64,000 nucleotides of DNA from Vicinamibacteria bacterium (GTDB taxonomy: Bacteria > Acidobacteriota > Vicinamibacteria > Vicinamibacterales > UBA8438): assembly GCA_022820825.1 (NCBI GenBank), contig JAJEEU010000080.1, forward strand, positions 9,211 to 73,210, in the 5' to 3' direction. Of this stretch, positions 1 through 64,000 are shown piece after piece. Position numbers and translations under genes: made by a program. Below the pieces are notes generated by a model. It did no database searches. It saw only the letters and a list, made by a program, of their open reading frames with translations, and was not told the origin of the DNA. Position 1 is the stretch's first letter. Each line of letters starts with the position of its first letter.

Positions 1-2
1 CG

Positions 3-266
3 GATGTGAAGATCTTCCTGGATGCCACCCCGGCGGAGCGCGCCGCGCGGCGGTCCAGCGATCCGGCTCACGACCTTTCCCGCGCGGGTGCGATCGACGT
101 GGTTGCCGATGCGCTCGCGGCCCGCGACCGGCTCGACCGCACGCGGGACGCGTCGCCCCTGCGCAAGGCGGAGGACGCCACGGTGGTCGACACGACCAGC
201 CTGCAGGTAGCGTCCGTCGTGGAACACGTTCTGGACATCGTGCGCGGCCGTCTCGAAGCCGGCTGA
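3..266 (+). CDS. cmk: cytidylate kinase, C-terminal part (5' end outside window)
   Basis: KIFLDA..ERA.RR, RD..D..R..SPL..AEDA..VDT motifs; lies directly upstream of rpsA (conserved cmk-rpsA order). Confidence 0.9.
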   Translation, partial: DVKIFLDATPAERAARRSSDPAHDLSRAGAIDVVADALAARDRLDRTRDASPLRKAEDATVVDTTSLQVASVVEHVLDIVRGRLEAG

Positions 267-319
267 ACGCCGTCGAACCGGCGCCCCGGGGGCCGGCCCG
301 ATGCGCGCGCCGGCGGTTG

Positions 320-349
320 TTGACCGGCCGGCGAGTGGCATCGTATAGT
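320..349 (+). promoter_or_regulatory. putative sigma70 promoter for rpsA
   Basis: TTGACC (320-325), 18-nt spacer, TATAGT (344-349). Confidence 0.55.
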
Positions 350-354
350 CCTTT

Positions 355-530
355 GCTCACAGTAATTAACAGCTCGTGGCGAAACCCCGCGTCGCACCGA
401 GACCGGTCAGGCGCCCGGCTGACAAGGCGAGACGAGCGAGCATACTTTTAAGTATGTGAGCGAGGAACAACACAGTCAGGCGGGATGCATGGCCGGTCGA
501 ATGCAGCGGGGCTTTTGCCACGGGCTGTTT
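355..530 (+). ncRNA. structured rpsA 5' leader (long rod hairpin); candidate cis-regulatory RNA
   Basis: 368-390 pairs with 506-529; 401-423 pairs with 475-498; apical hairpin 440-457; stem ends just before the SD-like AGGGAG at 531. Confidence 0.55.
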
Positions 531-550
531 AGGGAGAGAGTACGCAGAGC

Positions 551-2263
551 ATGACGAACACAGAAGACGTCGTGACGGCCGGATTCGGCGGCGACGAAGC
601 CATGGATCGGGAGGAGTACGAACGTCTCCTGGCCATGTACGACAGCAGCTTCCGCAATATCACCGAGGGGGATGTCATCGAGGGGACGGTGCTGAAGGTC
701 TCGTCCGCCGAGGTGATTGTCGACGTCGGATACAAGTCGGAAGGCATCATCTCCATCGCGGAGTTTCTCGACGAGAACGGACAGGTCACCGTGCAGCCGG
801 GCGACGCTGTCGACGTGCTGCTGGAGCGGACCGAGGACCGCGACGGCCATATCGTGCTCTCGCGCGAGAAGGCCGAGAAGATGAAGATCTGGGACGACGT
901 GGAGAAGGCCTACGCCGAGCGCCGCGTCGTCATCGGCCGCGTCATCGAGCGGATCAAGGGCGGTCTGGCGGTGGACATCGGCGTCCGCGCGTTCCTGCCC
1001 GGCTCGCAGATCGACGTGCGGCCGGTCCGCAACCTCGACGCGCTGAAGGGGCAGGAGCTCCGCATGCGCGTCATCAAGGCGAACAAGAAGCGCGGCAACA
1101 TCGTGCTCTCGCGCAAGGTCCTCATCGAGGAGGAGAACGCCGAGAAGAAGAAGAACACGCTGGCCACGATCGCCGAAGGCAAGGTGATGCCCGGCGTCGT
1201 CAAGAACATCACCGACTACGGCGCCTTCATCGACCTCGGCGGCATCGACGGCCTGCTCCACGTCACCGACATGTCGTGGGGGCGTGCGCAGCACCCGTCG
1301 GAGCTGTTCAAGGTGAACGACGACGTCGAGGTCATCATCCTGAAGTACGACGCCGCTACCGAGCGGGTGTCGCTGGGATACAAGCAGCTCCACGCTGACC
1401 CCTGGTCGTCGGCGAGCGAGCGCTATCCGGTCGGCCAGCGGATTTCCGGCAAGGTGGTCAGCCTGACGGACTACGGCGCGTTCGTCGAGCTGGAGCCGGG
1501 GGTCGAGGGCCTGATCCACGTCTCGGAGATGTCGTGGAGCAAGCGCGTGAAGCATCCATCGAAGGTGTTGACCATCGGCGACACGGTCGAGTCGATGGTG
1601 CTCGGCGTGGATCCGGAGGCGCGGAGGATCTCGCTGGGCCTCAAGCAGATCGAGTCCAATCCCTGGCACAACCTGGCCGAGCGCTATCCGATCGGCGCGC
1701 GCATCTCGGGCAAGGTGCGCAACCTGACGGAGTTCGGCGCCTTCGTCGAGGTGGAGGAGGGCATCGACGGCTTGATCCACGTCTCCGACATGTCCTGGAG
1801 CAAGCGGCTGGCCCACCCGTCGGACGTGCTCAAGAAGGGCGATGACGTGGAAGCGATGGTGCTCAACATCGACCCCGACAACCAGCGCCTGTCGCTCGGC
1901 CTGAAGCAGCTCACCACGGACATCTGGGACGACTTCTTCGCGAACAACAAGGTGGGCGACATCGTCGAGGGCAAGGTGGTGCGGGTGACCAACTTCGGGG
2001 CCTTCGTGGAGCTTTCCGAGGGCATCGAGGGCTTGATCCACGTATCGGAATTCGATGCCGGTCAGGGCGATTCGGAAACGGAGATCGCCGTGGACAGCAC
2101 GATCAAGATGCGCATCATCAAGCTGAGCCCGACCGAGCGGAAGATCGGTCTCAGCGTCCGCGCGCTGAAGTCGGACGACTACGAGAGCAACTGGCAGAAC
2201 TACGCGACGAGCGAATCGCCCGAGGTGACGCTGGGTGATCACTTCAAGCACCGGAGATCCTAG
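551..2263 (+). CDS. rpsA: 30S ribosomal protein S1
   Basis: six tandem S1 domains (GAFVEL..G.EGL.H.SE repeats), DVGYKSEG, AFLPGSQID. Confidence 0.98.
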   Translation: MTNTEDVVTAGFGGDEAMDREEYERLLAMYDSSFRNITEGDVIEGTVLKVSSAEVIVDVGYKSEGIISIAEFLDENGQVTVQPGDAVDVLLERTEDRDGHIVLSREKAEKMKIWDDVEKAYAERRVVIGRVIERIKGGLAVDIGVRAFLPGSQIDVRPVRNLDALKGQELRMRVIKANKKRGNIVLSRKVLIEEENAEKKKNTLATIAEGKVMPGVVKNITDYGAFIDLGGIDGLLHVTDMSWGRAQHPSELFKVNDDVEVIILKYDAATERVSLGYKQLHADPWSSASERYPVGQRISGKVVSLTDYGAFVELEPGVEGLIHVSEMSWSKRVKHPSKVLTIGDTVESMVLGVDPEARRISLGLKQIESNPWHNLAERYPIGARISGKVRNLTEFGAFVEVEEGIDGLIHVSDMSWSKRLAHPSDVLKKGDDVEAMVLNIDPDNQRLSLGLKQLTTDIWDDFFANNKVGDIVEGKVVRVTNFGAFVELSEGIEGLIHVSEFDAGQGDSETEIAVDSTIKMRIIKLSPTERKIGLSVRALKSDDYESNWQNYATSESPEVTLGDHFKHRRS

Positions 2264-2325
2264 ATAGCCGGCGCACGACTGCCGGCGCACCGCTGATGGA
2301 TGGCCGACCCGTGACCGAGGGCAGC

Positions 2326-2634
2326 ATGACGAAGGCGGCGCTCGTGGAGGAAGTGGCCCGCGTCGCCGACCTCACGAAAAAGCACGCGGAGATAATCGTC
2401 GATACGGTGTTCCACAGCATCGTCGAGGCGCTGCACCGCGGCGAGAAGATCGAGCTTCGCGGCTTCGGCAGCTTCCGGCTGCGGCGGCGCGAGCCGCGCA
2501 AGGGCCGCAACCCCAAGACCGGCGACCGTGTGGACGTGCCGTCGAAGCGCGTCCCCTACTTCAAGCCCGGCAAGGAGCTGAAGGAGCTGATCAACCGCGA
2601 GGCGGCGTCGGACGGCGGTCCGCCGCCGCCCTAG
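2326..2634 (+). CDS. ihfB: integration host factor beta / HU-family DNA-binding protein
   Basis: MTKAALVEEVA...IELRGFGSF...GRNPKTG...VPYFKPGKEL; follows rpsA. Confidence 0.88.
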   Translation: MTKAALVEEVARVADLTKKHAEIIVDTVFHSIVEALHRGEKIELRGFGSFRLRRREPRKGRNPKTGDRVDVPSKRVPYFKPGKELKELINREAASDGGPPPP

Positions 2635-2665
2635 CAGCCCGCCGCAGGAATTCGCCACGCATACC

Positions 2666-3169
2666 GTGGAACGTCTCTGGGCCCCGTGGCGGCTGGCGTA
2701 CCTGACGAGTGCAGGCAGCGGGGGCGGCGGGTGTATCTTCTGCCGCGCGCGCGACGAGGACCCGCCCTCGCCGCTGGTGGTGCACGGCGGCGGCCGCTGC
2801 TACGTCATCCTGAACAAGTACCCGTACAGCAACGGGCATCTGCTGGTCGTGCCCCGGCGCCACGTCGGGACCCTGGCCGGACTCGACGCCGCCGAGCTGA
2901 GCGAGCTGGCGGTGCTGATGCAGGCGGCCGAGAAGGTGCTGACCGCGGCGTACTCCCCGCAGGGCCTGAACGTGGGCGTCAACGTCGGCCGCGCGGCCGG
3001 CGCCGGCGCGCCCGGCCATCTGCACGTGCACCTGGTGCCGCGCTGGGACGGCGACACCAGCTTCATGACGGTCGTGGCGGACACGCGCGTCGTGCCCGAG
3101 GAGCTGGACGCGACCGCCCGCCGCCTGCGCCCGCTCTTCGAGAAGATCCTCGGCACGCCCGCCGCCTGA
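2666..3169 (+). CDS. HIT-family nucleotide hydrolase
   Basis: LWAPWR N-terminus, CIFC, LNKYPYSNGHLLVVP, HLHVH histidine triad. Confidence 0.92.
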   Translation: MERLWAPWRLAYLTSAGSGGGGCIFCRARDEDPPSPLVVHGGGRCYVILNKYPYSNGHLLVVPRRHVGTLAGLDAAELSELAVLMQAAEKVLTAAYSPQGLNVGVNVGRAAGAGAPGHLHVHLVPRWDGDTSFMTVVADTRVVPEELDATARRLRPLFEKILGTPAA

Positions 3170-3181
3170 CAAGCTCGAACG

Positions 3182-4351
3182 TTAACGGCCGCTCAGCACC
3201 TGCTTCGCAATTGTCTGCAACTGCATGTTCGACGTGCCTTCGTACACCTGGCCGATGATCGCGTCCCGGTACAGCTTCTCGACCGGGTAGTCCCTGGTGT
3301 AGCCGACGCCGCCGAGCAACTGGACGGCGAGCGAGGTCACCCGCTCGGCCACCTGCGACGTGTACAGCTTGGCCATCGCCCCGGGCGTCAGATAGCCGCT
3401 TCCCGCGTCGCGCAGCCGGGCGGCGTTGTAGGTCAGCAGGCGCGCGGCCTCCAGCTCGGTCGCCGCCTGCGCGATCTGGAACTGCACGCCCTGGAAGCTG
3501 CCGATCGGCTTGCCGAACTGCTTGCGTTCCTGCACGTAGGCCACCGCGTGGTCCAGCGCGCCCTGCGCCAGGCCGATCATCTGCGCGCCGATCCCGATGC
3601 GCCCTTCGTTCAGCGTCTCGATGGCGACCTTGTAGCCGCGGCCGAGCTCGCCCAGGATGTTCTCGCGCGGCACGCGGCAGTCGTCGAGCAGCAGCTCGCA
3701 GGTGCTGCTGGCGCGAATGCCGAGCTTGTCCTCCTTCTTGCCGACGCGGAACCCGGGCGTCCCGCGCTCGACCATGAAGGCCGTGATGCCGCGATAGCCT
3801 TCCTCGGGCGCCGCGTTGGCGAACACGATGAACAGCTCGGCCTCTTCCGCGTTGGAAATCCAGAGCTTGCGCCCGTTCAGCACGTAGTGGTCGCCGTCGG
3901 CATCGGCGCGCGTCGCCATGGCGAAGGCGTCGCTGCCGGAGCCGGCCTCGGACAGCGCGTACGCCCCGACCGCGCCTCCGGCCAGCCGCGGCAGGAAGCG
4001 GCGCTTGAAGTCGTCGCCGCCCCAGCGCAGCAGCGCGTTGATCACGAGCGTGTTCTGGACGTCCACGACGAGGGCGACCGACGGATCGACGCGTGCGAGC
4101 TCCTCGACGGCGATGATGGACAGGAAGAAATGCCCGCCCGCGCCGCCGTACTGCTCGGGTATCTCCACGGCCATCAGGCCCAGGTCGAAGAGCTTGTCGA
4201 TCAGCTCGCGCGGAATGTGCGCCTGCTCGTCCATCTCGCGTACGTGCGGCGCCACCTCCGCCGCGGCGAACGCGCGCACGTTGTCGCGCAGCAGCGCTTC
4301 GTCCTCCGAAAACCGGGTCAAGGGTGGTGTCGCAGCGACGGTCTCATACAT
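3182..4351 (-). CDS. acyl-CoA dehydrogenase (short/branched-chain type)
   Basis: [50 protein letters not shown] motifs. Confidence 0.93.
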
Positions 4352-4410
4352 GTGTCGAACCTCGTTCCCCTTCAACAACTATACGTGAGCGGGGAAACAC
4401 GCAGGACCGC

Positions 4411-4455
4411 TTGACAGTCGCTGCATCACCGATAAAGATAATAGAAAGAAGGAGG
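4411..4455 (+). promoter_or_regulatory. putative hicBA promoter and RBS
   Basis: TTGACA at 4411-4416, AT-rich -10 region (TAAAGATAAT), strong SD AAGGAGG just before ATG 4463. Confidence 0.5.
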
Positions 4456-4462
4456 AACTTTC

Positions 4463-5017
4463 ATGAACTTCACGCTCCGCGGCGAGGCGCTTGCGATCAC
4501 CTCGGCCGACATCATCAGAGCTACGCGCGGCGTTCCGCCGGCCCCGACCGATGGGCGGAACAAGTACTTTGTCGAACTCCACGGACAGCGTTTTCCGATC
4601 AAGCAGGTCCTGCGGCTTGTCACCCGCCTTTCGCCGGTGGGTTTCACGGCGCAGGACGCGCATCGGATTCTCTCGCGGCTTGGCTTCGACATCTTCGAGG
4701 ACCAGGCGCCAACGCCGTCGGCCGGGCGGACCCCGACCCCTGCCAACGACGAGCCGGTCTCTTTGATCGACCCAGGAGCCGCGAACCAGGAGACCAGCGA
4801 AGTCCGCAGACTGCTGGTGATGTTCCAGAGGGATGAGGACGGCTGGGAAGTGGCAAGCTGTCCGACGCTGCCCGGATGCCACAGCCAGGGACGAACGAGG
4901 CAGGAGGCGCTCGACAACATCCGGGAAGCGATCAGAGGCTACCTGGCGAGCCTGCGGGAGCACGACGCCGCGCTGCCCGCGTCGTCCGAGTTTCAGGTCA
5001 TCGAGGTGCGGGCGTAG
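4463..5017 (+). CDS. hicB: HicB-family antitoxin fused to an extra N-terminal domain
   Basis: C-terminal DEDGW.VASCPTLPGCHSQG.TR.EAL.NI.EAI is classic HicB; ~77-aa N-terminal domain plus Pro/Thr linker. Confidence 0.85.
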   Translation: MNFTLRGEALAITSADIIRATRGVPPAPTDGRNKYFVELHGQRFPIKQVLRLVTRLSPVGFTAQDAHRILSRLGFDIFEDQAPTPSAGRTPTPANDEPVSLIDPGAANQETSEVRRLLVMFQRDEDGWEVASCPTLPGCHSQGRTRQEALDNIREAIRGYLASLREHDAALPASSEFQVIEVRA

Positions 5018-5019
5018 CC

Positions 5020-5247
5020 GTGGTACGACTCCCCGTTCTCTCGGGAGACGATTTCGCGAAGACTGTCGCCCAGCTCGGATTCTTCCTCGATCGCACGGAA
5101 GGCAGCCACATGATCCTGATTGGGCCAACCGGCCGGCGGCTCTCGGTACCGAAGCATCGCGAACTGGGCCGCGGTCTGCTGAGAGCACTGATCCGCGACG
5201 CCGGCCTGACACGCGAAGAATTCCTCGAACTCGTGCGCGGAAGGTGA
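5020..5247 (+). CDS. hicA: HicA-family mRNA interferase toxin
   Basis: GTG start 2 nt after hicB stop; LP.LSG...LGF..DR.EGSH.IL...LSVP.H.EL..GLLR.LI.DAGL. Confidence 0.9.
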   Translation: MVRLPVLSGDDFAKTVAQLGFFLDRTEGSHMILIGPTGRRLSVPKHRELGRGLLRALIRDAGLTREEFLELVRGR

Positions 5248-5405
5248 CGACCGATCCGGGCGTCCTCCAAGACTTTCCGCAGTGTGCCGGCGCTCACCCG
5301 GTGCGCCTTGATCGCCGCCTGTACCTCGCGCTCGACGAACGGCGCCAGCCCCGCCTTCAGCAGCTCCATCGCCTTGCCGACGCGTTCATGATTCGTTGTG
5401 GCCAT
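5247..5405 (-). pseudogene. 5' remnant of a Swt1-like HEPN / DUF499 AAA-ATPase-type gene
   Basis: MATTNHERVGKAMELLKAGLAPFVERE is the N-terminus I recognise from Swt1-HEPN-DUF499 proteins; AGGA SD upstream; similarity lost at the hicA stop. Confidence 0.7.
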
Positions 5406-5519
5406 GGTGTCCTGCGCTACCGAAGATGCGTGACTGCAAGACGGCTTTGTATGGGAACCGCCGGCTCTCGGCCCGATGGTATCATTGAGGGCGGTTTCCG
5501 CCGGGATTCCGGGGGGTTC

Positions 5520-7631
5520 ATGGGTTTTCTTGCCAGTCGACGGCTGCCATACATCCTGCTCGCCGTTGCCGCCGTGCTCGCGCTGGCCTGGCTGCCGGGG
5601 CTGCGCGCGCAGCAGCAGGCGCCGGATCCCGACGCCGCGCCGGACGCCGCCGCCGCCCCGGTGGAGCAGGAGCAGGCGGACGCGGAGCAGCCGATCTTCC
5701 GCGCCGGCATCAACTTCATCCGCGTCGACGTCATCGTCACCGACGACGACGGCAACCTCGTGCGCGATCTCGACGTCAGCGATTTCCAGGTGTTCGAGGA
5801 CGACGAGTTGCAGGAGATCGAATCGTTCCAGTTGATCGAGATCGGGCCGGTGCCGGCCGCGGATGCCGAGCCCGCGCGCCCCGTGATCAACCGCTACGAC
5901 GAGGAGCGGGAGGCCGCGCGCGCGGACACGCGCATCTTCGTCATCTTCTTCGACGACTACCACGTCCGCTGGGAGAACGGCGTGCGTGCGGGGCGCCAGG
6001 TGGCGCGCTTCCTGCGCGAGAACCTGCTGCCGACCGACCTGGTCGGCATCATGTACCCGCTCACGCCGATCGATGACGTGCGGCTGACCCGCAACCACGA
6101 GGCGATCGCGGAGGCGGCGGAGAACTTCTACGGCGTGAAGTACGACTACGAGGCGCGCAACATGTTCGAGCAGCGCTACGTGCATTACCCGACGGACATC
6201 GTGGAGCGGATTCGCAACGACGTCTCGCTGTCGGCGCTGGAGGGCCTGATGGTCCGCCTGGGCGGGGTGCGCGAGGGGCGCAAGAACGTGCTGCTGATCA
6301 GCGAGGGGTACTCCAACTACGTGCCGGTGGAGCTCCGCAGCATGAACGCCGAGATGTTCGACGGGCCGCTGGTGCCGACCGTAGGCAACCAGAGCTACGA
6401 GGAGACCGCCCAGTTCTTCGAGGACGCGGGCATCCAGTTCGACCTGCGCGACGTGTACTCGACCGCCAACCGCTTCAACGCGACGATCTACGCGCTCGAC
6501 CCGCGGGGGCTGGCGATCAGCGAGTACGACGTCAGCCAGCGCTCGGTCAACCGGCGCACGGACGACCGGATGCTGCGGTCCACCCGCGACACGCTGTACG
6601 TGCTGGCGCGGGAAACCGACGGCCGCACCATCATGAACACGAACAACCTGCGCCCGGGACTCGACCAGATGGTGCAGGATTCCAGCGGCTACTACCTGCT
6701 CGGCTACAACTCGTCGCGTTCGCCTACGGACGGCAAGTACCACGAGATCGAGGTGCGCGTGCAGCGCGACGACGTGGACGTGCGCCACCGGCGCGGGTAC
6801 TGGGCGCTGACCGAGCGGGACGTCGAGCGCGCCATGAACCCGACGGTCGCCGAGGCGCCCAAGGCGGTCGACACGGCGCTGGAGGCGCTGGCGGCGCCGC
6901 GCCGCGGAGGCCGGCTGGTGCGCACCTGGGTGGGGGCGGAGAAAGGCGAGGCCGGACGCTCCCGGGTGACGTTCCTGTGGGAGCCGGAGCCGGCCGCCGG
7001 GGGGCGCCGCGAGGAGCCGGCGCGGGTACTGCTGACGGCGATGAGCGACAACGGCGGGCCTTTCTTCCGTGGCCGGGTGCCCGAACCGGCGGAGCGCGCG
7101 GGCCGCGGCACGGGCCGCCGCGCCGCGGCGGACGAGGCCGGCGAGGCGCGTGTCGAGTTCGAGGCGGCGCCCGGTCCGCTGCAGCTCAACCTTGCGATCG
7201 AGGACGCGGACGGCGACGTCATCGAGCGCGACCGGCACACGGTGGAGATCCCCGACTTCACCGGGACGGACCTCGTGCTGAGCACGCCGTCGTTCGTGCG
7301 CGCCCGCAACGAGATGGAATGGCGCGCGGTGGTGGGCGACCCGGACGTCGTGCCCACCGCAGCCCGCGATTTCCGCCGCACGGAACGCATCCTGATCCAG
7401 TTCGAGGCGTACTCGCCGGGCGCGGCGGAGCCTGACGTGACGGCCCAACTGCTGAACCGCGGCGGCGAGCCGATGCACCCGCTCACCGTCGTGCCGGCCG
7501 AAGACGGACGCCCCTACCAGGTGCACCTGCGGCCGGCCCACCTGCCGCCGGGCGACTACGTAATCGAGCTGTCGGCCTCGTCTTCCACCGACGAGGTGAC
7601 GCGGCTGGTCGCCTTCAGGCTGCGCTCATGA
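5520..7631 (+). CDS. secreted VWA-domain protein (acidobacterial VWFA-related type)
   Basis: signal peptide, [47 protein letters not shown]...DGKYH.IEV. Confidence 0.85.
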
Positions 7632-9205
7632 CGTCGTCCGCGGTGTCCGATCGCGAGGCCCGGCCGCTGTACACGGCAGCCGACGCCGCGGAGGCGACCC
7701 GGGAAAACCTGGGTGCTCCCGGCGAATTCCCGTACACGCGCGGCATCCACGCCTCCGGCTACGGCGGCAAGCTCTGGACGATGCGCCAGTTCTCCGGGTT
7801 CGGCACCCCAGCCGAGACGAACCGGCGCTACCACGAGTTGCTGCGCGCCGGCGGCACCGGCCTGAGCGTCGCCTTCGACCTGCCGACGCTGATGGGGCGC
7901 GACCCCGACCACCCGCTGTCGCTCGGCGAGGTGGGCAAGTGCGGCGTGAGCGTCGCCTCGCTGGCCGACATGGAGACGCTGCTCGAAGGCCTCCCGCTCG
8001 ACACGATCACGACGTCGATGACGATCAACTCGCCGGCGGCCATGATCTTCGCGATGTACCTGGTGGTCGCGGAGCAGCGCGGCGCGGCCTGGGCGAAGCT
8101 GTCCGGGACGATCCAGAACGACATCCTGAAGGAGTACATCGCGCAGAAGGAGTACATCTATCCGCCGCGTCCTTCCATGCGGCTCGTGACCGACGTATTC
8201 GGATTCTGCGCCGACAACGTGCCGCGCTGGAACACCATCTCGGTGAGCGGCTACCACATCCGGGAGGCGGGAGCGACCGCGCTGCAGGAGCTGGCGTTCA
8301 CGCTGCGCGACGGCATCGAGTACGTGCAGTACGGCGTCGACGCCGGCCTGCCGGTCGACCGCTTCGTGCCGCGCATCTCGTTCTTCTTCAACGCGCACAA
8401 CGACTTCTTCGAGGAGATCGCCAAGTACCGGGCCGCGCGCGCGTTGTGGGCCGCCGTGATTCGCGAGCGCTTCGGCGCGCGTGACGAGCGGTCGTGGAAG
8501 CTGCGCTTCCACTCCCAGACCGCCGGCGTCTCGCTGACCGCGCAGCAGCCGTACAACAACGTGGTCAGGACGGCGCTCCAGGCCCTGGCGGCGGTGCTGG
8601 GCGGCACCAACTCGCTGCATACGAACTCGCTGGACGAGGCGCTCGCGCTGCCGACGTCCGAGGCGGCGCTGCTGGCGCTGCGCACGCAGCAGGTGATTGC
8701 CCACGAGAGCGGCGTGACCGATGTGGTCGACCCGTTCGGCGGGTCGTACTACGTGGAGCGGCTCACGGCCGACCTGCAGGACGGCGCACGGGAGTACTTC
8801 GCGGCGATCGACCGCTTCGGCGGCATGGTGGAGGCGATCGAGCAGGGCTACCCGCAGCGCGAGATCGCCGACAGCGCCTACCGCTCGCAGCAGGCGGTCG
8901 AGGCGGGCGAGCAGACTATTGTCGGCGTGAACCGCTACACTGACGACGCGGCGGCCGACATTCCGATTCTGCAGATCGACGAACAGGTGGAGCGGGACCA
9001 GGTCGCGCGCGTCGCCGGGTTGCGGAAGCGGCGTGACGCCGCGGCCGCGCAGCGGACGCTCGACGCGCTGCGGCGCGCCGCCGAAGGGTCCGCAAACCTC
9101 ATGCCGTTCATTCTGGATGCCGTGCGCGCCTATGCCACCGTGGGCGAGATGTGCGACGCCCTGCGCGACGTCTGGGGCGAGTACGAGGAGACCCCGGGGG
9201 TCTAG
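7628..9205 (+). CDS. B12-dependent acyl-CoA mutase large (substrate-binding) subunit with isobutyryl-CoA mutase signature
   Basis: [58 protein letters not shown]; no B12-binding domain. Confidence 0.92.
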
Positions 9206-9210
9206 CGGGC

Positions 9211-9624
9211 ATGGCGCGTCCCATTCGAGTCGTCATCGCCAAGCCGGGCCTCGACGGTCACGACCGCGGCGCCAAGGTGATCGCCCGCGCGCTGCGCGAC
9301 GCCGGGATGGAGGTCATCTACACCGGACTGCGGCAGACACCGGAGCAGATCGTCGAGGTGGCGCTGCAGGAGGATGCCGACGTCATTGGTCTTTCGATTC
9401 TTTCGGGCGCGCACAACCACATCTGCCCGCGGCTGGTGAGCCTGCTGCGGGAGAAGGGGCTCGGCGACGTGCTGGTCGTGGTCGGGGGCATCATCCCGGA
9501 TGCCGACGTGCCGCAACTGGAGGCGCTCGGCATCAGCGGCGTGTTCCAGCCCGGCACGCCGATGCAGGCGATCAGCCGGTTCATCGAGAGCCGCGTCCAG
9601 CGCGGCGCGTCCGCCGCCACCTGA
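9211..9624 (+). CDS. cobalamin-binding small subunit of the acyl-CoA mutase
   Basis: [11 protein letters not shown] (DxHxxG), GLSILSG, VGGIIP. Confidence 0.93.
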
Positions 9625-9685
9625 CAACAATCCGCTCGAACGCGGCCTGCCCGCCATGGGCATCCGCCGCCGCAAGCTTTCCCGC

Positions 9686-12352
9686 ATGCCTGAATTGACG
9701 AAGGTCTTCGAGCACGCCCGGGTCGATCCCAAGTGGTACGCGTACTGGGAAGAGGTGGGCGCCTTCCGCGCCGACCCCGCTTCCGGCCGCCCGCCGTTCA
9801 GCATGGTGCTCCCGCCGCCGAACGTCACGGGCTGGCTCCACATCGGTCACGCTCTCAACCAGACGCTGCCCGACATCGTGGCGCGCTGGAAGCGCATGCA
9901 CGGGTACGACGTGCTGTGGCTGCCCGGCACGGACCACGCCGGCATCGCGACGCAGAACGTCGTCGAGAAGCAGCTCGCGGCGGAGGGGGTGTCGCGGCAC
10001 GACCTGGGCCGCGAGGCGTTCGAGGCGCGCGTCTGGAAGTGGGTGGAGCAGAGCCACGGCACCATCACCAGCCAGATGCGCAAGCTCGGCTCGTCGGTCG
10101 ACTGGACGCGCGAGCGCTTCACGCTGGACGAGAACCTGTCGCGCGCCGTCCGCCGCGTGTTCGTGGCGCTGCATGAAGACGGCCTGATCTACCGCGGCAC
10201 CTACCTCGTGAGCTGGTGCCCGCGCTGCCGGACGGCGCTGTCGGACCTGGAAGTGGTGCACCAGGACGTCAAGGGTCATCTGCACCACCTGCGCTATCCG
10301 ATCGCGGGCGGCGGCGGCAGCGTCACGGTCGCGACGACCCGCGTGGAGACGATGCTGGGCGACACTGCGGTCGCCGTGCATCCGGAAGACGAGCGCTACC
10401 GCGACCTCGTGGGACGCACCGTCGTGCTGCCGGTCCTGAAGCGGGAGCTGCCGGTGATCGCTGACGAGTTCGTCGACCCGTCGTTCGGAACGGGCGCCGT
10501 GAAGGTGACCCCGGCCCACGACCCCAACGACTTCGAGATGGGTCAGCGCCACGACCTGCCGCAGGTATCGGTGATCGGCGAGGACGGCCGGATGACGGCC
10601 GAAGCCGGACCGTACGCGGGACGTGACCGCATGGAGGCGCGCGAGGCGCTCGTCGCGGAGCTCGACGCGCAGGGCCTGCTGGCGGGCGTTACCGACCACG
10701 TCCATGCGGTGGGGCACTGCCAGCGCTGCGGAACGGTGGTCGAGCCGCTGCTGTCGACGCAGTGGTTCGTGCGCATCAAGCCGCTGGCGGAGCGCGCCAT
10801 CGACGCGGTCCGCGAGGACCGCACGACGTTCGTGCCGGCCAACTGGACGCGGACCTACGAGGAGTGGATGACCGGCATCCACGACTGGTGCATCTCGCGC
10901 CAGTTGTGGTGGGGGCACCGCATTCCGGCCTGGCACTGCGACGCCTGCGGCCGGGTCACCGTCACCGAAGAGGCCCCGTCGGCCTGCGCCTGCGGGGGTG
11001 CGGTGCGGCAGGACACGGACGTGCTCGACACGTGGTTCAGCTCGGGGCTGTGGCCGTTCAGCACCATGGGATGGCCCGCGGCGACGGCCGACCTGGCCCG
11101 CTACTACCCGACCAGCCTGCTGATCACCGCGCACGACATCATCTTCTTCTGGGTCGCGCGCATGATGATGCTGGGCGTCAAGTTCGCCGGCGACGTGCCG
11201 TTCCGGCAGGTGTACATCACGTCGCTCGTGCGCGACGCGCACGGCCGCAAGATGAGCAAGTCCAAGGGGAACGTGGTCGATCCCCTGGAGCTGATCGGCG
11301 AGATCGGCGCCGACGCCTTCCGCTTCACGCTCGCCGCGCTGGCGTCGCCCGGCATGGACATCTCGCTGTCGGAGGGCCGGCTGCGCGGGTACCGGCAGTT
11401 CGTCAACAAGATCTGGAACGCCTCGCGGTTCGTGTTGATGAACCTGCCGGACGGTATGGCAGAGCGCCCCGCTGTCCGGGACGCCGCCGGGCTCGACCTG
11501 GTTCACCGCTGGATTCTGCATCGCGCCAGCGACGTGAGCCGGCAGGTGCAGGCGTCCCTGGAGGAGTTCCGTTTCGACGTGGCGGCCGACACGCTGTACC
11601 ACTTCTGCTGGCACGAGTACGCCGACTGGTACATCGAGCTCGTCAAGCCGCGGCTGCAGGCCGCCGGAACGGCCGGCTCCGACGCCGTGGCGGTGTTGCT
11701 CGAGGTGCACGACCGCATCCTGCGCATGCTGCACCCGTTCATGCCGTTCGTCACCGAGGAGATCTGGCAGGCGCTGCCGCCGTCGGGCGGCGACGGCCGC
11801 ACGGCGGACGGCCGCGGGCGCACGATCACGCTGGCGCCGTTTCCGGCGCCCGTGGAGGGTTGGCGCGCCGATTCGGCGGTTGCCGACATGGCGCTGCTGC
11901 AGGAGATCGTCACGGCCGTCCGGACCGTGCGCTCGGAATGGGGCGTACCCCCGTCGCGGCGGATCTCCGTGGTGGTGGAGGGCGGCGGAGAGGATGTGCG
12001 CGACCTGCTGGAGCGCTGTGGGGAGGACATCCGGCGGCTGGCGGGATTGGACGCTGTCGAATGCGCCGCGGAGGTGCCCCGCGCAGCCGATACGGTGCGG
12101 CGCCTGGTGCGCGACTTCCAGTTGCACGTGCCGCTGGCGGGTGTCGTCGACCGCGCGCGTGAAGCCGAGCGGGTCGGTCGCGAGCTGGCGAAGCTCGGGC
12201 GGCAGCGTACGGCGCTGGAGGCGCGCCTCGCGAACCGGGCGTTCCTCGAGAAGGCGGATCCGGCGGTAGTGCGCGAGGCGCGCCTCCAGGCGGAGGACGC
12301 GGCGCGCCAGCAGGCGAAGCTGGAGCAGATCCTCCAGGAGCTCGGCGCGTGA
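9686..12352 (+). CDS. valS: valine--tRNA ligase
   Basis: [41 protein letters not shown]-terminal coiled coil. Confidence 0.97.
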
Positions 12353-13230
12353 GGGGCGGCGCGCCCGAACCTCTGGAGCCAGCGTGCTACCGGGAGCTCG
12401 TCCGCCGCGCGCTTGCCGAGGACGTGCGCAGCGGCGACGTGACGACCGCCGCGACCATCCCCGCAGGGCAACGCGCCGCCGGCGAGTTGATCGTGAGGTC
12501 GGCGTGCGTGCTGGCGGGAATCGACGTGGCGGTCGAGGCGTTCCGGCAGCTCGACCCCGAGGCGGAGATCGCGCGGTTGCGGCACGACGGTGAACGCTGC
12601 ACGGCGGGCGAGACGATCGCACGCATCAGCGGCGCGGCGCCGGCGCTGCTGGCGGCGGAGCGGACGGCGCTCAATTTCCTGCAGCGCCTGTCGGGTATCG
12701 CGACGTTGACGCGGCGGTACGTGGACGCGGTCGCCGGCCGGTCGGTCGTGCTCGACACCCGCAAGACAACCCCCACGCTGCGCGCCCTGGAAAAGTACGC
12801 CGTGCGCGCCGGCGGCGGGACCAACCACAGGGCGGCGCTCGACGACGGCATGTTGATCAAGGACAATCACGTCCAGGTGGCGGGGTCGCTGGCCGCCGCG
12901 GTGCGGCGCGCCCGGTCCGCGGGCAGCGGCTTCCCGATCGAGGTGGAGGCCGGCAGCCTGGACGAGGCCGAGGCGGCGCTGGCGGCCGGCGCCGACATCA
13001 TCCTCCTCGACAACCTGCCGGCGCCGCAGGTGGGAACGGCCGTCGCGCGCATCGCCGGCCGGGCTCGCACCGAGGCGTCGGGCGGCGTGACGCTCGAGCG
13101 GGCCGCCGAGCTGGCCGCGACGGGCGTGACGTACATCTCGGTGGGCGCCCTGACGCACTCGGCCCCGGCGATCGATTGCGCCTTCGACCTGCAGCCGCTA
13201 CCTGCCGGCAAGGCGGTATCCTCGCAGTAA
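12349..13230 (+). CDS. nadC: nicotinate-nucleotide diphosphorylase (quinolinate phosphoribosyltransferase)
   Basis: [39 protein letters not shown]. Confidence 0.96.
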
Positions 13231-14063
13231 TGTTGCAGCCGCAACCGCTGCCCGCCGACATCGCACGGGCATTGGGCGCCGCGGCGGGCCGCCTCGATGC
13301 GTGGCCCGGGCGCGTCGTCTACCGCCCGGTCGTGTCGTCGACGAACGACCTGGCGCGGGAGCTTGCCGCCGCGGGCGCCGCCGACGGGACGACCGTGGTC
13401 GCGGGCGCGCAGACGGTGGGACGCGGGCGGCAGGGGCGCCGCTGGTTTTCGGCCCCGGACGCGGGCCTGTACTGCTCCGTGGTTTTGAGGGGCATCGACA
13501 CGGCGGTGGTCACCCTGGCGGCCGGCGTGGCTGCCGCGGAGGGCGTGCGCGCCGCGACAGGCCTGCCGGTGGAGATAAAGTGGCCGAACGACGTGGTGCT
13601 GCCGGCGCACGCCGGCGCCGCCAAGGTCGGCGGCATCCTCGCGGAGGCGTCGCGCCTGGACGCCGCCGCCGATGCCGTCATCGTCGGTATCGGGATCAAC
13701 GTCGCCGCCGTTGACTTTCCCCCGGAGATCGCGCCGCGCGCCGCGTCCCTGGCCGCCGCGCTGGGAGGCCCGGTCGATCGCGGGACCGTGCTGGTCGAGC
13801 TGCTGGCCGCGCTGGCCCGCTGGCGGCAGCTGCTGGTCGGCGGCGGCGCGGCGCGGATGCTCGAACGCTGGCGCGCGCTGGCGCCGGGCAGCGTCGGCGC
13901 GGCGGTCGAATGGTGCGTCGCGGACGCGCGGTTGTCCGGCGTGACCGCCGGCATCGACAGCGACGGCGCGCTGCTGGTCCGCCGCGGAGAGCGACTGGAA
14001 CGCATCGTCGCCGGCGAAGTGACCTGGGTGACGGCCCCCGTGAGCACGGCGCCTGAAGACTAG
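13230..14063 (+). CDS. birA: biotin--protein ligase (no N-terminal HTH)
   Basis: SSTND, QTVGRGRQGRRW, IKWPND, KVGGILAE, VGIGIN. Confidence 0.93.
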   Translation: MLQPQPLPADIARALGAAAGRLDAWPGRVVYRPVVSSTNDLARELAAAGAADGTTVVAGAQTVGRGRQGRRWFSAPDAGLYCSVVLRGIDTAVVTLAAGVAAAEGVRAATGLPVEIKWPNDVVLPAHAGAAKVGGILAEASRLDAAADAVIVGIGINVAAVDFPPEIAPRAASLAAALGGPVDRGTVLVELLAALARWRQLLVGGGAARMLERWRALAPGSVGAAVEWCVADARLSGVTAGIDSDGALLVRRGERLERIVAGEVTWVTAPVSTAPED

Positions 14064-14071
14064 AGGAAACA

Positions 14072-14899
14072 ATGCTGTTGGCCATCGACATCGGCAATAC
14101 CAACATCGTCTTCGGCATCTTCACGGACCGCAAGCTGGCGGTCAGCCTGCGCCTGGCGACCTGGCCCGACCGCACCGCGGACGAGCTGTGGGTCGTCGTG
14201 AGCCAGTTGCTGGCAGGCCGGCAGGTGGCGATCGACCGCATCGACGGCGTCGTCCTGTCGTCGGTTGTCCCGGCGCTCACGCGTACCGTGGCCGAAATGG
14301 TGGAGCAGGGGCTCGGACGCGAGGCGTTGCACGTGGACGCAGGCAACGCCGGGTTGCCCGTACGCTACGACAATCCCGAAGACGTCGGCGCCGACCGGCT
14401 CGTGAACGGCGTCGCCGCCCGCGCGCTGTACGGCGCGCCGACGCGGCCCGTGATCGTCGTCGACTTCGGCACCGCCACGACGTTCGACGCGCTATCGCCG
14501 CGCCACGGCTATCTGGGCGGCGTCATCTGCCCCGGCGTGGACATCTCGGCCGATGCACTGTTCCAGCGTGCGGCGCGCCTGCCGCGGGTCGAGGTCAGCC
14601 GGCCGCCCGCGCTGATCGGCCGCACGACCGTGGCATCCATGCAGGCGGGCCTGTTCTTCGGCCACGTGGCGATGGTCGAGGGCATCGTCGGGCGGTTGCG
14701 CGACGAGTTGCGTGACGAGGGCGAAGCGGTCTGCGTCGCTACCGGCGGTCTGGCCGGCGCCATCGCCGCGGAAACGGCCGTCATCGACAAGGTGGACCTG
14801 GACCTCACGCTGACCGGCCTGCAGCTCGTGTGGGAACGCAACTCGGCGGGACCTGCGCGCGGCGCACGGGACGCGGCCGCCGACGGCCGCGACCGATGA
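14072..14899 (+). CDS. coaX: type III pantothenate kinase
   Basis: AIDIGNTN, SSVVP, GADR, VDFGTATT, GGVICPG. Confidence 0.95.
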   Translation: MLLAIDIGNTNIVFGIFTDRKLAVSLRLATWPDRTADELWVVVSQLLAGRQVAIDRIDGVVLSSVVPALTRTVAEMVEQGLGREALHVDAGNAGLPVRYDNPEDVGADRLVNGVAARALYGAPTRPVIVVDFGTATTFDALSPRHGYLGGVICPGVDISADALFQRAARLPRVEVSRPPALIGRTTVASMQAGLFFGHVAMVEGIVGRLRDELRDEGEAVCVATGGLAGAIAAETAVIDKVDLDLTLTGLQLVWERNSAGPARGARDAAADGRDR

Positions 14900-15600
14900 A
14901 TCCCGGCGCCTATTGCCGCGACGTCGAGTCGTACCTCTGCCGGCAGAACGGCGGCCACCTCATCCGCATCGTCGGTCCGGCGTTCGAGCTGGTCTGCGCA
15001 TGGCAGGCCCGGCAGATTCCGCTGAGCGTCGTGTACCGGGCGATAGACCGTACGGTGGAACGCCGTGCGTCGTCGCCGTCCCGCCGCCGGCCGGTGCGCA
15101 TAGAGTTCTGCGAGGCCGATGTGCAGGAGCTGTTCGACGAGTGGCGTCGCGCCGTGGGAGTGGCCCGCCGCGGCGAGGAGACGGACACGGACACGCAGCG
15201 CCGGACTCCGCGCGGCCCGTCGTTGCCGGCGCATCTGGAACGCGTCGTCCTGGGGCTCACCGCGATGCGCGCGAAACGCGCCCATCCGGAGGCTCTGCGT
15301 GATCTGGCGGGGCGCCTCGCCGCCGAGCTCGACGCCGCCCGCGCGGCGGCCAGAACGGCCCGCGGCGACCGGCGCGAGCGGCTGCTTGCGCGCCTGGAAG
15401 GGGCGGACCGCGAGCTGCTGGCCGCAGCGCGCACCGGCGCGGATGAATCCCTGCGGGACCGCCTGCGCGCGGACGCCGAGCGGGAGCTGGCCGGCTTCAG
15501 GGAGCGCATGCCGCCGGCCGAGCTCCGGAAGGCGGTGGAGGCGGCCGCCGACCGGCTGCTGCGCGAGGAGCTCGACCTGCCCCGCATCGCCTTCGACTAG
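14896..15600 (+). CDS. conserved hypothetical protein, N-terminal region possibly DnaD-like
   Basis: ATG overlaps coaX stop; LV..W....IPL.VV.RAID pattern; helical C-terminus. Confidence 0.7.
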   Translation: MNPGAYCRDVESYLCRQNGGHLIRIVGPAFELVCAWQARQIPLSVVYRAIDRTVERRASSPSRRRPVRIEFCEADVQELFDEWRRAVGVARRGEETDTDTQRRTPRGPSLPAHLERVVLGLTAMRAKRAHPEALRDLAGRLAAELDAARAAARTARGDRRERLLARLEGADRELLAAARTGADESLRDRLRADAERELAGFRERMPPAELRKAVEAAADRLLREELDLPRIAFD

Positions 15601-15635
15601 CGGCGTACGCCGCCGGCCCGCCAGGGAAGTCGCGC

Positions 15636-17630
15636 CTACATGCGGGCCGGCACCTCGCATCCCATCAGCTCCAGCGCGCGGGTCAACTGGCGGCGCACAT
15701 GGACGACGGCCGCCGCACGCCACAGCCGGACGTCGCGCCGCTCCTCCGCAATCACCGGATAGCGGTGATAGAAGGTGTTGAACGCCTGCGCCAGGCCGAA
15801 GGCGTACTTCGCCAGCACCGACAGCTCCAGCGTGCGCACCGCCTGCTCGGCGATCTCGTCCAGACGCGACGCCTCGAGCACGAGCGCCCAGAGGTCCGAT
15901 CCGCCCGCCTCCGCGAGCGCTTCGGCGGGCAGGGCTTCCAGCGCGGCGGTTATCGCCGCTTCATCGGTGCCGTCGCGCGCCTGCAGCTTGCCGAGGATGT
16001 TTCCGGCGCGCACGGCCGCGTACTGCAGGTAGGGACCGCTCTCGCCCTCGAAGCTGAGGGCTTCGTCGATGTCGAACGCGATCACCTTGTTCCGCGTGTA
16101 CTTGACCATGAAGTAGCGCACGGCGGCCGTCGCAATCATGGCGGCCGTCCGATCCGCGGCTTCAGCCGGCAGCTCCGCGTTGCGCGCGCGCACCTCGGCG
16201 CGCGCCGCCGCGACCATACGGTCCAGGAGATCGTCCGCCTTCACGCCCTGGCCGCGGCGTCCCGACACCTCCACGAACGGACGGTCGCTCTCGGCGCTGG
16301 TGTCGTAGCCGAGCGCCCGCGCCGTCGCGTGCGAGAGCGCGACCATCTCGTACGAGTAGTGAAAGGAGCGCTCCGCCTCCGTCGCGTGGCCGATGGCCGC
16401 CAGCGACTGCTTGAGCAGTTGCTGGAGATAGGACTGGCGCGTGTCGATGACGTTGTAGACCGCGCGCGCGTGGCCGAACCGGGGCGCGGGCGGGATCTCG
16501 CCGGGGTCGTCCGGCGCATCCTGCCGGGTAGTCCACAGCGGGCGCCCGGAGCGCTGGCTGCCGTGCGGACCGTACTGGAAATCCTTGTCGAGCAGGCCGA
16601 ACTTCCAGAGCTGGTAGGCGATGTCCTTGCCGACGTACGTGACCGTGCCGTCGGAGCGCACGATGACCTTCCACCGCGCCTCGGCGTCACCGGCCGCGTC
16701 GGCGCCGGCCTCGGGGTCGATCGGCATGACCCAGCAGCCGGCCTGTGGTCCGTCGGGCTGGTACGTGACGGCGCCGGCGGCTTTCAGCACGTCGAAGGCC
16801 GTGGCCCAGAAGTCGAGCCGCAGGATGTCGCCTTCCCAGCTCAGCAGGTCGTATTCGACGTTGAGGCGGTCCATCGTGGCCAGGTGGAGCCGGACGATGC
16901 GATCGGCGACGAAGCGGGCCGTTGCGGCGTTGGCGTTGCCGCCGTGCTCCAGGTCGCGCAGCATGCGGGCGCGCGCGGCCAGACGGCCGTTGTCGGCCTC
17001 GTACCAGGCGGTGACGCGCGCGTACAGGTCCCAGCAGTAGTAGTCGAACCGCGGTTGTCCGGCGAGCTCGCGAATCTGTTCCGGCGTCCGGTCTTCGAGC
17101 TGCTGGAAGCCGACGATGATGTCGGCCACCTGCACGCCGGTGTCGTCGATGTAGTTCTGGGTCTCCACCGGACAGTCCCGGAAGCGCAGCAGGCGGACCA
17201 GCGTATCGCCGAGCGCCGCGTTCCGCAGGTGACCGATGTGCGCCGCCTTGTTCGGATTGATGGCGGTGTGCTCGACGATCGTCTTTTCGGAGTCGCCGCC
17301 GGGGGGCGCCGCGCGCGGGCCACCGAGCACGCGCCGCAGGTGCGCCGCGCGGTCGAGGTGGATGTTCAGGTAGCCGGCGGGCGTTGCCGCGGCCCGCGCC
17401 ACGCCGTCGAGCGGGCCCAGCGCATCCGCCAGCTCCTGCGCGATGACGCGCGGCGCCTTGCGCAGGATGCGCGCCAGCTCGAACGCCACGGTGACGGCGA
17501 GGTCGCCCAGGTCGCGGTTCGGCGGGTACTGGATGGCGATGTCGGGCACGCCGGCCGCGTCGAGGCCGTACAGCTCGACCAGCCGCGTCCGAATCCGCTC
17601 GCGAAGCGCCGCGTGCAACTGCAGGATCAT
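15636..17630 (-). CDS. argS: arginine--tRNA ligase
   Basis: VEHT.INPNKAAHIGHLRN, NYIDDTG.Q, SFEGESGPYLQYA, C-terminal anticodon-binding domain ending P.RM. Confidence 0.95.
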   Translation of the reverse strand: MILQLHAALRERIRTRLVELYGLDAAGVPDIAIQYPPNRDLGDLAVTVAFELARILRKAPRVIAQELADALGPLDGVARAAATPAGYLNIHLDRAAHLRRVLGGPRAAPPGGDSEKTIVEHTAINPNKAAHIGHLRNAALGDTLVRLLRFRDCPVETQNYIDDTGVQVADIIVGFQQLEDRTPEQIRELAGQPRFDYYCWDLYARVTAWYEADNGRLAARARMLRDLEHGGNANAATARFVADRIVRLHLATMDRLNVEYDLLSWEGDILRLDFWATAFDVLKAAGAVTYQPDGPQAGCWVMPIDPEAGADAAGDAEARWKVIVRSDGTVTYVGKDIAYQLWKFGLLDKDFQYGPHGSQRSGRPLWTTRQDAPDDPGEIPPAPRFGHARAVYNVIDTRQSYLQQLLKQSLAAIGHATEAERSFHYSYEMVALSHATARALGYDTSAESDRPFVEVSGRRGQGVKADDLLDRMVAAARAEVRARNAELPAEAADRTAAMIATAAVRYFMVKYTRNKVIAFDIDEALSFEGESGPYLQYAAVRAGNILGKLQARDGTDEAAITAALEALPAEALAEAGGSDLWALVLEASRLDEIAEQAVRTLELSVLAKYAFGLAQAFNTFYHRYPVIAEERRDVRLWRAAAVVHVRRQLTRALELMGCEVPARM

Positions 17631-18277
17631 GGTGACCGGCGCGCCGCCAGTTGCTGGCCCCGCGCGTAGTCCTCCGGTGTGTTGATGTTGAAGAACAGCG
17701 TCCCGTCCGGATCGAACGGCCGCAGCTCGTCCGGTCCGATCTCGCGCAAGCGCACCTTCGCCAGCAGATCGCCTACCGCCAAGGCGCCGCGCTCCAGGCT
17801 CTGCCGGATCACGCCGGCGCACGCGGTGTCGTACGAAGCGCACAGCGGGTGGCGTCCGTCCGCCGTGCGGGCTACCGCCACGTCGGCGTCGCGGCCCGCC
17901 CGATCGAGATGGCGCATGAAGGCCGGCGTCAGGAACGGCATGTCCCCCGCGACCACCAGCGTGCGCGACGCCGCCCGGACCAGCGCCGTGTAGATGCCGC
18001 CCAGCGGCCCCGCGTCCGGAACCAGATCTTCCCAGATCGGAATGCCCAGGGCGGCGTAGCGCTCCCGGTCGGCGGCGACGACGACCACGCGGTCGGTTAC
18101 CGTTCCGAGCACCCCGATCTGGCGATCGATGATGCGCCGATCACCCAGAGGGAGAAGCGCTTTCGGACGCCCGCCGAAGCGGCGCGCCCGGCCGCCAGCG
18201 AGAATCGCCGCCGTTGGTTTCCGCGTTCGATCGTCCTGCTCGGGGGTGCGCTCCGCACCTGCGGCGGGTGTTGGCAC
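17627..18277 (-). CDS. mobA: molybdenum cofactor guanylyltransferase
   Basis: ILAGG.A.RFGG..KAL, GPLGGI..AL, AGDMPF, HPL.A.Y, FFNINTPEDY. Confidence 0.9.
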   Translation of the reverse strand: MPTPAAGAERTPEQDDRTRKPTAAILAGGRARRFGGRPKALLPLGDRRIIDRQIGVLGTVTDRVVVVAADRERYAALGIPIWEDLVPDAGPLGGIYTALVRAASRTLVVAGDMPFLTPAFMRHLDRAGRDADVAVARTADGRHPLCASYDTACAGVIRQSLERGALAVGDLLAKVRLREIGPDELRPFDPDGTLFFNINTPEDYARGQQLAARRSP

Positions 18278-18365
18278 GGTGTTGCACGAGGATGCTAGCA
18301 GATTCTCCGCCGTCCGGTGCGGTGGCCGCAGGAGGTCTCGCTGTTTGGCCGCGCAGCAAGACGGC

Positions 18366-18373
18366 TGCTAGTG
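18366..18373. repeat. 8-bp target-site duplication TGCTAGTG (left copy; right copy at 20835-20842)
   Basis: identical 8-mers directly flank both inverted repeats. Confidence 0.9.
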
Positions 18374-18404
18374 GGTAGTGTCTCAGTTTGAATTTTGATA
18401 TTGC

Positions 18405-18734
18405 TCACCGAGATGGTGACCAGCACCCAAGCATTTCGCACAGCTCGTCTGCAGTGTCAGCAGTAAGCAGGAACCTTTGCGGTCGTTCCGTGCCGGGCGG
18501 GTTGATGATCGCCACCCATAGACTGTCCTGCCGACTGACGAACGAAATGTCGTCTGTTCTGGTGATGATGCTCTGGTCGCCGAAGTGTAGGGCCACCCAC
18601 TGTGGCCGCGAACCGCCAGAAGGATCCCTGGCGGCGGACGCGGTAGGCATCATGAGGGACGCAATGACAGCGGACACCAGCGCGGCGATAACCACCATGA
18701 GCACCAAGGCTCCGACGACGATCCGAGAGGGCAT
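18405..18734 (-). CDS. small membrane-anchored or secreted hypothetical protein (IS cargo)
   Basis: strong N-terminal hydrophobic helix; AAGGA SD upstream. Confidence 0.6.
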   Translation of the reverse strand: MPSRIVVGALVLMVVIAALVSAVIASLMMPTASAARDPSGGSRPQWVALHFGDQSIITRTDDISFVSRQDSLWVAIINPPGTERPQRFLLTADTADELCEMLGCWSPSR

Positions 18735-18740
18735 GCGAGT

Positions 18741-18790
18741 TCCTTAGATGTCTCTAGATGTCTCTAGATGTCCCTAGATGTCTCTAGATG
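18741..18790. repeat. five tandem 10-bp units TCYYTAGATG
   Basis: tccttagatg tctctagatg tctctagatg tccctagatg tctctagatg. Confidence 0.95.
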
Positions 18791-18864
18791 GTGTTATATA
18801 TGGTATATGCTTGCGCACCGCGTGACGTGTGTACGCATGGCGCGCAAGGGGGAGAGGAGACAGC

Positions 18865-19086
18865 ATGCCTACCGGCCCGGAAGGGCAACGTAGGCCGGGC
18901 GACGTGATCGGCTGTGCCGTGAACGTTGCTCGGATAGCGACAGGCGAACTTTCCGAGGACACCAAACCGACCGCACCGGCGCGGGCTGCCGGAGGTCAAG
19001 CAGGAGGACGCAAGCGAGCGCAGCGGCTGTCTCCCAAGCGACGGTCAGAGATCGCACGCGCGGCGGCTGAGGCGAGGTGGGGATAG
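18865..19086 (+). CDS. small basic IS-associated protein (MPxGPxGQxRPxDVIG type, GG..GG.R...L.P.RRSEIA..AA.ARW C-terminus)
   Basis: SD GAGGAG; pattern I recognise from small proteins next to IS1-like transposases. Confidence 0.8.
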   Translation: MPTGPEGQRRPGDVIGCAVNVARIATGELSEDTKPTAPARAAGGQAGGRKRAQRLSPKRRSEIARAAAEARWG

Positions 19087-19153
19087 GGAGAGCCCCACGG
19101 TAGTCAGCAGCCGAGTCGTTTAGACGCGCGAAGATCCGCGTTCGGAGGACGAA

Positions 19154-19591
19154 ATGGCTATGAAGGACTTTTTGAAGAAGAACAGAAGTGAGGCTGTGGC
19201 TGTGCAGCGCCAAGAGGAGGATGGCACGGTCGTTGTTGAATTCTGGAATCTTCACGTCTGCGTGGGCCAGGAGGATGGGCTGTGGTTCGCCCAGGGCTAC
19301 GAGATTGACTACGTGGCGTCCGGTTACACGGAAGATGAGGCGAAGCACAACTTTGAGGTTGGGCTGGCCATGACGGTTCGGGATCATGTGGGGATGTTCG
19401 GGACCATCGAGAAGTTACTCGTTCCGGCTCCACCTGAGGTGTGGATGCGCCTGTTGCAGGCGTCACCGGCGACCGGACCGTCGCCGTTGCTGGTGAAGAA
19501 GAAGCAGGACATATTCAGCGATGAGGCGCTACTTGGTGCATTTCCGTTCCACGGCATCGCATACGCTGGAGAGTCGATGGAATATGCCTAA
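19154..19591 (+). CDS. HicB-like protein (IS cargo)
   Basis: SD GGAGG; EDGLWFAQ..EIDYVASG.TEDEA..NF resembles the HicB partial RNase H fold. Confidence 0.65.
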   Translation: MAMKDFLKKNRSEAVAVQRQEEDGTVVVEFWNLHVCVGQEDGLWFAQGYEIDYVASGYTEDEAKHNFEVGLAMTVRDHVGMFGTIEKLLVPAPPEVWMRLLQASPATGPSPLLVKKKQDIFSDEALLGAFPFHGIAYAGESMEYA

Positions 19592-19881
19592 TGGCTACGA
19601 ACGGCAGTGTACCGATAGATGATGTCACGAGGGCGCTAGGCCGACACGAGTGTCAGATCGTCGAGGAGGAACCACCCGGCGACGACGATACGCGCTTTCG
19701 GAATCTGCGAATATCCCAGGGTGAAACAGTCGTTTCTGGGAGATTCCCTGAGCGGCTACCAAGGCGTCAGATTCACTACTTGGCGCGTAAGTTTGGTGTG
19801 CCCATCCACTTTTTTTATCACCCTGACTTTCAAGCGCCTCCCGGATCTACTGAACCCGGAGAGCAGCCCACCATTAATTAG
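19591..19881 (+). CDS. small hypothetical protein, possible divergent HicA-like partner
   Basis: TAATG stop/start coupling to the upstream gene; alpha-beta-beta-beta-alpha-like pattern, no canonical GSH motif. Confidence 0.55.
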   Translation: MATNGSVPIDDVTRALGRHECQIVEEEPPGDDDTRFRNLRISQGETVVSGRFPERLPRRQIHYLARKFGVPIHFFYHPDFQAPPGSTEPGEQPTIN

Positions 19882-19901
19882 ATTTCAAATAGAAACCATG
19901 C

Positions 19902-19930
19902 TTGACAACAGAAGAGTATTTCGGTATCCT
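19902..19930 (+). promoter_or_regulatory. sigma70 promoter of the transposase
   Basis: TTGACA, 17-nt spacer, TATCCT. Confidence 0.7.
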
Positions 19931-19937
19931 TCTGTGT

Positions 19938-20825
19938 CTGAACAAGTTAGGCCCTGCCAAGCGCGCGCAAATCCTCACGCTCCTGCTTGAGGGCATGTCG
20001 ATGCGGGCGATTTCCCGCATCACCGGCGCGTCGATCAACACCGTCACCAAGCTCCTGATGGACGCTGGCGCGGCCTGCGCCGAGTACCACGATGAGACGG
20101 TCCGCGACGTGCGGGCGAAGCGCGTGCAGGCCGACGAGATCTGGTCGTTCACCTACGCAAAGCAGGCGAACGTCGAGAAAGCCAAGAAGGCTCCCACAGG
20201 TGCTGGCGATACCTGGACTTGGACTGCGCTGGACGCCGACAGCAAGCTCATCATCTCGTGGTACGTCGGGCCGCGCGACATCGGCACCGCCTACACGTTC
20301 CTGATGGACCTGGCCGAGCGCCCGCACGGCCGCGTGCAACTCACCACGGACGGCCTCTCGTCCTACCTGAGCGCCGTTGAAGATGCGTTCGGTGCGGACG
20401 TGGACTACAGCCAGCTCATCAAGCTCTACGGCTCCGAGCCGGAAGGCGAGAAGCGGTACAGCCCAGCGAAGTGCATCGGGGCTGTTGCGAAACCGATCAC
20501 CGGCGATCCTGCCGCTGCGCACATCAGCACGTCGTACGTCGAGCGCCACAATTTGAGCATGAGGATGAGCATGCGTCGGTTCACCCGGCTGACCAACGCC
20601 TTCTCGAAGCGGCTAGCCAACCACTTCGCCATGCTGTCGATCTACTTCGTCTGGTACAACTTCTGTCGCATCCACAAGACGCTGCGCGTCACACCGGCGA
20701 TGGAAGCGGGCCTGAGCAACACCCTGCGGGACGTGGACTGGATCGTCGGGCTGGTAGAGGCGCGTGAGCCAAAGCCGGGACCACGCGGGCCGTACAAGAA
20801 GCGTCAGCCCGCAGTTTCAAAGTGA
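19938..20825 (+). CDS. IS1-family DDE transposase (probable CTG start)
   Basis: N-terminal HTH (EGMSMRAISRITGASINTV), QADEIW, QLTTDG, STSYVERHNL.MR..RRFTRLTNAFSK, YNF.R.H.TL..TPAM; stop codon lies inside IRR. Confidence 0.92.
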   Translation: MNKLGPAKRAQILTLLLEGMSMRAISRITGASINTVTKLLMDAGAACAEYHDETVRDVRAKRVQADEIWSFTYAKQANVEKAKKAPTGAGDTWTWTALDADSKLIISWYVGPRDIGTAYTFLMDLAERPHGRVQLTTDGLSSYLSAVEDAFGADVDYSQLIKLYGSEPEGEKRYSPAKCIGAVAKPITGDPAAAHISTSYVERHNLSMRMSMRRFTRLTNAFSKRLANHFAMLSIYFVWYNFCRIHKTLRVTPAMEAGLSNTLRDVDWIVGLVEAREPKPGPRGPYKKRQPAVSK

Positions 20826-20899
20826 GACACTACCTGCTAGTGCCGTCCGTTGACACCCCGATGGCGCTCCGATACCTTTGACGTGGGCTCGTTACAGCA

Positions 20900-22282
20900 A
20901 TGTTGAGGCATCCCGTCCGCCGCCGCCGCGTCCGGCTGGCCACCGCCTGGCTGGCGGTGGCGGCGGCCGGTCCGCTGTTGACCGTTGCCGGTCCGCTGCT
21001 GACGGCTGCCGCGCAGGGCGCCGGCCGGCCGGTGGTGGTCGCGGCGGAGATCGACGCGCTGATTCATCCGGTGTCGGCGGAGTTCATCGCCCAGACCATC
21101 AGCCGCGCCGACGACGAGGATGCCGGGCTGGTGGTCCTGGTTCTGCGCACACCGGGCGGGCTCGTCGACTCCACCCGCGACATCAACACGAGCATCATCG
21201 AGTCCGAGACGCCGGTCGTCGTGTACGTCGGGCCGAGCGGCACGCGGGCCGCGTCGGCCGGCTTCCTGATTACGATTGCCGCCGACATCGCGGCCATGGC
21301 GCCGGGAACGCACATCGGCGCCGCGCACCCGGTCTCGGGCAGCGGGCAGGCAATGGACGAGACGGCTGCCGAAAAGGCGGCCTCCGACGTGGCCGCCTAC
21401 GCCCGGTCGCTGGCCAGCCAGCGCGAGCGCAACGTGGAGCTGGCGGAGAAGGCGGTCACCGACAGCCAGTCGTTCACGGAGCGTGAGGCCCTCGAGGCGG
21501 AGCCGCCGCTGATCGATCTCGTGGCCGCCGACCTCGACGCGTTGATCGACCAGCTCGACGGGCGCGAAGTCAGGCGCTGGGACGGCGATACCGTAACGCT
21601 CCGCACCGCCGGCGCCCGCATCGAGCAGGTCGAGATGAACTGGCGCCAGCGGTTGCTCAGCGCGGTAGCGCATCCCCAGGTGGCGGTGCTGCTGTTCAGC
21701 CTCGGCACGCTCGGACTCACCATCGAGCTGTGGAATCCCGGCGCCATACTGCCGGGCATCGTCGGCGGCCTGTGCCTGCTGCTGGCGTTCTTCGCCTTCC
21801 AGATCCTGCCGATCAACTATGTCGGGTTGTTGCTCATCTTGTTCGGGCTGGCGCTGCTCGTGGCGGAGATGCTCACCGCCACCTACGGCCTGCTGGCGAC
21901 CGGCGGCCTCGTGGCGATGGTGCTGGGCGCGCTGATGGTCGTCGATTCGCCCGCTCCGGAGCTGCAGCTCGGCTGGCCGTTCATCCTGCCCTCGATGCTG
22001 GCGCTCGGGCTGATCGTCATGTTGCTGACGCGTCTCGGCGTGCGGTCGCAGCTCACCAGGCCGGTGACCGGCCGCAGCGGCATGCTCGAGCAGCCGGGGC
22101 GAACCACGGAGCCGATCCCCGCCGGCGGGGCGGGCACCGTGCTGACGCACGGCGAGCTCTGGTCGGCCACGTCGGACGAGGAGATCGGCGCCGACGAGCC
22201 GGTACGGGTCGTGGCGGTCGAGGGAATGCGGCTCGTCGTGAAGCGGCAAACGGAACAGACCCCTGGAGGACCAAGTACATGA
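20900..22282 (+). CDS. nfeD: NfeD-family membrane-bound serine protease (long form)
   Basis: TPGG, PSG.RAASAG, MAPGT.IGAAHPV, TM segments, C-terminal OB fold (GELWSA). Confidence 0.92.
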
Positions 22283-23040
22283 ATGTGAGTCCGCTCCTGA
22301 TGTTCGGCGTGATCGTGCTGTTGTATATCGCCAGCTCCATCAAGATCCTGAACGAGTACGAGCGAGGAGTCATCTTCCGGCTCGGCAAGCTGTACCCGAA
22401 GCCGAAGGGCCCGGGCGTCATTCTGGTGTTCGCGCCGATCGACCGCATCGTGCGGGTCAGCCTGCGCACCATCGTCATGGACGTGCCGCCGCAGGACGTC
22501 ATCACGAAGGACAACGTGTCGGTCAAGGTCAACGCGGTGGTCTACTTCCGCGTAATGGATCCGCAGCGCGCGATCGTCGAAGTCGAGAACTTCCACTACG
22601 CCACGTCGCAACTGGCCCAGACGACGCTGCGCAGCGTGCTGGGGCAGGTGGAGCTCGACGGCCTGCTGTCGGAACGCGAATCGCTGAACAAGGAGCTGCA
22701 GCAGATCCTCGACACGCAGACGGATCCATGGGGCGTGAAGGTATCCGCCGTCGAGGTCAAGCACGTCGATCTGCCGCCGGACATGCAGCGCGCGATGGCG
22801 CGCCAGGCGGAGGCGGAGCGCGAGAAGCGTGCTAAGATCATCCACGCCGAGGGCGAGTTCATCGCGTCCGAGAAGCTCGCTCAAGCCGCGGGCGTGATCG
22901 GCCAGGAGCCGCTGGCCGTGACGCTCCGCTACCTGCAGACGGCGACCGAGATTGCGGGAGAAAAGAACTCGACGCTCGTGTTTCCGCTGCCGGTCGACAT
23001 TCTCCGTTCCTTTGTCGGCAAACAGGACGATTCTTCCTGA
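22279..23040 (+). CDS. SPFH/stomatin (slipin) family protein
   Basis: [45 protein letters not shown]; paired with nfeD. Confidence 0.95.
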
Positions 23041-23077
23041 GCCTGCGGCCTCCGCGGCGGCCTGACGACGGGGCGTG

Positions 23078-23803
23078 ATGGCGTCACCAGTCCTGAAGAA
23101 GCCGGCATTCGGTGCGAAGCAGCTCGTATTCGCCTGCATGCTGGTGGCCGTCGTATCCATCTTCGCGTTCGCGATGGGCGTTGTCGTCGGACGCGATGCC
23201 CCGAACGCCGCGGGAGGGGCGGTCGGCGGGCCGGCGGCGTCGTCGCCGGACGCTCCGGCGGACCCGCCGCGTCTGGTGCTGCTCGGGGAGCCGGAAGAGG
23301 AGCCGACCGCGGGCGCGCTGGATGAAGTGACCTATCCCCATCGCCTCGGCAGCGATGGGCCGCCGGAGGAGAAGCTGCGCGGTCTGCCCCTGTACGCGCG
23401 CGGCTCGCCGGAACCCACGCCCGATCCGGGGCCGGCTGCCGTTCCGCCCGCGGAGACGGCGCCGGAGGAGATCGAGCAGCCGCCGGAAGAGCCGGGAGAC
23501 CCTGCAGCGGCAGCCGCCGCCGGCAGCGTTGCGGCGGGCGAGCCGACAGCCGTCGCGCCGCCGCCCGCGGGCGAGCCCTATACGGTGCAGGTGGCCGCGC
23601 TGCGGAGCGCCGACGCGGCTGCGGAGCTCGCCGGCCGGCTGCTGGCAAAGGGGTTTCCGGCCCATGTCGTGGAGCCCGGACCGGACGGACCGGTGGCGGT
23701 GTACCGCGTGCGGGTTGGCAAGTATGCCGATCACGACGAGGCGGAGCGCGTCCGGCAGCGGCTGGAGCAGGAAGAGCAGTTGACGCCCTGGATCACCCGC
23801 TAG
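23078..23803 (+). CDS. SPOR-domain membrane protein (FtsN/DedD-like)
   Basis: N-terminal TM helix, Pro/Glu-rich linker, YTVQVAAL...YRVRVG. Confidence 0.88.
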   Translation: MASPVLKKPAFGAKQLVFACMLVAVVSIFAFAMGVVVGRDAPNAAGGAVGGPAASSPDAPADPPRLVLLGEPEEEPTAGALDEVTYPHRLGSDGPPEEKLRGLPLYARGSPEPTPDPGPAAVPPAETAPEEIEQPPEEPGDPAAAAAAGSVAAGEPTAVAPPPAGEPYTVQVAALRSADAAAELAGRLLAKGFPAHVVEPGPDGPVAVYRVRVGKYADHDEAERVRQRLEQEEQLTPWITR

Positions 23804-23818
23804 GGTATTCCCCGCGCA

Positions 23819-25336
23819 ATGGCCGCCGGCAGCCTGCTGGACCTGACGTTGCCTGCAGCATCCGGCGTGCTGCTGGTGCTCGGCTTTCCCAGCGTCGGAC
23901 ACCCCGCATGGGCGTGGGTCGCGCTCGTTCCCCTGCTGCTGTCGGTGGTGCGCGCCCGCTCGGTCGCGAGGGGATTCACGTACGGGCTGGTCGCCGGCGC
24001 CGTGTTCTTCGCGGGAACCATCTACTGGATCCCGCGCGTCATGGAGGAATACGGCGGCTTGCCGCCGCCGCTCGCCTGGAGCGTTCACCTGCTGCTGGTG
24101 GCCGTCCTGGCGATGTTTCCGGCAGCGTTCGGCGCGGCGCTGGCAATGGTCGCCCGCCGGCACGGCGCGGCGGCGCTGCACGCGGCCCCGGCCCTGTGGG
24201 TAACGAGCGAGCTGGGACGGATCCACCTGTTCACGGGATTTCCCTGGGTGCTCCTGGGCTACAGCCAGACGCCGGTGCTGCCGGTCGCGCAGGCGGCCAG
24301 TCTGGCGGGGGTGCTCGGCCTGTCGGCGCTGGTGGCGCTGGTCAACGCGACCCTGGCGTTTGCCGTCGAGACGCCCGGCACGCGGCGCATCCGCGCCGTC
24401 GCGGCCACGGCGGCCATCGTGCTGGCCGCGCTCGGGTTCGGCGCGTGGCGGCTGCATGCCGACACGCTCAGGTCGGCCGGCGCGCCGCTGCGCGTGGCGG
24501 CCGTGCAGGGGAACATCGCCCAGCACGACAAGTGGAATCCGGCGTTGCGCGAAGACATCGTCGCCGCGTACATCGGCATGACGCGGGAGGCCGCGGCGGA
24601 GGGCGCGGGCCTCGTGGTCTGGCCCGAGGCCGCGACGCCGTTCGCGTTCCAGAACGATCCGGTGCGGGCCGACGCCGTGCGGCAGGTGGTGCGCGACACA
24701 GGCGTCCACCTGCTGCTCGGCACCAGCCACACGCGGTACGACGGCGCGCCGCGCCACTACAACGCGGCGGTGATGGTGGACGCCGCGGGCGCGACGGCCG
24801 GCATCTACGCCAAGCAGCACCTCGTGCCGTTCGGCGAGTACGTGCCGCTGCGCCGCCTGCTGTTCTTCGTCTCGCCCCTGGTGGAGTCGGTCGGCGACTT
24901 TTCGCCCGGGCCGGGCCCGCGGACGTTGAGCATGGGCGGCGTACCGGTCGGGGCGGCCATCTGCTACGAGATCATCTATCCTGATCTGGTGCGCGGCTTC
25001 GTGACGCAGGGCAGCCGCCTGCTGACGACCCTCACGAACGACGCGTGGTACGGACGGACGGCAGCGCCCCACCAGCATTTCCAGCAGGCGACGATGCGCG
25101 CCATAGAGCTGGGCCGCTACCTGGTGCGGGCGGCGAACACCGGGATCAGCGGCGTCGTCGATCCGTACGGGCGGGTGGTCGCCAGCACGCCGTTGTTCGA
25201 GCGGCGCGTGCTGGCCGCGGACGTGCGCCTGCTCGACGTGCGCACCGTGTACAGCCGGACGGGTGACGTCCTGGCGTACGCCTGCGTGGTGATCACGGCG
25301 CTTGCCCTGTGGGGCAGCTTCAGGCGCCGCGCGTGA
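23819..25336 (+). CDS. lnt: apolipoprotein N-acyltransferase
   Basis: GFPW..LGYSQ, VQGN, WPE, K.HLVPFGEY, ICYE, TNDAW, RAANTG. Confidence 0.96.
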   Translation: MAAGSLLDLTLPAASGVLLVLGFPSVGHPAWAWVALVPLLLSVVRARSVARGFTYGLVAGAVFFAGTIYWIPRVMEEYGGLPPPLAWSVHLLLVAVLAMFPAAFGAALAMVARRHGAAALHAAPALWVTSELGRIHLFTGFPWVLLGYSQTPVLPVAQAASLAGVLGLSALVALVNATLAFAVETPGTRRIRAVAATAAIVLAALGFGAWRLHADTLRSAGAPLRVAAVQGNIAQHDKWNPALREDIVAAYIGMTREAAAEGAGLVVWPEAATPFAFQNDPVRADAVRQVVRDTGVHLLLGTSHTRYDGAPRHYNAAVMVDAAGATAGIYAKQHLVPFGEYVPLRRLLFFVSPLVESVGDFSPGPGPRTLSMGGVPVGAAICYEIIYPDLVRGFVTQGSRLLTTLTNDAWYGRTAAPHQHFQQATMRAIELGRYLVRAANTGISGVVDPYGRVVASTPLFERRVLAADVRLLDVRTVYSRTGDVLAYACVVITALALWGSFRRRA

Positions 25337-25350
25337 ATCTGGAGAACGGC

Positions 25351-26476
25351 ATGGACATCGCACTGGAAGAACAGGTTCGGCGGTATCAGGATCTCGTCAA
25401 GCGGTCGGCCGACTTGCGGAGCTATCTTTGACGCGGCCAGTCCCGCCGAAGAAATAGCGCGGTTGGAGAAGCGCGCCGCCGCGCCCGACTTCTGGAACGA
25501 CGCGGAGCAGGCGCAGGCCGTGCTCCGCCGCCGCCGCCGCCTGGAGGAGGATCGCGAGCTGTCGCAATCGCTGCAGCGGCGCGGCGACGACCTGGAGATC
25601 CTGGTGGAATGGGCCGGCCAGGGCGAGCCGGTCATCGACGATCTGACCCGCGGGCTCGACGAGCTGGCCGTGGAGGTGGAGGCGGCCGAGGTCAAGAAGA
25701 TGCTCGGCGGGCCGCACGACCACTCCGACGCCATCCTCTCCGTGCATCCCGGCGCCGGCGGCACCGAATCGCAGGACTGGGCGGAGATGCTCCTGCGCGT
25801 GTATCTCCGGTGGACGGAGCGCCGGGGTTTCGCGCGCGAGATCATCGACTATCAGCCCGGCGACGAGGCGGGCATCAAGAGCGCGACCATCACGGTCACG
25901 GGCGACTACGCGTACGGTCTGCTCCTCGCGGAGGCCGGGGTGCACCGGCTGGTGCGCATCTCTCCGTTCGACCAGGCCTCGCGCCGGCACACCTCGTTCG
26001 CGTCGGTATTCGTCTGGCCCGACCTGCCCGACGACATCGAGGTGGAAATCGACGAAAAGGACCTGCGGATCGACACGTACCGGTCGAGCGGCGCCGGCGG
26101 CCAGCACGTCAACGTCACCGATTCGGCGGTGCGTATCACGCACCTGCCGACGGGTATCGTCGTCTCGTGCCAGAACGAGCGCTCGCAGCACCGCAACCGC
26201 GACGCGGCCATGAAGGTACTGCGGGCGCGCCTGTACGACCGCAAGCAGCAGGAACAGCAGGAGCAGCTCGAGAAGATCGGCGGCGAAAAGAAGGACATTG
26301 CCTTCGGCAGCCAGATTCGCAGCTATGTTCTCCATCCGTACCAGATGGTCAAGGACCATCGGACGAAGCTGGAGGTGGGCAACGTCGAGCGGGTGCTCGA
26401 CGGAGACATCGACGGCTTCATCAAGGACTACCTGATGCAGAAGGCGGCCGGCGCCGCCGATGGTGGGGGAGCCTGA
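25351..26476 (+). CDS. prfB: peptide chain release factor 2 (programmed +1 frameshift)
   Basis: 26-codon first frame ending TAT CTT TGA C (25423-25432); +1 frame carries SPF and GGQ motifs. Confidence 0.96.
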
Positions 26477-26541
26477 CGGCCGCCCTTCACGGCCGCGCGG
26501 GGTGGTATGCTGTTGGCGACCGGATCGCAAAGGAGCTTTCG

Positions 26542-28272
26542 ATGACCTGGACCCGATTTGCCTGCGTGCTGCTGTCCGCGGCGGCGCTCGCGGTCTCGCC
26601 TGCGCTCGCCGGCGCGGCCGAGTTCCACCACGTGCACGTGACCACGTCCAGCCCCGCCAAGGGGGTGGAGTGGTACTCGGAGCACCTGGGGTGCCAACCG
26701 CTCGCCGACCGCGATGACGCGGCCAACTGCGACGGCGTGGAGCTGGTCTTCGTACCCCAGCCGACCAGTGGCGGCAGCCAGGGCACCGGTGTCAACCATA
26801 TCGGCTTTTCCGTGGCGGACCTCGACGCCAAGATGGCGGAGCTCGAAGCCATCGGCGTGGGCGGCGCCGGAGTCCGGCTGCAGCGGAACGACGACGGATC
26901 GATAATCCGCGACATCCCCGGACTGTTCAAGATCGCCTTCATCTTCGATCCGTGGGGCACGCGGATCGAGCTGGTCGAGGACGAGGACTATCTCGGCTTT
27001 CACCACGTGCATCTGAGCGCGACGGATCCCGAGGAGACGCTGGCGTTCTACCGCGACGTGATGGGCGGCGAGCCGGCCTCCATGCGCGGCATGCTCGACG
27101 GCCTGCTGTTCGACGACGTCTGGCTGCTGGCCATGCAGCACCCCGAGGGCACGACGCCGACCGGCACCCAGGGGCGGGCGATCGACCACATCGCGTTCAT
27201 GGTGGACGATCTGGGCGCCGAGGCGCCTGCGCTGCGGCAGGCGGGCGTGCGGTTCCAGGAAGAGCCGGGCGTGCCGCAGAACGCGCGCACGCAGGCGCAG
27301 CGGGCGTTCGTGATCGGGCCCGACAACGTGCGGCTGGCGGTTGTCGAGGCGGGCTTCGCCGGCGTGGCGCTCGACCTCGCGCCCGTGGCTTCAACCGACT
27401 TCGGGCCGTACGACGTGCCCCGCACCTCGTGGGGCGAGCCGGACCTGCAGGGCGTCTGGACGAGCAACGCGTCGCACGGCATTCCGCTGGAACGCCCGGA
27501 GGGCGTGGAATCCGAGGAGTTGACGCCCGAGGAGGCCGTGGCGCGCCGGGAGGGCGGCACGCTCGGCGGCATCTGGGGCTACGATCGCGAGTGGCGGGAC
27601 ACGGCGCTCGGCTTCGGTGGTGCGACCGTGTCGACGCAGGTGCAGATGGTCGTCGATCCGCCGGACGGCCGCATTCCGCCGCTGACCCCGGAAGGGGAGG
27701 AATACGCGGCGCGGGTCATGGCCGCGCAGCGCCGCTACGCCACCCAGCCGTCGGGCGGCCCCGAGGACCTGAACCCCTACGTGCGCTGCATCACCCGTGG
27801 GATGCCGGGGATGATGTTCCCGATCGGCTACAACAACGGCTTGCAGATCGTGCAGGGGCCGGGCTACGTGGCGATCACGAAGGAAATGATCCACGAGACG
27901 CGGATCATCCCGACCGAGCCGCAGCCCGCGGCCGGGGACGATCTCAAGCTGTGGCTGGGCGTGCCGCAGGGGCGCTGGGAAGGCGACACCCTGGTCGTCA
28001 CGACCACCAACTTCAACGGCCGGTCGTCCTATCGCGGATCGACCGAGAACATGGTCCTGACGGAGCGCTACGAGCGCGTCGGGCCGACCGCGATGATGTA
28101 CTCGTTCACCATCGACGATCCGCAGATCTGGACCCGCCCGTGGTCCGTGCAGTTCCGCTTCGACAAGGACGACGAGCAGTACGAGCTCGTCGAGTACGCC
28201 TGCCACGAAGGGAACTACGGGATGACGAACATCCTGGCCGGCTCGCGCGTCCGGGAGGCGGGCAGCCGCTAG
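26542..28272 (+). CDS. secreted tandem VOC/glyoxalase-domain protein fused to an uncharacterised RTxWGxPDLQG domain
   Basis: signal peptide; FHHVH / HIGF / DPWG.RIEL and FHHVH / IDHIAF / GPDNV VOC pairs; C-terminal RCI...YACHEGN domain. Confidence 0.8.
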   Translation: MTWTRFACVLLSAAALAVSPALAGAAEFHHVHVTTSSPAKGVEWYSEHLGCQPLADRDDAANCDGVELVFVPQPTSGGSQGTGVNHIGFSVADLDAKMAELEAIGVGGAGVRLQRNDDGSIIRDIPGLFKIAFIFDPWGTRIELVEDEDYLGFHHVHLSATDPEETLAFYRDVMGGEPASMRGMLDGLLFDDVWLLAMQHPEGTTPTGTQGRAIDHIAFMVDDLGAEAPALRQAGVRFQEEPGVPQNARTQAQRAFVIGPDNVRLAVVEAGFAGVALDLAPVASTDFGPYDVPRTSWGEPDLQGVWTSNASHGIPLERPEGVESEELTPEEAVARREGGTLGGIWGYDREWRDTALGFGGATVSTQVQMVVDPPDGRIPPLTPEGEEYAARVMAAQRRYATQPSGGPEDLNPYVRCITRGMPGMMFPIGYNNGLQIVQGPGYVAITKEMIHETRIIPTEPQPAAGDDLKLWLGVPQGRWEGDTLVVTTTNFNGRSSYRGSTENMVLTERYERVGPTAMMYSFTIDDPQIWTRPWSVQFRFDKDDEQYELVEYACHEGNYGMTNILAGSRVREAGSR

Positions 28273-30536
28273 CGGAAAGCCGTGCCGGGCGTGGTCCCGG
28301 CGATGAACGCTTCCTGAATCGCTCCGCGGGTCCACGGCTCGGTGACACGGCCGGTCTGCGGGTCTACCGAGGCGAAGACGATATTCGAGGGCGGGACGAA
28401 CCCGGCGGGCGACTGCCCGCGCCGCTGATCGATGTGCGCCTGCATGAAGTCGCGCCAGATGGGCAGCGCGACGCGGGCGCCTTCCTCGCCGTGGCCCAGC
28501 GTGCGCTTCTCATCGTGGCCGACCCACACGCCCACGGTAATCTCCGGGTCGAAGCCGACGAACCACGCGTCGGTGTACTCGTCCATGGTGCCCGTCTTGC
28601 CGCCCACCGGCCACTCGAGGCGCCGCGCGCCCCTGCCGGTGCCGCGTTCGACGACGCCGCGCATCAGTGAAACCATGATGTAGGCGGTGTCGGCGCGGAT
28701 GGCGTCGCGCGGGACCGGCCGGTTCTCCTCCAGCACGGCGCCTTCGCGGTCGACGATCCGCTCGATCTGGTACGGCACCATCCGCACGCCGCCGTTGGGG
28801 AAGGCGGAGTACGCGCTCGTCACCTCCTGCAGCGTCGCTTCCGCCGCGCCCAGAGCGACCGACAGGTACGGCGGGATCGGTGAGGTGAAGCCGAGCCGGC
28901 GGGCGAAGTCGACGACCACCTCGGGCCCCACCGCGTTCATCAGCCACACAGAGGGGACGTTGCGTGAGCGCTCGAGCGCGTACCGCAGCGTGATCGGTCC
29001 CTTGTATTCGTTGTCGTAGTTGGTCGGCCGGTACCGAGGCTGGTTCGGACCGACCTCGTAGCTGACCGGCTCGTCCTGCACGATCGACGTGGTCGTGTAG
29101 CCCTGGTCGATGGCGGCCGCGAACAGCACGCCCTTGAACAGCGAGCCGAGCTGCCGGTACGCCTGTGTGGCCCGGTTGAACTTGCTGCGGTCGAAGCTGT
29201 AGCCGCCCACCATGGCGAGCACCCGGCCGCTGCGGTTGTCGATGGCGATGAGCGACGCTTCGGTCTCCGGCTCCTGCTCGAGCGTCACGCCGGCAGCGCC
29301 GCTCTCGCGGTCCAGTTGCGCGATGCGGATCTCGATCAGGTCGCCGGCCTTGACCAGCGCCGGCGGCGAACGGCGGGTCCACGCGTAGCCGTCCGGTCCG
29401 ATGCTCGCGGTGTAGGCGCCGAAACGTACCCCGATGGCGTTGCTGTCGACTCCCGTCACGACCGCCGGCACGATGTCGCCGGCGTCCATGGACAGCCGCC
29501 AGCGGGCATGCTCGAACTCGTCGATGCGACCGCCTGCGGCAAGAACGTTGCGCGCCGCCGGCCGGAAGCCGTGGCGCTTGTCGAGCCGCCTGAGGCCTTC
29601 CGCGACCGCCCGGTTCGCCGCTCGCTGCAGTCCGGCGTCGAGCGTGGTCTGGACGACCAGGCCGTCCTCGTAGAGGCGCTGTGCCCCGTACTCGGCCTCC
29701 AGGTGCTGCCGCACCTCCTCGATGAAGTACGGCGCGATCGAGTTGGCGCGCTCGACGCGCGGCGCCAGGCGGATCGGCAGGCGGCTCGCCTCGTCGGCCT
29801 CATCCTGCGTGATGTAGCCTTCTTCGGCCATGCGCCTGAGCGTGTAGTTGCGCCGCACGAGGGCCTGCTCCGGGTTCACCAGCGGACTGTGGCGCGAAGG
29901 CGACTGGAGGATGCCGGCAATCAGCGCCGCCTCCTCGAGCTCCAGGTCTCCCACGGGCTTGCCGAAGTAGAGCCGGGACGCCGCCTCGAGGCCGTGGGCG
30001 GCGTGGGCCGCCGTCCCCATCCATATCTGGTTGCAGTAGAGCGTGAAGATCTCCCGCTTCGTGTACCGCTTCTCGATGTGAATCGTGTAGTACGCCTCGA
30101 GCAGCTTGCGCTGCCAGGTCTTCTCCAGGCCGAGCTGCTGCCCTCCCAGCGTGATGTTCCGGGCGAGCTGCATGGTCAGGGTGCTGGCGCCGGCTGCGGT
30201 CAGGTCGCCCGAGAGGACGTTGGTGACGAGCGTGACGAGCAGGCGCGGGACGTTGAACCCGACGTGATCGAAGAAGTCGGCGTCCTCCGCCGCCACGACC
30301 GCGTGACGCAACACCTCGGGGATGTCGTCGTATTCCACGATGACGCGGCGCTGCGTGGCGAATTCCCCGATCAGCTCGCCGTTGCGGTCGTTGACGCGGG
30401 TAATGGTCTCGGGGGCGTAGTCGTCCAGCTCGGTGATGATCGGCAGGTCGGACGCATAGGCGAACAGGACTCCGCTCGCCGCGCCCAGCACCGCCCCGAG
30501 CACGACGACGCCGATGATCAACGGATGCCGGAGCAT
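28269..30536 (-). CDS. mrcA: class A penicillin-binding protein 1A
   Basis: AAEDADFFDH, GASTLTMQL, RKLLE (transglycosylase); SLFK, SRN, KTG (transpeptidase). Confidence 0.93.
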   Translation of the reverse strand: MLRHPLIIGVVVLGAVLGAASGVLFAYASDLPIITELDDYAPETITRVNDRNGELIGEFATQRRVIVEYDDIPEVLRHAVVAAEDADFFDHVGFNVPRLLVTLVTNVLSGDLTAAGASTLTMQLARNITLGGQQLGLEKTWQRKLLEAYYTIHIEKRYTKREIFTLYCNQIWMGTAAHAAHGLEAASRLYFGKPVGDLELEEAALIAGILQSPSRHSPLVNPEQALVRRNYTLRRMAEEGYITQDEADEASRLPIRLAPRVERANSIAPYFIEEVRQHLEAEYGAQRLYEDGLVVQTTLDAGLQRAANRAVAEGLRRLDKRHGFRPAARNVLAAGGRIDEFEHARWRLSMDAGDIVPAVVTGVDSNAIGVRFGAYTASIGPDGYAWTRRSPPALVKAGDLIEIRIAQLDRESGAAGVTLEQEPETEASLIAIDNRSGRVLAMVGGYSFDRSKFNRATQAYRQLGSLFKGVLFAAAIDQGYTTTSIVQDEPVSYEVGPNQPRYRPTNYDNEYKGPITLRYALERSRNVPSVWLMNAVGPEVVVDFARRLGFTSPIPPYLSVALGAAEATLQEVTSAYSAFPNGGVRMVPYQIERIVDREGAVLEENRPVPRDAIRADTAYIMVSLMRGVVERGTGRGARRLEWPVGGKTGTMDEYTDAWFVGFDPEITVGVWVGHDEKRTLGHGEEGARVALPIWRDFMQAHIDQRRGQSPAGFVPPSNIVFASVDPQTGRVTEPWTRGAIQEAFIAGTTPGTAFR

Positions 30537-30544
30537 TATTTACT

Positions 30545-30666
30545 TGGGGCTTACGCCCCAAACCCCCGCCGGCCACTCGCGGGGACCCCTGCGCCCCACT
30601 CCGTGGCCGGCGGGCCGCGCTGTGCGCGGCCTGGGGACGGCCGCCTTCCATGCTCGCCGTCCCCTC
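30545..30666 (-). repeat. ~120-nt multi-hairpin element, copy 1 (PBP1A leader)
   Basis: diverged inverted copy of 30923-31042 with compensatory base changes. Confidence 0.9.
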
Positions 30667-30831
30667 TATCGATCAACCGCCAGGGCACGCGTTGCACCCG
30701 GAGCGCCGCGCCTGCCGGGCCGCGGGCGACACGTGCTTGTCTAGTGTATCGGAAGCTGGAAGGGTGAGCATGATCATGCACCCGCGACCCGTGGGTTCGC
30801 CCCCGGACCCTTCCAACCGGCTGATAGCATG

Positions 30832-30861
30832 ATTGACATGAATAAACTCATATTTTATACT
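30832..30861 (+). promoter_or_regulatory. sigma70 dnaK promoter overlapped by a HAIR-like HspR operator
   Basis: TTGACA(30833)-17 nt-TATACT(30856); ATTGACA-N7-ACTCATA versus HAIR consensus CTTGAGT-N7-ACTCAAG. Confidence 0.7.
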
Positions 30862-30887
30862 CGCGGCTACATTAGGTTGTGACTCCG

Positions 30888-30919
30888 CACGTAGCGGTGG
30901 AATCACGTAACGGTGGAAT
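30888..30919 (+). repeat. 16-bp tandem duplication CACGTARCGGTGGAAT x2
   Basis: two adjacent copies, one mismatch. Confidence 0.85.
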
Positions 30920-30922
30920 ACG

Positions 30923-31042
30923 GAGGGGACGGCGAGCCGCAGGGCGGCCGTCCCCAAGCCGCGCACGGCGCGGCTCGGCAGGCGCGGCGCGGGGCTACGG
31001 GGTCCCCGCTAGCGCCTGCCGGGGGTTTGGGGCGCAGCCCCA
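30923..31042 (+). repeat. ~120-nt multi-hairpin element, copy 2 (dnaK leader)
   Basis: diverged inverted copy of 30545-30666. Confidence 0.9.
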
Positions 31043-31061
31043 TCTAACGAGGTAACGCGTA

Positions 31062-32975
<1,914 letters not shown>

Positions 32976-32978
32976 GCG

Positions 32979-34058
32979 ATGGACTTCTACGTCATTCTGG
33001 GGGTCGAGCGCGGCGCGTCCGGCACGGAAGTGGAGCGTGCGTACACGCGGTTGGCGCGGCGCTATCACCCGGACATAAATCCCGGGGACAGCGAGGCGGC
33101 CGCGTTCTTCCGGCGAGTGACGGACGCGTACCAAACGCTGCGCAACCCGGAGCGCCGGCGGGCGTACGACGAGCAGGGCGAGCCGCGCACGACGGTGCGC
33201 CGCACTTCGGTCGAATTTCGCGGATTCGACTTCTCGACGCCCGTCTCCGGGGCATCGGCGACGTTCGGCGAGCTGTTCTCCGAGCTGCTCCCGGATGCGT
33301 CCGGGAGCGGTGCGCCCGAGGCCGGCGGTGACCTGCACGGTGAGATAACGCTGTCTTTCGAGGAGTCGCTGCGCGGCGCCGTGCGGCAACTGACGGTCAC
33401 GCGGCTCGATGCCTGCGCCGCGTGCGGGGGTAGCGGCGTTCGGCGCGCTGCCGAGCGCGGATGCGCCGCGTGCCAGGGCAGCGGCGCGACGCAGTGGCGG
33501 CGCGGCCACATGGTGTTCTCGAAGGCATGTGCGGCGTGCGGCGGCTCCGGTCGGCAGCGGCAGCGTCCCTGCACCGCCTGCCGGGCCGAGGGAACGGCGG
33601 CCGTTACGGAGCAGATCAGGGTGCAGGTGCCCGCCGGCGTTGCGGACGGCTCCCGCCTGCGCGTTCCGGGGAAGGGCAACGCGGCGCCGCGCGGCGGCCC
33701 GGCGGGCGATCTGTATATCACCGCCGCCGTCGAGCCGCATCGGTTGTTCAGGCGGGACGGCGACGACCTGCTCCTGGAGGTTCCCGTCGACGTGCACGAA
33801 GCGGCGCTCGGCGCGGATATCCGCATTCCGACGATTGACGGCTCGACCACGCTGCGGGTGCCGGCCGGCACACAGTCCGGCGCCCGCCTGCGCCTGCCGG
33901 CGCTCGGCGTCCCGGCGCGGGACGGCGCGCGCGGCGACCTGGTCGCGGAGGTGCGCATCGTGGTGCCGCGGCCGGAGGACGAACGGTCCAGGGATCTGCT
34001 CCGGGAGTTCGGCCGCATCAACCCGGCCGGCAGCCGGCAGCATCTGTTCACCGAGTGA
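32979..34058 (+). CDS. dnaJ: molecular chaperone DnaJ
   Basis: J domain with HPD, four CxxCxxxG zinc-finger repeats, C-terminal domain. Confidence 0.93.
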   Translation: MDFYVILGVERGASGTEVERAYTRLARRYHPDINPGDSEAAAFFRRVTDAYQTLRNPERRRAYDEQGEPRTTVRRTSVEFRGFDFSTPVSGASATFGELFSELLPDASGSGAPEAGGDLHGEITLSFEESLRGAVRQLTVTRLDACAACGGSGVRRAAERGCAACQGSGATQWRRGHMVFSKACAACGGSGRQRQRPCTACRAEGTAAVTEQIRVQVPAGVADGSRLRVPGKGNAAPRGGPAGDLYITAAVEPHRLFRRDGDDLLLEVPVDVHEAALGADIRIPTIDGSTTLRVPAGTQSGARLRLPALGVPARDGARGDLVAEVRIVVPRPEDERSRDLLREFGRINPAGSRQHLFTE

Positions 34059-34063
34059 CAATC

Positions 34064-34513
<450 letters not shown>

Positions 34514-34549
34514 GCATTCCGAGGTGCCCGCCGGGTTATGCTTGGCGCC

Positions 34550-35383
34550 ATGGAATGTGCCGAGTGCGGCGGCACCGGCTGGCGGCAGCGCGGCGACGAC
34601 GGCCAGCGGCGCGTGGAGCGCTGCGGCTGCTGGCGCCGGCAGATGGAGCAGACGCTGCTCGCCGAGGCCGGCATCCCGCCCCGCTACCAGAAGTGCAGCT
34701 TCTCGTCGTTCATAACCTATCCGAACGAGAAACTGCGACGCGTTCTGGCAAAGGCGCGTGAGTTCGCCGCGGACTTCCCGGTCGTCGAGAAGGGCCTGTT
34801 GCTGATCGGCCGCCCCGGCATCGGCAAGACCCATCTGGCCGTGGCCACGCTGCGCGAGGTGGTGATCGGCAAGGGTGCGCGAGCGTTGTACTTCGACACG
34901 CGGACGCTGCTCAGCACCATCCGCAGCACGTTCAATCCGGTCACGCGCACCTCCGAGGCGGACGTGCTCGGGCGCGTGATGGCGGCGGAGCTGCTGGTGC
35001 TGGACGACCTCGGCGCCGAACGCACTACCGACTGGGTCGCGGACACCATGAACCTCATCGTCAACACGCGCTACAACGATCGGCGGCCCACCATCTTCAC
35101 CTCCAACTACGAGGACACCGACGACGAGAGCGATCTCGATTCGCTGCGCGTGCGCGTCGGTTTCCGCATGCACTCGCGCCTGCGCGAAATGTGCGAGTTC
35201 CTCCAATATGACGGACCGGACTTTCGCGAGTTCGACTTCAGGCCGGGGGCCGACGATCTGCTGCAGCGCTGGCGCGGCCAGCCCCGCGGCAAGCTGCCGC
35301 GGCGTACCCGGGCGCCGGCCCGCGCGCAGTTGCAGGACGGCCGGCTGGAGCTGCCCTGGGAGGGCGGCAAGGCCGGCGGCTGA
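34550..35383 (+). CDS. DnaC/DnaI/IstB-like AAA+ ATPase with N-terminal CxxC...CxC
   Basis: GRPGIGKTHL Walker A, LLVLDDLG Walker B, NTRY...PTIFTSN, SRL.EM. Confidence 0.88.
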   Translation: MECAECGGTGWRQRGDDGQRRVERCGCWRRQMEQTLLAEAGIPPRYQKCSFSSFITYPNEKLRRVLAKAREFAADFPVVEKGLLLIGRPGIGKTHLAVATLREVVIGKGARALYFDTRTLLSTIRSTFNPVTRTSEADVLGRVMAAELLVLDDLGAERTTDWVADTMNLIVNTRYNDRRPTIFTSNYEDTDDESDLDSLRVRVGFRMHSRLREMCEFLQYDGPDFREFDFRPGADDLLQRWRGQPRGKLPRRTRAPARAQLQDGRLELPWEGGKAGG

Positions 35384-35389
35384 CGGCCC

Positions 35390-36523
35390 GTGGAGCACCG
35401 CGACGTTCCTCTCGGCCTGTACCTGCACGTCCCGTTCTGCACGTCGATCTGCAACTACTGCAACTTCAACCGCGGCCTGATGGATGCGCCGCTCAAGGCG
35501 GCATACGTGCGCGCGCTGGCGGGCGAGGTGCGCAGTGCGGGCGACGGTGCGCCGGCCGACACGGTCTACTTCGGCGGAGGGACGCCGTCGCTGCTGGAAG
35601 CGGACGAGGTCGCGGTGCTGCTGGCGGCCTGCCGGGAAGCGTTCGACCTGGCGCCCGGTGCGGAGGTGACGCTGGAAGCGAATCCGGAGACGGTCGACGC
35701 GGCGGCGCTCCGCGGCTGGATGGACGCCGGCGTGACTCGTATCAGCCTGGGCGTGCAGTCGTTGCTGGACGAGGAACTGGCGCGGCTGGGACGCCGCCAT
35801 TCCGCCGCGCGCGCGAAGGAGGCCGTCGGGCTGGCGCGGGCGGCCGGTTGCGACGTCAGTGCGGACCTGATGCTCTGGTTGCCCGCGCAGTCGCGCGCGG
35901 ACTGCGCCGCGTCGATCGGCGCGCTTCTCGATCTCGGTCCGGCGCACGTGTCGTTCTACCTGCTGGAGCTGTATCCGAACGCGCCGTTGCGGGAAGAGAT
36001 GGCGCGGGCGGGCTGGTCGCTGGCGCCGGACGACGATGCCGCCGCCATGTATCTCGAGACGCTGGAGCGGACCGACGCGGCCGGGTACGAGCAATACGAA
36101 ATCTCGAACGTTGCGCGCCCGGGGAAGCGCTGCCGGCACAACCTGAAGTACTGGCAGGACGGCGCGTGGCTCGGATTCGGCTGCGGCGCGCATTCGACGC
36201 GCGCGGGATGCCGCTGGCGGAACGTTGCGGAAACCGGGCGCTACGTCGACATGGTCGGGCGCGGGCTGCCGCCCGTCGCGGAGCGCCGGCGGCTGACGCA
36301 CGAGGAGCAGCTCGGCGATGCGCTGTTCACCGGCCTGCGGCTGGTCGACGGGATAGATCTGGAGCAGGTCCGGCAGCGCTACGGCGTGGACGTCATGGCC
36401 CGCCACGGCGCGGCGCTGGCCCGGTTTCTGGAGGGCGGATGGCTCGTGCTGCAGGCCGGCCGACTGAGGCTGACCCGGCGGGGCATGCTGCTGGCAAACG
36501 AGGTCATGGGCACTTTCGTCTAG
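35390..36523 (+). CDS. hemW: radical SAM heme chaperone HemW
   Basis: LYLHVPFC..ICNYCNF, FGGGTPS, EANP, YEISN, HN..YW. Confidence 0.92.
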   Translation: MEHRDVPLGLYLHVPFCTSICNYCNFNRGLMDAPLKAAYVRALAGEVRSAGDGAPADTVYFGGGTPSLLEADEVAVLLAACREAFDLAPGAEVTLEANPETVDAAALRGWMDAGVTRISLGVQSLLDEELARLGRRHSAARAKEAVGLARAAGCDVSADLMLWLPAQSRADCAASIGALLDLGPAHVSFYLLELYPNAPLREEMARAGWSLAPDDDAAAMYLETLERTDAAGYEQYEISNVARPGKRCRHNLKYWQDGAWLGFGCGAHSTRAGCRWRNVAETGRYVDMVGRGLPPVAERRRLTHEEQLGDALFTGLRLVDGIDLEQVRQRYGVDVMARHGAALARFLEGGWLVLQAGRLRLTRRGMLLANEVMGTFV

Positions 36524-36574
36524 GCAGTCGGTACGCTAAAGTAACCGCTCGTACCAACAAGGAGGCTTCCACAG

Positions 36575-37066
36575 ATGCGCTGGTTCGATATTCTGATGCC
36601 GTCACGCCGGCAGGTATTCACAGGCTGCGCGCTCGTCGCCGCGTTGTTGACGGGGGTCCTGCTCGGCATGACGCTGACCGCACCCGCAGCCGAGGCGCAG
36701 GCAACCCGCACGTTCAGCGGTGACGCCGCACTCATGTTCCATTTCGTGAAGCCTTCCGAGTCCTCGGCGTTCGAAGGCGTGATGGAAAGGGTCGACGCGG
36801 CGCTCGATTCCGGCCGCCAGTCGCAGTCGCGCGGGTGGAAGGTGTACAGGGCCGACAACGACATCACGGGCGGCGGCAACGTGATGTACGTCTGGACGAT
36901 CGACCCGGTCGCGTCCGGCGCCGACTACGCGGTGTCGACCATCCTCAACGAAGCGCTGCCCGAGGAAGTGCAGTCGCTCTACGAGGCGTACAACGGTTCG
37001 TACACGGATGCGCAGCTCAAGCAGCTGATCCTGAACCTCGATCTCGTTCGGGATTTCGGAGGCTGA
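36575..37066 (+). CDS. secreted hypothetical protein
   Basis: SD AAGGAGG; signal peptide; paralogous to the next gene (GW..Y, YVW.IDP...GADYAV). Confidence 0.8.
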   Translation: MRWFDILMPSRRQVFTGCALVAALLTGVLLGMTLTAPAAEAQATRTFSGDAALMFHFVKPSESSAFEGVMERVDAALDSGRQSQSRGWKVYRADNDITGGGNVMYVWTIDPVASGADYAVSTILNEALPEEVQSLYEAYNGSYTDAQLKQLILNLDLVRDFGG

Positions 37067-37144
37067 GTGGCTCGCGGCCGGCCGGCCGCGCACAGCAGCC
37101 TGGACCCACCGGTGTCGGCGGACAGTCTGGCAGGTTGCCAGATC

Positions 37145-37906
37145 ATGCGGATCGGGGCGGTCGGCGCTACAGTCGTCCGGGGCGTGCTGGCAGCACTCCT
37201 GCTGACTGCCGTTCCGCTTGCCGTGCCCGGCCCGGTGCTGCTCCACGCGTCCCAGCCTCAGCAACAACCGCCCGCCGAGCCGCCGGAGGAGCAACCCGCC
37301 GACGCGCTGGACGAGGAAACTGCTCTGGCGGGCGAGCCCGCGGAGCCGGAAGCAGCGCAAGAGGCCGCTGATCCCGCGGCCGACGCCGAGCAGCCGGACG
37401 CGGAACAGCCCGCCGACGCGCTGGACGAGGAAACCGCTCTGGCGGACGAGCCCGCGGAGCCGGAAGCGGCGCAAGAGGCCGCTGATCCCGCGGCCGACGC
37501 CGAGCAGCCGGACGCGGAGGAGGCCGAACCGCCGGCCGGGACGTTCGAGGCGCCGGCGGGCCTGATCCTCAGCTACATCAAGAGCGACGGCAGCGGCGAC
37601 TTCGAGCGCGTGATGACCAGCCTCGGCGCGGCGCTCGCGGGCAGCGAGGACGAGGCGCTTCGTGATTTGCTGGCCGGCTGGCGGCTGTACAGGGCGCGGG
37701 AGCCGGGCCCCGAGGGAGAGATCCTCTACGTGTGGTTGATCGATCCGGCCGTGGCGGGCGCCGACTACGCGGTGCCCGAGTTGCTGGGCGCGGCGCTTCC
37801 GGACGAGTCGCAGGCGCTGTTCGACGCTTTCAGCGAGGCCTTCGGATCAGGCCAGGCGCTCATCAACCTGGAGCCGGTCGACATCGGCGCGGCGGGCCCC
37901 GAGTAA
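37145..37906 (+). CDS. secreted hypothetical protein, paralog of the upstream gene, with an acidic repeat linker
   Basis: signal peptide; two 38-aa repeats; shared C-terminal domain. Confidence 0.75.
   Translation: MRIGAVGATVVRGVLAALLLTAVPLAVPGPVLLHASQPQQQPPAEPPEEQPADALDEETALAGEPAEPEAAQEAADPAADAEQPDAEQPADALDEETALADEPAEPEAAQEAADPAADAEQPDAEEAEPPAGTFEAPAGLILSYIKSDGSGDFERVMTSLGAALAGSEDEALRDLLAGWRLYRAREPGPEGEILYVWLIDPAVAGADYAVPELLGAALPDESQALFDAFSEAFGSGQALINLEPVDIGAAGPE
37295..37518 (+). repeat. two near-identical 114-bp-period direct repeats (in frame)
   Basis: copies start at 37295 and 37409, few substitutions. Confidence 0.92.
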
Positions 37907-37919
37907 GCCGCCGCAGCGG

Positions 37920-38402
37920 TCAGAACGCCAGGTTGGCCCCCATGTAGAACCGCTTGATCGGCTCGTCCACCATGCTGCCGCGCAGCGAGAACAGGCGGTA
38001 GTCCACTCGCAGTCCGATCGGTCCGAACACCGGAATCTTGACGCCGCCGCCCGTGTTGGTTCCCACGCCGCGATGCTGGTAGTCGGTGCTGGTCAGCCGC
38101 TCCTGGTACACGCCGCCGCCGGCCGTGGCGTAGAACCGCAGCCCGAGAATCGGGGGGGTCTGCACCAGGGCGTTGAACATCGCGGTGCGCATTTGCGGCG
38201 CGCCCGCCTCCATGTCCTCGCTGGTATCCGAGTATTCGAACTCGAGCCCGATGATCAGCAGCACGGCGTCCACGCCGACCCCCTTGACCGCCCGGCTCGA
38301 GGGGTTCGCGGTCTTGCCCGTGAACAGCACGACATCGGCCGCCGCCTCGCGAGCGGCCAGTACGAGCAACAGGACGATCAGCAGACATGTGGCGCGACGC
38401 AT
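37920..38402 (-). CDS. small outer-membrane beta-barrel protein
   Basis: signal peptide, amphipathic strands, terminal YMGANLAF beta-signal. Confidence 0.75.
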   Translation of the reverse strand: MRRATCLLIVLLLVLAAREAAADVVLFTGKTANPSSRAVKGVGVDAVLLIIGLEFEYSDTSEDMEAGAPQMRTAMFNALVQTPPILGLRFYATAGGGVYQERLTSTDYQHRGVGTNTGGGVKIPVFGPIGLRVDYRLFSLRGSMVDEPIKRFYMGANLAF

Positions 38403-38441
38403 CGCCTATCTTAACCTCGCATGATAGAGTCTGGGCGGTCC

Positions 38442-39371
38442 ATGGACCTCGCAGACCGCGTTCTGGCCGGCGACCAGCGCGCGATCGCGCGCGCCATCTC
38501 CCTTGTCGAGAACGAGCCGGACGCGGCGGCCGGGCTGCTGCGACACATGGCCGGCCGCATTGGCCATGCCCGCGTGATCGGCGTCACCGGCGCGCCCGGC
38601 GTCGGCAAGAGCACGCTGGTCGACAGGCTGGCGGCCGAATATCGCCGCATGGGCCGCACGGTCGGCATCCTGGCGATCGATCCGACGAGCCCGATCAGCG
38701 GCGGCGCCATCCTCGGAGACCGCGTCCGGATGCAACGCCACGTGTTCGACGAGGGAGTGTACGTCCGCAGCATGGCCACGCACGGCCGGCTGGGTGGGCT
38801 CTCTCACGCGACCAGCGACGCGGTGCTGATACTGGATGCGGCAGGCCGGGACGTAGTGTTGATTGAAACCGCCGGCGTGGGCCAGGCGGAGGTGGACATC
38901 GCACGCACGGCGGACGCCTCGATCGTGGTCACCATTCCTGACGCCGGCGACGGCGTGCAGGCGATGAAGGCCGGCATCATGGAGATCGGAGACGTATTCG
39001 TCGTGAACAAGCTGGATCGGCCGGGCGCGGAACGGGCGGCGGCCGAGATCGAGGAGATGCTGTCGTTGCGCGAGTACGGCGAGGGGACCTGGCGTCCGCC
39101 GGTGCTGAAGACGCGGGCGGCGACGGGTGAAGGCGTGGCTGCGGTGGTCGAAGCGGTGGAGCGTTTCGCCGGCCAGCCGGCCGAGACCCGCGAGCGGCGG
39201 CGCACCCGCGCACGGACGCGTCTCACGGACCTGCTGCGCCAGCAGTTCGTCGAGCGCCTCGAGCACAGCGAGGAGACGCGCAAGCTGCTCGACGAAGCGG
39301 TGGAACGGATGGCGGCCGGGGAGATCGATCCCTACGCTGCCGTTGCCGAAATCATGGAGCGCACATCATGA
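38442..39371 (+). CDS. meaB: acyl-CoA mutase GTPase chaperone MeaB
   Basis: GVTGAPGVGKST, DPTSP.SGGAILGDR.RM, ETAGVGQ, NKLD. Confidence 0.94.
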   Translation: MDLADRVLAGDQRAIARAISLVENEPDAAAGLLRHMAGRIGHARVIGVTGAPGVGKSTLVDRLAAEYRRMGRTVGILAIDPTSPISGGAILGDRVRMQRHVFDEGVYVRSMATHGRLGGLSHATSDAVLILDAAGRDVVLIETAGVGQAEVDIARTADASIVVTIPDAGDGVQAMKAGIMEIGDVFVVNKLDRPGAERAAAEIEEMLSLREYGEGTWRPPVLKTRAATGEGVAAVVEAVERFAGQPAETRERRRTRARTRLTDLLRQQFVERLEHSEETRKLLDEAVERMAAGEIDPYAAVAEIMERTS

Positions 39372-39778
39372 AGGCGGTGCTCGACCACGTCGGTATCGCG
39401 GTGGCGAGCCTCGAGGAGGCGGTCGCGTTCTACCGCGATGCGCTCGGGCTCGAAATCGAAGCCACCGAGGAGGTCGCGTCGCAAGGCGTGCGCGCGCACT
39501 TCGTGGGCGTTGGAGGGCCGGCGCTGGAACTGTTGGAGGCCACGAGCGACGCCTCCCCGATCGCGCGTTTCGTCGGCCGGCGGGGTCCCGGTCTGCACCA
39601 CATCACCCTGCGCGTGGACGATCTCGCAGCGGCGCTGGAGCGGCTGAAGGCGCGCGGGGTGCGGCTCATCGACGAGACCCCGCGCCCGGGCGCCGAAAAC
39701 GCGCTCGTGGCCTTCGTTCATCCGTCGAGCGCCCACGGCGTGCTGGTCGAGCTGCAGCAGAAGGAGCAGGATGCCTGA
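39368..39778 (+). CDS. mce: methylmalonyl-CoA epimerase
   Basis: DHVGIAV, ELLE, GPGLHHI, FVHP.S..GVLVE; next to meaB. Confidence 0.92.
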
Positions 39779-40640
39779 CCCGCCGGTGCGTATCGGGGTG
39801 ATTGGCGGGAGCGGCCTGTACGACATGGCCGGCCTGACGGATCGCGAGGAGGTGCCCGTTTCCACGCCGTTCGGGGAGCCTTCGGCGCCGTTCGTGATCG
39901 GCTTGCTGGCGGGGCGGCGCGTGGCGTTTCTCGCCCGCCACGGCGTCGGTCACCGGATCCTGCCGTCGGAGCTGAACTTCCGCGCGAACATCTACGCCCT
40001 CAAGACGCTCGGCGTCGAATGGATCGTGTCGGCGAGCGCGGTGGGCAGCCTGAATGAGGAGTACCGTCCGCTCGACATCGTGATCCCGGACCAGTTTCTC
40101 GATCGGACGCGCGGTCGGATCGGCACCTTCTTCGGAGACGGGCTGGTCGCGCACATCCCGTTCGCGCATCCGATCTGCTCGGCTTTCGCGGAAATGGCCG
40201 CCGACGCGTGCGCCGCATCCGGCGCCCGCACGCACATCGGAGGTACGTACGTCTGCATGGAAGGCCCGCAGTTCTCCACGCTGGCGGAGTCGCGGCTGTA
40301 CCGGTCGTGGGGCATGGACGTCATCGGCATGACCAACCTCCAGGAAGCCAAGCTCGCGCGCGAGGCGGAGATGTGCTACGTCACGCTGGCGCTGGTCACC
40401 GACTACGACTGCTGGCATCCGGATCACGACCACGTCACGGTAGAGATGATCGTCCAGAACCTGATGCACAACGCCGAGACCGCGCAGCGCGTGGTGAAGG
40501 CCCTGGTCGAGCGCCTGCCGGCGGACAGGACCTGCGGCTGCGCCACGGCGCTCGCGTCCGCCATCATCACCCGTCCGGAAGCCGTGCCCGCGGCGACCCG
40601 GCAGAAGCTGGCGCCTATCGTCGGGAAGTACCTGAGCTGA
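39771..40640 (+). CDS. mtnP: S-methyl-5'-thioadenosine phosphorylase
   Basis: GVIGGSG, ARHG, EGPQFST.AES, GMTN, TDYDCW. Confidence 0.93.
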
Positions 40641-40643
40641 CGG

Positions 40644-41555
40644 ATGCAGCCGATCCTGACCGTGGGCTCCGTGGCCTTCGATTCGATCAAGACGCCGGCA
40701 GGCGAGGTGTCGCGCGTCGTCGGGGGCGCTGCCACCTATTTCAGCCTGGCCGCGTCGTTCTTCGCCCCCGTGCGGCTGGTTGCCGTCGTCGGTGACGACT
40801 TCGGCCCGCGGCAGCAGACCGTTTTCGACGGGCGGCCGATCGACCTGCGCGGTCTGCAGCGCGTCGCGGGCGAGACCTTCCGCTGGCGCGGGGAGTACTA
40901 CGACGACCTGAACCGGCGCGAGACGATATACACCGAGCTCAACGTGTTCGACGCGTTCCGGCCGCGCATTCCGGCGGAGTTCCGCGCGAGTCCCTTCGTC
41001 TTTCTCGCCAACATCCACCCGGCCCTGCAACTGGAGGTGCTCGAGCAGGTGGCGTCCCCGGGGCTCGTCGCGCTCGATACGATGAACTACTGGATCGAGG
41101 GGACGCCGGACGCGCTGCGCCGCGTGCTGGCGCGCGTCGACGTGCTGATCATCAACGACGAGGAAGCGCGCCAGCTCAGCGGCGAGCGGAACCTCGTCAA
41201 GGCCGCCCGTGCAATCCGGGCGCTGGGTCCGCCACGCGTCGTGATCAAGCGCGGCGAGCACGGCGTCCTCATGAACCTGGGCGAGCGGTTCTTCGCCGCG
41301 CCCGCGATGCCGCTGGAGGAGGTATGCGATCCGACCGGCGCGGGCGATACCTTCGCCGGGGGGTTCATCGGTTATCTGGCGTCGGCGGCCGGCATGTCGG
41401 ACGCCGTATTGGCCCAGGCGGTCGTTGCAGGCAGCACGATGGCTTCCTTCGCGGTGCAGGCCTTCGGCGTCGAGCGGCTGCTGCGGCTGGACACGGCGGA
41501 AGTGGCGGCCCGCTTCGAGCAGTTCCGGCAGCTCACGCAGTTCGAGCCGCTGTAA
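40644..41555 (+). CDS. PfkB-family carbohydrate/nucleoside kinase
   Basis: GSVAFD, GGAA, DPTGAGDTFAGG. Confidence 0.9.
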   Translation: MQPILTVGSVAFDSIKTPAGEVSRVVGGAATYFSLAASFFAPVRLVAVVGDDFGPRQQTVFDGRPIDLRGLQRVAGETFRWRGEYYDDLNRRETIYTELNVFDAFRPRIPAEFRASPFVFLANIHPALQLEVLEQVASPGLVALDTMNYWIEGTPDALRRVLARVDVLIINDEEARQLSGERNLVKAARAIRALGPPRVVIKRGEHGVLMNLGERFFAAPAMPLEEVCDPTGAGDTFAGGFIGYLASAAGMSDAVLAQAVVAGSTMASFAVQAFGVERLLRLDTAEVAARFEQFRQLTQFEPL

Positions 41556-41575
41556 TATCCGGCGAGGTTACGACC

Positions 41576-41971
41576 ATGGCGCAGGCACGGCGTGTTCCGC
41601 GGCCGCCCGCACCGAGTCCGGCGCTCGTGTGCGCGGCCGCCTGGGCCTGGCCCGGCGCGGGGCACCTGCTGCTGGGCCGCCGCCGCACCGGGCTGATCCT
41701 CCTGGCGGCGCTGCCGCTGATGTTCGCCGTCGGCCTGTCGCTCGAGGGGCGCTTGTTTCCGTTCGATCCGGGGCAGCCGCTGGTGCTGCTGATGGCGCTC
41801 GCGGACCTGGGAATCGGGATGCCGTACCTGGCGGCGGCGGCGCTGGGACTGGGAGACGGGCGGGTAGTGGCGCCCACCCACGAATACGGAAACACGTTTC
41901 TGATCGTGGCCGGGTTGCTCAACCTGCTGGTAGTGCTCGATGCGGGCGACATCGCGCGGGGGCGCAAGTAG
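41576..41971 (+). CDS. membrane hypothetical protein (DUF6677-like)
   Basis: WPGAGH, EYG..F..VAGLLN.L...DA pattern. Confidence 0.7.
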   Translation: MAQARRVPRPPAPSPALVCAAAWAWPGAGHLLLGRRRTGLILLAALPLMFAVGLSLEGRLFPFDPGQPLVLLMALADLGIGMPYLAAAALGLGDGRVVAPTHEYGNTFLIVAGLLNLLVVLDAGDIARGRK

Positions 41972-41990
41972 GCCGCCGCCGCGCCGCAGC

Positions 41991-42170
41991 ATGCCGATGG
42001 CCAGCCACTTCCTGATGATGGTGCTGTTCGGCGGCTTCGTGTCGCTGGTCTTCGCGCTGCTGGCGCGTGACGATCCGCGCGAACAGTTGCGCTTCGGCGC
42101 GCTGCTCTGGGCGGCGTTCACGGCGTCCGCGGTCGTGATCGGCTGGTTCATGTACCCCCTGCCGTTCTAG
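41991..42170 (+). CDS. small two-TM membrane protein
   Basis: 59-aa hydrophobic ORF filling the operon gap. Confidence 0.7.
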   Translation: MPMASHFLMMVLFGGFVSLVFALLARDDPREQLRFGALLWAAFTASAVVIGWFMYPLPF

Positions 42171-42177
42171 GAGCCGC

Positions 42178-42585
42178 ATGGGTTTCAGCCTGCCTCGCGC
42201 AGTTCGAGCATGGCTGCCGGCCGCCGTGATGATGGCGTTGCTGTTTCTCGCCTCTTCGATCCCGGGTTCCTCCTTCGCGCTGCGGTCGGGATACTCCCTC
42301 GCCGCGCACGCCCTGACCTACGGCCTGCTGGGCGTGCTCGTGCTGCATGCACTCGCAGGAGGGCGCTGGCGCGGCATCACGGGCCGCCACGCGGCCGGCG
42401 CCGTGGTGATTGCCGGGCTGTATGGACTGACCGACGAGCTCCACCAGCGCTTCGTGCCGGGACGGACCGCGGATCTGCTCGACCTGGGCGCCGACGTGGC
42501 CGGGGCGCTGTGCGGCGTCCTGCTCGTCTGGGCGTGCGGTATAGTCTTGTCGATTCGCCAGCCTGATGCGGGTGAGCGCCGCTAG
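42178..42585 (+). CDS. VanZ-family membrane protein
   Basis: H...YG.LG, YG..DE.HQ.FVPGR.....D..AD. Confidence 0.88.
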   Translation: MGFSLPRAVRAWLPAAVMMALLFLASSIPGSSFALRSGYSLAAHALTYGLLGVLVLHALAGGRWRGITGRHAAGAVVIAGLYGLTDELHQRFVPGRTADLLDLGADVAGALCGVLLVWACGIVLSIRQPDAGERR

Positions 42586-42588
42586 TTC

Positions 42589-43371
42589 ATGGAAAACGTA
42601 GTTGTCACGCCGGCCGGGGACGATCGCGTCGCTCGCGTTACCGTGACACGGCCGAAGGTCCTCAACGCGCTCAACGCGGCCACCATCACGGAGCTGCTCG
42701 ATGCGTTCGGACAGTTGTGCGCCGATGACGCGGTCCGCGCCATCATCCTGACGGGCGCGGGCGAGCGGGCGTTCGTGGCGGGGGCCGATATCGCCGAGCT
42801 GGCGCGGCTGCAGCCCGCTGGAGCGCGCGAGCTGGCGCGGCGCGGACAACGGCTGTGCGACCTGATTGAGAGCGGCGGCAAGCCGGTCGTCGCCGCCATC
42901 AACGGCTTTGCCCTGGGCGGCGGCTGCGAGCTGGCCATGGCCTGCACCCTGCGCGTGGCGGCCGACACGGCCCGCATCGGACAACCGGAGATCAACCTGG
43001 GGATCCTTCCCGGATACGGCGGTACGCAGCGGCTGCCGCGCCTGGTCGGACCCGGACCGGCCCTGGAGATCCTGCTGACGGGTGATCCCGTCACGGCGGA
43101 GGAGGCTCGACGCCTGGGCCTCGTGAACCGGGTGGTGCCGGCCGATCGATTGCCGGCGGAAGCCGCCGCCCTGGCCGCTTCCCTGGCGGCGAAGCCGGCG
43201 GTGGCGGTGCGCTACATCCTCGACGCCGTCCGATCGGGCATGCAGATGTCGCTTGGCGACGGCTGCGACTACGAGGCGTCCCTGTTCGGACTCGTGGCCG
43301 CGACCGACGACATGCGCGAGGGCACGCGCGCGTTTCTGGAAAAACGCCGGCCGGAGTTCAAGGGACGGTGA
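42589..43371 (+). CDS. enoyl-CoA hydratase (crotonase family)
   Basis: AFVAGADI, NGFALGGGCE, GQPEINLG..PGYGGTQRL. Confidence 0.93.
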   Translation: MENVVVTPAGDDRVARVTVTRPKVLNALNAATITELLDAFGQLCADDAVRAIILTGAGERAFVAGADIAELARLQPAGARELARRGQRLCDLIESGGKPVVAAINGFALGGGCELAMACTLRVAADTARIGQPEINLGILPGYGGTQRLPRLVGPGPALEILLTGDPVTAEEARRLGLVNRVVPADRLPAEAAALAASLAAKPAVAVRYILDAVRSGMQMSLGDGCDYEASLFGLVAATDDMREGTRAFLEKRRPEFKGR

Positions 43372-43874
43372 AGACCGCGCCCGCGGCGCAGGACGCTCCC
43401 GGTATCGACGCCGGCAATCTGAGGATCGCCCTCGTGGTCTCGGCCTATCATGACGACATCACCGGCGCGCTGCGCGCCGGCGCCACGGCGGCGCTCGAGC
43501 ACGCGGGCGTACGCGGGGACGCGGTGGCCGTGATTCCGGTCCCGGGCGCGTTCGAGATTCCGTTCGCCGCGCGGCAGGCGGCCGAGACGCGCCGCTTCGA
43601 TGCGATCGTCTGCCTGGGATGCGTGATTCGCGGGCAGACGCCGCACTACGACTACATCGCTTCGGCGGTCGCCCACGGCATCATGATCGCGTCGCAGACG
43701 ACCGGTGTCCCGATCAGCTTCGGCGTGCTCACCACGAACACGCTCGGCGAAGCCGTCGCCCGGTCCGGTCCGGGCGAGGCGAACAAGGGTTGGGAAGCCG
43801 CCATGGCCGCGTTGCAGCTCACGGACGTCAAGCGCCGCCTGACGCGGCCGCGGGCTTCCGGATCGGCCGCGTGA
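43368..43874 (+). CDS. ribH: 6,7-dimethyl-8-ribityllumazine synthase
   Basis: VPGAFEIP, LGCVIRG.T.H.DY, FGVLT, NKG.EAA. Confidence 0.96.
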   Translation: MKTAPAAQDAPGIDAGNLRIALVVSAYHDDITGALRAGATAALEHAGVRGDAVAVIPVPGAFEIPFAARQAAETRRFDAIVCLGCVIRGQTPHYDYIASAVAHGIMIASQTTGVPISFGVLTTNTLGEAVARSGPGEANKGWEAAMAALQLTDVKRRLTRPRASGSAA

Positions 43875-44317
43875 CCGCCGGGCGCAGCGCGACGGAACGC
43901 CACCGCGCGCGCGAGGCCGCGCTGCAACTGCTGTATCAATGGGAAGTGGGCTGGGCCGGCGCCGGCGGCCTCGGCGACACGAGCGAGGCATACTGGCGTG
44001 TCAACCCCGCGCCCGACGCCCGGCGCCGCTTCGCCACGCAGCTCGTGGAAGGGACGGCGGCCCACCTCGACGCGATCGACGCGTTGCTGGAGGCCAACGC
44101 CCACAACTGGCGGCTGGCCCGGATGGCGGTGATCGACCGGCTCATCATGCGGATGGCGGTCTACGAGCTCGCCCACACCGACACGCCGGCTCCGGTCGTG
44201 ATCGATGAGGCGCTGGAGCTGGCCAGGACGTACAGCGGCGAGGGCGCCATCGCCTTCATCAACGGGGTTCTGGACGGCATATCCCGCCGACTGGAGTCAG
44301 ATGGCGCGGATGGGTGA
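43871..44317 (+). CDS. nusB: transcription antitermination factor NusB
   Basis: R..ARE.ALQ.LY, IDR.I.R, VVIDEA.ELA, FINGVLD; follows ribH. Confidence 0.95.
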   Translation: MTAGRSATERHRAREAALQLLYQWEVGWAGAGGLGDTSEAYWRVNPAPDARRRFATQLVEGTAAHLDAIDALLEANAHNWRLARMAVIDRLIMRMAVYELAHTDTPAPVVIDEALELARTYSGEGAIAFINGVLDGISRRLESDGADG

Positions 44318-44323
44318 TTCCAG

Positions 44324-45835
44324 GTGAACCGCAGGGAGGACTCGGACCAGTTGCGGCAGCGCCGCGAGAACCTGGAGAAGCTGCGCGCGCTCGACGTGCA
44401 GCCGTACCCGCACCGTTTCGAGGCCTCCGGCACGGTGTCGGCGATCGCCGCGGAGCACGCCGCACGCTCCGGTGAGGATCTGGAGAACGCGCGTCCCGAG
44501 GCGGCCACCGCCGGCCGCATCGTCGCGATCCGCAGCTTCGGCAAGGCCCGCTTCCTGGTGCTGTCCGACGGCAAGGCGCGCCTGCAGGCGTACGTTCGGA
44601 AGGACTCGGTCAGCGCGCGCGACTTCGAAGTGGTGAAGCTGCTCGATGTCGGCGATGTTGTCGGCGTGGCCGGCCGCATCTTCCGCACGCGGACCGACGA
44701 GCTGACCGTCTGGGCGGCGCGCGTCGAGTTCCTGGCCAAGTGCTTCGAGCCGCTGCCGGAGAAATGGCACGGCCTGACCGATATCGAGATCCGCTACCGG
44801 CAGCGCTATCTCGACCTGATCGTCAATCCCCCGTCCCGGAAGGTCTTCGAGGTGCGGGCGCGCGCGATCCGGGCCATCCGGGAGTTTCTCGACGCGCGCG
44901 GCTACCTCGAGGTCGAGACGCCGATGATGCAGCCGCTGGCGGGCGGCGCGCTCGCGCGGCCGTTCGTCACGCACCACAACGCGCTCGACCTGCCGCTGTA
45001 CCTGCGCGTCGCGCCGGAGCTGTACCTGAAGCGGCTGGTCGTCGGCGGCATGGAGCGCGTCTACGAGATCAACCGCAATTTCCGGAACGAGGGGATTTCG
45101 ACCCGCCACAACCCCGAGTTCACGATGCTGGAGTTCTACGAGGCGTACAGCGACTACGCGGCGCTGATGACGCTGACCGAGGAGTTGCTGCGCCACGTCG
45201 CAAAGGCGGCGCTCGACGGGCGCGAGTTCACGTTCAACGGCGAGAGTATCGACTTCGCGCCGAAGTTCGCCAGGGTCAAGCTGCGGCAGGCCGTGTGCGA
45301 GGCAGCGGCGAAGCAACTGGACGGCAGCGTATCCGAAGCGCAGTTGCGCGACCCGGAGCAGGCGGCCGGTCTGGCCCGCGAGCTGGAAATCGAGGTCACG
45401 CCCGGCGCGGGCGCGGGCCGCATCACGTTCGAGCTGTTCGAGGCGCTGTGCGAGCAGGCGCTCGTGCAGCCGACTTTCGTCCACGACTTCCCGACCGAGG
45501 TGTCGCCGCTCTCGAAGCAGCGTGCCGACGACCCGGAGACGGTGGAGCGGTTCGAGTTGTACATTGCAGGCATGGAGATCGCCAACGCGTTCAGCGAGCT
45601 GAACGACCCGGACGAGCAGCGCCGGCGGTTCGAGGAGCAGCTTGCGGCGCGCACCGCGGGCGACGAGGAGGCGCACGCGCTGGACGAGGAATACATCCGT
45701 GCGCTCGAATACGGCCTGCCGCCGGCGGCCGGCGAGGGGATCGGTATCGACCGCCTGGTGATGCTGCTCACCGGCAGCCCGTCGATTCGGGACGTCATCC
45801 TCTTCCCGTTGCTGCGCCCCGTACGAATGGAGTGA
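44324..45835 (+). CDS. lysS: lysine--tRNA ligase (class II)
   Basis: [44 protein letters not shown]. Confidence 0.98.
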
Positions 45836-45839
45836 AGCG

Positions 45840-47075
45840 GTGTCCTTCGAGTGGCACGTCGCGATGCGCTACCTGCTGGCCCGCCGCCGGCAGGCGTTCA
45901 TCTCGCTCATCTCGCTGATTTCGACGCTCGGCGTGACAGTCGGCGTGATGGCGCTGGTGGTGGCGCTCGCGCTGATGACCGGGATGCAGCGCGAGCTGCG
46001 CGATCGGATCACCGGCTCGGAGGCGCACGTGTACGTCTGGGACGTGGCGCGCGGCGGCTTCGAGGACCCGGACGCCGAGGCCCGCCGGCTCGCGGCGTTG
46101 CCGCGCGTCCTGGCGGCCGCGCCGTCCATCCTCGGCAAGGCGCTGGCTACCACGCGCAACGGCGAGGCGTTCATCAGCGTCAAGGGGATCGATCCGGACC
46201 TGGAGCAGCATGTGACCGAGGTGGCGTCGGCGGTCCGGGGCGGCAACCTCGCGGACCTGGAACGGTCCGACATCGACCCGCCGGCGCTCGGCGGCGTGCT
46301 GCTCGGCGACGGGGTGGCGGCGCAGCTCGGCGCCTTCGTCGGCGACGAGATAACGCTCATCACCGAGCACGGGACGCTCTCGCCGCTGGGGATGATGCCG
46401 CGGCCGCGCCGGTTGCAGGTGGTCGGGACCTTCAATCTGGGGCTGTACACCTACGACAACGGCTACGGTTTCGTATCGCTCGACGTGGCGCAGCGGCTGT
46501 TCAACAAGGAGCGCGCGGAGCTCATGGAGCTCCGCGTCGACGACGTATATGAATCGCGCGCGGTGGCCGCGGAAGTGGCGGACGCGCTCGGCCCCGGCTA
46601 CGTGACCGAGGACTGGTCGCAGCTCAACCAGTCGCTCTTCTCCGCCCTGTGGCTGGAGAAGATGGCCATCTCGATCACCATCGGACTGATAGTCATGGTG
46701 GCGGCGTTGAACATCGTCGCCTCGCTCGTGCTGCTGGTGATGGAGAAGAGCCGCGACATCGCGATCCTGAAGACGATGGGCGCCGCGTCCCGCGCCATCA
46801 TGCGGATCTTCATGCTGCAGGGCATCGTCATCGGCGTGGTCGGGACCACGGTGGGCGCGGGCGCGGGGTACCTCCTGGCGACGCTGCTGGACCGCTATCG
46901 GGTGATCAGCCTCGAGGTCGAGGTGTACGACCTGTCCTACGTGCCGTTCACGGTGGAGCCGTTCGATTTCACCGTGGTGGTCATTGCGGCGCTCGTAATC
47001 TGCTTCGCCGCCACGATCTACCCGGCGCGCCAGGCGTCGCGCCTGGATCCGGCGGAGGCGCTGAGGTACCGGTGA
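45840..47075 (+). CDS. lipoprotein-releasing ABC transporter permease (LolC/E)
   Basis: A.RYL, GV.VGV.AL, VAA.NI, IAILK.MGA, YPA.QA..L.P.EALRY. Confidence 0.92.
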   Translation: MSFEWHVAMRYLLARRRQAFISLISLISTLGVTVGVMALVVALALMTGMQRELRDRITGSEAHVYVWDVARGGFEDPDAEARRLAALPRVLAAAPSILGKALATTRNGEAFISVKGIDPDLEQHVTEVASAVRGGNLADLERSDIDPPALGGVLLGDGVAAQLGAFVGDEITLITEHGTLSPLGMMPRPRRLQVVGTFNLGLYTYDNGYGFVSLDVAQRLFNKERAELMELRVDDVYESRAVAAEVADALGPGYVTEDWSQLNQSLFSALWLEKMAISITIGLIVMVAALNIVASLVLLVMEKSRDIAILKTMGAASRAIMRIFMLQGIVIGVVGTTVGAGAGYLLATLLDRYRVISLEVEVYDLSYVPFTVEPFDFTVVVIAALVICFAATIYPARQASRLDPAEALRYR

Positions 47076-47761
47076 CGGCGGCGCGAGAGCCCTTCCTGGA
47101 GGTCGCCCGCCTCTCCAAGTCGTACGCCGTGGCGGGCGGCTCGCTGGCGGTGCTCAAGGGGCTGGACCTGGAAGTCGAAGCCGGCGAGATGGTGGCGGTG
47201 GTCGGCACGTCCGGCGTGGGCAAGAGCACGCTCATGCACGCCCTCGGCGGGCTCGACCGCGTGGACGCCGGGCGGATCGTCGTCGGCGGCACGGAAGTGA
47301 CGGCCCTGCCGGATGCGGAGCTCGTCCGGTTCCGCAACCGCCACGTCGGGTTCGTCTTCCAGTTCCACCATCTGCTGCCGGAATTCAGCGCGCTCGAGAA
47401 CGCGGCAATGCCCATGCGCATCGCCGGCCTGCCGCCGGACGAGGCGGGTGCGCGCGCCGCCGCCGTGCTGGACGAGGTCGGCCTCGGCGAGCGCCTGGAT
47501 CACCGTCCCGGGATGCTGTCGGGCGGCGAGCAGCAACGCGTGGCGGTGGCCCGTGCGCTCGTGATGCGTCCGTCCCTGCTGCTGGCGGACGAGCCGACCG
47601 GCGACCTCGACGAGTCGACCGCCGTGCGGCTGCACGAGCTGCTGCGCGAGATGCACCGCGTGCACGATCTGACGTCGCTGATCGCGACCCACAATCTGCG
47701 TCTCGCGGCCGCGTGCGACCGCGTGCTGCGCCTCGAGGAAGGCCGCCTCCGGCCGGCCTAG
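47072..47761 (+). CDS. lolD: lipoprotein-releasing ABC transporter ATPase
   Basis: GTSGVGKST, FVFQFHHLLPEF, LSGGEQQR, LLADEPTG. Confidence 0.93.
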   Translation: MTAAREPFLEVARLSKSYAVAGGSLAVLKGLDLEVEAGEMVAVVGTSGVGKSTLMHALGGLDRVDAGRIVVGGTEVTALPDAELVRFRNRHVGFVFQFHHLLPEFSALENAAMPMRIAGLPPDEAGARAAAVLDEVGLGERLDHRPGMLSGGEQQRVAVARALVMRPSLLLADEPTGDLDESTAVRLHELLREMHRVHDLTSLIATHNLRLAAACDRVLRLEEGRLRPA

Positions 47762-47794
47762 CAGCCCGCCGCGGGCCGGCGTTTGCGGGCGGAT

Positions 47795-47803
47795 TGGTAT
47801 AAT
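47795..47803 (+). promoter_or_regulatory. extended -10 promoter upstream of clpC
   Basis: TGGTATAAT in the intergenic region. Confidence 0.55.
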
Positions 47804-47859
47804 GCGGGCAGCTCTGACGGAGCATCGGACCTTGCTACGCCGTTGACGGGTGGGAGTGG

Positions 47860-50304
47860 ATGTTTGAGCGGTACACCGAGCGTGCCCGCCGCGTTCTGTT
47901 CTTCGCGCGCTACGAGGCGAGCCAGCTCGGCAGCATATCGATCGAGACCGAGCACCTGCTGCTGGGGCTGATCCGCGAAGGCAAGGGGCTGACCAGCCGC
48001 ATTTTCGCGCGTTCCCACCTGTCGCTGGAGAACATCCGCAAGGACGTCGAAGGCCGGACGGTCCTGCGCGAGAAGGTATCCACCTCGGTCGACATCCCCT
48101 TCAGCACCGAGACGAAGCGCGTGCTCCAGCACGCGGCGGAGGAAGCCGACCGGTTGTTGCACAACTACGTCGGCACGGAGCATCTCCTGATCGGCATCCT
48201 GCGCGAGGAGCGCTCGGTCGCCGCGTCCATCCTGTTCGAAAAGGGGATGCGGCTCAACAGCGTCCGCGGCGATGTCGTCCAGTTGCTCAGCGAGAAGACC
48301 ACCCTGACGCGCGTGAAGGAGACGCCGCTGCTCGCGGAGTTCAGCCGCGATCTGACCGAGGCCGCCGTCAAGAATCAGCTCGATCCGCTCGTGGGCCGCC
48401 GGACGGAGCTGGAGCGGGTGCAGCAGGTGCTGTGCCGCCGCACGAAGAACAACGCGGTGCTCATCGGCGAGCCGGGGGTCGGCAAGACCGCGATCGTGGA
48501 GGGGTTGGCGCAGCGGATCGTGGCGGGCGACGTGCCGCATTTCCTGGCCGACAAGCGGATGCTGGCGCTGGACATCTCGCTCATCGTGGCCGGCACGAAG
48601 TATCGCGGACAGTTCGAGGAACGCCTCAAGGCGATCATGAAGGAGCTGGCCGAGAACCCGAACATCATCGTGTTCATCGACGAGCTCCACACGCTGGTGG
48701 GAGCCGGGTCCGCGGAAGGCTCGCTCGACGCCGCCAACATCCTGAAGCCGGCGCTCTCGCGCGGCGAGATCCGCTGCATCGGTGCGACGACGCCGGCCGA
48801 GTACCGCAAGCACATCGAGAAGGACCGGTCGCTGGAGCGCCGCTTCCAGGCGATTCGGGTCGATCCGCCGACCGAGGCGGAGGCGCTCGAGATCCTGCTC
48901 GGCGTCAAGGACCGCTACGAGCAGTTCCACCGCGTCGCGTATACGAGGGAGGCGATGGAGGCGGCCGTCAACCAGTCGAGCCGCTACATCAGCGACCGGT
49001 TCCTGCCCGACAAGGCGATCGACCTTGTCGACGAGGCGGGCGCCTGCGTCAAGCTGCGCGAGGCGGGCGGCAGCGACGAGTTCAGCGAGATCAACAAGAG
49101 CGTGCGCGTGGCCGTGGAGCAGATGGAGAACGCCACCGCCCGCAAGGACTTCGACCAGGCGCAGTTCTTCCGCGAGCAGGTGGCGCTGGCGCGCGAGAAC
49201 CTGCAGTTCGTGCGCGAGAAGTTCGTCGTCAAGGCGGGCGAGCACGAGGTGCAGGTCGGCAGGGCCGAGATCGACGAGGTGGTTTCGAAGTGGACCGGCG
49301 TGCCGCTGTCGTCCGTCAACGAGGATGAAGGGCTGAAGCTCGTACGGATGGAGGAACACCTGCACCAGCGGGTCATCAGCCAGGAGACGGCCATCTCGGC
49401 GCTGGCCCGGGCCATACGCCGCTCGCGCGCCGGATTGAAGGCGCCCAACCGGCCGGTGGGCAGCTTCGTGTTTCTCGGACCGACCGGGGTCGGCAAGACC
49501 GAGTTGGCCCGCGCCCTGGCGAATTTCCTGTTCGGCAGCGACACGGCGCTGATCCGCTTCGACATGTCGGAGTACATGGAGAAGCACTCCGTGTCGAAGC
49601 TGATCGGCTCACCGCCCGGCTATGTAGGACACGAAGAAGGCGGGCAACTGACCGAGAAGGTCAAGCGGCATCCGTACTCCGTGGTGCTGCTCGACGAGAT
49701 AGAGAAAGCGCACCCCGACCTGTTCAACATCCTGCTGCAGGTGTTCGAGGACGGGCATCTCACCGACGGCCTGGGCAACCGCATCGATTTCAAGAACACC
49801 ATCGTCATCATGACCTCCAACATCGGCGCCCGGCACATCCAGAAGCAGGCGGCGATGGGCTTCCAGTCGCCCGCCGCCGAGGAGCGCCAGCGGAGCGTCT
49901 CCGACATGGTGCTGGGCGAGGTCAAGCGGACGTTCAATCCGGAGTTCATCAATCGCGTGGACGAGATCATCGTCTTCGAAGCGCTGCAGGACGACGATCT
50001 CAGGAAGATCACGGAGATGCTCGTGGCGCGGCTCAACGAGAACCTCGTCGACCGCATGATCCGGATTTCGTTGACGCCGGACGTGGTCGGCTGGATCATC
50101 GAGCAGACCTGCAAGGACCGCTCGTACGGCGCCCGCCCGTTGCGGCGCGCCATCCAGCGCCACGTCGAGGATCCGTTGTCCGAGGAGCTCATCCGGGGCC
50201 AGCTCGACAGCGGCGACATCGAGGTGTACCTCGATGGCGGCGCGCTCGCCTTCCGGCGGCTGGGTGATGCGGTGGAAGGCCAGCGGCTGGCGTCGGGCGT
50301 CTAA
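47860..50304 (+). CDS. clpC: ATP-dependent Clp protease ATPase subunit (ClpC type)
   Basis: two Clp-N repeats, [11 protein letters not shown]-like middle domain, [11 protein letters not shown] ClpP-docking loop. Confidence 0.95.
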
Positions 50305-50360
50305 GTTTCGTACACTGGCATACTTGTTGCCATGCGCCGCGGCGCAGGCTGCTACAGGTA

Positions 50361-53093
50361 ATGACCAACGCGATACGGGCGTTCTTGTTCGTCTGGCTGG
50401 CGGCCGGTGCGCTTGCCCTGCCGCTGCTCGCCACCGAGGCCGCGGCCGGTGCGCCGGCCGCGCCTGAAGCCGCGGCCGCCCAGCCGGGCCGCCAGCCTCC
50501 GCCGCTCCCCCCGGAGGATTCCCCGCCGCTGCTGCGGACCGTGCAGGTGGCATTCCCCACCCAGGGCAACGTGTCGGGCATCGATCCCCAGACCTACCTC
50601 TACTACATGGAGGTTCCGAACCTCCGCAGCCTCCCCTCGCAGGAAAAGTGGGTGCCGTATACCGATGAGACGGAACAGGTCATCCGCGGGGATTTCCAGC
50701 GCCTGTGGGATACCGGCTTCCTCGACGATCTCTGGATTGAAGTGGTCGACGAGCCCTGGCCGAACGGCGTGATCGGCAAGCGGGTCATCTTCAACTTCGA
50801 GGAGCGCGAGCGCATCAAGATCGTCACTTTCGAGGGCTCCGAAGAGGTCGATCGCGGCGACATCGAGACCGCGATGCAGGAAAACGGCATGGGCATCCGC
50901 GTCGACTCGTTCATCGACGAGGGGCTGATCAGGCGCGTCAAGTCACTGGTGCGGTTCATGTTCGCGGACAAGGGCTACCAGTTCGCGGAGATCGATCACG
51001 AGGTGACGGAGCTCCCCGGCGGGCCGAAGACGGTGCAGTTGACGTTCCACATGGACGAGGGCCCGAAGGTGATGGTGGAGGATATCTCCTTCGTCGGCAA
51101 CGAGGCCCAGAGCGACAGGCGGCTGCGCGGCCAGATGAAGAACACCAAGGAGCGCTGGTGGCTCTCGTGGATAACCGGGCGCGGCACCTACAAGGAGGCG
51201 CAGTTCGAGGAGGACGCCGACCGGATCGTCGCGTTCTACCGGGACGAGGGGTACATCGACGCCCAGGTGGGCCAGCCCGATCTCGAGTATCTCGAAGTGG
51301 CGCCGGACGGCGAGAGCCGGGGCCTGCGCCTGCGCATTCCCATCGAGGAGGGCGAGCGGTACCGGGTCGGGGAGGTCGCCTTCGACGGCAACGACGTGAT
51401 CAACGAGATCGGACTGTCGGCGCTGTTCAACAAGCTGGAGCCGGGCGAGTTCTACAGCGAGGGCGACATTCGCGACGCGTTCGAGGCGGCCCGGGAAGTG
51501 TACGGCGCGCTCGGATACTACGAGATGACCCTGTTTCCCGACCTGCAGCCGCGCAACCGTCCGGCCGCTGACGTTGACGTGCAGGCCGGCGACAACGGTA
51601 ACGGCGGCGAGGCCGCCGGCGGCAACGGCAACGGCAACGGCGCGGCCAACGGCAACGGCGACGGCGCAGCCAATGGCAACGGCGGCGCGCACGCGGCCGA
51701 GGCGGAACGGCCGACGCACATCGACGGCAGCCCGGTGGTCGACGTAACCATCCGGATTCAGGAAGGCGAGCAGTACTTCGTCAACCGGATTACCATCGCC
51801 GGCAACCACACCACCCACGACCACGTAATCCGCCGCGAGCTGCAGCTCGTCGAGCGCGGCGTGTTCAACACGGCGGGGTTGAAGCACAGCGTGCGGCGCC
51901 TGAACCAGCTCGGCTTCTTCGAGCCGCTCGACGAGGAGCAGGCAATCGCCATCGAGAAGACCGAGGGCGCCGACAACGAGGTCGACCTGACGATCGACCT
52001 GACCGAGACGAATCTCAACCAATTGACGTTCGGCGCCGGCGTGTCGCAATACGACGGGTTCTTCGGCACGGTCTCGTTCCAGACCAGCAACTTCCTGGGC
52101 CGCGGCGAGACGCTGGGCGTCGGTGTGCAGAGCGGCTCGCGCGTGCGCGACATCAATTTGACCTTCACCGAGCCGTACCTGTTCGACCGCAACATGTCGG
52201 GCAGCATCGGGTTGTTCTCGCGGAAGATCGACTGGATCGGGGCGTACGAGGAGGCCAGCACGGGCGGCACCGCGACCATCGGAATACCGCTGGCGCTCTA
52301 CACCCGCCTGTTCCTCAGCTACAGCTACGAAGCAACCAGCGTGGGGGACGTCAGTCCGTACTTCACGAGCGATCCGGATTATCTGCGGCTCAACCCGTTC
52401 TTCACCGACCTGCTGCTGCTCAACAGCGACGGCAACCGCACCGTCAGCAAGGTCACCCCGATGATCAGCATGAACACGGTCGATCATCCCATCTTCCCGC
52501 GCCGGGGGACACGCTACCAGGCGGGGATCGACCTGGCGGGGCTCGGCGGCAACTCCCGGTTCTGGAAGCCGATCCTGGAGGGCATCTGGTACATCCCGCA
52601 GTCGGAGCGCATCACGATCGGCCTGCGCGCCCAATACCAGTATCTGGCCGCCGGCAATTCGGACCAGATCCCCATCTTCGAGCGGCTGTGGCTCGGCGGC
52701 GAGTACTCGATCCGCGGCTACGACATCCGCCGCATCGGGCCGACGCTCGCCGATCGCGATCCGGAGGTTTCCGCCAACGATTTCCGGGGGCGCTACGTGA
52801 TCGGCGGCAACAAGAGCCTGCTGTTCAATGCGGAGTACCAGATCAGCATCGCCGATCCGGTGCGCATCGTGGCGTTCTACGACGCCGGCCAGGTGCAGGA
52901 CTTCGGGCAGAACTTCGCCATGGACAGCTTCATGACGTCCACGGGCGTCGAGCTGCGGTTCTTCATTCCGATGCTCAACGTGCCGTTCCGATTGATCTAC
53001 GCCTGGAATCCGCAGTATGAATCTGTCTACAACGACCGGTATCAGCAACAGGAACAGACGGTCTTCCGGTTTGCCGTGGGAACGACCTTCTAG
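50361..53093 (+). CDS. bamA: outer membrane protein assembly factor BamA
   Basis: signal peptide, POTRA domains, N..G.G, IRGY lid-lock motif, terminal Phe. Confidence 0.93.
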   Translation: MTNAIRAFLFVWLAAGALALPLLATEAAAGAPAAPEAAAAQPGRQPPPLPPEDSPPLLRTVQVAFPTQGNVSGIDPQTYLYYMEVPNLRSLPSQEKWVPYTDETEQVIRGDFQRLWDTGFLDDLWIEVVDEPWPNGVIGKRVIFNFEERERIKIVTFEGSEEVDRGDIETAMQENGMGIRVDSFIDEGLIRRVKSLVRFMFADKGYQFAEIDHEVTELPGGPKTVQLTFHMDEGPKVMVEDISFVGNEAQSDRRLRGQMKNTKERWWLSWITGRGTYKEAQFEEDADRIVAFYRDEGYIDAQVGQPDLEYLEVAPDGESRGLRLRIPIEEGERYRVGEVAFDGNDVINEIGLSALFNKLEPGEFYSEGDIRDAFEAAREVYGALGYYEMTLFPDLQPRNRPAADVDVQAGDNGNGGEAAGGNGNGNGAANGNGDGAANGNGGAHAAEAERPTHIDGSPVVDVTIRIQEGEQYFVNRITIAGNHTTHDHVIRRELQLVERGVFNTAGLKHSVRRLNQLGFFEPLDEEQAIAIEKTEGADNEVDLTIDLTETNLNQLTFGAGVSQYDGFFGTVSFQTSNFLGRGETLGVGVQSGSRVRDINLTFTEPYLFDRNMSGSIGLFSRKIDWIGAYEEASTGGTATIGIPLALYTRLFLSYSYEATSVGDVSPYFTSDPDYLRLNPFFTDLLLLNSDGNRTVSKVTPMISMNTVDHPIFPRRGTRYQAGIDLAGLGGNSRFWKPILEGIWYIPQSERITIGLRAQYQYLAAGNSDQIPIFERLWLGGEYSIRGYDIRRIGPTLADRDPEVSANDFRGRYVIGGNKSLLFNAEYQISIADPVRIVAFYDAGQVQDFGQNFAMDSFMTSTGVELRFFIPMLNVPFRLIYAWNPQYESVYNDRYQQQEQTVFRFAVGTTF

Positions 53094-53133
53094 CGTGCGC
53101 CGGCCGCAGGGAACGAATCGAGGTACGCAACTG

Positions 53134-53754
53134 ATGAGATCTGTGATTTTGGTGCTGGTGGCTGTCTGTCTGCTGGCTCCGGGACCGGCCGGCGCGCAGG
53201 AGCAGGACGCGCCCGCTGCCGCGCCGCCGGCCGGCGGCGCGATGGCCTACGTCGACCTGCAGCGCGTGGCGGCGGAGTCCGAGGCGGGTCAGGAGGCGAA
53301 CGCTCGGGTCCAGGAGTTGAGCGAGATGAAGCTGTCGGAGATAGAGCTGAAGTCGGCCGAGCTGCAGGGCCGGGTGACGGCTCTGCAAGAGCAGCTTCAG
53401 GAACTGCAGGCGAAGCTGCAGCAGGGGCAGACCGTGATGAGCGCCGAGGCGCGCCTCGGCCTGCAGCGGCAGATCTCGGAGCTCCAGATCGACGTGCAAC
53501 GCACCACACAGGACTCGCAGGCGGAGGCCGAGCGGCTCACGCAGGACGCGGACCGGGAGGTGCAGCAGTTGCAGCAGGAGCTGCAGATCGAATTCCAGAA
53601 GATCCTGGTGCCGGTGATCGAGCAGGTTGCCGCCGACCGCAATCTGTCGTTCATCTTCAACGTCGGTGAAGGCGGCATGATCTGGGCCGACACGTCGCTC
53701 GACCTGACCGAAGAGCTGATCGAGCTGCTCAACGCGCAGACCGGCGCGCCGTAA
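53134..53754 (+). CDS. skp: Skp/OmpH periplasmic chaperone
   Basis: signal peptide, AYVDLQ, long coiled coil, DLT; follows bamA. Confidence 0.88.
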   Translation: MRSVILVLVAVCLLAPGPAGAQEQDAPAAAPPAGGAMAYVDLQRVAAESEAGQEANARVQELSEMKLSEIELKSAELQGRVTALQEQLQELQAKLQQGQTVMSAEARLGLQRQISELQIDVQRTTQDSQAEAERLTQDADREVQQLQQELQIEFQKILVPVIEQVAADRNLSFIFNVGEGGMIWADTSLDLTEELIELLNAQTGAP

Positions 53755-53810
53755 GCGTCGGTCGGCGTCCCCCCGGGCGCTTCGCCGCCAGACATGTTCC
53801 TGCGTCACTA

Positions 53811-55061
53811 GTGTCACTCGACATCCCGCGCCTTCTCGACGGTCTCCGCTGCCGCTATCCGGCGTTCCTCGTGGATGCCGTGATCGAGCACGACCCCGGC
53901 CGCCGCATGGTGGCGGTCAAGAACGTCACGGTCAACGAGGAGTACTTTCAGGGGCATTTCCCCGGCATGCCGCTGATGCCCGGGGTGATGATGATCGAGT
54001 CGCTGCTGCAGGTGGCGACGCTGTTGCTGCGGGCGGATCAGGACGCGGGTACGTCACGCGCCTTCCTGCGCGGCGTCAACCAGGCCAAGTTCCGGCGCCA
54101 GGTGGTCCCCGGTGATCGCATTCAGTTGGATGTGGTACTACATAGCCGGCGGACCGGTCTGGCCGTCGTGCGCGGCGCGGCGAGGGTCGACGCCCAGATC
54201 GTCGCCGAGGCCGAGCTGCTGGTCGGCATCGAGACCGGCGCGGCGGAGATCGACGCGACCGCCGTCGTGCATCCGGACGCCGTCATCGGCGCGGGCACCG
54301 TCGTCGAGCCGCACGCGGTCATCGGGGCGCAGGTGCGCATAGGCCGCGACTGCCGGGTCGGCGCGTCGGCCGTCATCGACGGCGATACCGTAGTCGGCGA
54401 CGCCTGCAATGTGTACCCGTTCGCATCGATCGGCCTGATTCCGCAGGACCTCAAGTTCCGCGGCGAACCGACGCGTCTGGCGATCGGCCGCCGGAACGTG
54501 TTCCGGGAATTCGTGACCGTGCACCGCGGCACCCGCGGGGGCGGCGGCGTGACGTCGATCGGCAACGACAACGTGTTCATGGCATACGCGCACGTCGCGC
54601 ACGACTGTCATATCGGAGACCGGACGATATTCGGCAACGGCGCCACGCTCGGGGGGCACGTCGTCGTCGAGGACGAGGCCACGATCAGCGCCTACTCGGG
54701 CGTCCACCAGTTCTGCCGCGTCGGCCGCCAGGCGTTCATCGGGGGCTACTCGGTGGTGACGAAGGACGCCCTGCCGTACGGCAAGACCGTGGGCAACCGT
54801 GCGCGCATTTACGGATTGAACACGATCGGCCTCGCGCGCCGGGGCAGTTCCCCGGCGACCATCGCCAAGCTGAAGCGCGCCTACCGTTACCTGCTGCAAT
54901 CCAAGCTGAACACGACCCGCGCCGTGCGGCGCATCACGGAGGATCCCGGCGTTGCGTGTCCGGAGGTCGCGTACCTCGTCGAGTTCATCCGTACGTCCAA
55001 ACGCGGCGTCAACCTGCGGCGTCCGCCGCGGCGCGTGGAGCCCGTGGATGTCGAGGAGTAG
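53811..55061 (+). CDS. lpxA: fused FabZ (3-hydroxyacyl-ACP dehydratase) - LpxA (UDP-GlcNAc acyltransferase)
   Basis: N-terminal KNVT.NE..FQGHFPG.P.MPGV; then hexapeptide repeats, PQDLKF, HVAHDC, VHQF in one frame. Confidence 0.92.
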   Translation: MSLDIPRLLDGLRCRYPAFLVDAVIEHDPGRRMVAVKNVTVNEEYFQGHFPGMPLMPGVMMIESLLQVATLLLRADQDAGTSRAFLRGVNQAKFRRQVVPGDRIQLDVVLHSRRTGLAVVRGAARVDAQIVAEAELLVGIETGAAEIDATAVVHPDAVIGAGTVVEPHAVIGAQVRIGRDCRVGASAVIDGDTVVGDACNVYPFASIGLIPQDLKFRGEPTRLAIGRRNVFREFVTVHRGTRGGGGVTSIGNDNVFMAYAHVAHDCHIGDRTIFGNGATLGGHVVVEDEATISAYSGVHQFCRVGRQAFIGGYSVVTKDALPYGKTVGNRARIYGLNTIGLARRGSSPATIAKLKRAYRYLLQSKLNTTRAVRRITEDPGVACPEVAYLVEFIRTSKRGVNLRRPPRRVEPVDVEE

Positions 55062-55070
55062 TGGGTTACG

Positions 55071-55901
55071 ATGCGCGTCGGCCTGATCGCCGGCAACGGC
55101 CGGTTCCCGTTCCTCGTGCTGGACGCCGCCCGGAATCTGGGGCACGACGTCACGGTGGTCGCCATACGGGAAGAGGCGGACAAGGGCCTGCAGGCCGCGG
55201 CGGCAGGTCCGCCGCCGGCAGCGTTTCACTGGGTCTCGCTCGGGCAGTTGGGGCGCTGTATCGAGCTGCTGACCGCCGCGGGCATCTCGCGAGCCGTCAT
55301 GGCCGGCCAGGTCAAGCATACGAAGCTGTTCTCCGGTGTCATGCCCGATCGGACCCTGCTCTCGGTGTTGGGCCGACTGGCCACGCGCAACACCGACGCG
55401 CTCATTTCGGCCGTCGCCGACGTGCTCTCGGAACGCGGCATCGAGCTCGTCGATTCCACCAGCTTTCTGCAACCGCTGATGGCCCGCCGCGGCACGCTTA
55501 CCCGGCGCGGCCCGTCTGACGGCGAGCGGGCAGACCTGGAGTTCGGCTACCGGATGGCCGATGCCATCGCCGGCCTCGACATCGGCCAGACGGTTGTCGT
55601 CAAGGACCGCGCCGTGGTGGCGGTGGAGGCGATGGAGGGCACGGACGCGGTGATCGACCGCGCGGCCCGCCTGGCCGGTCCGGGCATTTGCGTGATCAAG
55701 GTGGCCAAGCCGGGCCAGGACATGCGCTTCGATGTGCCGGTAGTCGGCGTCCCGACCATCCGCGCCCTGCGGGAAGCCCGGGCGGCCGTCCTGTCGATCG
55801 ACGCGGAGCGGACGCTCGTGATCGACGGCGACGATGTGTTCGCGGCGGCCGACGAGGCGGGCCTGGCCGTGGTCGGGCGTGCGCCGGACACGGGCAGCTG
55901 A
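55071..55901 (+). CDS. lpxI: UDP-2,3-diacylglucosamine diphosphatase LpxI
   Basis: GLIAG.G.FP, DIGQTV, AVEA.EGTD, K..KP.QD.RFD.P. Confidence 0.92.
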
Positions 55902-56845
55902 TGGCTGAAGCACCACTGCGGGCCGGAGTGGTCGGCGTCGGCCACGTGGGCCGCCATCACGCGCGGATCCTGGCGGAGTTGCCGGGCGTGGAGCTCGTTG
56001 GCGTCGCCGACATCGACGCGGCCAGGGCCCGGGAGGTGGCGGACCGTAGCGGGTGCCGCGCCGAGGGCAGCGCTTCCGCGCTGTTGGATGACGTCGACGC
56101 CGTGACCGTCGCGGTTCCCACGGAGGCGCACCGGCACGTCGCCGAGCTGTTTCTGGAACGCGGCATTCCCGTGCTGGTGGAGAAGCCGATCGCCGCGTCG
56201 CTGGCGGACGCGGACGCGTTGATCGCGGCCGCGTCAGCCGCCGGAACGTTGCTTGCTGTCGGCCATACCGAACGCTACAATCCGGCCGTCACCGCCGCGC
56301 GGCCGCTCATCACGGCGCCGCGCTTCATCGAGGTGCACCGCCTGGCGCAGTTCCCGGACCGGAGTCTGGATGTCGACGTCGTGTTCGACGTCATGATTCA
56401 TGATCTGGACCTGGTGCTGGATCTATGCGGGGCGGCGCCGGCGGCGATCGAAGCAATCGGCGTTCCGGTGCTCAGCGAACGGGTCGATATCGCCAGCGCG
56501 CGCATCCGCTTCGACAACGGGTGCATCGCCAACCTGACAGCCAGCCGCATCAGCCGCGAGCGCGTGCGCAAGCTCCGGTTCTTCCAGAAGGACGCGTTGG
56601 TGGCCATCGACTGCGCGGCGCAGCAGGTCGACGCATGGCGCGTCGGACGGTCTGCCGGATCGGCGCCGGCCATCGAAGGCGGCGCGCTCAGCGTGCCCCC
56701 GGGCGAGCCGCTCGCGCTGGAGCTGGCGGACTTCGTCCGGGCCGTGCGGTCCGGCACGCGTCCCGGCGTGGACGGCCGCGACGGCCGCCGCGCGCTGGAG
56801 CTGGCGCAGCAGGTGGCCGAAGCCATGGAACGCGCGGACTCCTGA
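55901..56845 (+). CDS. Gfo/Idh/MocA oxidoreductase (GnnA-like)
   Basis: GVG..G.HH, EKP, GH.ERYNP, D.MIHDLD, TASR.S; follows lpxA-lpxI. Confidence 0.88.
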   Translation: MAEAPLRAGVVGVGHVGRHHARILAELPGVELVGVADIDAARAREVADRSGCRAEGSASALLDDVDAVTVAVPTEAHRHVAELFLERGIPVLVEKPIAASLADADALIAAASAAGTLLAVGHTERYNPAVTAARPLITAPRFIEVHRLAQFPDRSLDVDVVFDVMIHDLDLVLDLCGAAPAAIEAIGVPVLSERVDIASARIRFDNGCIANLTASRISRERVRKLRFFQKDALVAIDCAAQQVDAWRVGRSAGSAPAIEGGALSVPPGEPLALELADFVRAVRSGTRPGVDGRDGRRALELAQQVAEAMERADS

Positions 56846-56851
56846 CCAGCT

Positions 56852-57748
56852 ATGCCGACACTGCAGGAGATCGGGGCGCGGCTGGCCGGCGGTGAGCCGC
56901 TCGATTCCCCGGATTGCGAGGCGGTTGTCGCCAGCAGCGACCTGCTCGGCCTCGGCGCGCTGGCGGACGATTGCCGGCGCCGGCGCCAGGGCGACCGGGT
57001 GACGTTCGTGCGGGTGCAGCAGATCCCGGCGGACGCCCTCGATGCGCCGGAGGTCGCGGTGCTCCCCGCCGCCCGCGAGCTGCGCATCGCGGGCCCGTTT
57101 CCCGAAGGTCGCGACGGTGTCCGCAGCGTCGAGCGCGTCGTGTCCGCGGCGGGCGCGATACCGGTTACCGGATTCGCGCTCGACGACCTCGTGGAGCGCA
57201 ACGCGTCGGATGCGTCCGCCGTCGCGGACGTGCTGGCGGCGTTGCGGGACGCGGGCCTGGCGGCGCTGGCGGAGGCGCGCGCGGATCGGCTGTCCGGACC
57301 GCAGTGGCTGGCAGCGGCGGGTGACGCCGGCCTCAAGATTGCACGCCTGACGGTCGGCGAGCCGACCGCGGAGGACGGCGGCGCCGCGCTGATCCGCCGT
57401 GTCGCCGGGTGGGGCGGCGCCCTGGCGCACGTCCACGCGTTCGCCCCGCTGCCGCGCAACCTGCCGCCGCAGCCGACGACCGGCTACCGCGACCTGCGTC
57501 AGGTTGCGCTGGCGCGTCTGCTGGTCGACAATGTCGGTTCGATCCAGGTCGACTGGAGCCTGTACGGACCCAAGCTGGCGCAGGTGGCCCTGATATTCGG
57601 CGCCAGCGACGTCGACGCCGTATCCGCCGAAGACGGTGGGACGCTCGGCGCCAGACGGGCGCCGCTCGCCGAGATCGAGCGCAACATCCGAGCCTCGGGG
57701 CTGGTCCCGGTTGAGCGCAACGGCCGCTTCGAGAACGTGGGAACATGA
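56852..57748 (+). CDS. MqnE/CofH-like protein lacking the CxxxCxxC motif
   Basis: DLL.LG.LAD...VTF N-terminus and LR..A.ARL..DN...W...Q.AL.FGA.D...I...G..PVER C-terminus match the family; cysteine motif absent. Confidence 0.8.
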   Translation: MPTLQEIGARLAGGEPLDSPDCEAVVASSDLLGLGALADDCRRRRQGDRVTFVRVQQIPADALDAPEVAVLPAARELRIAGPFPEGRDGVRSVERVVSAAGAIPVTGFALDDLVERNASDASAVADVLAALRDAGLAALAEARADRLSGPQWLAAAGDAGLKIARLTVGEPTAEDGGAALIRRVAGWGGALAHVHAFAPLPRNLPPQPTTGYRDLRQVALARLLVDNVGSIQVDWSLYGPKLAQVALIFGASDVDAVSAEDGGTLGARRAPLAEIERNIRASGLVPVERNGRFENVGT

Positions 57749-58556
57749 GCATCATTCGCGTCGCCGCCGTCAAGTACCTGAACTCGCTGCCGCTCGTACA
57801 TGGCCTGGACGAACGGCCGGAGCTGTTCTCGCTGCAGTACGACGTGCCCGCGAAATGCGCGGCGCTGCTGCACGGCGGCGACATCGAACTGGGCCTGATA
57901 CCGTCGATCGAGTACCTGCAGCGGCCGAACTACCGGATCGTGCCGGGGATCGCCGTGGGCTCGAACGGACCGGTCGCCTCCGTCGCGCTCTTCAGCAAGC
58001 GTCCGGCCACCGCCATCCGGTCCATCGCGGTCGACTCGAGCTCCCGGACGTCCATTGCGCTGCTGCGCATTCTCTGCGCCCAGTGGTTCGACATCGATCC
58101 CACGATCGTCAAGATGCGCCCCGACCTCGAGCCGATGCTCAAGCGCTGCGATGCGGCACTGTTGATCGGCGACCGGGCGCTGTTCGTCGACCATGAAAGC
58201 GCCGGCCTCGAGAAGATCGACCTGGGCGAGGAGTGGACCACGATGACCGGCATGCCTTTCGTGTGGGCCTTCTGGGCGGGCCGCACGGGCGCTGTCGGAC
58301 CGGCGCACGTGGAGGCGTTGCAGGCGGCGCGCGACGGGGGCGTGGCTGCGCGTGACGAGATCGCCGCGGGATTCGTGGCGCCGGACGACGACGAGGAACG
58401 CCTGGCGACGGTGCGCAAGTACTTGCAGGACAACATCGAGTGCACGCTGGACGAGCGCCGCCACGCCAGTCTCAAGAAGTTCTACGAGACGGCGCACGAG
58501 CTCGGCGTGGTGCCGGCAACCCACCCGCTACGCTTCTACGAGGGAGCCGATCCCCG

Positions 58557-58560
<4 letters not shown>
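57745..58560 (+). CDS. mqnA: chorismate dehydratase (futalosine pathway)
   Basis: YLNSLPL, G.V.SV, SRTS..L, LLIGD.AL, DLG.EW...TG.PFV.A.W. Confidence 0.93.
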
Positions 58561-59767
<1,207 letters not shown>

Positions 59768-59771
<4 letters not shown>

Positions 59772-60988
59772 TCACGAGGTATCACGCCGGCTGGGTCGTG
59801 CCGATTGCGGGGCGGCCCATCCGCGACGCGTACGTGGATGTCGACGGCGGCGTGATAGTCGAAGTCGGCCGATCCGCGGGGGCCGGTTCCGGGCGTGGCC
59901 GCGACGTCGACCTGCGCGGATGCGCAATCCTGCCGGGTCTGGTCAACGTCCACACCCACATCGAGCTTTCCGGGCTGCGCGGGGAGGTGCCGCCCGCGCC
60001 GAGCATGCCGGAGTGGGTGCGCCGCCTGATGGCGCGCCGCGCCGGCAGCGCGCCCGATGCCGCCGCCATGCGGCGGGCGCTCGCCGAGGCGCGGCGGTGC
60101 GGCACGGCGCTGGTGGGAGACATCGGCAACACGCGCGCTCCGGTCGCGGCGCTCCGTGCGGCGGGGATGCCGGCGGTTGCCTTCAGGGAGCTGGTGGGCT
60201 TCGATGAGCCCGATCCGGCGGCGCTGGTCGAGCGGACGTGCGCGGAGCTGGATCGCGAGGCCGGGCACAACCCGCGCTTGCGGCTGGCGGCGCACGCGCC
60301 GTACTCGGTGTCGCCGGCGCTGTTCGCGGCGCTGCGCGCGGCGGCCGAACGGCGGCGGCTCTGGCCGCTGTCGGTGCATGTCGCCGAGTCGCGCGAGGAG
60401 CTGGAATTCCTGCGCTCCGGAACCGGCCCGTGGCGCGGCCTCCTGGAGGAGCTGGGCCGCTGGGTTCCCGGGTGGACCGCCGGCACGCCCAGCCCGATCG
60501 CCTACCTGGACAATCTGAGCTGGCTCGGGCCGGGCACGCTGCTGGTGCACGGCGTGCATCTCACGGACGTCGAGCTGCGGCGCATCGCCGAGACCGGCGC
60601 CACGCTGGCGACCTGCCCGCGCAGCAACCGCTGGACCGGCGCGGGGGTTCCGCCCGTCGCACGGTTCCACGCGGCCGGCGTGCACCTCGCCGTGGGGACG
60701 GACAGCCTGGCCAGCGCGCCGGACCTCGACATGTTCGCGGAGCTGGCGGAGTTGCGGCGGTTGGCACCGGGGGTGCCGGCGGCGGCCTTGCTCCGCGCCG
60801 CCACGCTTTCCGGGGCGGAAGCGCTGGGTTTCGGGGCGTCGCACGGAGCGATTGCCGCCGGCCGCACGGCTGCCCTCATCGCGGTCGCGGGTGCCGGCCA
60901 GGCTGACGATGTGGAAGAATACCTGACAGGCGGCGTGCGGCCTCAGGACATCTCCTGGGTCGGCGGCGAAGACCGGGATTCTGGGTAG
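59768..60988 (+). CDS. amidohydrolase, probable aminodeoxyfutalosine deaminase
   Basis: PGLVN.HTH.ELS, HAPYS, HVAES.EE, VHGV, CPRSN, GTDSLAS; inside the mqn operon. Confidence 0.85.
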
Positions 60989-61860
60989 TGCAGGCAATCG
61001 TCACCGCAATAGGAAGGGTGGGCGCGTACGCGTCGCTGATCCGCTTCGGACATACCGTGTTCGCCCTGCCGTTTGCGCTCACCGGCGCCATGCTGGCGGC
61101 CGCCGCCGGTTGCCCGCTGGGCTGGGGGCGCGTCGGATGGATCGTCCTCGCGATGGCATCCGCGCGCACCGCCGCCATGGGCATGAACCGCCTTGCCGAT
61201 GCGCGCTACGACGCGCTCAACCCGCGGACTACCAACCGGGAGCTGCCGCGCGGCCTGGTATCCGGCGGCGAGGCTGTAGCCCTCGTCGCCGCATCGTCAG
61301 CCGTGTTCGTCGCGGTTGCGTGGCGGCTCGGGCCGCTCTGCTTTGCCCTGTCGCCAGTGGCCCTGGCCGTCGTCTTCTGGTACTCGTTCGCCAAGCGCTA
61401 CACGCACTACACGCAGATCTGGCTCGGTCTGGCGCTGGCGGTCGCGCCGGTGGGCGGGTGGCTCGCAGTCTGCGGGCAGTTCGGGTGGGCCGCGGCGTGG
61501 CTGGCGTTGGGCACCGGCATGTGGGTCGCCGGATTCGACATCCTGTACGCCTGCGAGGATATCGAGTTCGACCGGCGCAGCCGGCTTTTTTCCATACCGG
61601 CGCGGTTCGGCGTAGCCCGCTCGCTGTGGGTCTCCAGGGTCCTGCATGTCGTTGCCGTCGCCAGCCTGGCCGCGCTGGCGCTGGTGCTGCCGCTGGGGCC
61701 CGTGTACCTCGCCGGCGTCGCCGGCGTGGCCCTCCTGCTTGGCTACGAGCAGTCGCTCGTCCGCGCGGATGATCTGTCCCGCGTCGGAAAGGCGTTCAAC
61801 CTGAACGGGTACGTCGGAATCCTGTACCTGGCCGCCACGGCGGCGGCGCTGTATGTCTGA
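60988..61860 (+). CDS. ubiA: UbiA-family prenyltransferase (MqnP-like)
   Basis: HTVFALPFA, NR..D..YD..NPRT..R.LP, FDI.YA..D..FD. Confidence 0.9.
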   Translation: MQAIVTAIGRVGAYASLIRFGHTVFALPFALTGAMLAAAAGCPLGWGRVGWIVLAMASARTAAMGMNRLADARYDALNPRTTNRELPRGLVSGGEAVALVAASSAVFVAVAWRLGPLCFALSPVALAVVFWYSFAKRYTHYTQIWLGLALAVAPVGGWLAVCGQFGWAAAWLALGTGMWVAGFDILYACEDIEFDRRSRLFSIPARFGVARSLWVSRVLHVVAVASLAALALVLPLGPVYLAGVAGVALLLGYEQSLVRADDLSRVGKAFNLNGYVGILYLAATAAALYV

Positions 61861-62464
61861 CCGCACGCGCACCGTCGCGGTCGGCATCACGGGTGCGTCG
61901 GGCGCGATCTACGCAACCCGTACCGTGGCGGCGCTGCTCGCTGCCGGCTGCCGCGTGGAGCTGGTGGCCTCCGACTTCGGCCGCCGGCTCCTGCGGGACG
62001 AAATCGGTCCGCAGGCGGCCGCCGAGCGGCTGGCCGAGTACCTGGCCGAGCGCTACGGCGGCGAGGTGCGCGCGGGCTCGCTCGTCCTGCACAGCAATCG
62101 CGACATGGGGGCGTCGATAGCCAGCGGCAGCCATTCCTGCGACAGCATGGCCGTCGTGCCGTGCTCGATGAAGACGCTCGCGGGGATCGCGCACGGCACG
62201 TCGCGGAACCTGATCGAGCGCGCCGCCGACGTCATGCTGAAAGAGCGCCGCCGTCTCGTGGTGGTGCCGCGCGAGACCCCGATGAGCCTGCCGCAACTGC
62301 GCAATCTCGTGCTGTGCGCGGAAGCCGGTGCGGTCGTGCTGCCTGCCATGCCGGCTTTCTACCAGCAGCCGCGGTCGATCGACGATCTCGCGGACTTCAT
62401 GGCGGGCAAGATCCTGTCGGCGCTCGGTTTCGAGCACGCGCTGTATCCGGCCTGGACGGGCTAG
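61853..62464 (+). CDS. ubiX: flavin prenyltransferase UbiX
   Basis: GITGASG, IASGS, PCSM.TL, RAADV.LKERR, RETP, P.FY. Confidence 0.95.
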   Translation: MSDRTRTVAVGITGASGAIYATRTVAALLAAGCRVELVASDFGRRLLRDEIGPQAAAERLAEYLAERYGGEVRAGSLVLHSNRDMGASIASGSHSCDSMAVVPCSMKTLAGIAHGTSRNLIERAADVMLKERRRLVVVPRETPMSLPQLRNLVLCAEAGAVVLPAMPAFYQQPRSIDDLADFMAGKILSALGFEHALYPAWTG

Positions 62465-62469
62465 CCCTC

Positions 62470-63204
62470 ATGGCCCAGGCGCCCCCCGACCCGCACCACG
62501 CCCACCGGGCGCCGGACGAGATCGCCGGCATGTTCGACCGCATCGCCGGCCGCTACGACCTGTTGAACCGTGTGCTGAGTGCGGGGCGCGATCGCACCTG
62601 GCGCGCGCGCGCCGTCGAGACACTCCAGTTGCAGGGCGGCGAGACCGTGCTCGATCTGTGCACGGGCACGGCCGACCTGCTGCTGGCGCTGGCGCCTCCG
62701 GGCGGCGCCGCCGCGCGCGTCGTGGGGGTCGACTTCTCGACCGAGATGCTGCGCCTCGCATACCGCAAGGTACGGCGGAGTACGGCCCGCGGCGCGCTCA
62801 CGCTGCTGCGGGGCGACGCCGAACGGATTCCACTCGGCGACCGTTCGGTGGACGGCGTGACCATCGGGTTCGGCATCCGCAATGTGCAGGATCGCGTCGC
62901 CGCGCTGGCGGAGGTGCGGCGAGTGCTGCGGCCGGGGGGGCGGCTGGCGATCCTGGAGTTCGGCACCCCGGGCCCCACGCCTCTCCGGGCGGTCTACCTG
63001 TGGTATTTCCAGCGCCTGTTGCCGCTGATAGGCCGGCTCGTCTCCCGCCACGCGAGCGCCTACAGCTATCTGCCGGCGTCGGTCGGCGCATTTCCGGCGC
63101 CCGCCGCTTTCTGCGCGATGCTGGAGCAGGCCGGCTTCGCCGACGTGCGCTGCGAACGGCTGACGCTCGGCATCGTCTGCCTCTACACCGCCCGCGCAGA
63201 CTGA
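62470..63204 (+). CDS. menG: demethylmenaquinone methyltransferase (MenG/UbiE)
   Basis: MFD.IA.RYD..N, DLCTGT.D, FGIRNV, LRPGG, Y.YL..S. Confidence 0.92.
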   Translation: MAQAPPDPHHAHRAPDEIAGMFDRIAGRYDLLNRVLSAGRDRTWRARAVETLQLQGGETVLDLCTGTADLLLALAPPGGAAARVVGVDFSTEMLRLAYRKVRRSTARGALTLLRGDAERIPLGDRSVDGVTIGFGIRNVQDRVAALAEVRRVLRPGGRLAILEFGTPGPTPLRAVYLWYFQRLLPLIGRLVSRHASAYSYLPASVGAFPAPAAFCAMLEQAGFADVRCERLTLGIVCLYTARAD

Positions 63205-63218
63205 GCTCGGGCCCCCAT

Positions 63219-63227
63219 TGCTATAAT
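63219..63227 (+). promoter_or_regulatory. extended -10 promoter
   Basis: TGCTATAAT 14 nt upstream of ATG 63242. Confidence 0.55.
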
Positions 63228-63241
63228 CGGGAAACCTCCTG

Positions 63242-64000
63242 ATGCTCCTCAACCTGGACGGGCGTCCCGAAACACCGACCATCGGATCGGTGATGACCTG
63301 GCGGGACCAGGCATTGCTGTCCCTGCTGGTCCACGTGGTGGCCGTGTTGCTGGTGGTGCTGGTGCCGCGGCTGTCGTTCGTCCAGGAGGCGGCCGAGCGC
63401 CGCGCCGAGCGGCTGCGCGAGATGGCGGAGCAGGCCGAGCTGCAGGCCGAGCTGCAGGCGCAGTTGCAGGCGGAGCTGCTGCAGCAGGCGCAGCGCGACG
63501 ACCAGACGTTCGTCTTCATCCAGCCGCGGGTCGAGCTCGAACCGCCGGAGCCGCCGCCGCCCGACGCCGTGCTGTCGGATCGCGACCGGGTGGCGCAGTC
63601 GCCGCTCCGGACCCTCGATCCGGAGAACCGCCTGCCGGTGGCCGAGGGTAATTCGTCGGCGTTCATCGTGGCCCCGGAGGAGTCGGAGGAAGGGCTCGAC
63701 GACTTCGCGGCGGAGGGCTTCGTGGACGGTGAGGAGGATGCCGGCGCGGAGCCGGCCGACGCGCCCGCGCAGCCGGAGGAGCTCGCGGATCAGAACGCCG
63801 CCGAGGAGGCTGCGGGAGAGGACGAGACCGAAGACACGGCGTCGGAGCCGGTCGAGGATCCCGGCCCGGTGCCCGAGATCGACAACCCGGATCGGCCGCT
63901 CTTTGCCGACTCGTCGCTGGCGGACGCGGGCAGCGGTCCGGGCGAGCCCGGTCCGGCCGACGCGCCGCGCCTCGACCTGTCGCGCGACGGGCTGCTCGAT
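63242..64000 (+). CDS. TonB/TolA-like membrane-anchored protein, 3' end outside window
   Basis: SLLVH (SxxxH) TM motif, QAEL coiled-coil repeats, Pro/Glu-rich linker; open to the window end. Confidence 0.7.
   Translation, partial: MLLNLDGRPETPTIGSVMTWRDQALLSLLVHVVAVLLVVLVPRLSFVQEAAERRAERLREMAEQAELQAELQAQLQAELLQQAQRDDQTFVFIQPRVELEPPEPPPPDAVLSDRDRVAQSPLRTLDPENRLPVAEGNSSAFIVAPEESEEGLDDFAAEGFVDGEEDAGAEPADAPAQPEELADQNAAEEAAGEDETEDTASEPVEDPGPVPEIDNPDRPLFADSSLADAGSGPGEPGPADAPRLDLSRDGLLD

Follow-up and report, generated by a model that had tools for sequence, protein, structure and literature searches.

The locus between a penicillin-binding protein gene and dnaK in a Vicinamibacteria bacterium raises the question of what the two diverged, multi-hairpin elements that stand directly ahead of these divergent genes are. 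The sequence-only reading of the 64,000-nucleotide stretch analysed here (the window) had regarded them as structures under selection in a single-stranded form and had offered two readings, a leader-targeting, non-autonomous mobile element of the REP/MITE type or an undescribed cis-acting RNA affecting translation initiation, mRNA stability or thermosensing. The two readings can be weighed on the anatomy of the elements, their number in the genome, their fate in related species and their position relative to genes.

Two four-hairpin copies upstream of PBP1A and dnaK

Both elements, termed copy A (minus strand) and copy B (plus strand), were found where they had been placed, each in sense orientation to the gene it precedes (Table 1), and the Pfam domains of the two divergent genes agree with their naming as PBP1A and dnaK. 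The multi-hairpin architecture was recovered as well, since each copy folds as four consecutive GC-rich hairpins (hp1 to hp4). Copy A reaches −91.0 kcal/mol (z −6.99) and copy B −95.4 kcal/mol (z −4.89), and 0 of 200 dinucleotide shuffles folded as well in either case. Flanks included, the copies share 84% mean column identity, and in the 10-bp stem of hp3 four positions are altered on both arms between A and B, exactly as had been described. Hp4 of copy B is a GGGGC-GCA-GCCCC hairpin with a GNA triloop. The tail of copy A is devoid of a Shine-Dalgarno (SD)-like motif, confirming that the PBP1A start codon lacks one, and the distances to the ATG, given before as 8 and 19 nt, become 9 and 20 nt when counted from the last base of hp4.

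The dnaK promoter is the sole match of the promoter scan in positions 30450-31150 and is located 64 nt upstream of hp1 of copy B. This promoter block is kept ahead of dnaK in the relatives inspected, and copy B is therefore placed inside the dnaK 5' UTR. Public RNA runs are uninformative on transcription of the element: 13 runs contained only 5-8% of the sampled words, and in the four that were mapped (contigs only) the cover corresponds to conserved dnaK coding sequence of many organisms, with essentially none on the element.

Table 1. Features of the PBP1A/dnaK intergenic region and its two flanking genes (window coordinates; hp, hairpin)
Feature	Position	Strand	Evidence or remark
Class A penicillin-binding protein gene (PBP1A type)	28269..30536	-	ORF; Pfam Transgly 1.6e-52, Transpeptidase 7.6e-34
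Copy A tail, AAGTAAATA (minus-strand reading)	30537..30545	-	AU-rich, without SD-like motif, adjoins ATG at 30536
Copy A core, four hairpins	30546..30664	-	nhmmer match C68:39759-39872; CM match C68:39756-39873, 102.6 bits
Copy A hairpins (plus-strand coordinates)	hp4 30546-30559, hp3 30567-30612, hp2 30613-30631, hp1 30633-30664		
Copy A 5' extension, GGCGGTTGATCGATAGAG (minus-strand reading)	30665..30682	-	moderately conserved family module, from flank profile
dnaK promoter, TTGACA, 17-nt spacer, TATACT	30833..30861	+	promoter scan, 11/12 matches
Copy B 5' extension, TAACGGTGGAATACGGA	30908..30924	+	
Copy B core	30925..31041	+	nhmmer match C68:40137-40251; CM match 111.1 bits
Copy B parts	hp1 30925-30955, hp2 30958-30974, hp3 30976-31021, G4T3 linker 31022-31028, hp4 31029-31041		
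Copy B tail, ATCTAACG (in the tail listing, ATCTAACGAGGTAACGCGTAATG), with SD-like GAGG 31049-31052 and spacer	31042..31061	+	
dnaK gene, ATG at 31062	31062..32975	+	ORF; Pfam HSP70 7.1e-267

A high-copy, lineage-restricted family of modular repeats

Copies A and B belong to a family of modular interspersed repeats that is restricted to one lineage and present in many copies. The census was taken in the window's own assembly (4.23 Mb in 108 contigs, 94% complete, 69.5% GC), where a first DNA search gave 46 scored matches among 279 first-look candidates and iterated nhmmer converged on 118 copies, 60 on the plus and 58 on the minus strand. The covariance-model scan of the genome that had been proposed, with a model built from 82 copies, returned 111 matches at E<=1e-3. 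Only 9 of the 118 copies extend more than 30 nt into a called gene, which marks the family as extragenic. About 68 nhmmer matches cover the full 116-nt core and none in this genome is longer, about 45 begin at model positions 10-35 and represent a short form without hp1, and a few are end fragments. Several matches sit at contig ends.

The full unit consists of a 5' extension of about 18 nt, the four GC-rich hairpins (116 nt) and an AU-rich tail of 7-8 nt that contains TAA. According to flank profiles the extension is moderately conserved, with a consensus of about AACGGTGAAGTACGGAAG, while the tail consensus over 114 copies is A-W-S-T-A-A-C, most commonly ATCTAAC or AAGTAAC, and both element junctions show the consensus (T)AAC. 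An extra 5' module of 60-100 nt is common to 17 of 63 full copies, and units occur singly, nested or in tandem arrays. The ATG that often follows the tail was considered as a part of the element and dropped, because the frequent 'ATGCC/AAGCC-GCGCAGCCCC' represents the start of a next, internally deleted short unit. A conserved small ORF running through the element was judged unlikely by eye, as loop indels shift the frame between copies; the same frame inspection showed a TAG inside the commonest stem-3 allele.

The proposed comparison with Rfam bore out that the element belongs to no known RNA family: a permissive scan of window positions 30000-31600 gave six matches at E<=10, none of them near threshold, the best scoring 21.2 bits against a gathering score of 58. 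Full-text searches, including the hp4 string and its reverse complement, found no published description of the family, their coverage of subscription journals and supplements being incomplete.

The conservation of the fold was evaluated in an alignment of 82 distinct full-length copies, to which this genome contributes 31 and relatives 51. Among the relatives' copies, 3'-end conservation is given by construction, because these loci were fetched via a 3' 22-mer. In the four-hairpin model with 37 pairs, 95.6% of the cells are paired compared to 89.4% in shuffles, and 13 of the 37 pairs are altered on both sides. Cells changed on both sides number 206 versus 76 in shuffles, a count that 0 of 500 shuffles reach, and the covariation score of 0.189 (0.088 in shuffles, again reached by 0 of 500) drops to at most 0.051 in slid registers. 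Most of the covariation is located in the 10-bp stem 3, for which at least eight fully complementary alleles exist, together with a few chimeric copies that combine the 5' arm of one stem-3 allele with the 3' arm of another. The claim that the structure is under selection is supported by this covariation. The signal is real but carried by block alleles, and since gene conversion spreads whole stem-3 alleles the cell counts are inflated, the independent events numbering about eight and not 206. A further claim, that G-U pairs are tolerated on the sense strand only, is not borne out genome-wide: G-U-compatible mismatches outnumber A-C mismatches by 216 to 45 overall, a figure that includes two fixed G.T columns, and the ratio is 48 to 45 once these two columns are left out, which favours neither the sense nor the antisense strand as the one that folds.

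The most conserved parts of the element are the stems and not the loops or junctions, and there is no conserved unpaired core resembling a ligand pocket. RNAalifold favours an alternative in which the CCCC of the hp1 3' arm pairs with the GGGG after hp3 and closes a multiloop; this predicted fold could be usable by the short form. The loop of hp4 reads G-N-A, the middle base being free to vary (GCA 86, GAA 14, GTA 8), which we take to be the very stable d(GCGNAGC) DNA mini-hairpin. A CGTC tetranucleotide is present inside the 3' arm of hp1, where it does not form a terminal tag, and a conserved GTAG is missing from the unit. The exact 22-nt 3' module, consisting of a G5T3 linker and the GNA hairpin, is also found in unrelated repeats of Chloroflexota, Streptomyces and Holophaga, and no exact match to the 22-mer was detected in viral contigs.

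Among 41 related genomes, this one included, 26 match the family at E<=1e-3, and it is carried by 12 of the 13 genomes of the genus; three relatives contain tandem arrays with periods of about 94 and about 161 nt. In a class-wide sample with stricter filters, 5 of 121 genomes match, all from three families of the same order, and none of the 80 genomes sampled from families f21-f26, which presumably represent other orders, shows a match. Carriers in an exact-pattern scan are named Vicinamibacterales or Vicinamibacteraceae MAGs. The restriction of the family to the order seems secure, and its occurrence across the Vicinamibacterales is patchy.

Turnover between species and placement relative to genes

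Closely related species differ by gains, losses, internal deletions and recombination of copies. The turnover survey comprised 77 solitary copies in the relatives' loci, of which 52 have syntenic flanks in this genome. Empty alleles, one of the signs of mobility to be looked for in relatives, are frequent, as 13 of the 52 syntenic sites are filled and 39 are empty here, unpolarised counts of presence and absence between species. Many of the 'empty' sites keep internally deleted remnants and are therefore deletions. The hisH|hisF junction is a 2-nt coupled stop-start in this genome, and in a relative it is split by a composite copy of about 270 nt that is followed by ATCTAGCA-ATG; a second clean insertion case is located 0-4 nt ahead of an ATG. 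The dnaK leader contains one copy here, and 2 and 2.5 copies in two other congeners, and the closest relative (96% identity in dnaK) has a remnant only, in which the 5' arm of hp2 is fused to the 3' arm of hp4 and the tail. The same relative has no copy before PBP1A, where the first codons are different as well. Three species have an identical hp1 loop at the site of a bcp-like gene but each a different stem-3 allele, and in the closest relative this site is empty with its SD retained.

Signatures of a particular mobilisation machinery were searched for in 58 copies. The best ungapped match between the termini was 10.0 of 30 nt compared to 10.8 in shuffled sequences, which gives no indication of terminal inverted repeats (TIRs), and no k-mer of 3-8 nt, at any pair of offsets, was common to the two flanks of one copy more often than to shuffled partners, which gives no indication of target-site duplications (TSDs) either. 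Calling the family mobile rests on presence and absence and on one clear insertion, because neither TIR nor TSD was detected. A linked HUH/RAYT transposase, another sign that had been suggested, was not detected either: PF01797 (Y1/RAYT) gave no match in this genome, a search whose positive controls were hits in 6 of 14 reference genomes, and none in 13 congeners, 12 of them carriers of the repeat, and no copy lies within 1.5 kb of any of 12 Y1 loci from other genera. The REP/MITE-like reading holds in so far as the family is high-copy, dispersed, polymorphic, modular and sometimes tandem, while RAYT, TIR and TSD are lacking; it is the better of the two original readings and partly supported.

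Gene boundaries were taken from our own codon-bias gene caller (3434 genes, 90.5% coding), which is crude, so that start positions are approximate. Among the 110 copies with both neighbours called, co-directional spacers contain 40 in sense and 13 in antisense orientation (binomial p=2.7e-4; 38 versus 13 by distinct spacer), divergent spacers contain 36 and convergent spacers 21. Occupancy of the three kinds of spacer roughly follows their length, convergent spacers holding somewhat more copies than their share. A replication-strand bias behind the orientation was rejected, as the sense strand is on the G-rich strand, defined by GC skew, in 52 of 103 cases. The designation 'leader-targeting' describes part of the family: 76 of the 110 copies have a gene on their own strand downstream of them, whereas the other 34 face the 3' end of a gene on the opposite strand. 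The 3' end of the element is within 12 nt of a gene boundary in 43 of all 118 copies, of a same-strand start in 25 and of an opposite-strand stop in 18, and for 46 sense copies a start is called no more than 35 nt away. In contrast, no 5' end among the 118 comes as close as 30 nt to a divergent start. This polarity is repeated in 126 copies from the relatives' loci, with 54 sense versus 26 antisense copies and a start within 35 nt of the 3' end in 26 versus 3 for the 5' end. Antisense copies appear to survive mostly directly after stop codons.

The tails between element and start codon differ according to length, and an SD-like 4-mer is present in 0 of 25 tails of up to 12 nt compared to 11 of 21 tails of 13-35 nt. 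Genome-wide, such a 4-mer precedes 37% of the called starts versus 18% of random positions, a noisy estimate because the start calls are crude, and the genome looks like a low-SD user anyway. The predicted unpaired probability from −10 to +13 is 0.49 for 22 element-abutted genes and 0.40 for 150 control genes (p=7.5e-4). The nearest 20 of the 46 downstream genes were annotated and encode unrelated housekeeping functions, including SHMT, aconitase, trigger factor, SelA, TrpE, KdtA, AcrB, EtfA, YchF and a Fur-type regulator among others; five of the starts are genuine, because Pfam domains begin at residue 4 or earlier. Start-proximal copies are not better retained across species (5 of 15) than the others (3 of 15 and 5 of 22). 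A dedicated cis-acting RNA for thermosensing or translation control, the other original reading, is poorly supported by these 20 unrelated downstream genes and by the retention of start-proximal copies.

Resemblance to known repeats and competing explanations

REP/BIME elements of Enterobacteria and Pseudomonas, with their GTAG- and CGTC-tagged superfamilies (Di Nocera et al. 2013; PMC3733652), are extragenic, high-copy, GC-rich palindromic hairpins that are transcribed together with their neighbours, occur in clusters or mosaics and differ from strain to strain. The present family shares these features, probably including co-transcription. In that source REPs are located mainly downstream of genes, and CGTC REPs occur without a dedicated transposase, as is the case here. 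The present family differs from REP/BIME in being a fixed series of four hairpins (116-140 nt) with a sense bias to the 5' side of genes, and its unit, four hairpins over 116 nt, contrasts with the REP unit, one imperfect palindrome of 20-40 nt that ends in a GTAG or CGTC tag; a Y1 transposase is missing from the genus.

MITEs such as Correia/NEMIS of Neisseria and ERIC/IRU are non-autonomous repeats of 100-150 nt that sit in transcribed intergenic regions and affect mRNA in a manner that depends on their orientation, and they possess terminal inverted repeats, a TA target-site duplication and one long hairpin. Although the present elements are likewise non-autonomous intergenic repeats, TIR and TSD are not detectable in them and they form four independent hairpins. 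The BOX elements of Streptococcus pneumoniae consist of modular boxA, boxB and boxC in about 100 copies, are multi-hairpin RNAs often found in 5' UTRs, and their mobilisation is obscure. They show no sequence relation to the present family and vary by boxB number, whereas the units described here vary by loss of hp1, extra 5' modules and swaps of stem-3 alleles. Mycobacterial MIRUs are reportedly short, ORF-bearing direct repeats without marked dyad symmetry. They belong to a GC-rich genome, where they lie between the cistrons of operons in the direction of transcription, abut stop and start codons and vary in tandem number. The orientation with transcription (40 versus 13) and the abutment of gene boundaries (43 of 118) are common to both, but the present units are dominated by hairpins.

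It seems secure that the copies constitute a new, order-restricted, REP/BIME/BOX/MIRU-like family of interspersed repeats that are modular and multi-hairpin, show high turnover and exchange sequence among themselves. The complete explanation that we favour, and which is probably correct, holds that this is a non-autonomous repeat, co-transcribed with its neighbours, whose placement is filtered by selection at the transcript level. The family would be selfish or near-neutral DNA that may spread through some activity acting in trans as well as through recombination or gene conversion among its copies, and the hairpins would be kept because the element itself needs them in single-stranded form. 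Copies would be co-transcribed with the neighbouring genes, and selection on the transcript would then filter their placement. The G-rich sense orientation may be tolerated in leaders and between cistrons, as it forms self-contained hairpins and its AU-rich tail, being unpaired, would leave the start codon accessible, while the C-rich antisense orientation would survive mainly just past stop codons; such a selection account of the polarity may involve Rho and access for translation. The most economical reading of a sense copy as RNA is that it probably serves as a generic structure, stabilising and insulating, in leaders or between cistrons, comparable to REP and BOX, and not as a gene-specific switch.

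Among the competing explanations, exaptation of a former repeat as a portable 5'-UTR or intercistronic cassette, whose hairpins protect the mRNA 5' end and whose GNA hairpin and TAA tail provide an SD-independent initiation context, is unlikely but draws on several observations. These are the 25 copies that stand within 12 nt of a same-strand start with SD-free tails, the one-sided proximity to starts both here (46 versus 0) and in relatives (26 versus 3), the predicted openness of the start region relative to control genes, and abutted genes such as glyA, selA, trpE, kdtA, acrB and those for aconitase and trigger factor, with five genuine starts; the dnaK leader, moreover, holds between one and 2.5 copies in three species. 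A cassette maintained for its function is however difficult to reconcile with the retention of start-proximal copies, which is no better than that of others, with the closest relative, which has lost the PBP1A copy and has kept no more than a remnant of the dnaK copy, and with the 34 of 110 copies that point at gene 3' ends, and SD-free starts carry less weight in a genome of apparently low SD use. Much less probable is a dedicated cis-regulatory RNA family, such as a thermosensor, riboswitch or protein-binding leader, with dnaK in its regulon. The position of a sense copy in the dnaK 5' UTR past a conserved promoter, a further copy at the trigger factor gene and the strong structural conservation would suit such a regulator, but more than 100 copies, unrelated housekeeping genes among the downstream genes examined, tandem arrays and truncated forms, one third of the copies at gene 3' ends and 39 empty sites among 52 orthologous ones would not, and a ligand-pocket-like conserved core as well as an Rfam match are lacking.

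A purpose at the DNA level, either as sites for nucleoid or topology proteins, as BIMEs are for gyrase and IHF, or as cruciform or mini-hairpin DNA, with no role in RNA, is similarly improbable. It would account for the missing strand asymmetry between G-U and A-C mismatches, for the G-N-A triloop of hp4, presumably that of the very stable DNA mini-hairpin, and for the presence of copies in all three kinds of spacer roughly by spacer length. Yet the orientation follows transcription and not the replication strand, which symmetric DNA binding does not predict, and no partner protein was found. A classical REP/REPIN system mobilised by a RAYT, a Y1 HUH transposase, would be suggested by the palindromic, extragenic and high-copy nature of the family and by the CGTC in the 3' arm of hp1, but is very improbable considering that PF01797 is absent from this genome and 13 congeners, that the 12 Y1 loci of other genera have no copy nearby, that the unit is about four times the size of a REP, and that copies are not arranged as inverted doublets.

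A bolder and rather doubtful proposal is that the element acts as a mobile ready-made mRNA leader: by landing in sense orientation directly ahead of a gene it would replace the native Shine-Dalgarno region with a stable hairpin stack, a GNA hairpin and an AU-rich TAA tail, which, for this lineage, would be enough for efficient SD-independent initiation and for protection of the mRNA 5' end. If this were true, dozens of core genes would owe their present translation-initiation regions to a selfish repeat, among them glyA, acn, tig, trpE, selA, hisF, rpsJ and the PBP1A gene, and the 22-nt 3' module would be a widely used functional or recognition module.

The locus also holds a caution: two 'covarying leaders' noticed within a single stretch of DNA may turn out to belong to a family of repeats, and their covariation then partly reflects whole alleles that were spread by transposition or gene conversion. 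Several contigs end in copies, which makes the family a source of assembly breaks as well. The Vicinamibacterales are Acidobacteriota that abound in soil, and genetic work on them is very scarce. With more than 100 copies per genome in the leaders and intercistronic spacers of core genes, the family is a marker of rapid genome micro-evolution, and it provides a natural experiment in which a translation start is preceded by a very stable hairpin, without a Shine-Dalgarno sequence, 8-12 nt before the AUG.

Element copies in leaders and gene junctions

The dnaK promoter region is kept upstream of dnaK in the relatives compared, with a -35 TTGACA followed by a near-invariant CTCATATTTTATA block that includes the -10. 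Such conservation suggests that an operator may overlap the -10 and be conserved as well. A solo hairpin-2-like stem was also seen in the dnaK leader of eight more distant congeners.

On the divergent side, the window's PBP1A gene opens with ATG-CTC directly after the element tail, at a hexamer homologous to the sequence of the closest relative. In that relative, by comparison, the PBP1A frame opens with eight extra codons or else starts at an in-frame TTG. An altered PBP1A N-terminus coincides with the presence of the element. Junctions between genes of relatives also hold element copies. One lies between hisH and hisF (L108), where the equivalent site in the window's own assembly is a 2-nt coupled stop-start; another lies in the tuf-rpsJ spacer (L172), where a hairpin-2 remnant is all that is left of the element in the window's assembly.

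The element 3' end in other lineages

The 22-mer at the element 3' end comprises the G5T3 linker and the GNA-loop hairpin. Among the matches listed, the exact 22-mer occurs outside Vicinamibacterales in at least three contigs of Ca. Viridilinea and at least three times in Roseiflexaceae MAGs (exact-pattern scan), in at least two Streptomyces, once as a ~109-nt tandem repeat, in Holophaga foetida, and directly behind a tRNA in a Hominenteromicrobium MAG. By a rough estimate, chance would yield about one match across all high-GC DNA. Resemblance at these loci is confined to model positions ~82-116 of the 116-nt element core, and the flanks are otherwise unrelated. The viral contigs searched yielded no exact 22-mer.

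In the window's assembly, two copies are followed, within ~10 nt of the tail, by the 3' end of a putative opposite-strand tRNA gene, whose reverse complement shows a T-arm resembling GGTTCGAATCC.

Contig ends, arrays and modules

Several contigs of the window's assembly start or finish inside an element copy, and two of them (C84 and C96) open with equal-scoring copies at an identical offset. Assembly breaks are thus probably due in part to this family, so that the count of its copies is probably too low.

Tandem arrays in relatives comprise seven short-form units (lacking hairpin 1) with a period of ~94 nt, or full units with a period of ~161-162 nt. At least two loci of relatives (L145, L153) have short-form units joined to an additional 5' module of ~60 nt that begins TTTCTCACCAGCGTTCGTCGCGA..., which shows that the mosaic draws on more modules than the model includes.

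Location of the features discussed (G000, the window's assembly; other G numbers, related genomes; C, contig; L, fetched locus)
Feature	Location	Compared with
dnaK promoter region	window 30833-30875	L040-L063
PBP1A start	window 30500-30545	G009 (L041)
Element 3'-end 22-mer	window 31020-31041	
22-mer in other lineages	L104, L114, L116, L123, L130, L138, L161, L162, L165, L167	
hisH/hisF junction	G000:C52:9436-9463	L108
tuf-rpsJ spacer	G000:C44:95-229	L172
Copies beside putative tRNA genes	G000:C101:28620-28734; G000:C69:70042-70106	
Contig-end copies	G000:C84:20-135; G000:C96:20-135; G000:C36:57-172; G000:C86:6-61	
Tandem arrays	G010:C10:689944-690592; G003:C1:2987443-2988046; G012:C1:2316055-2316495
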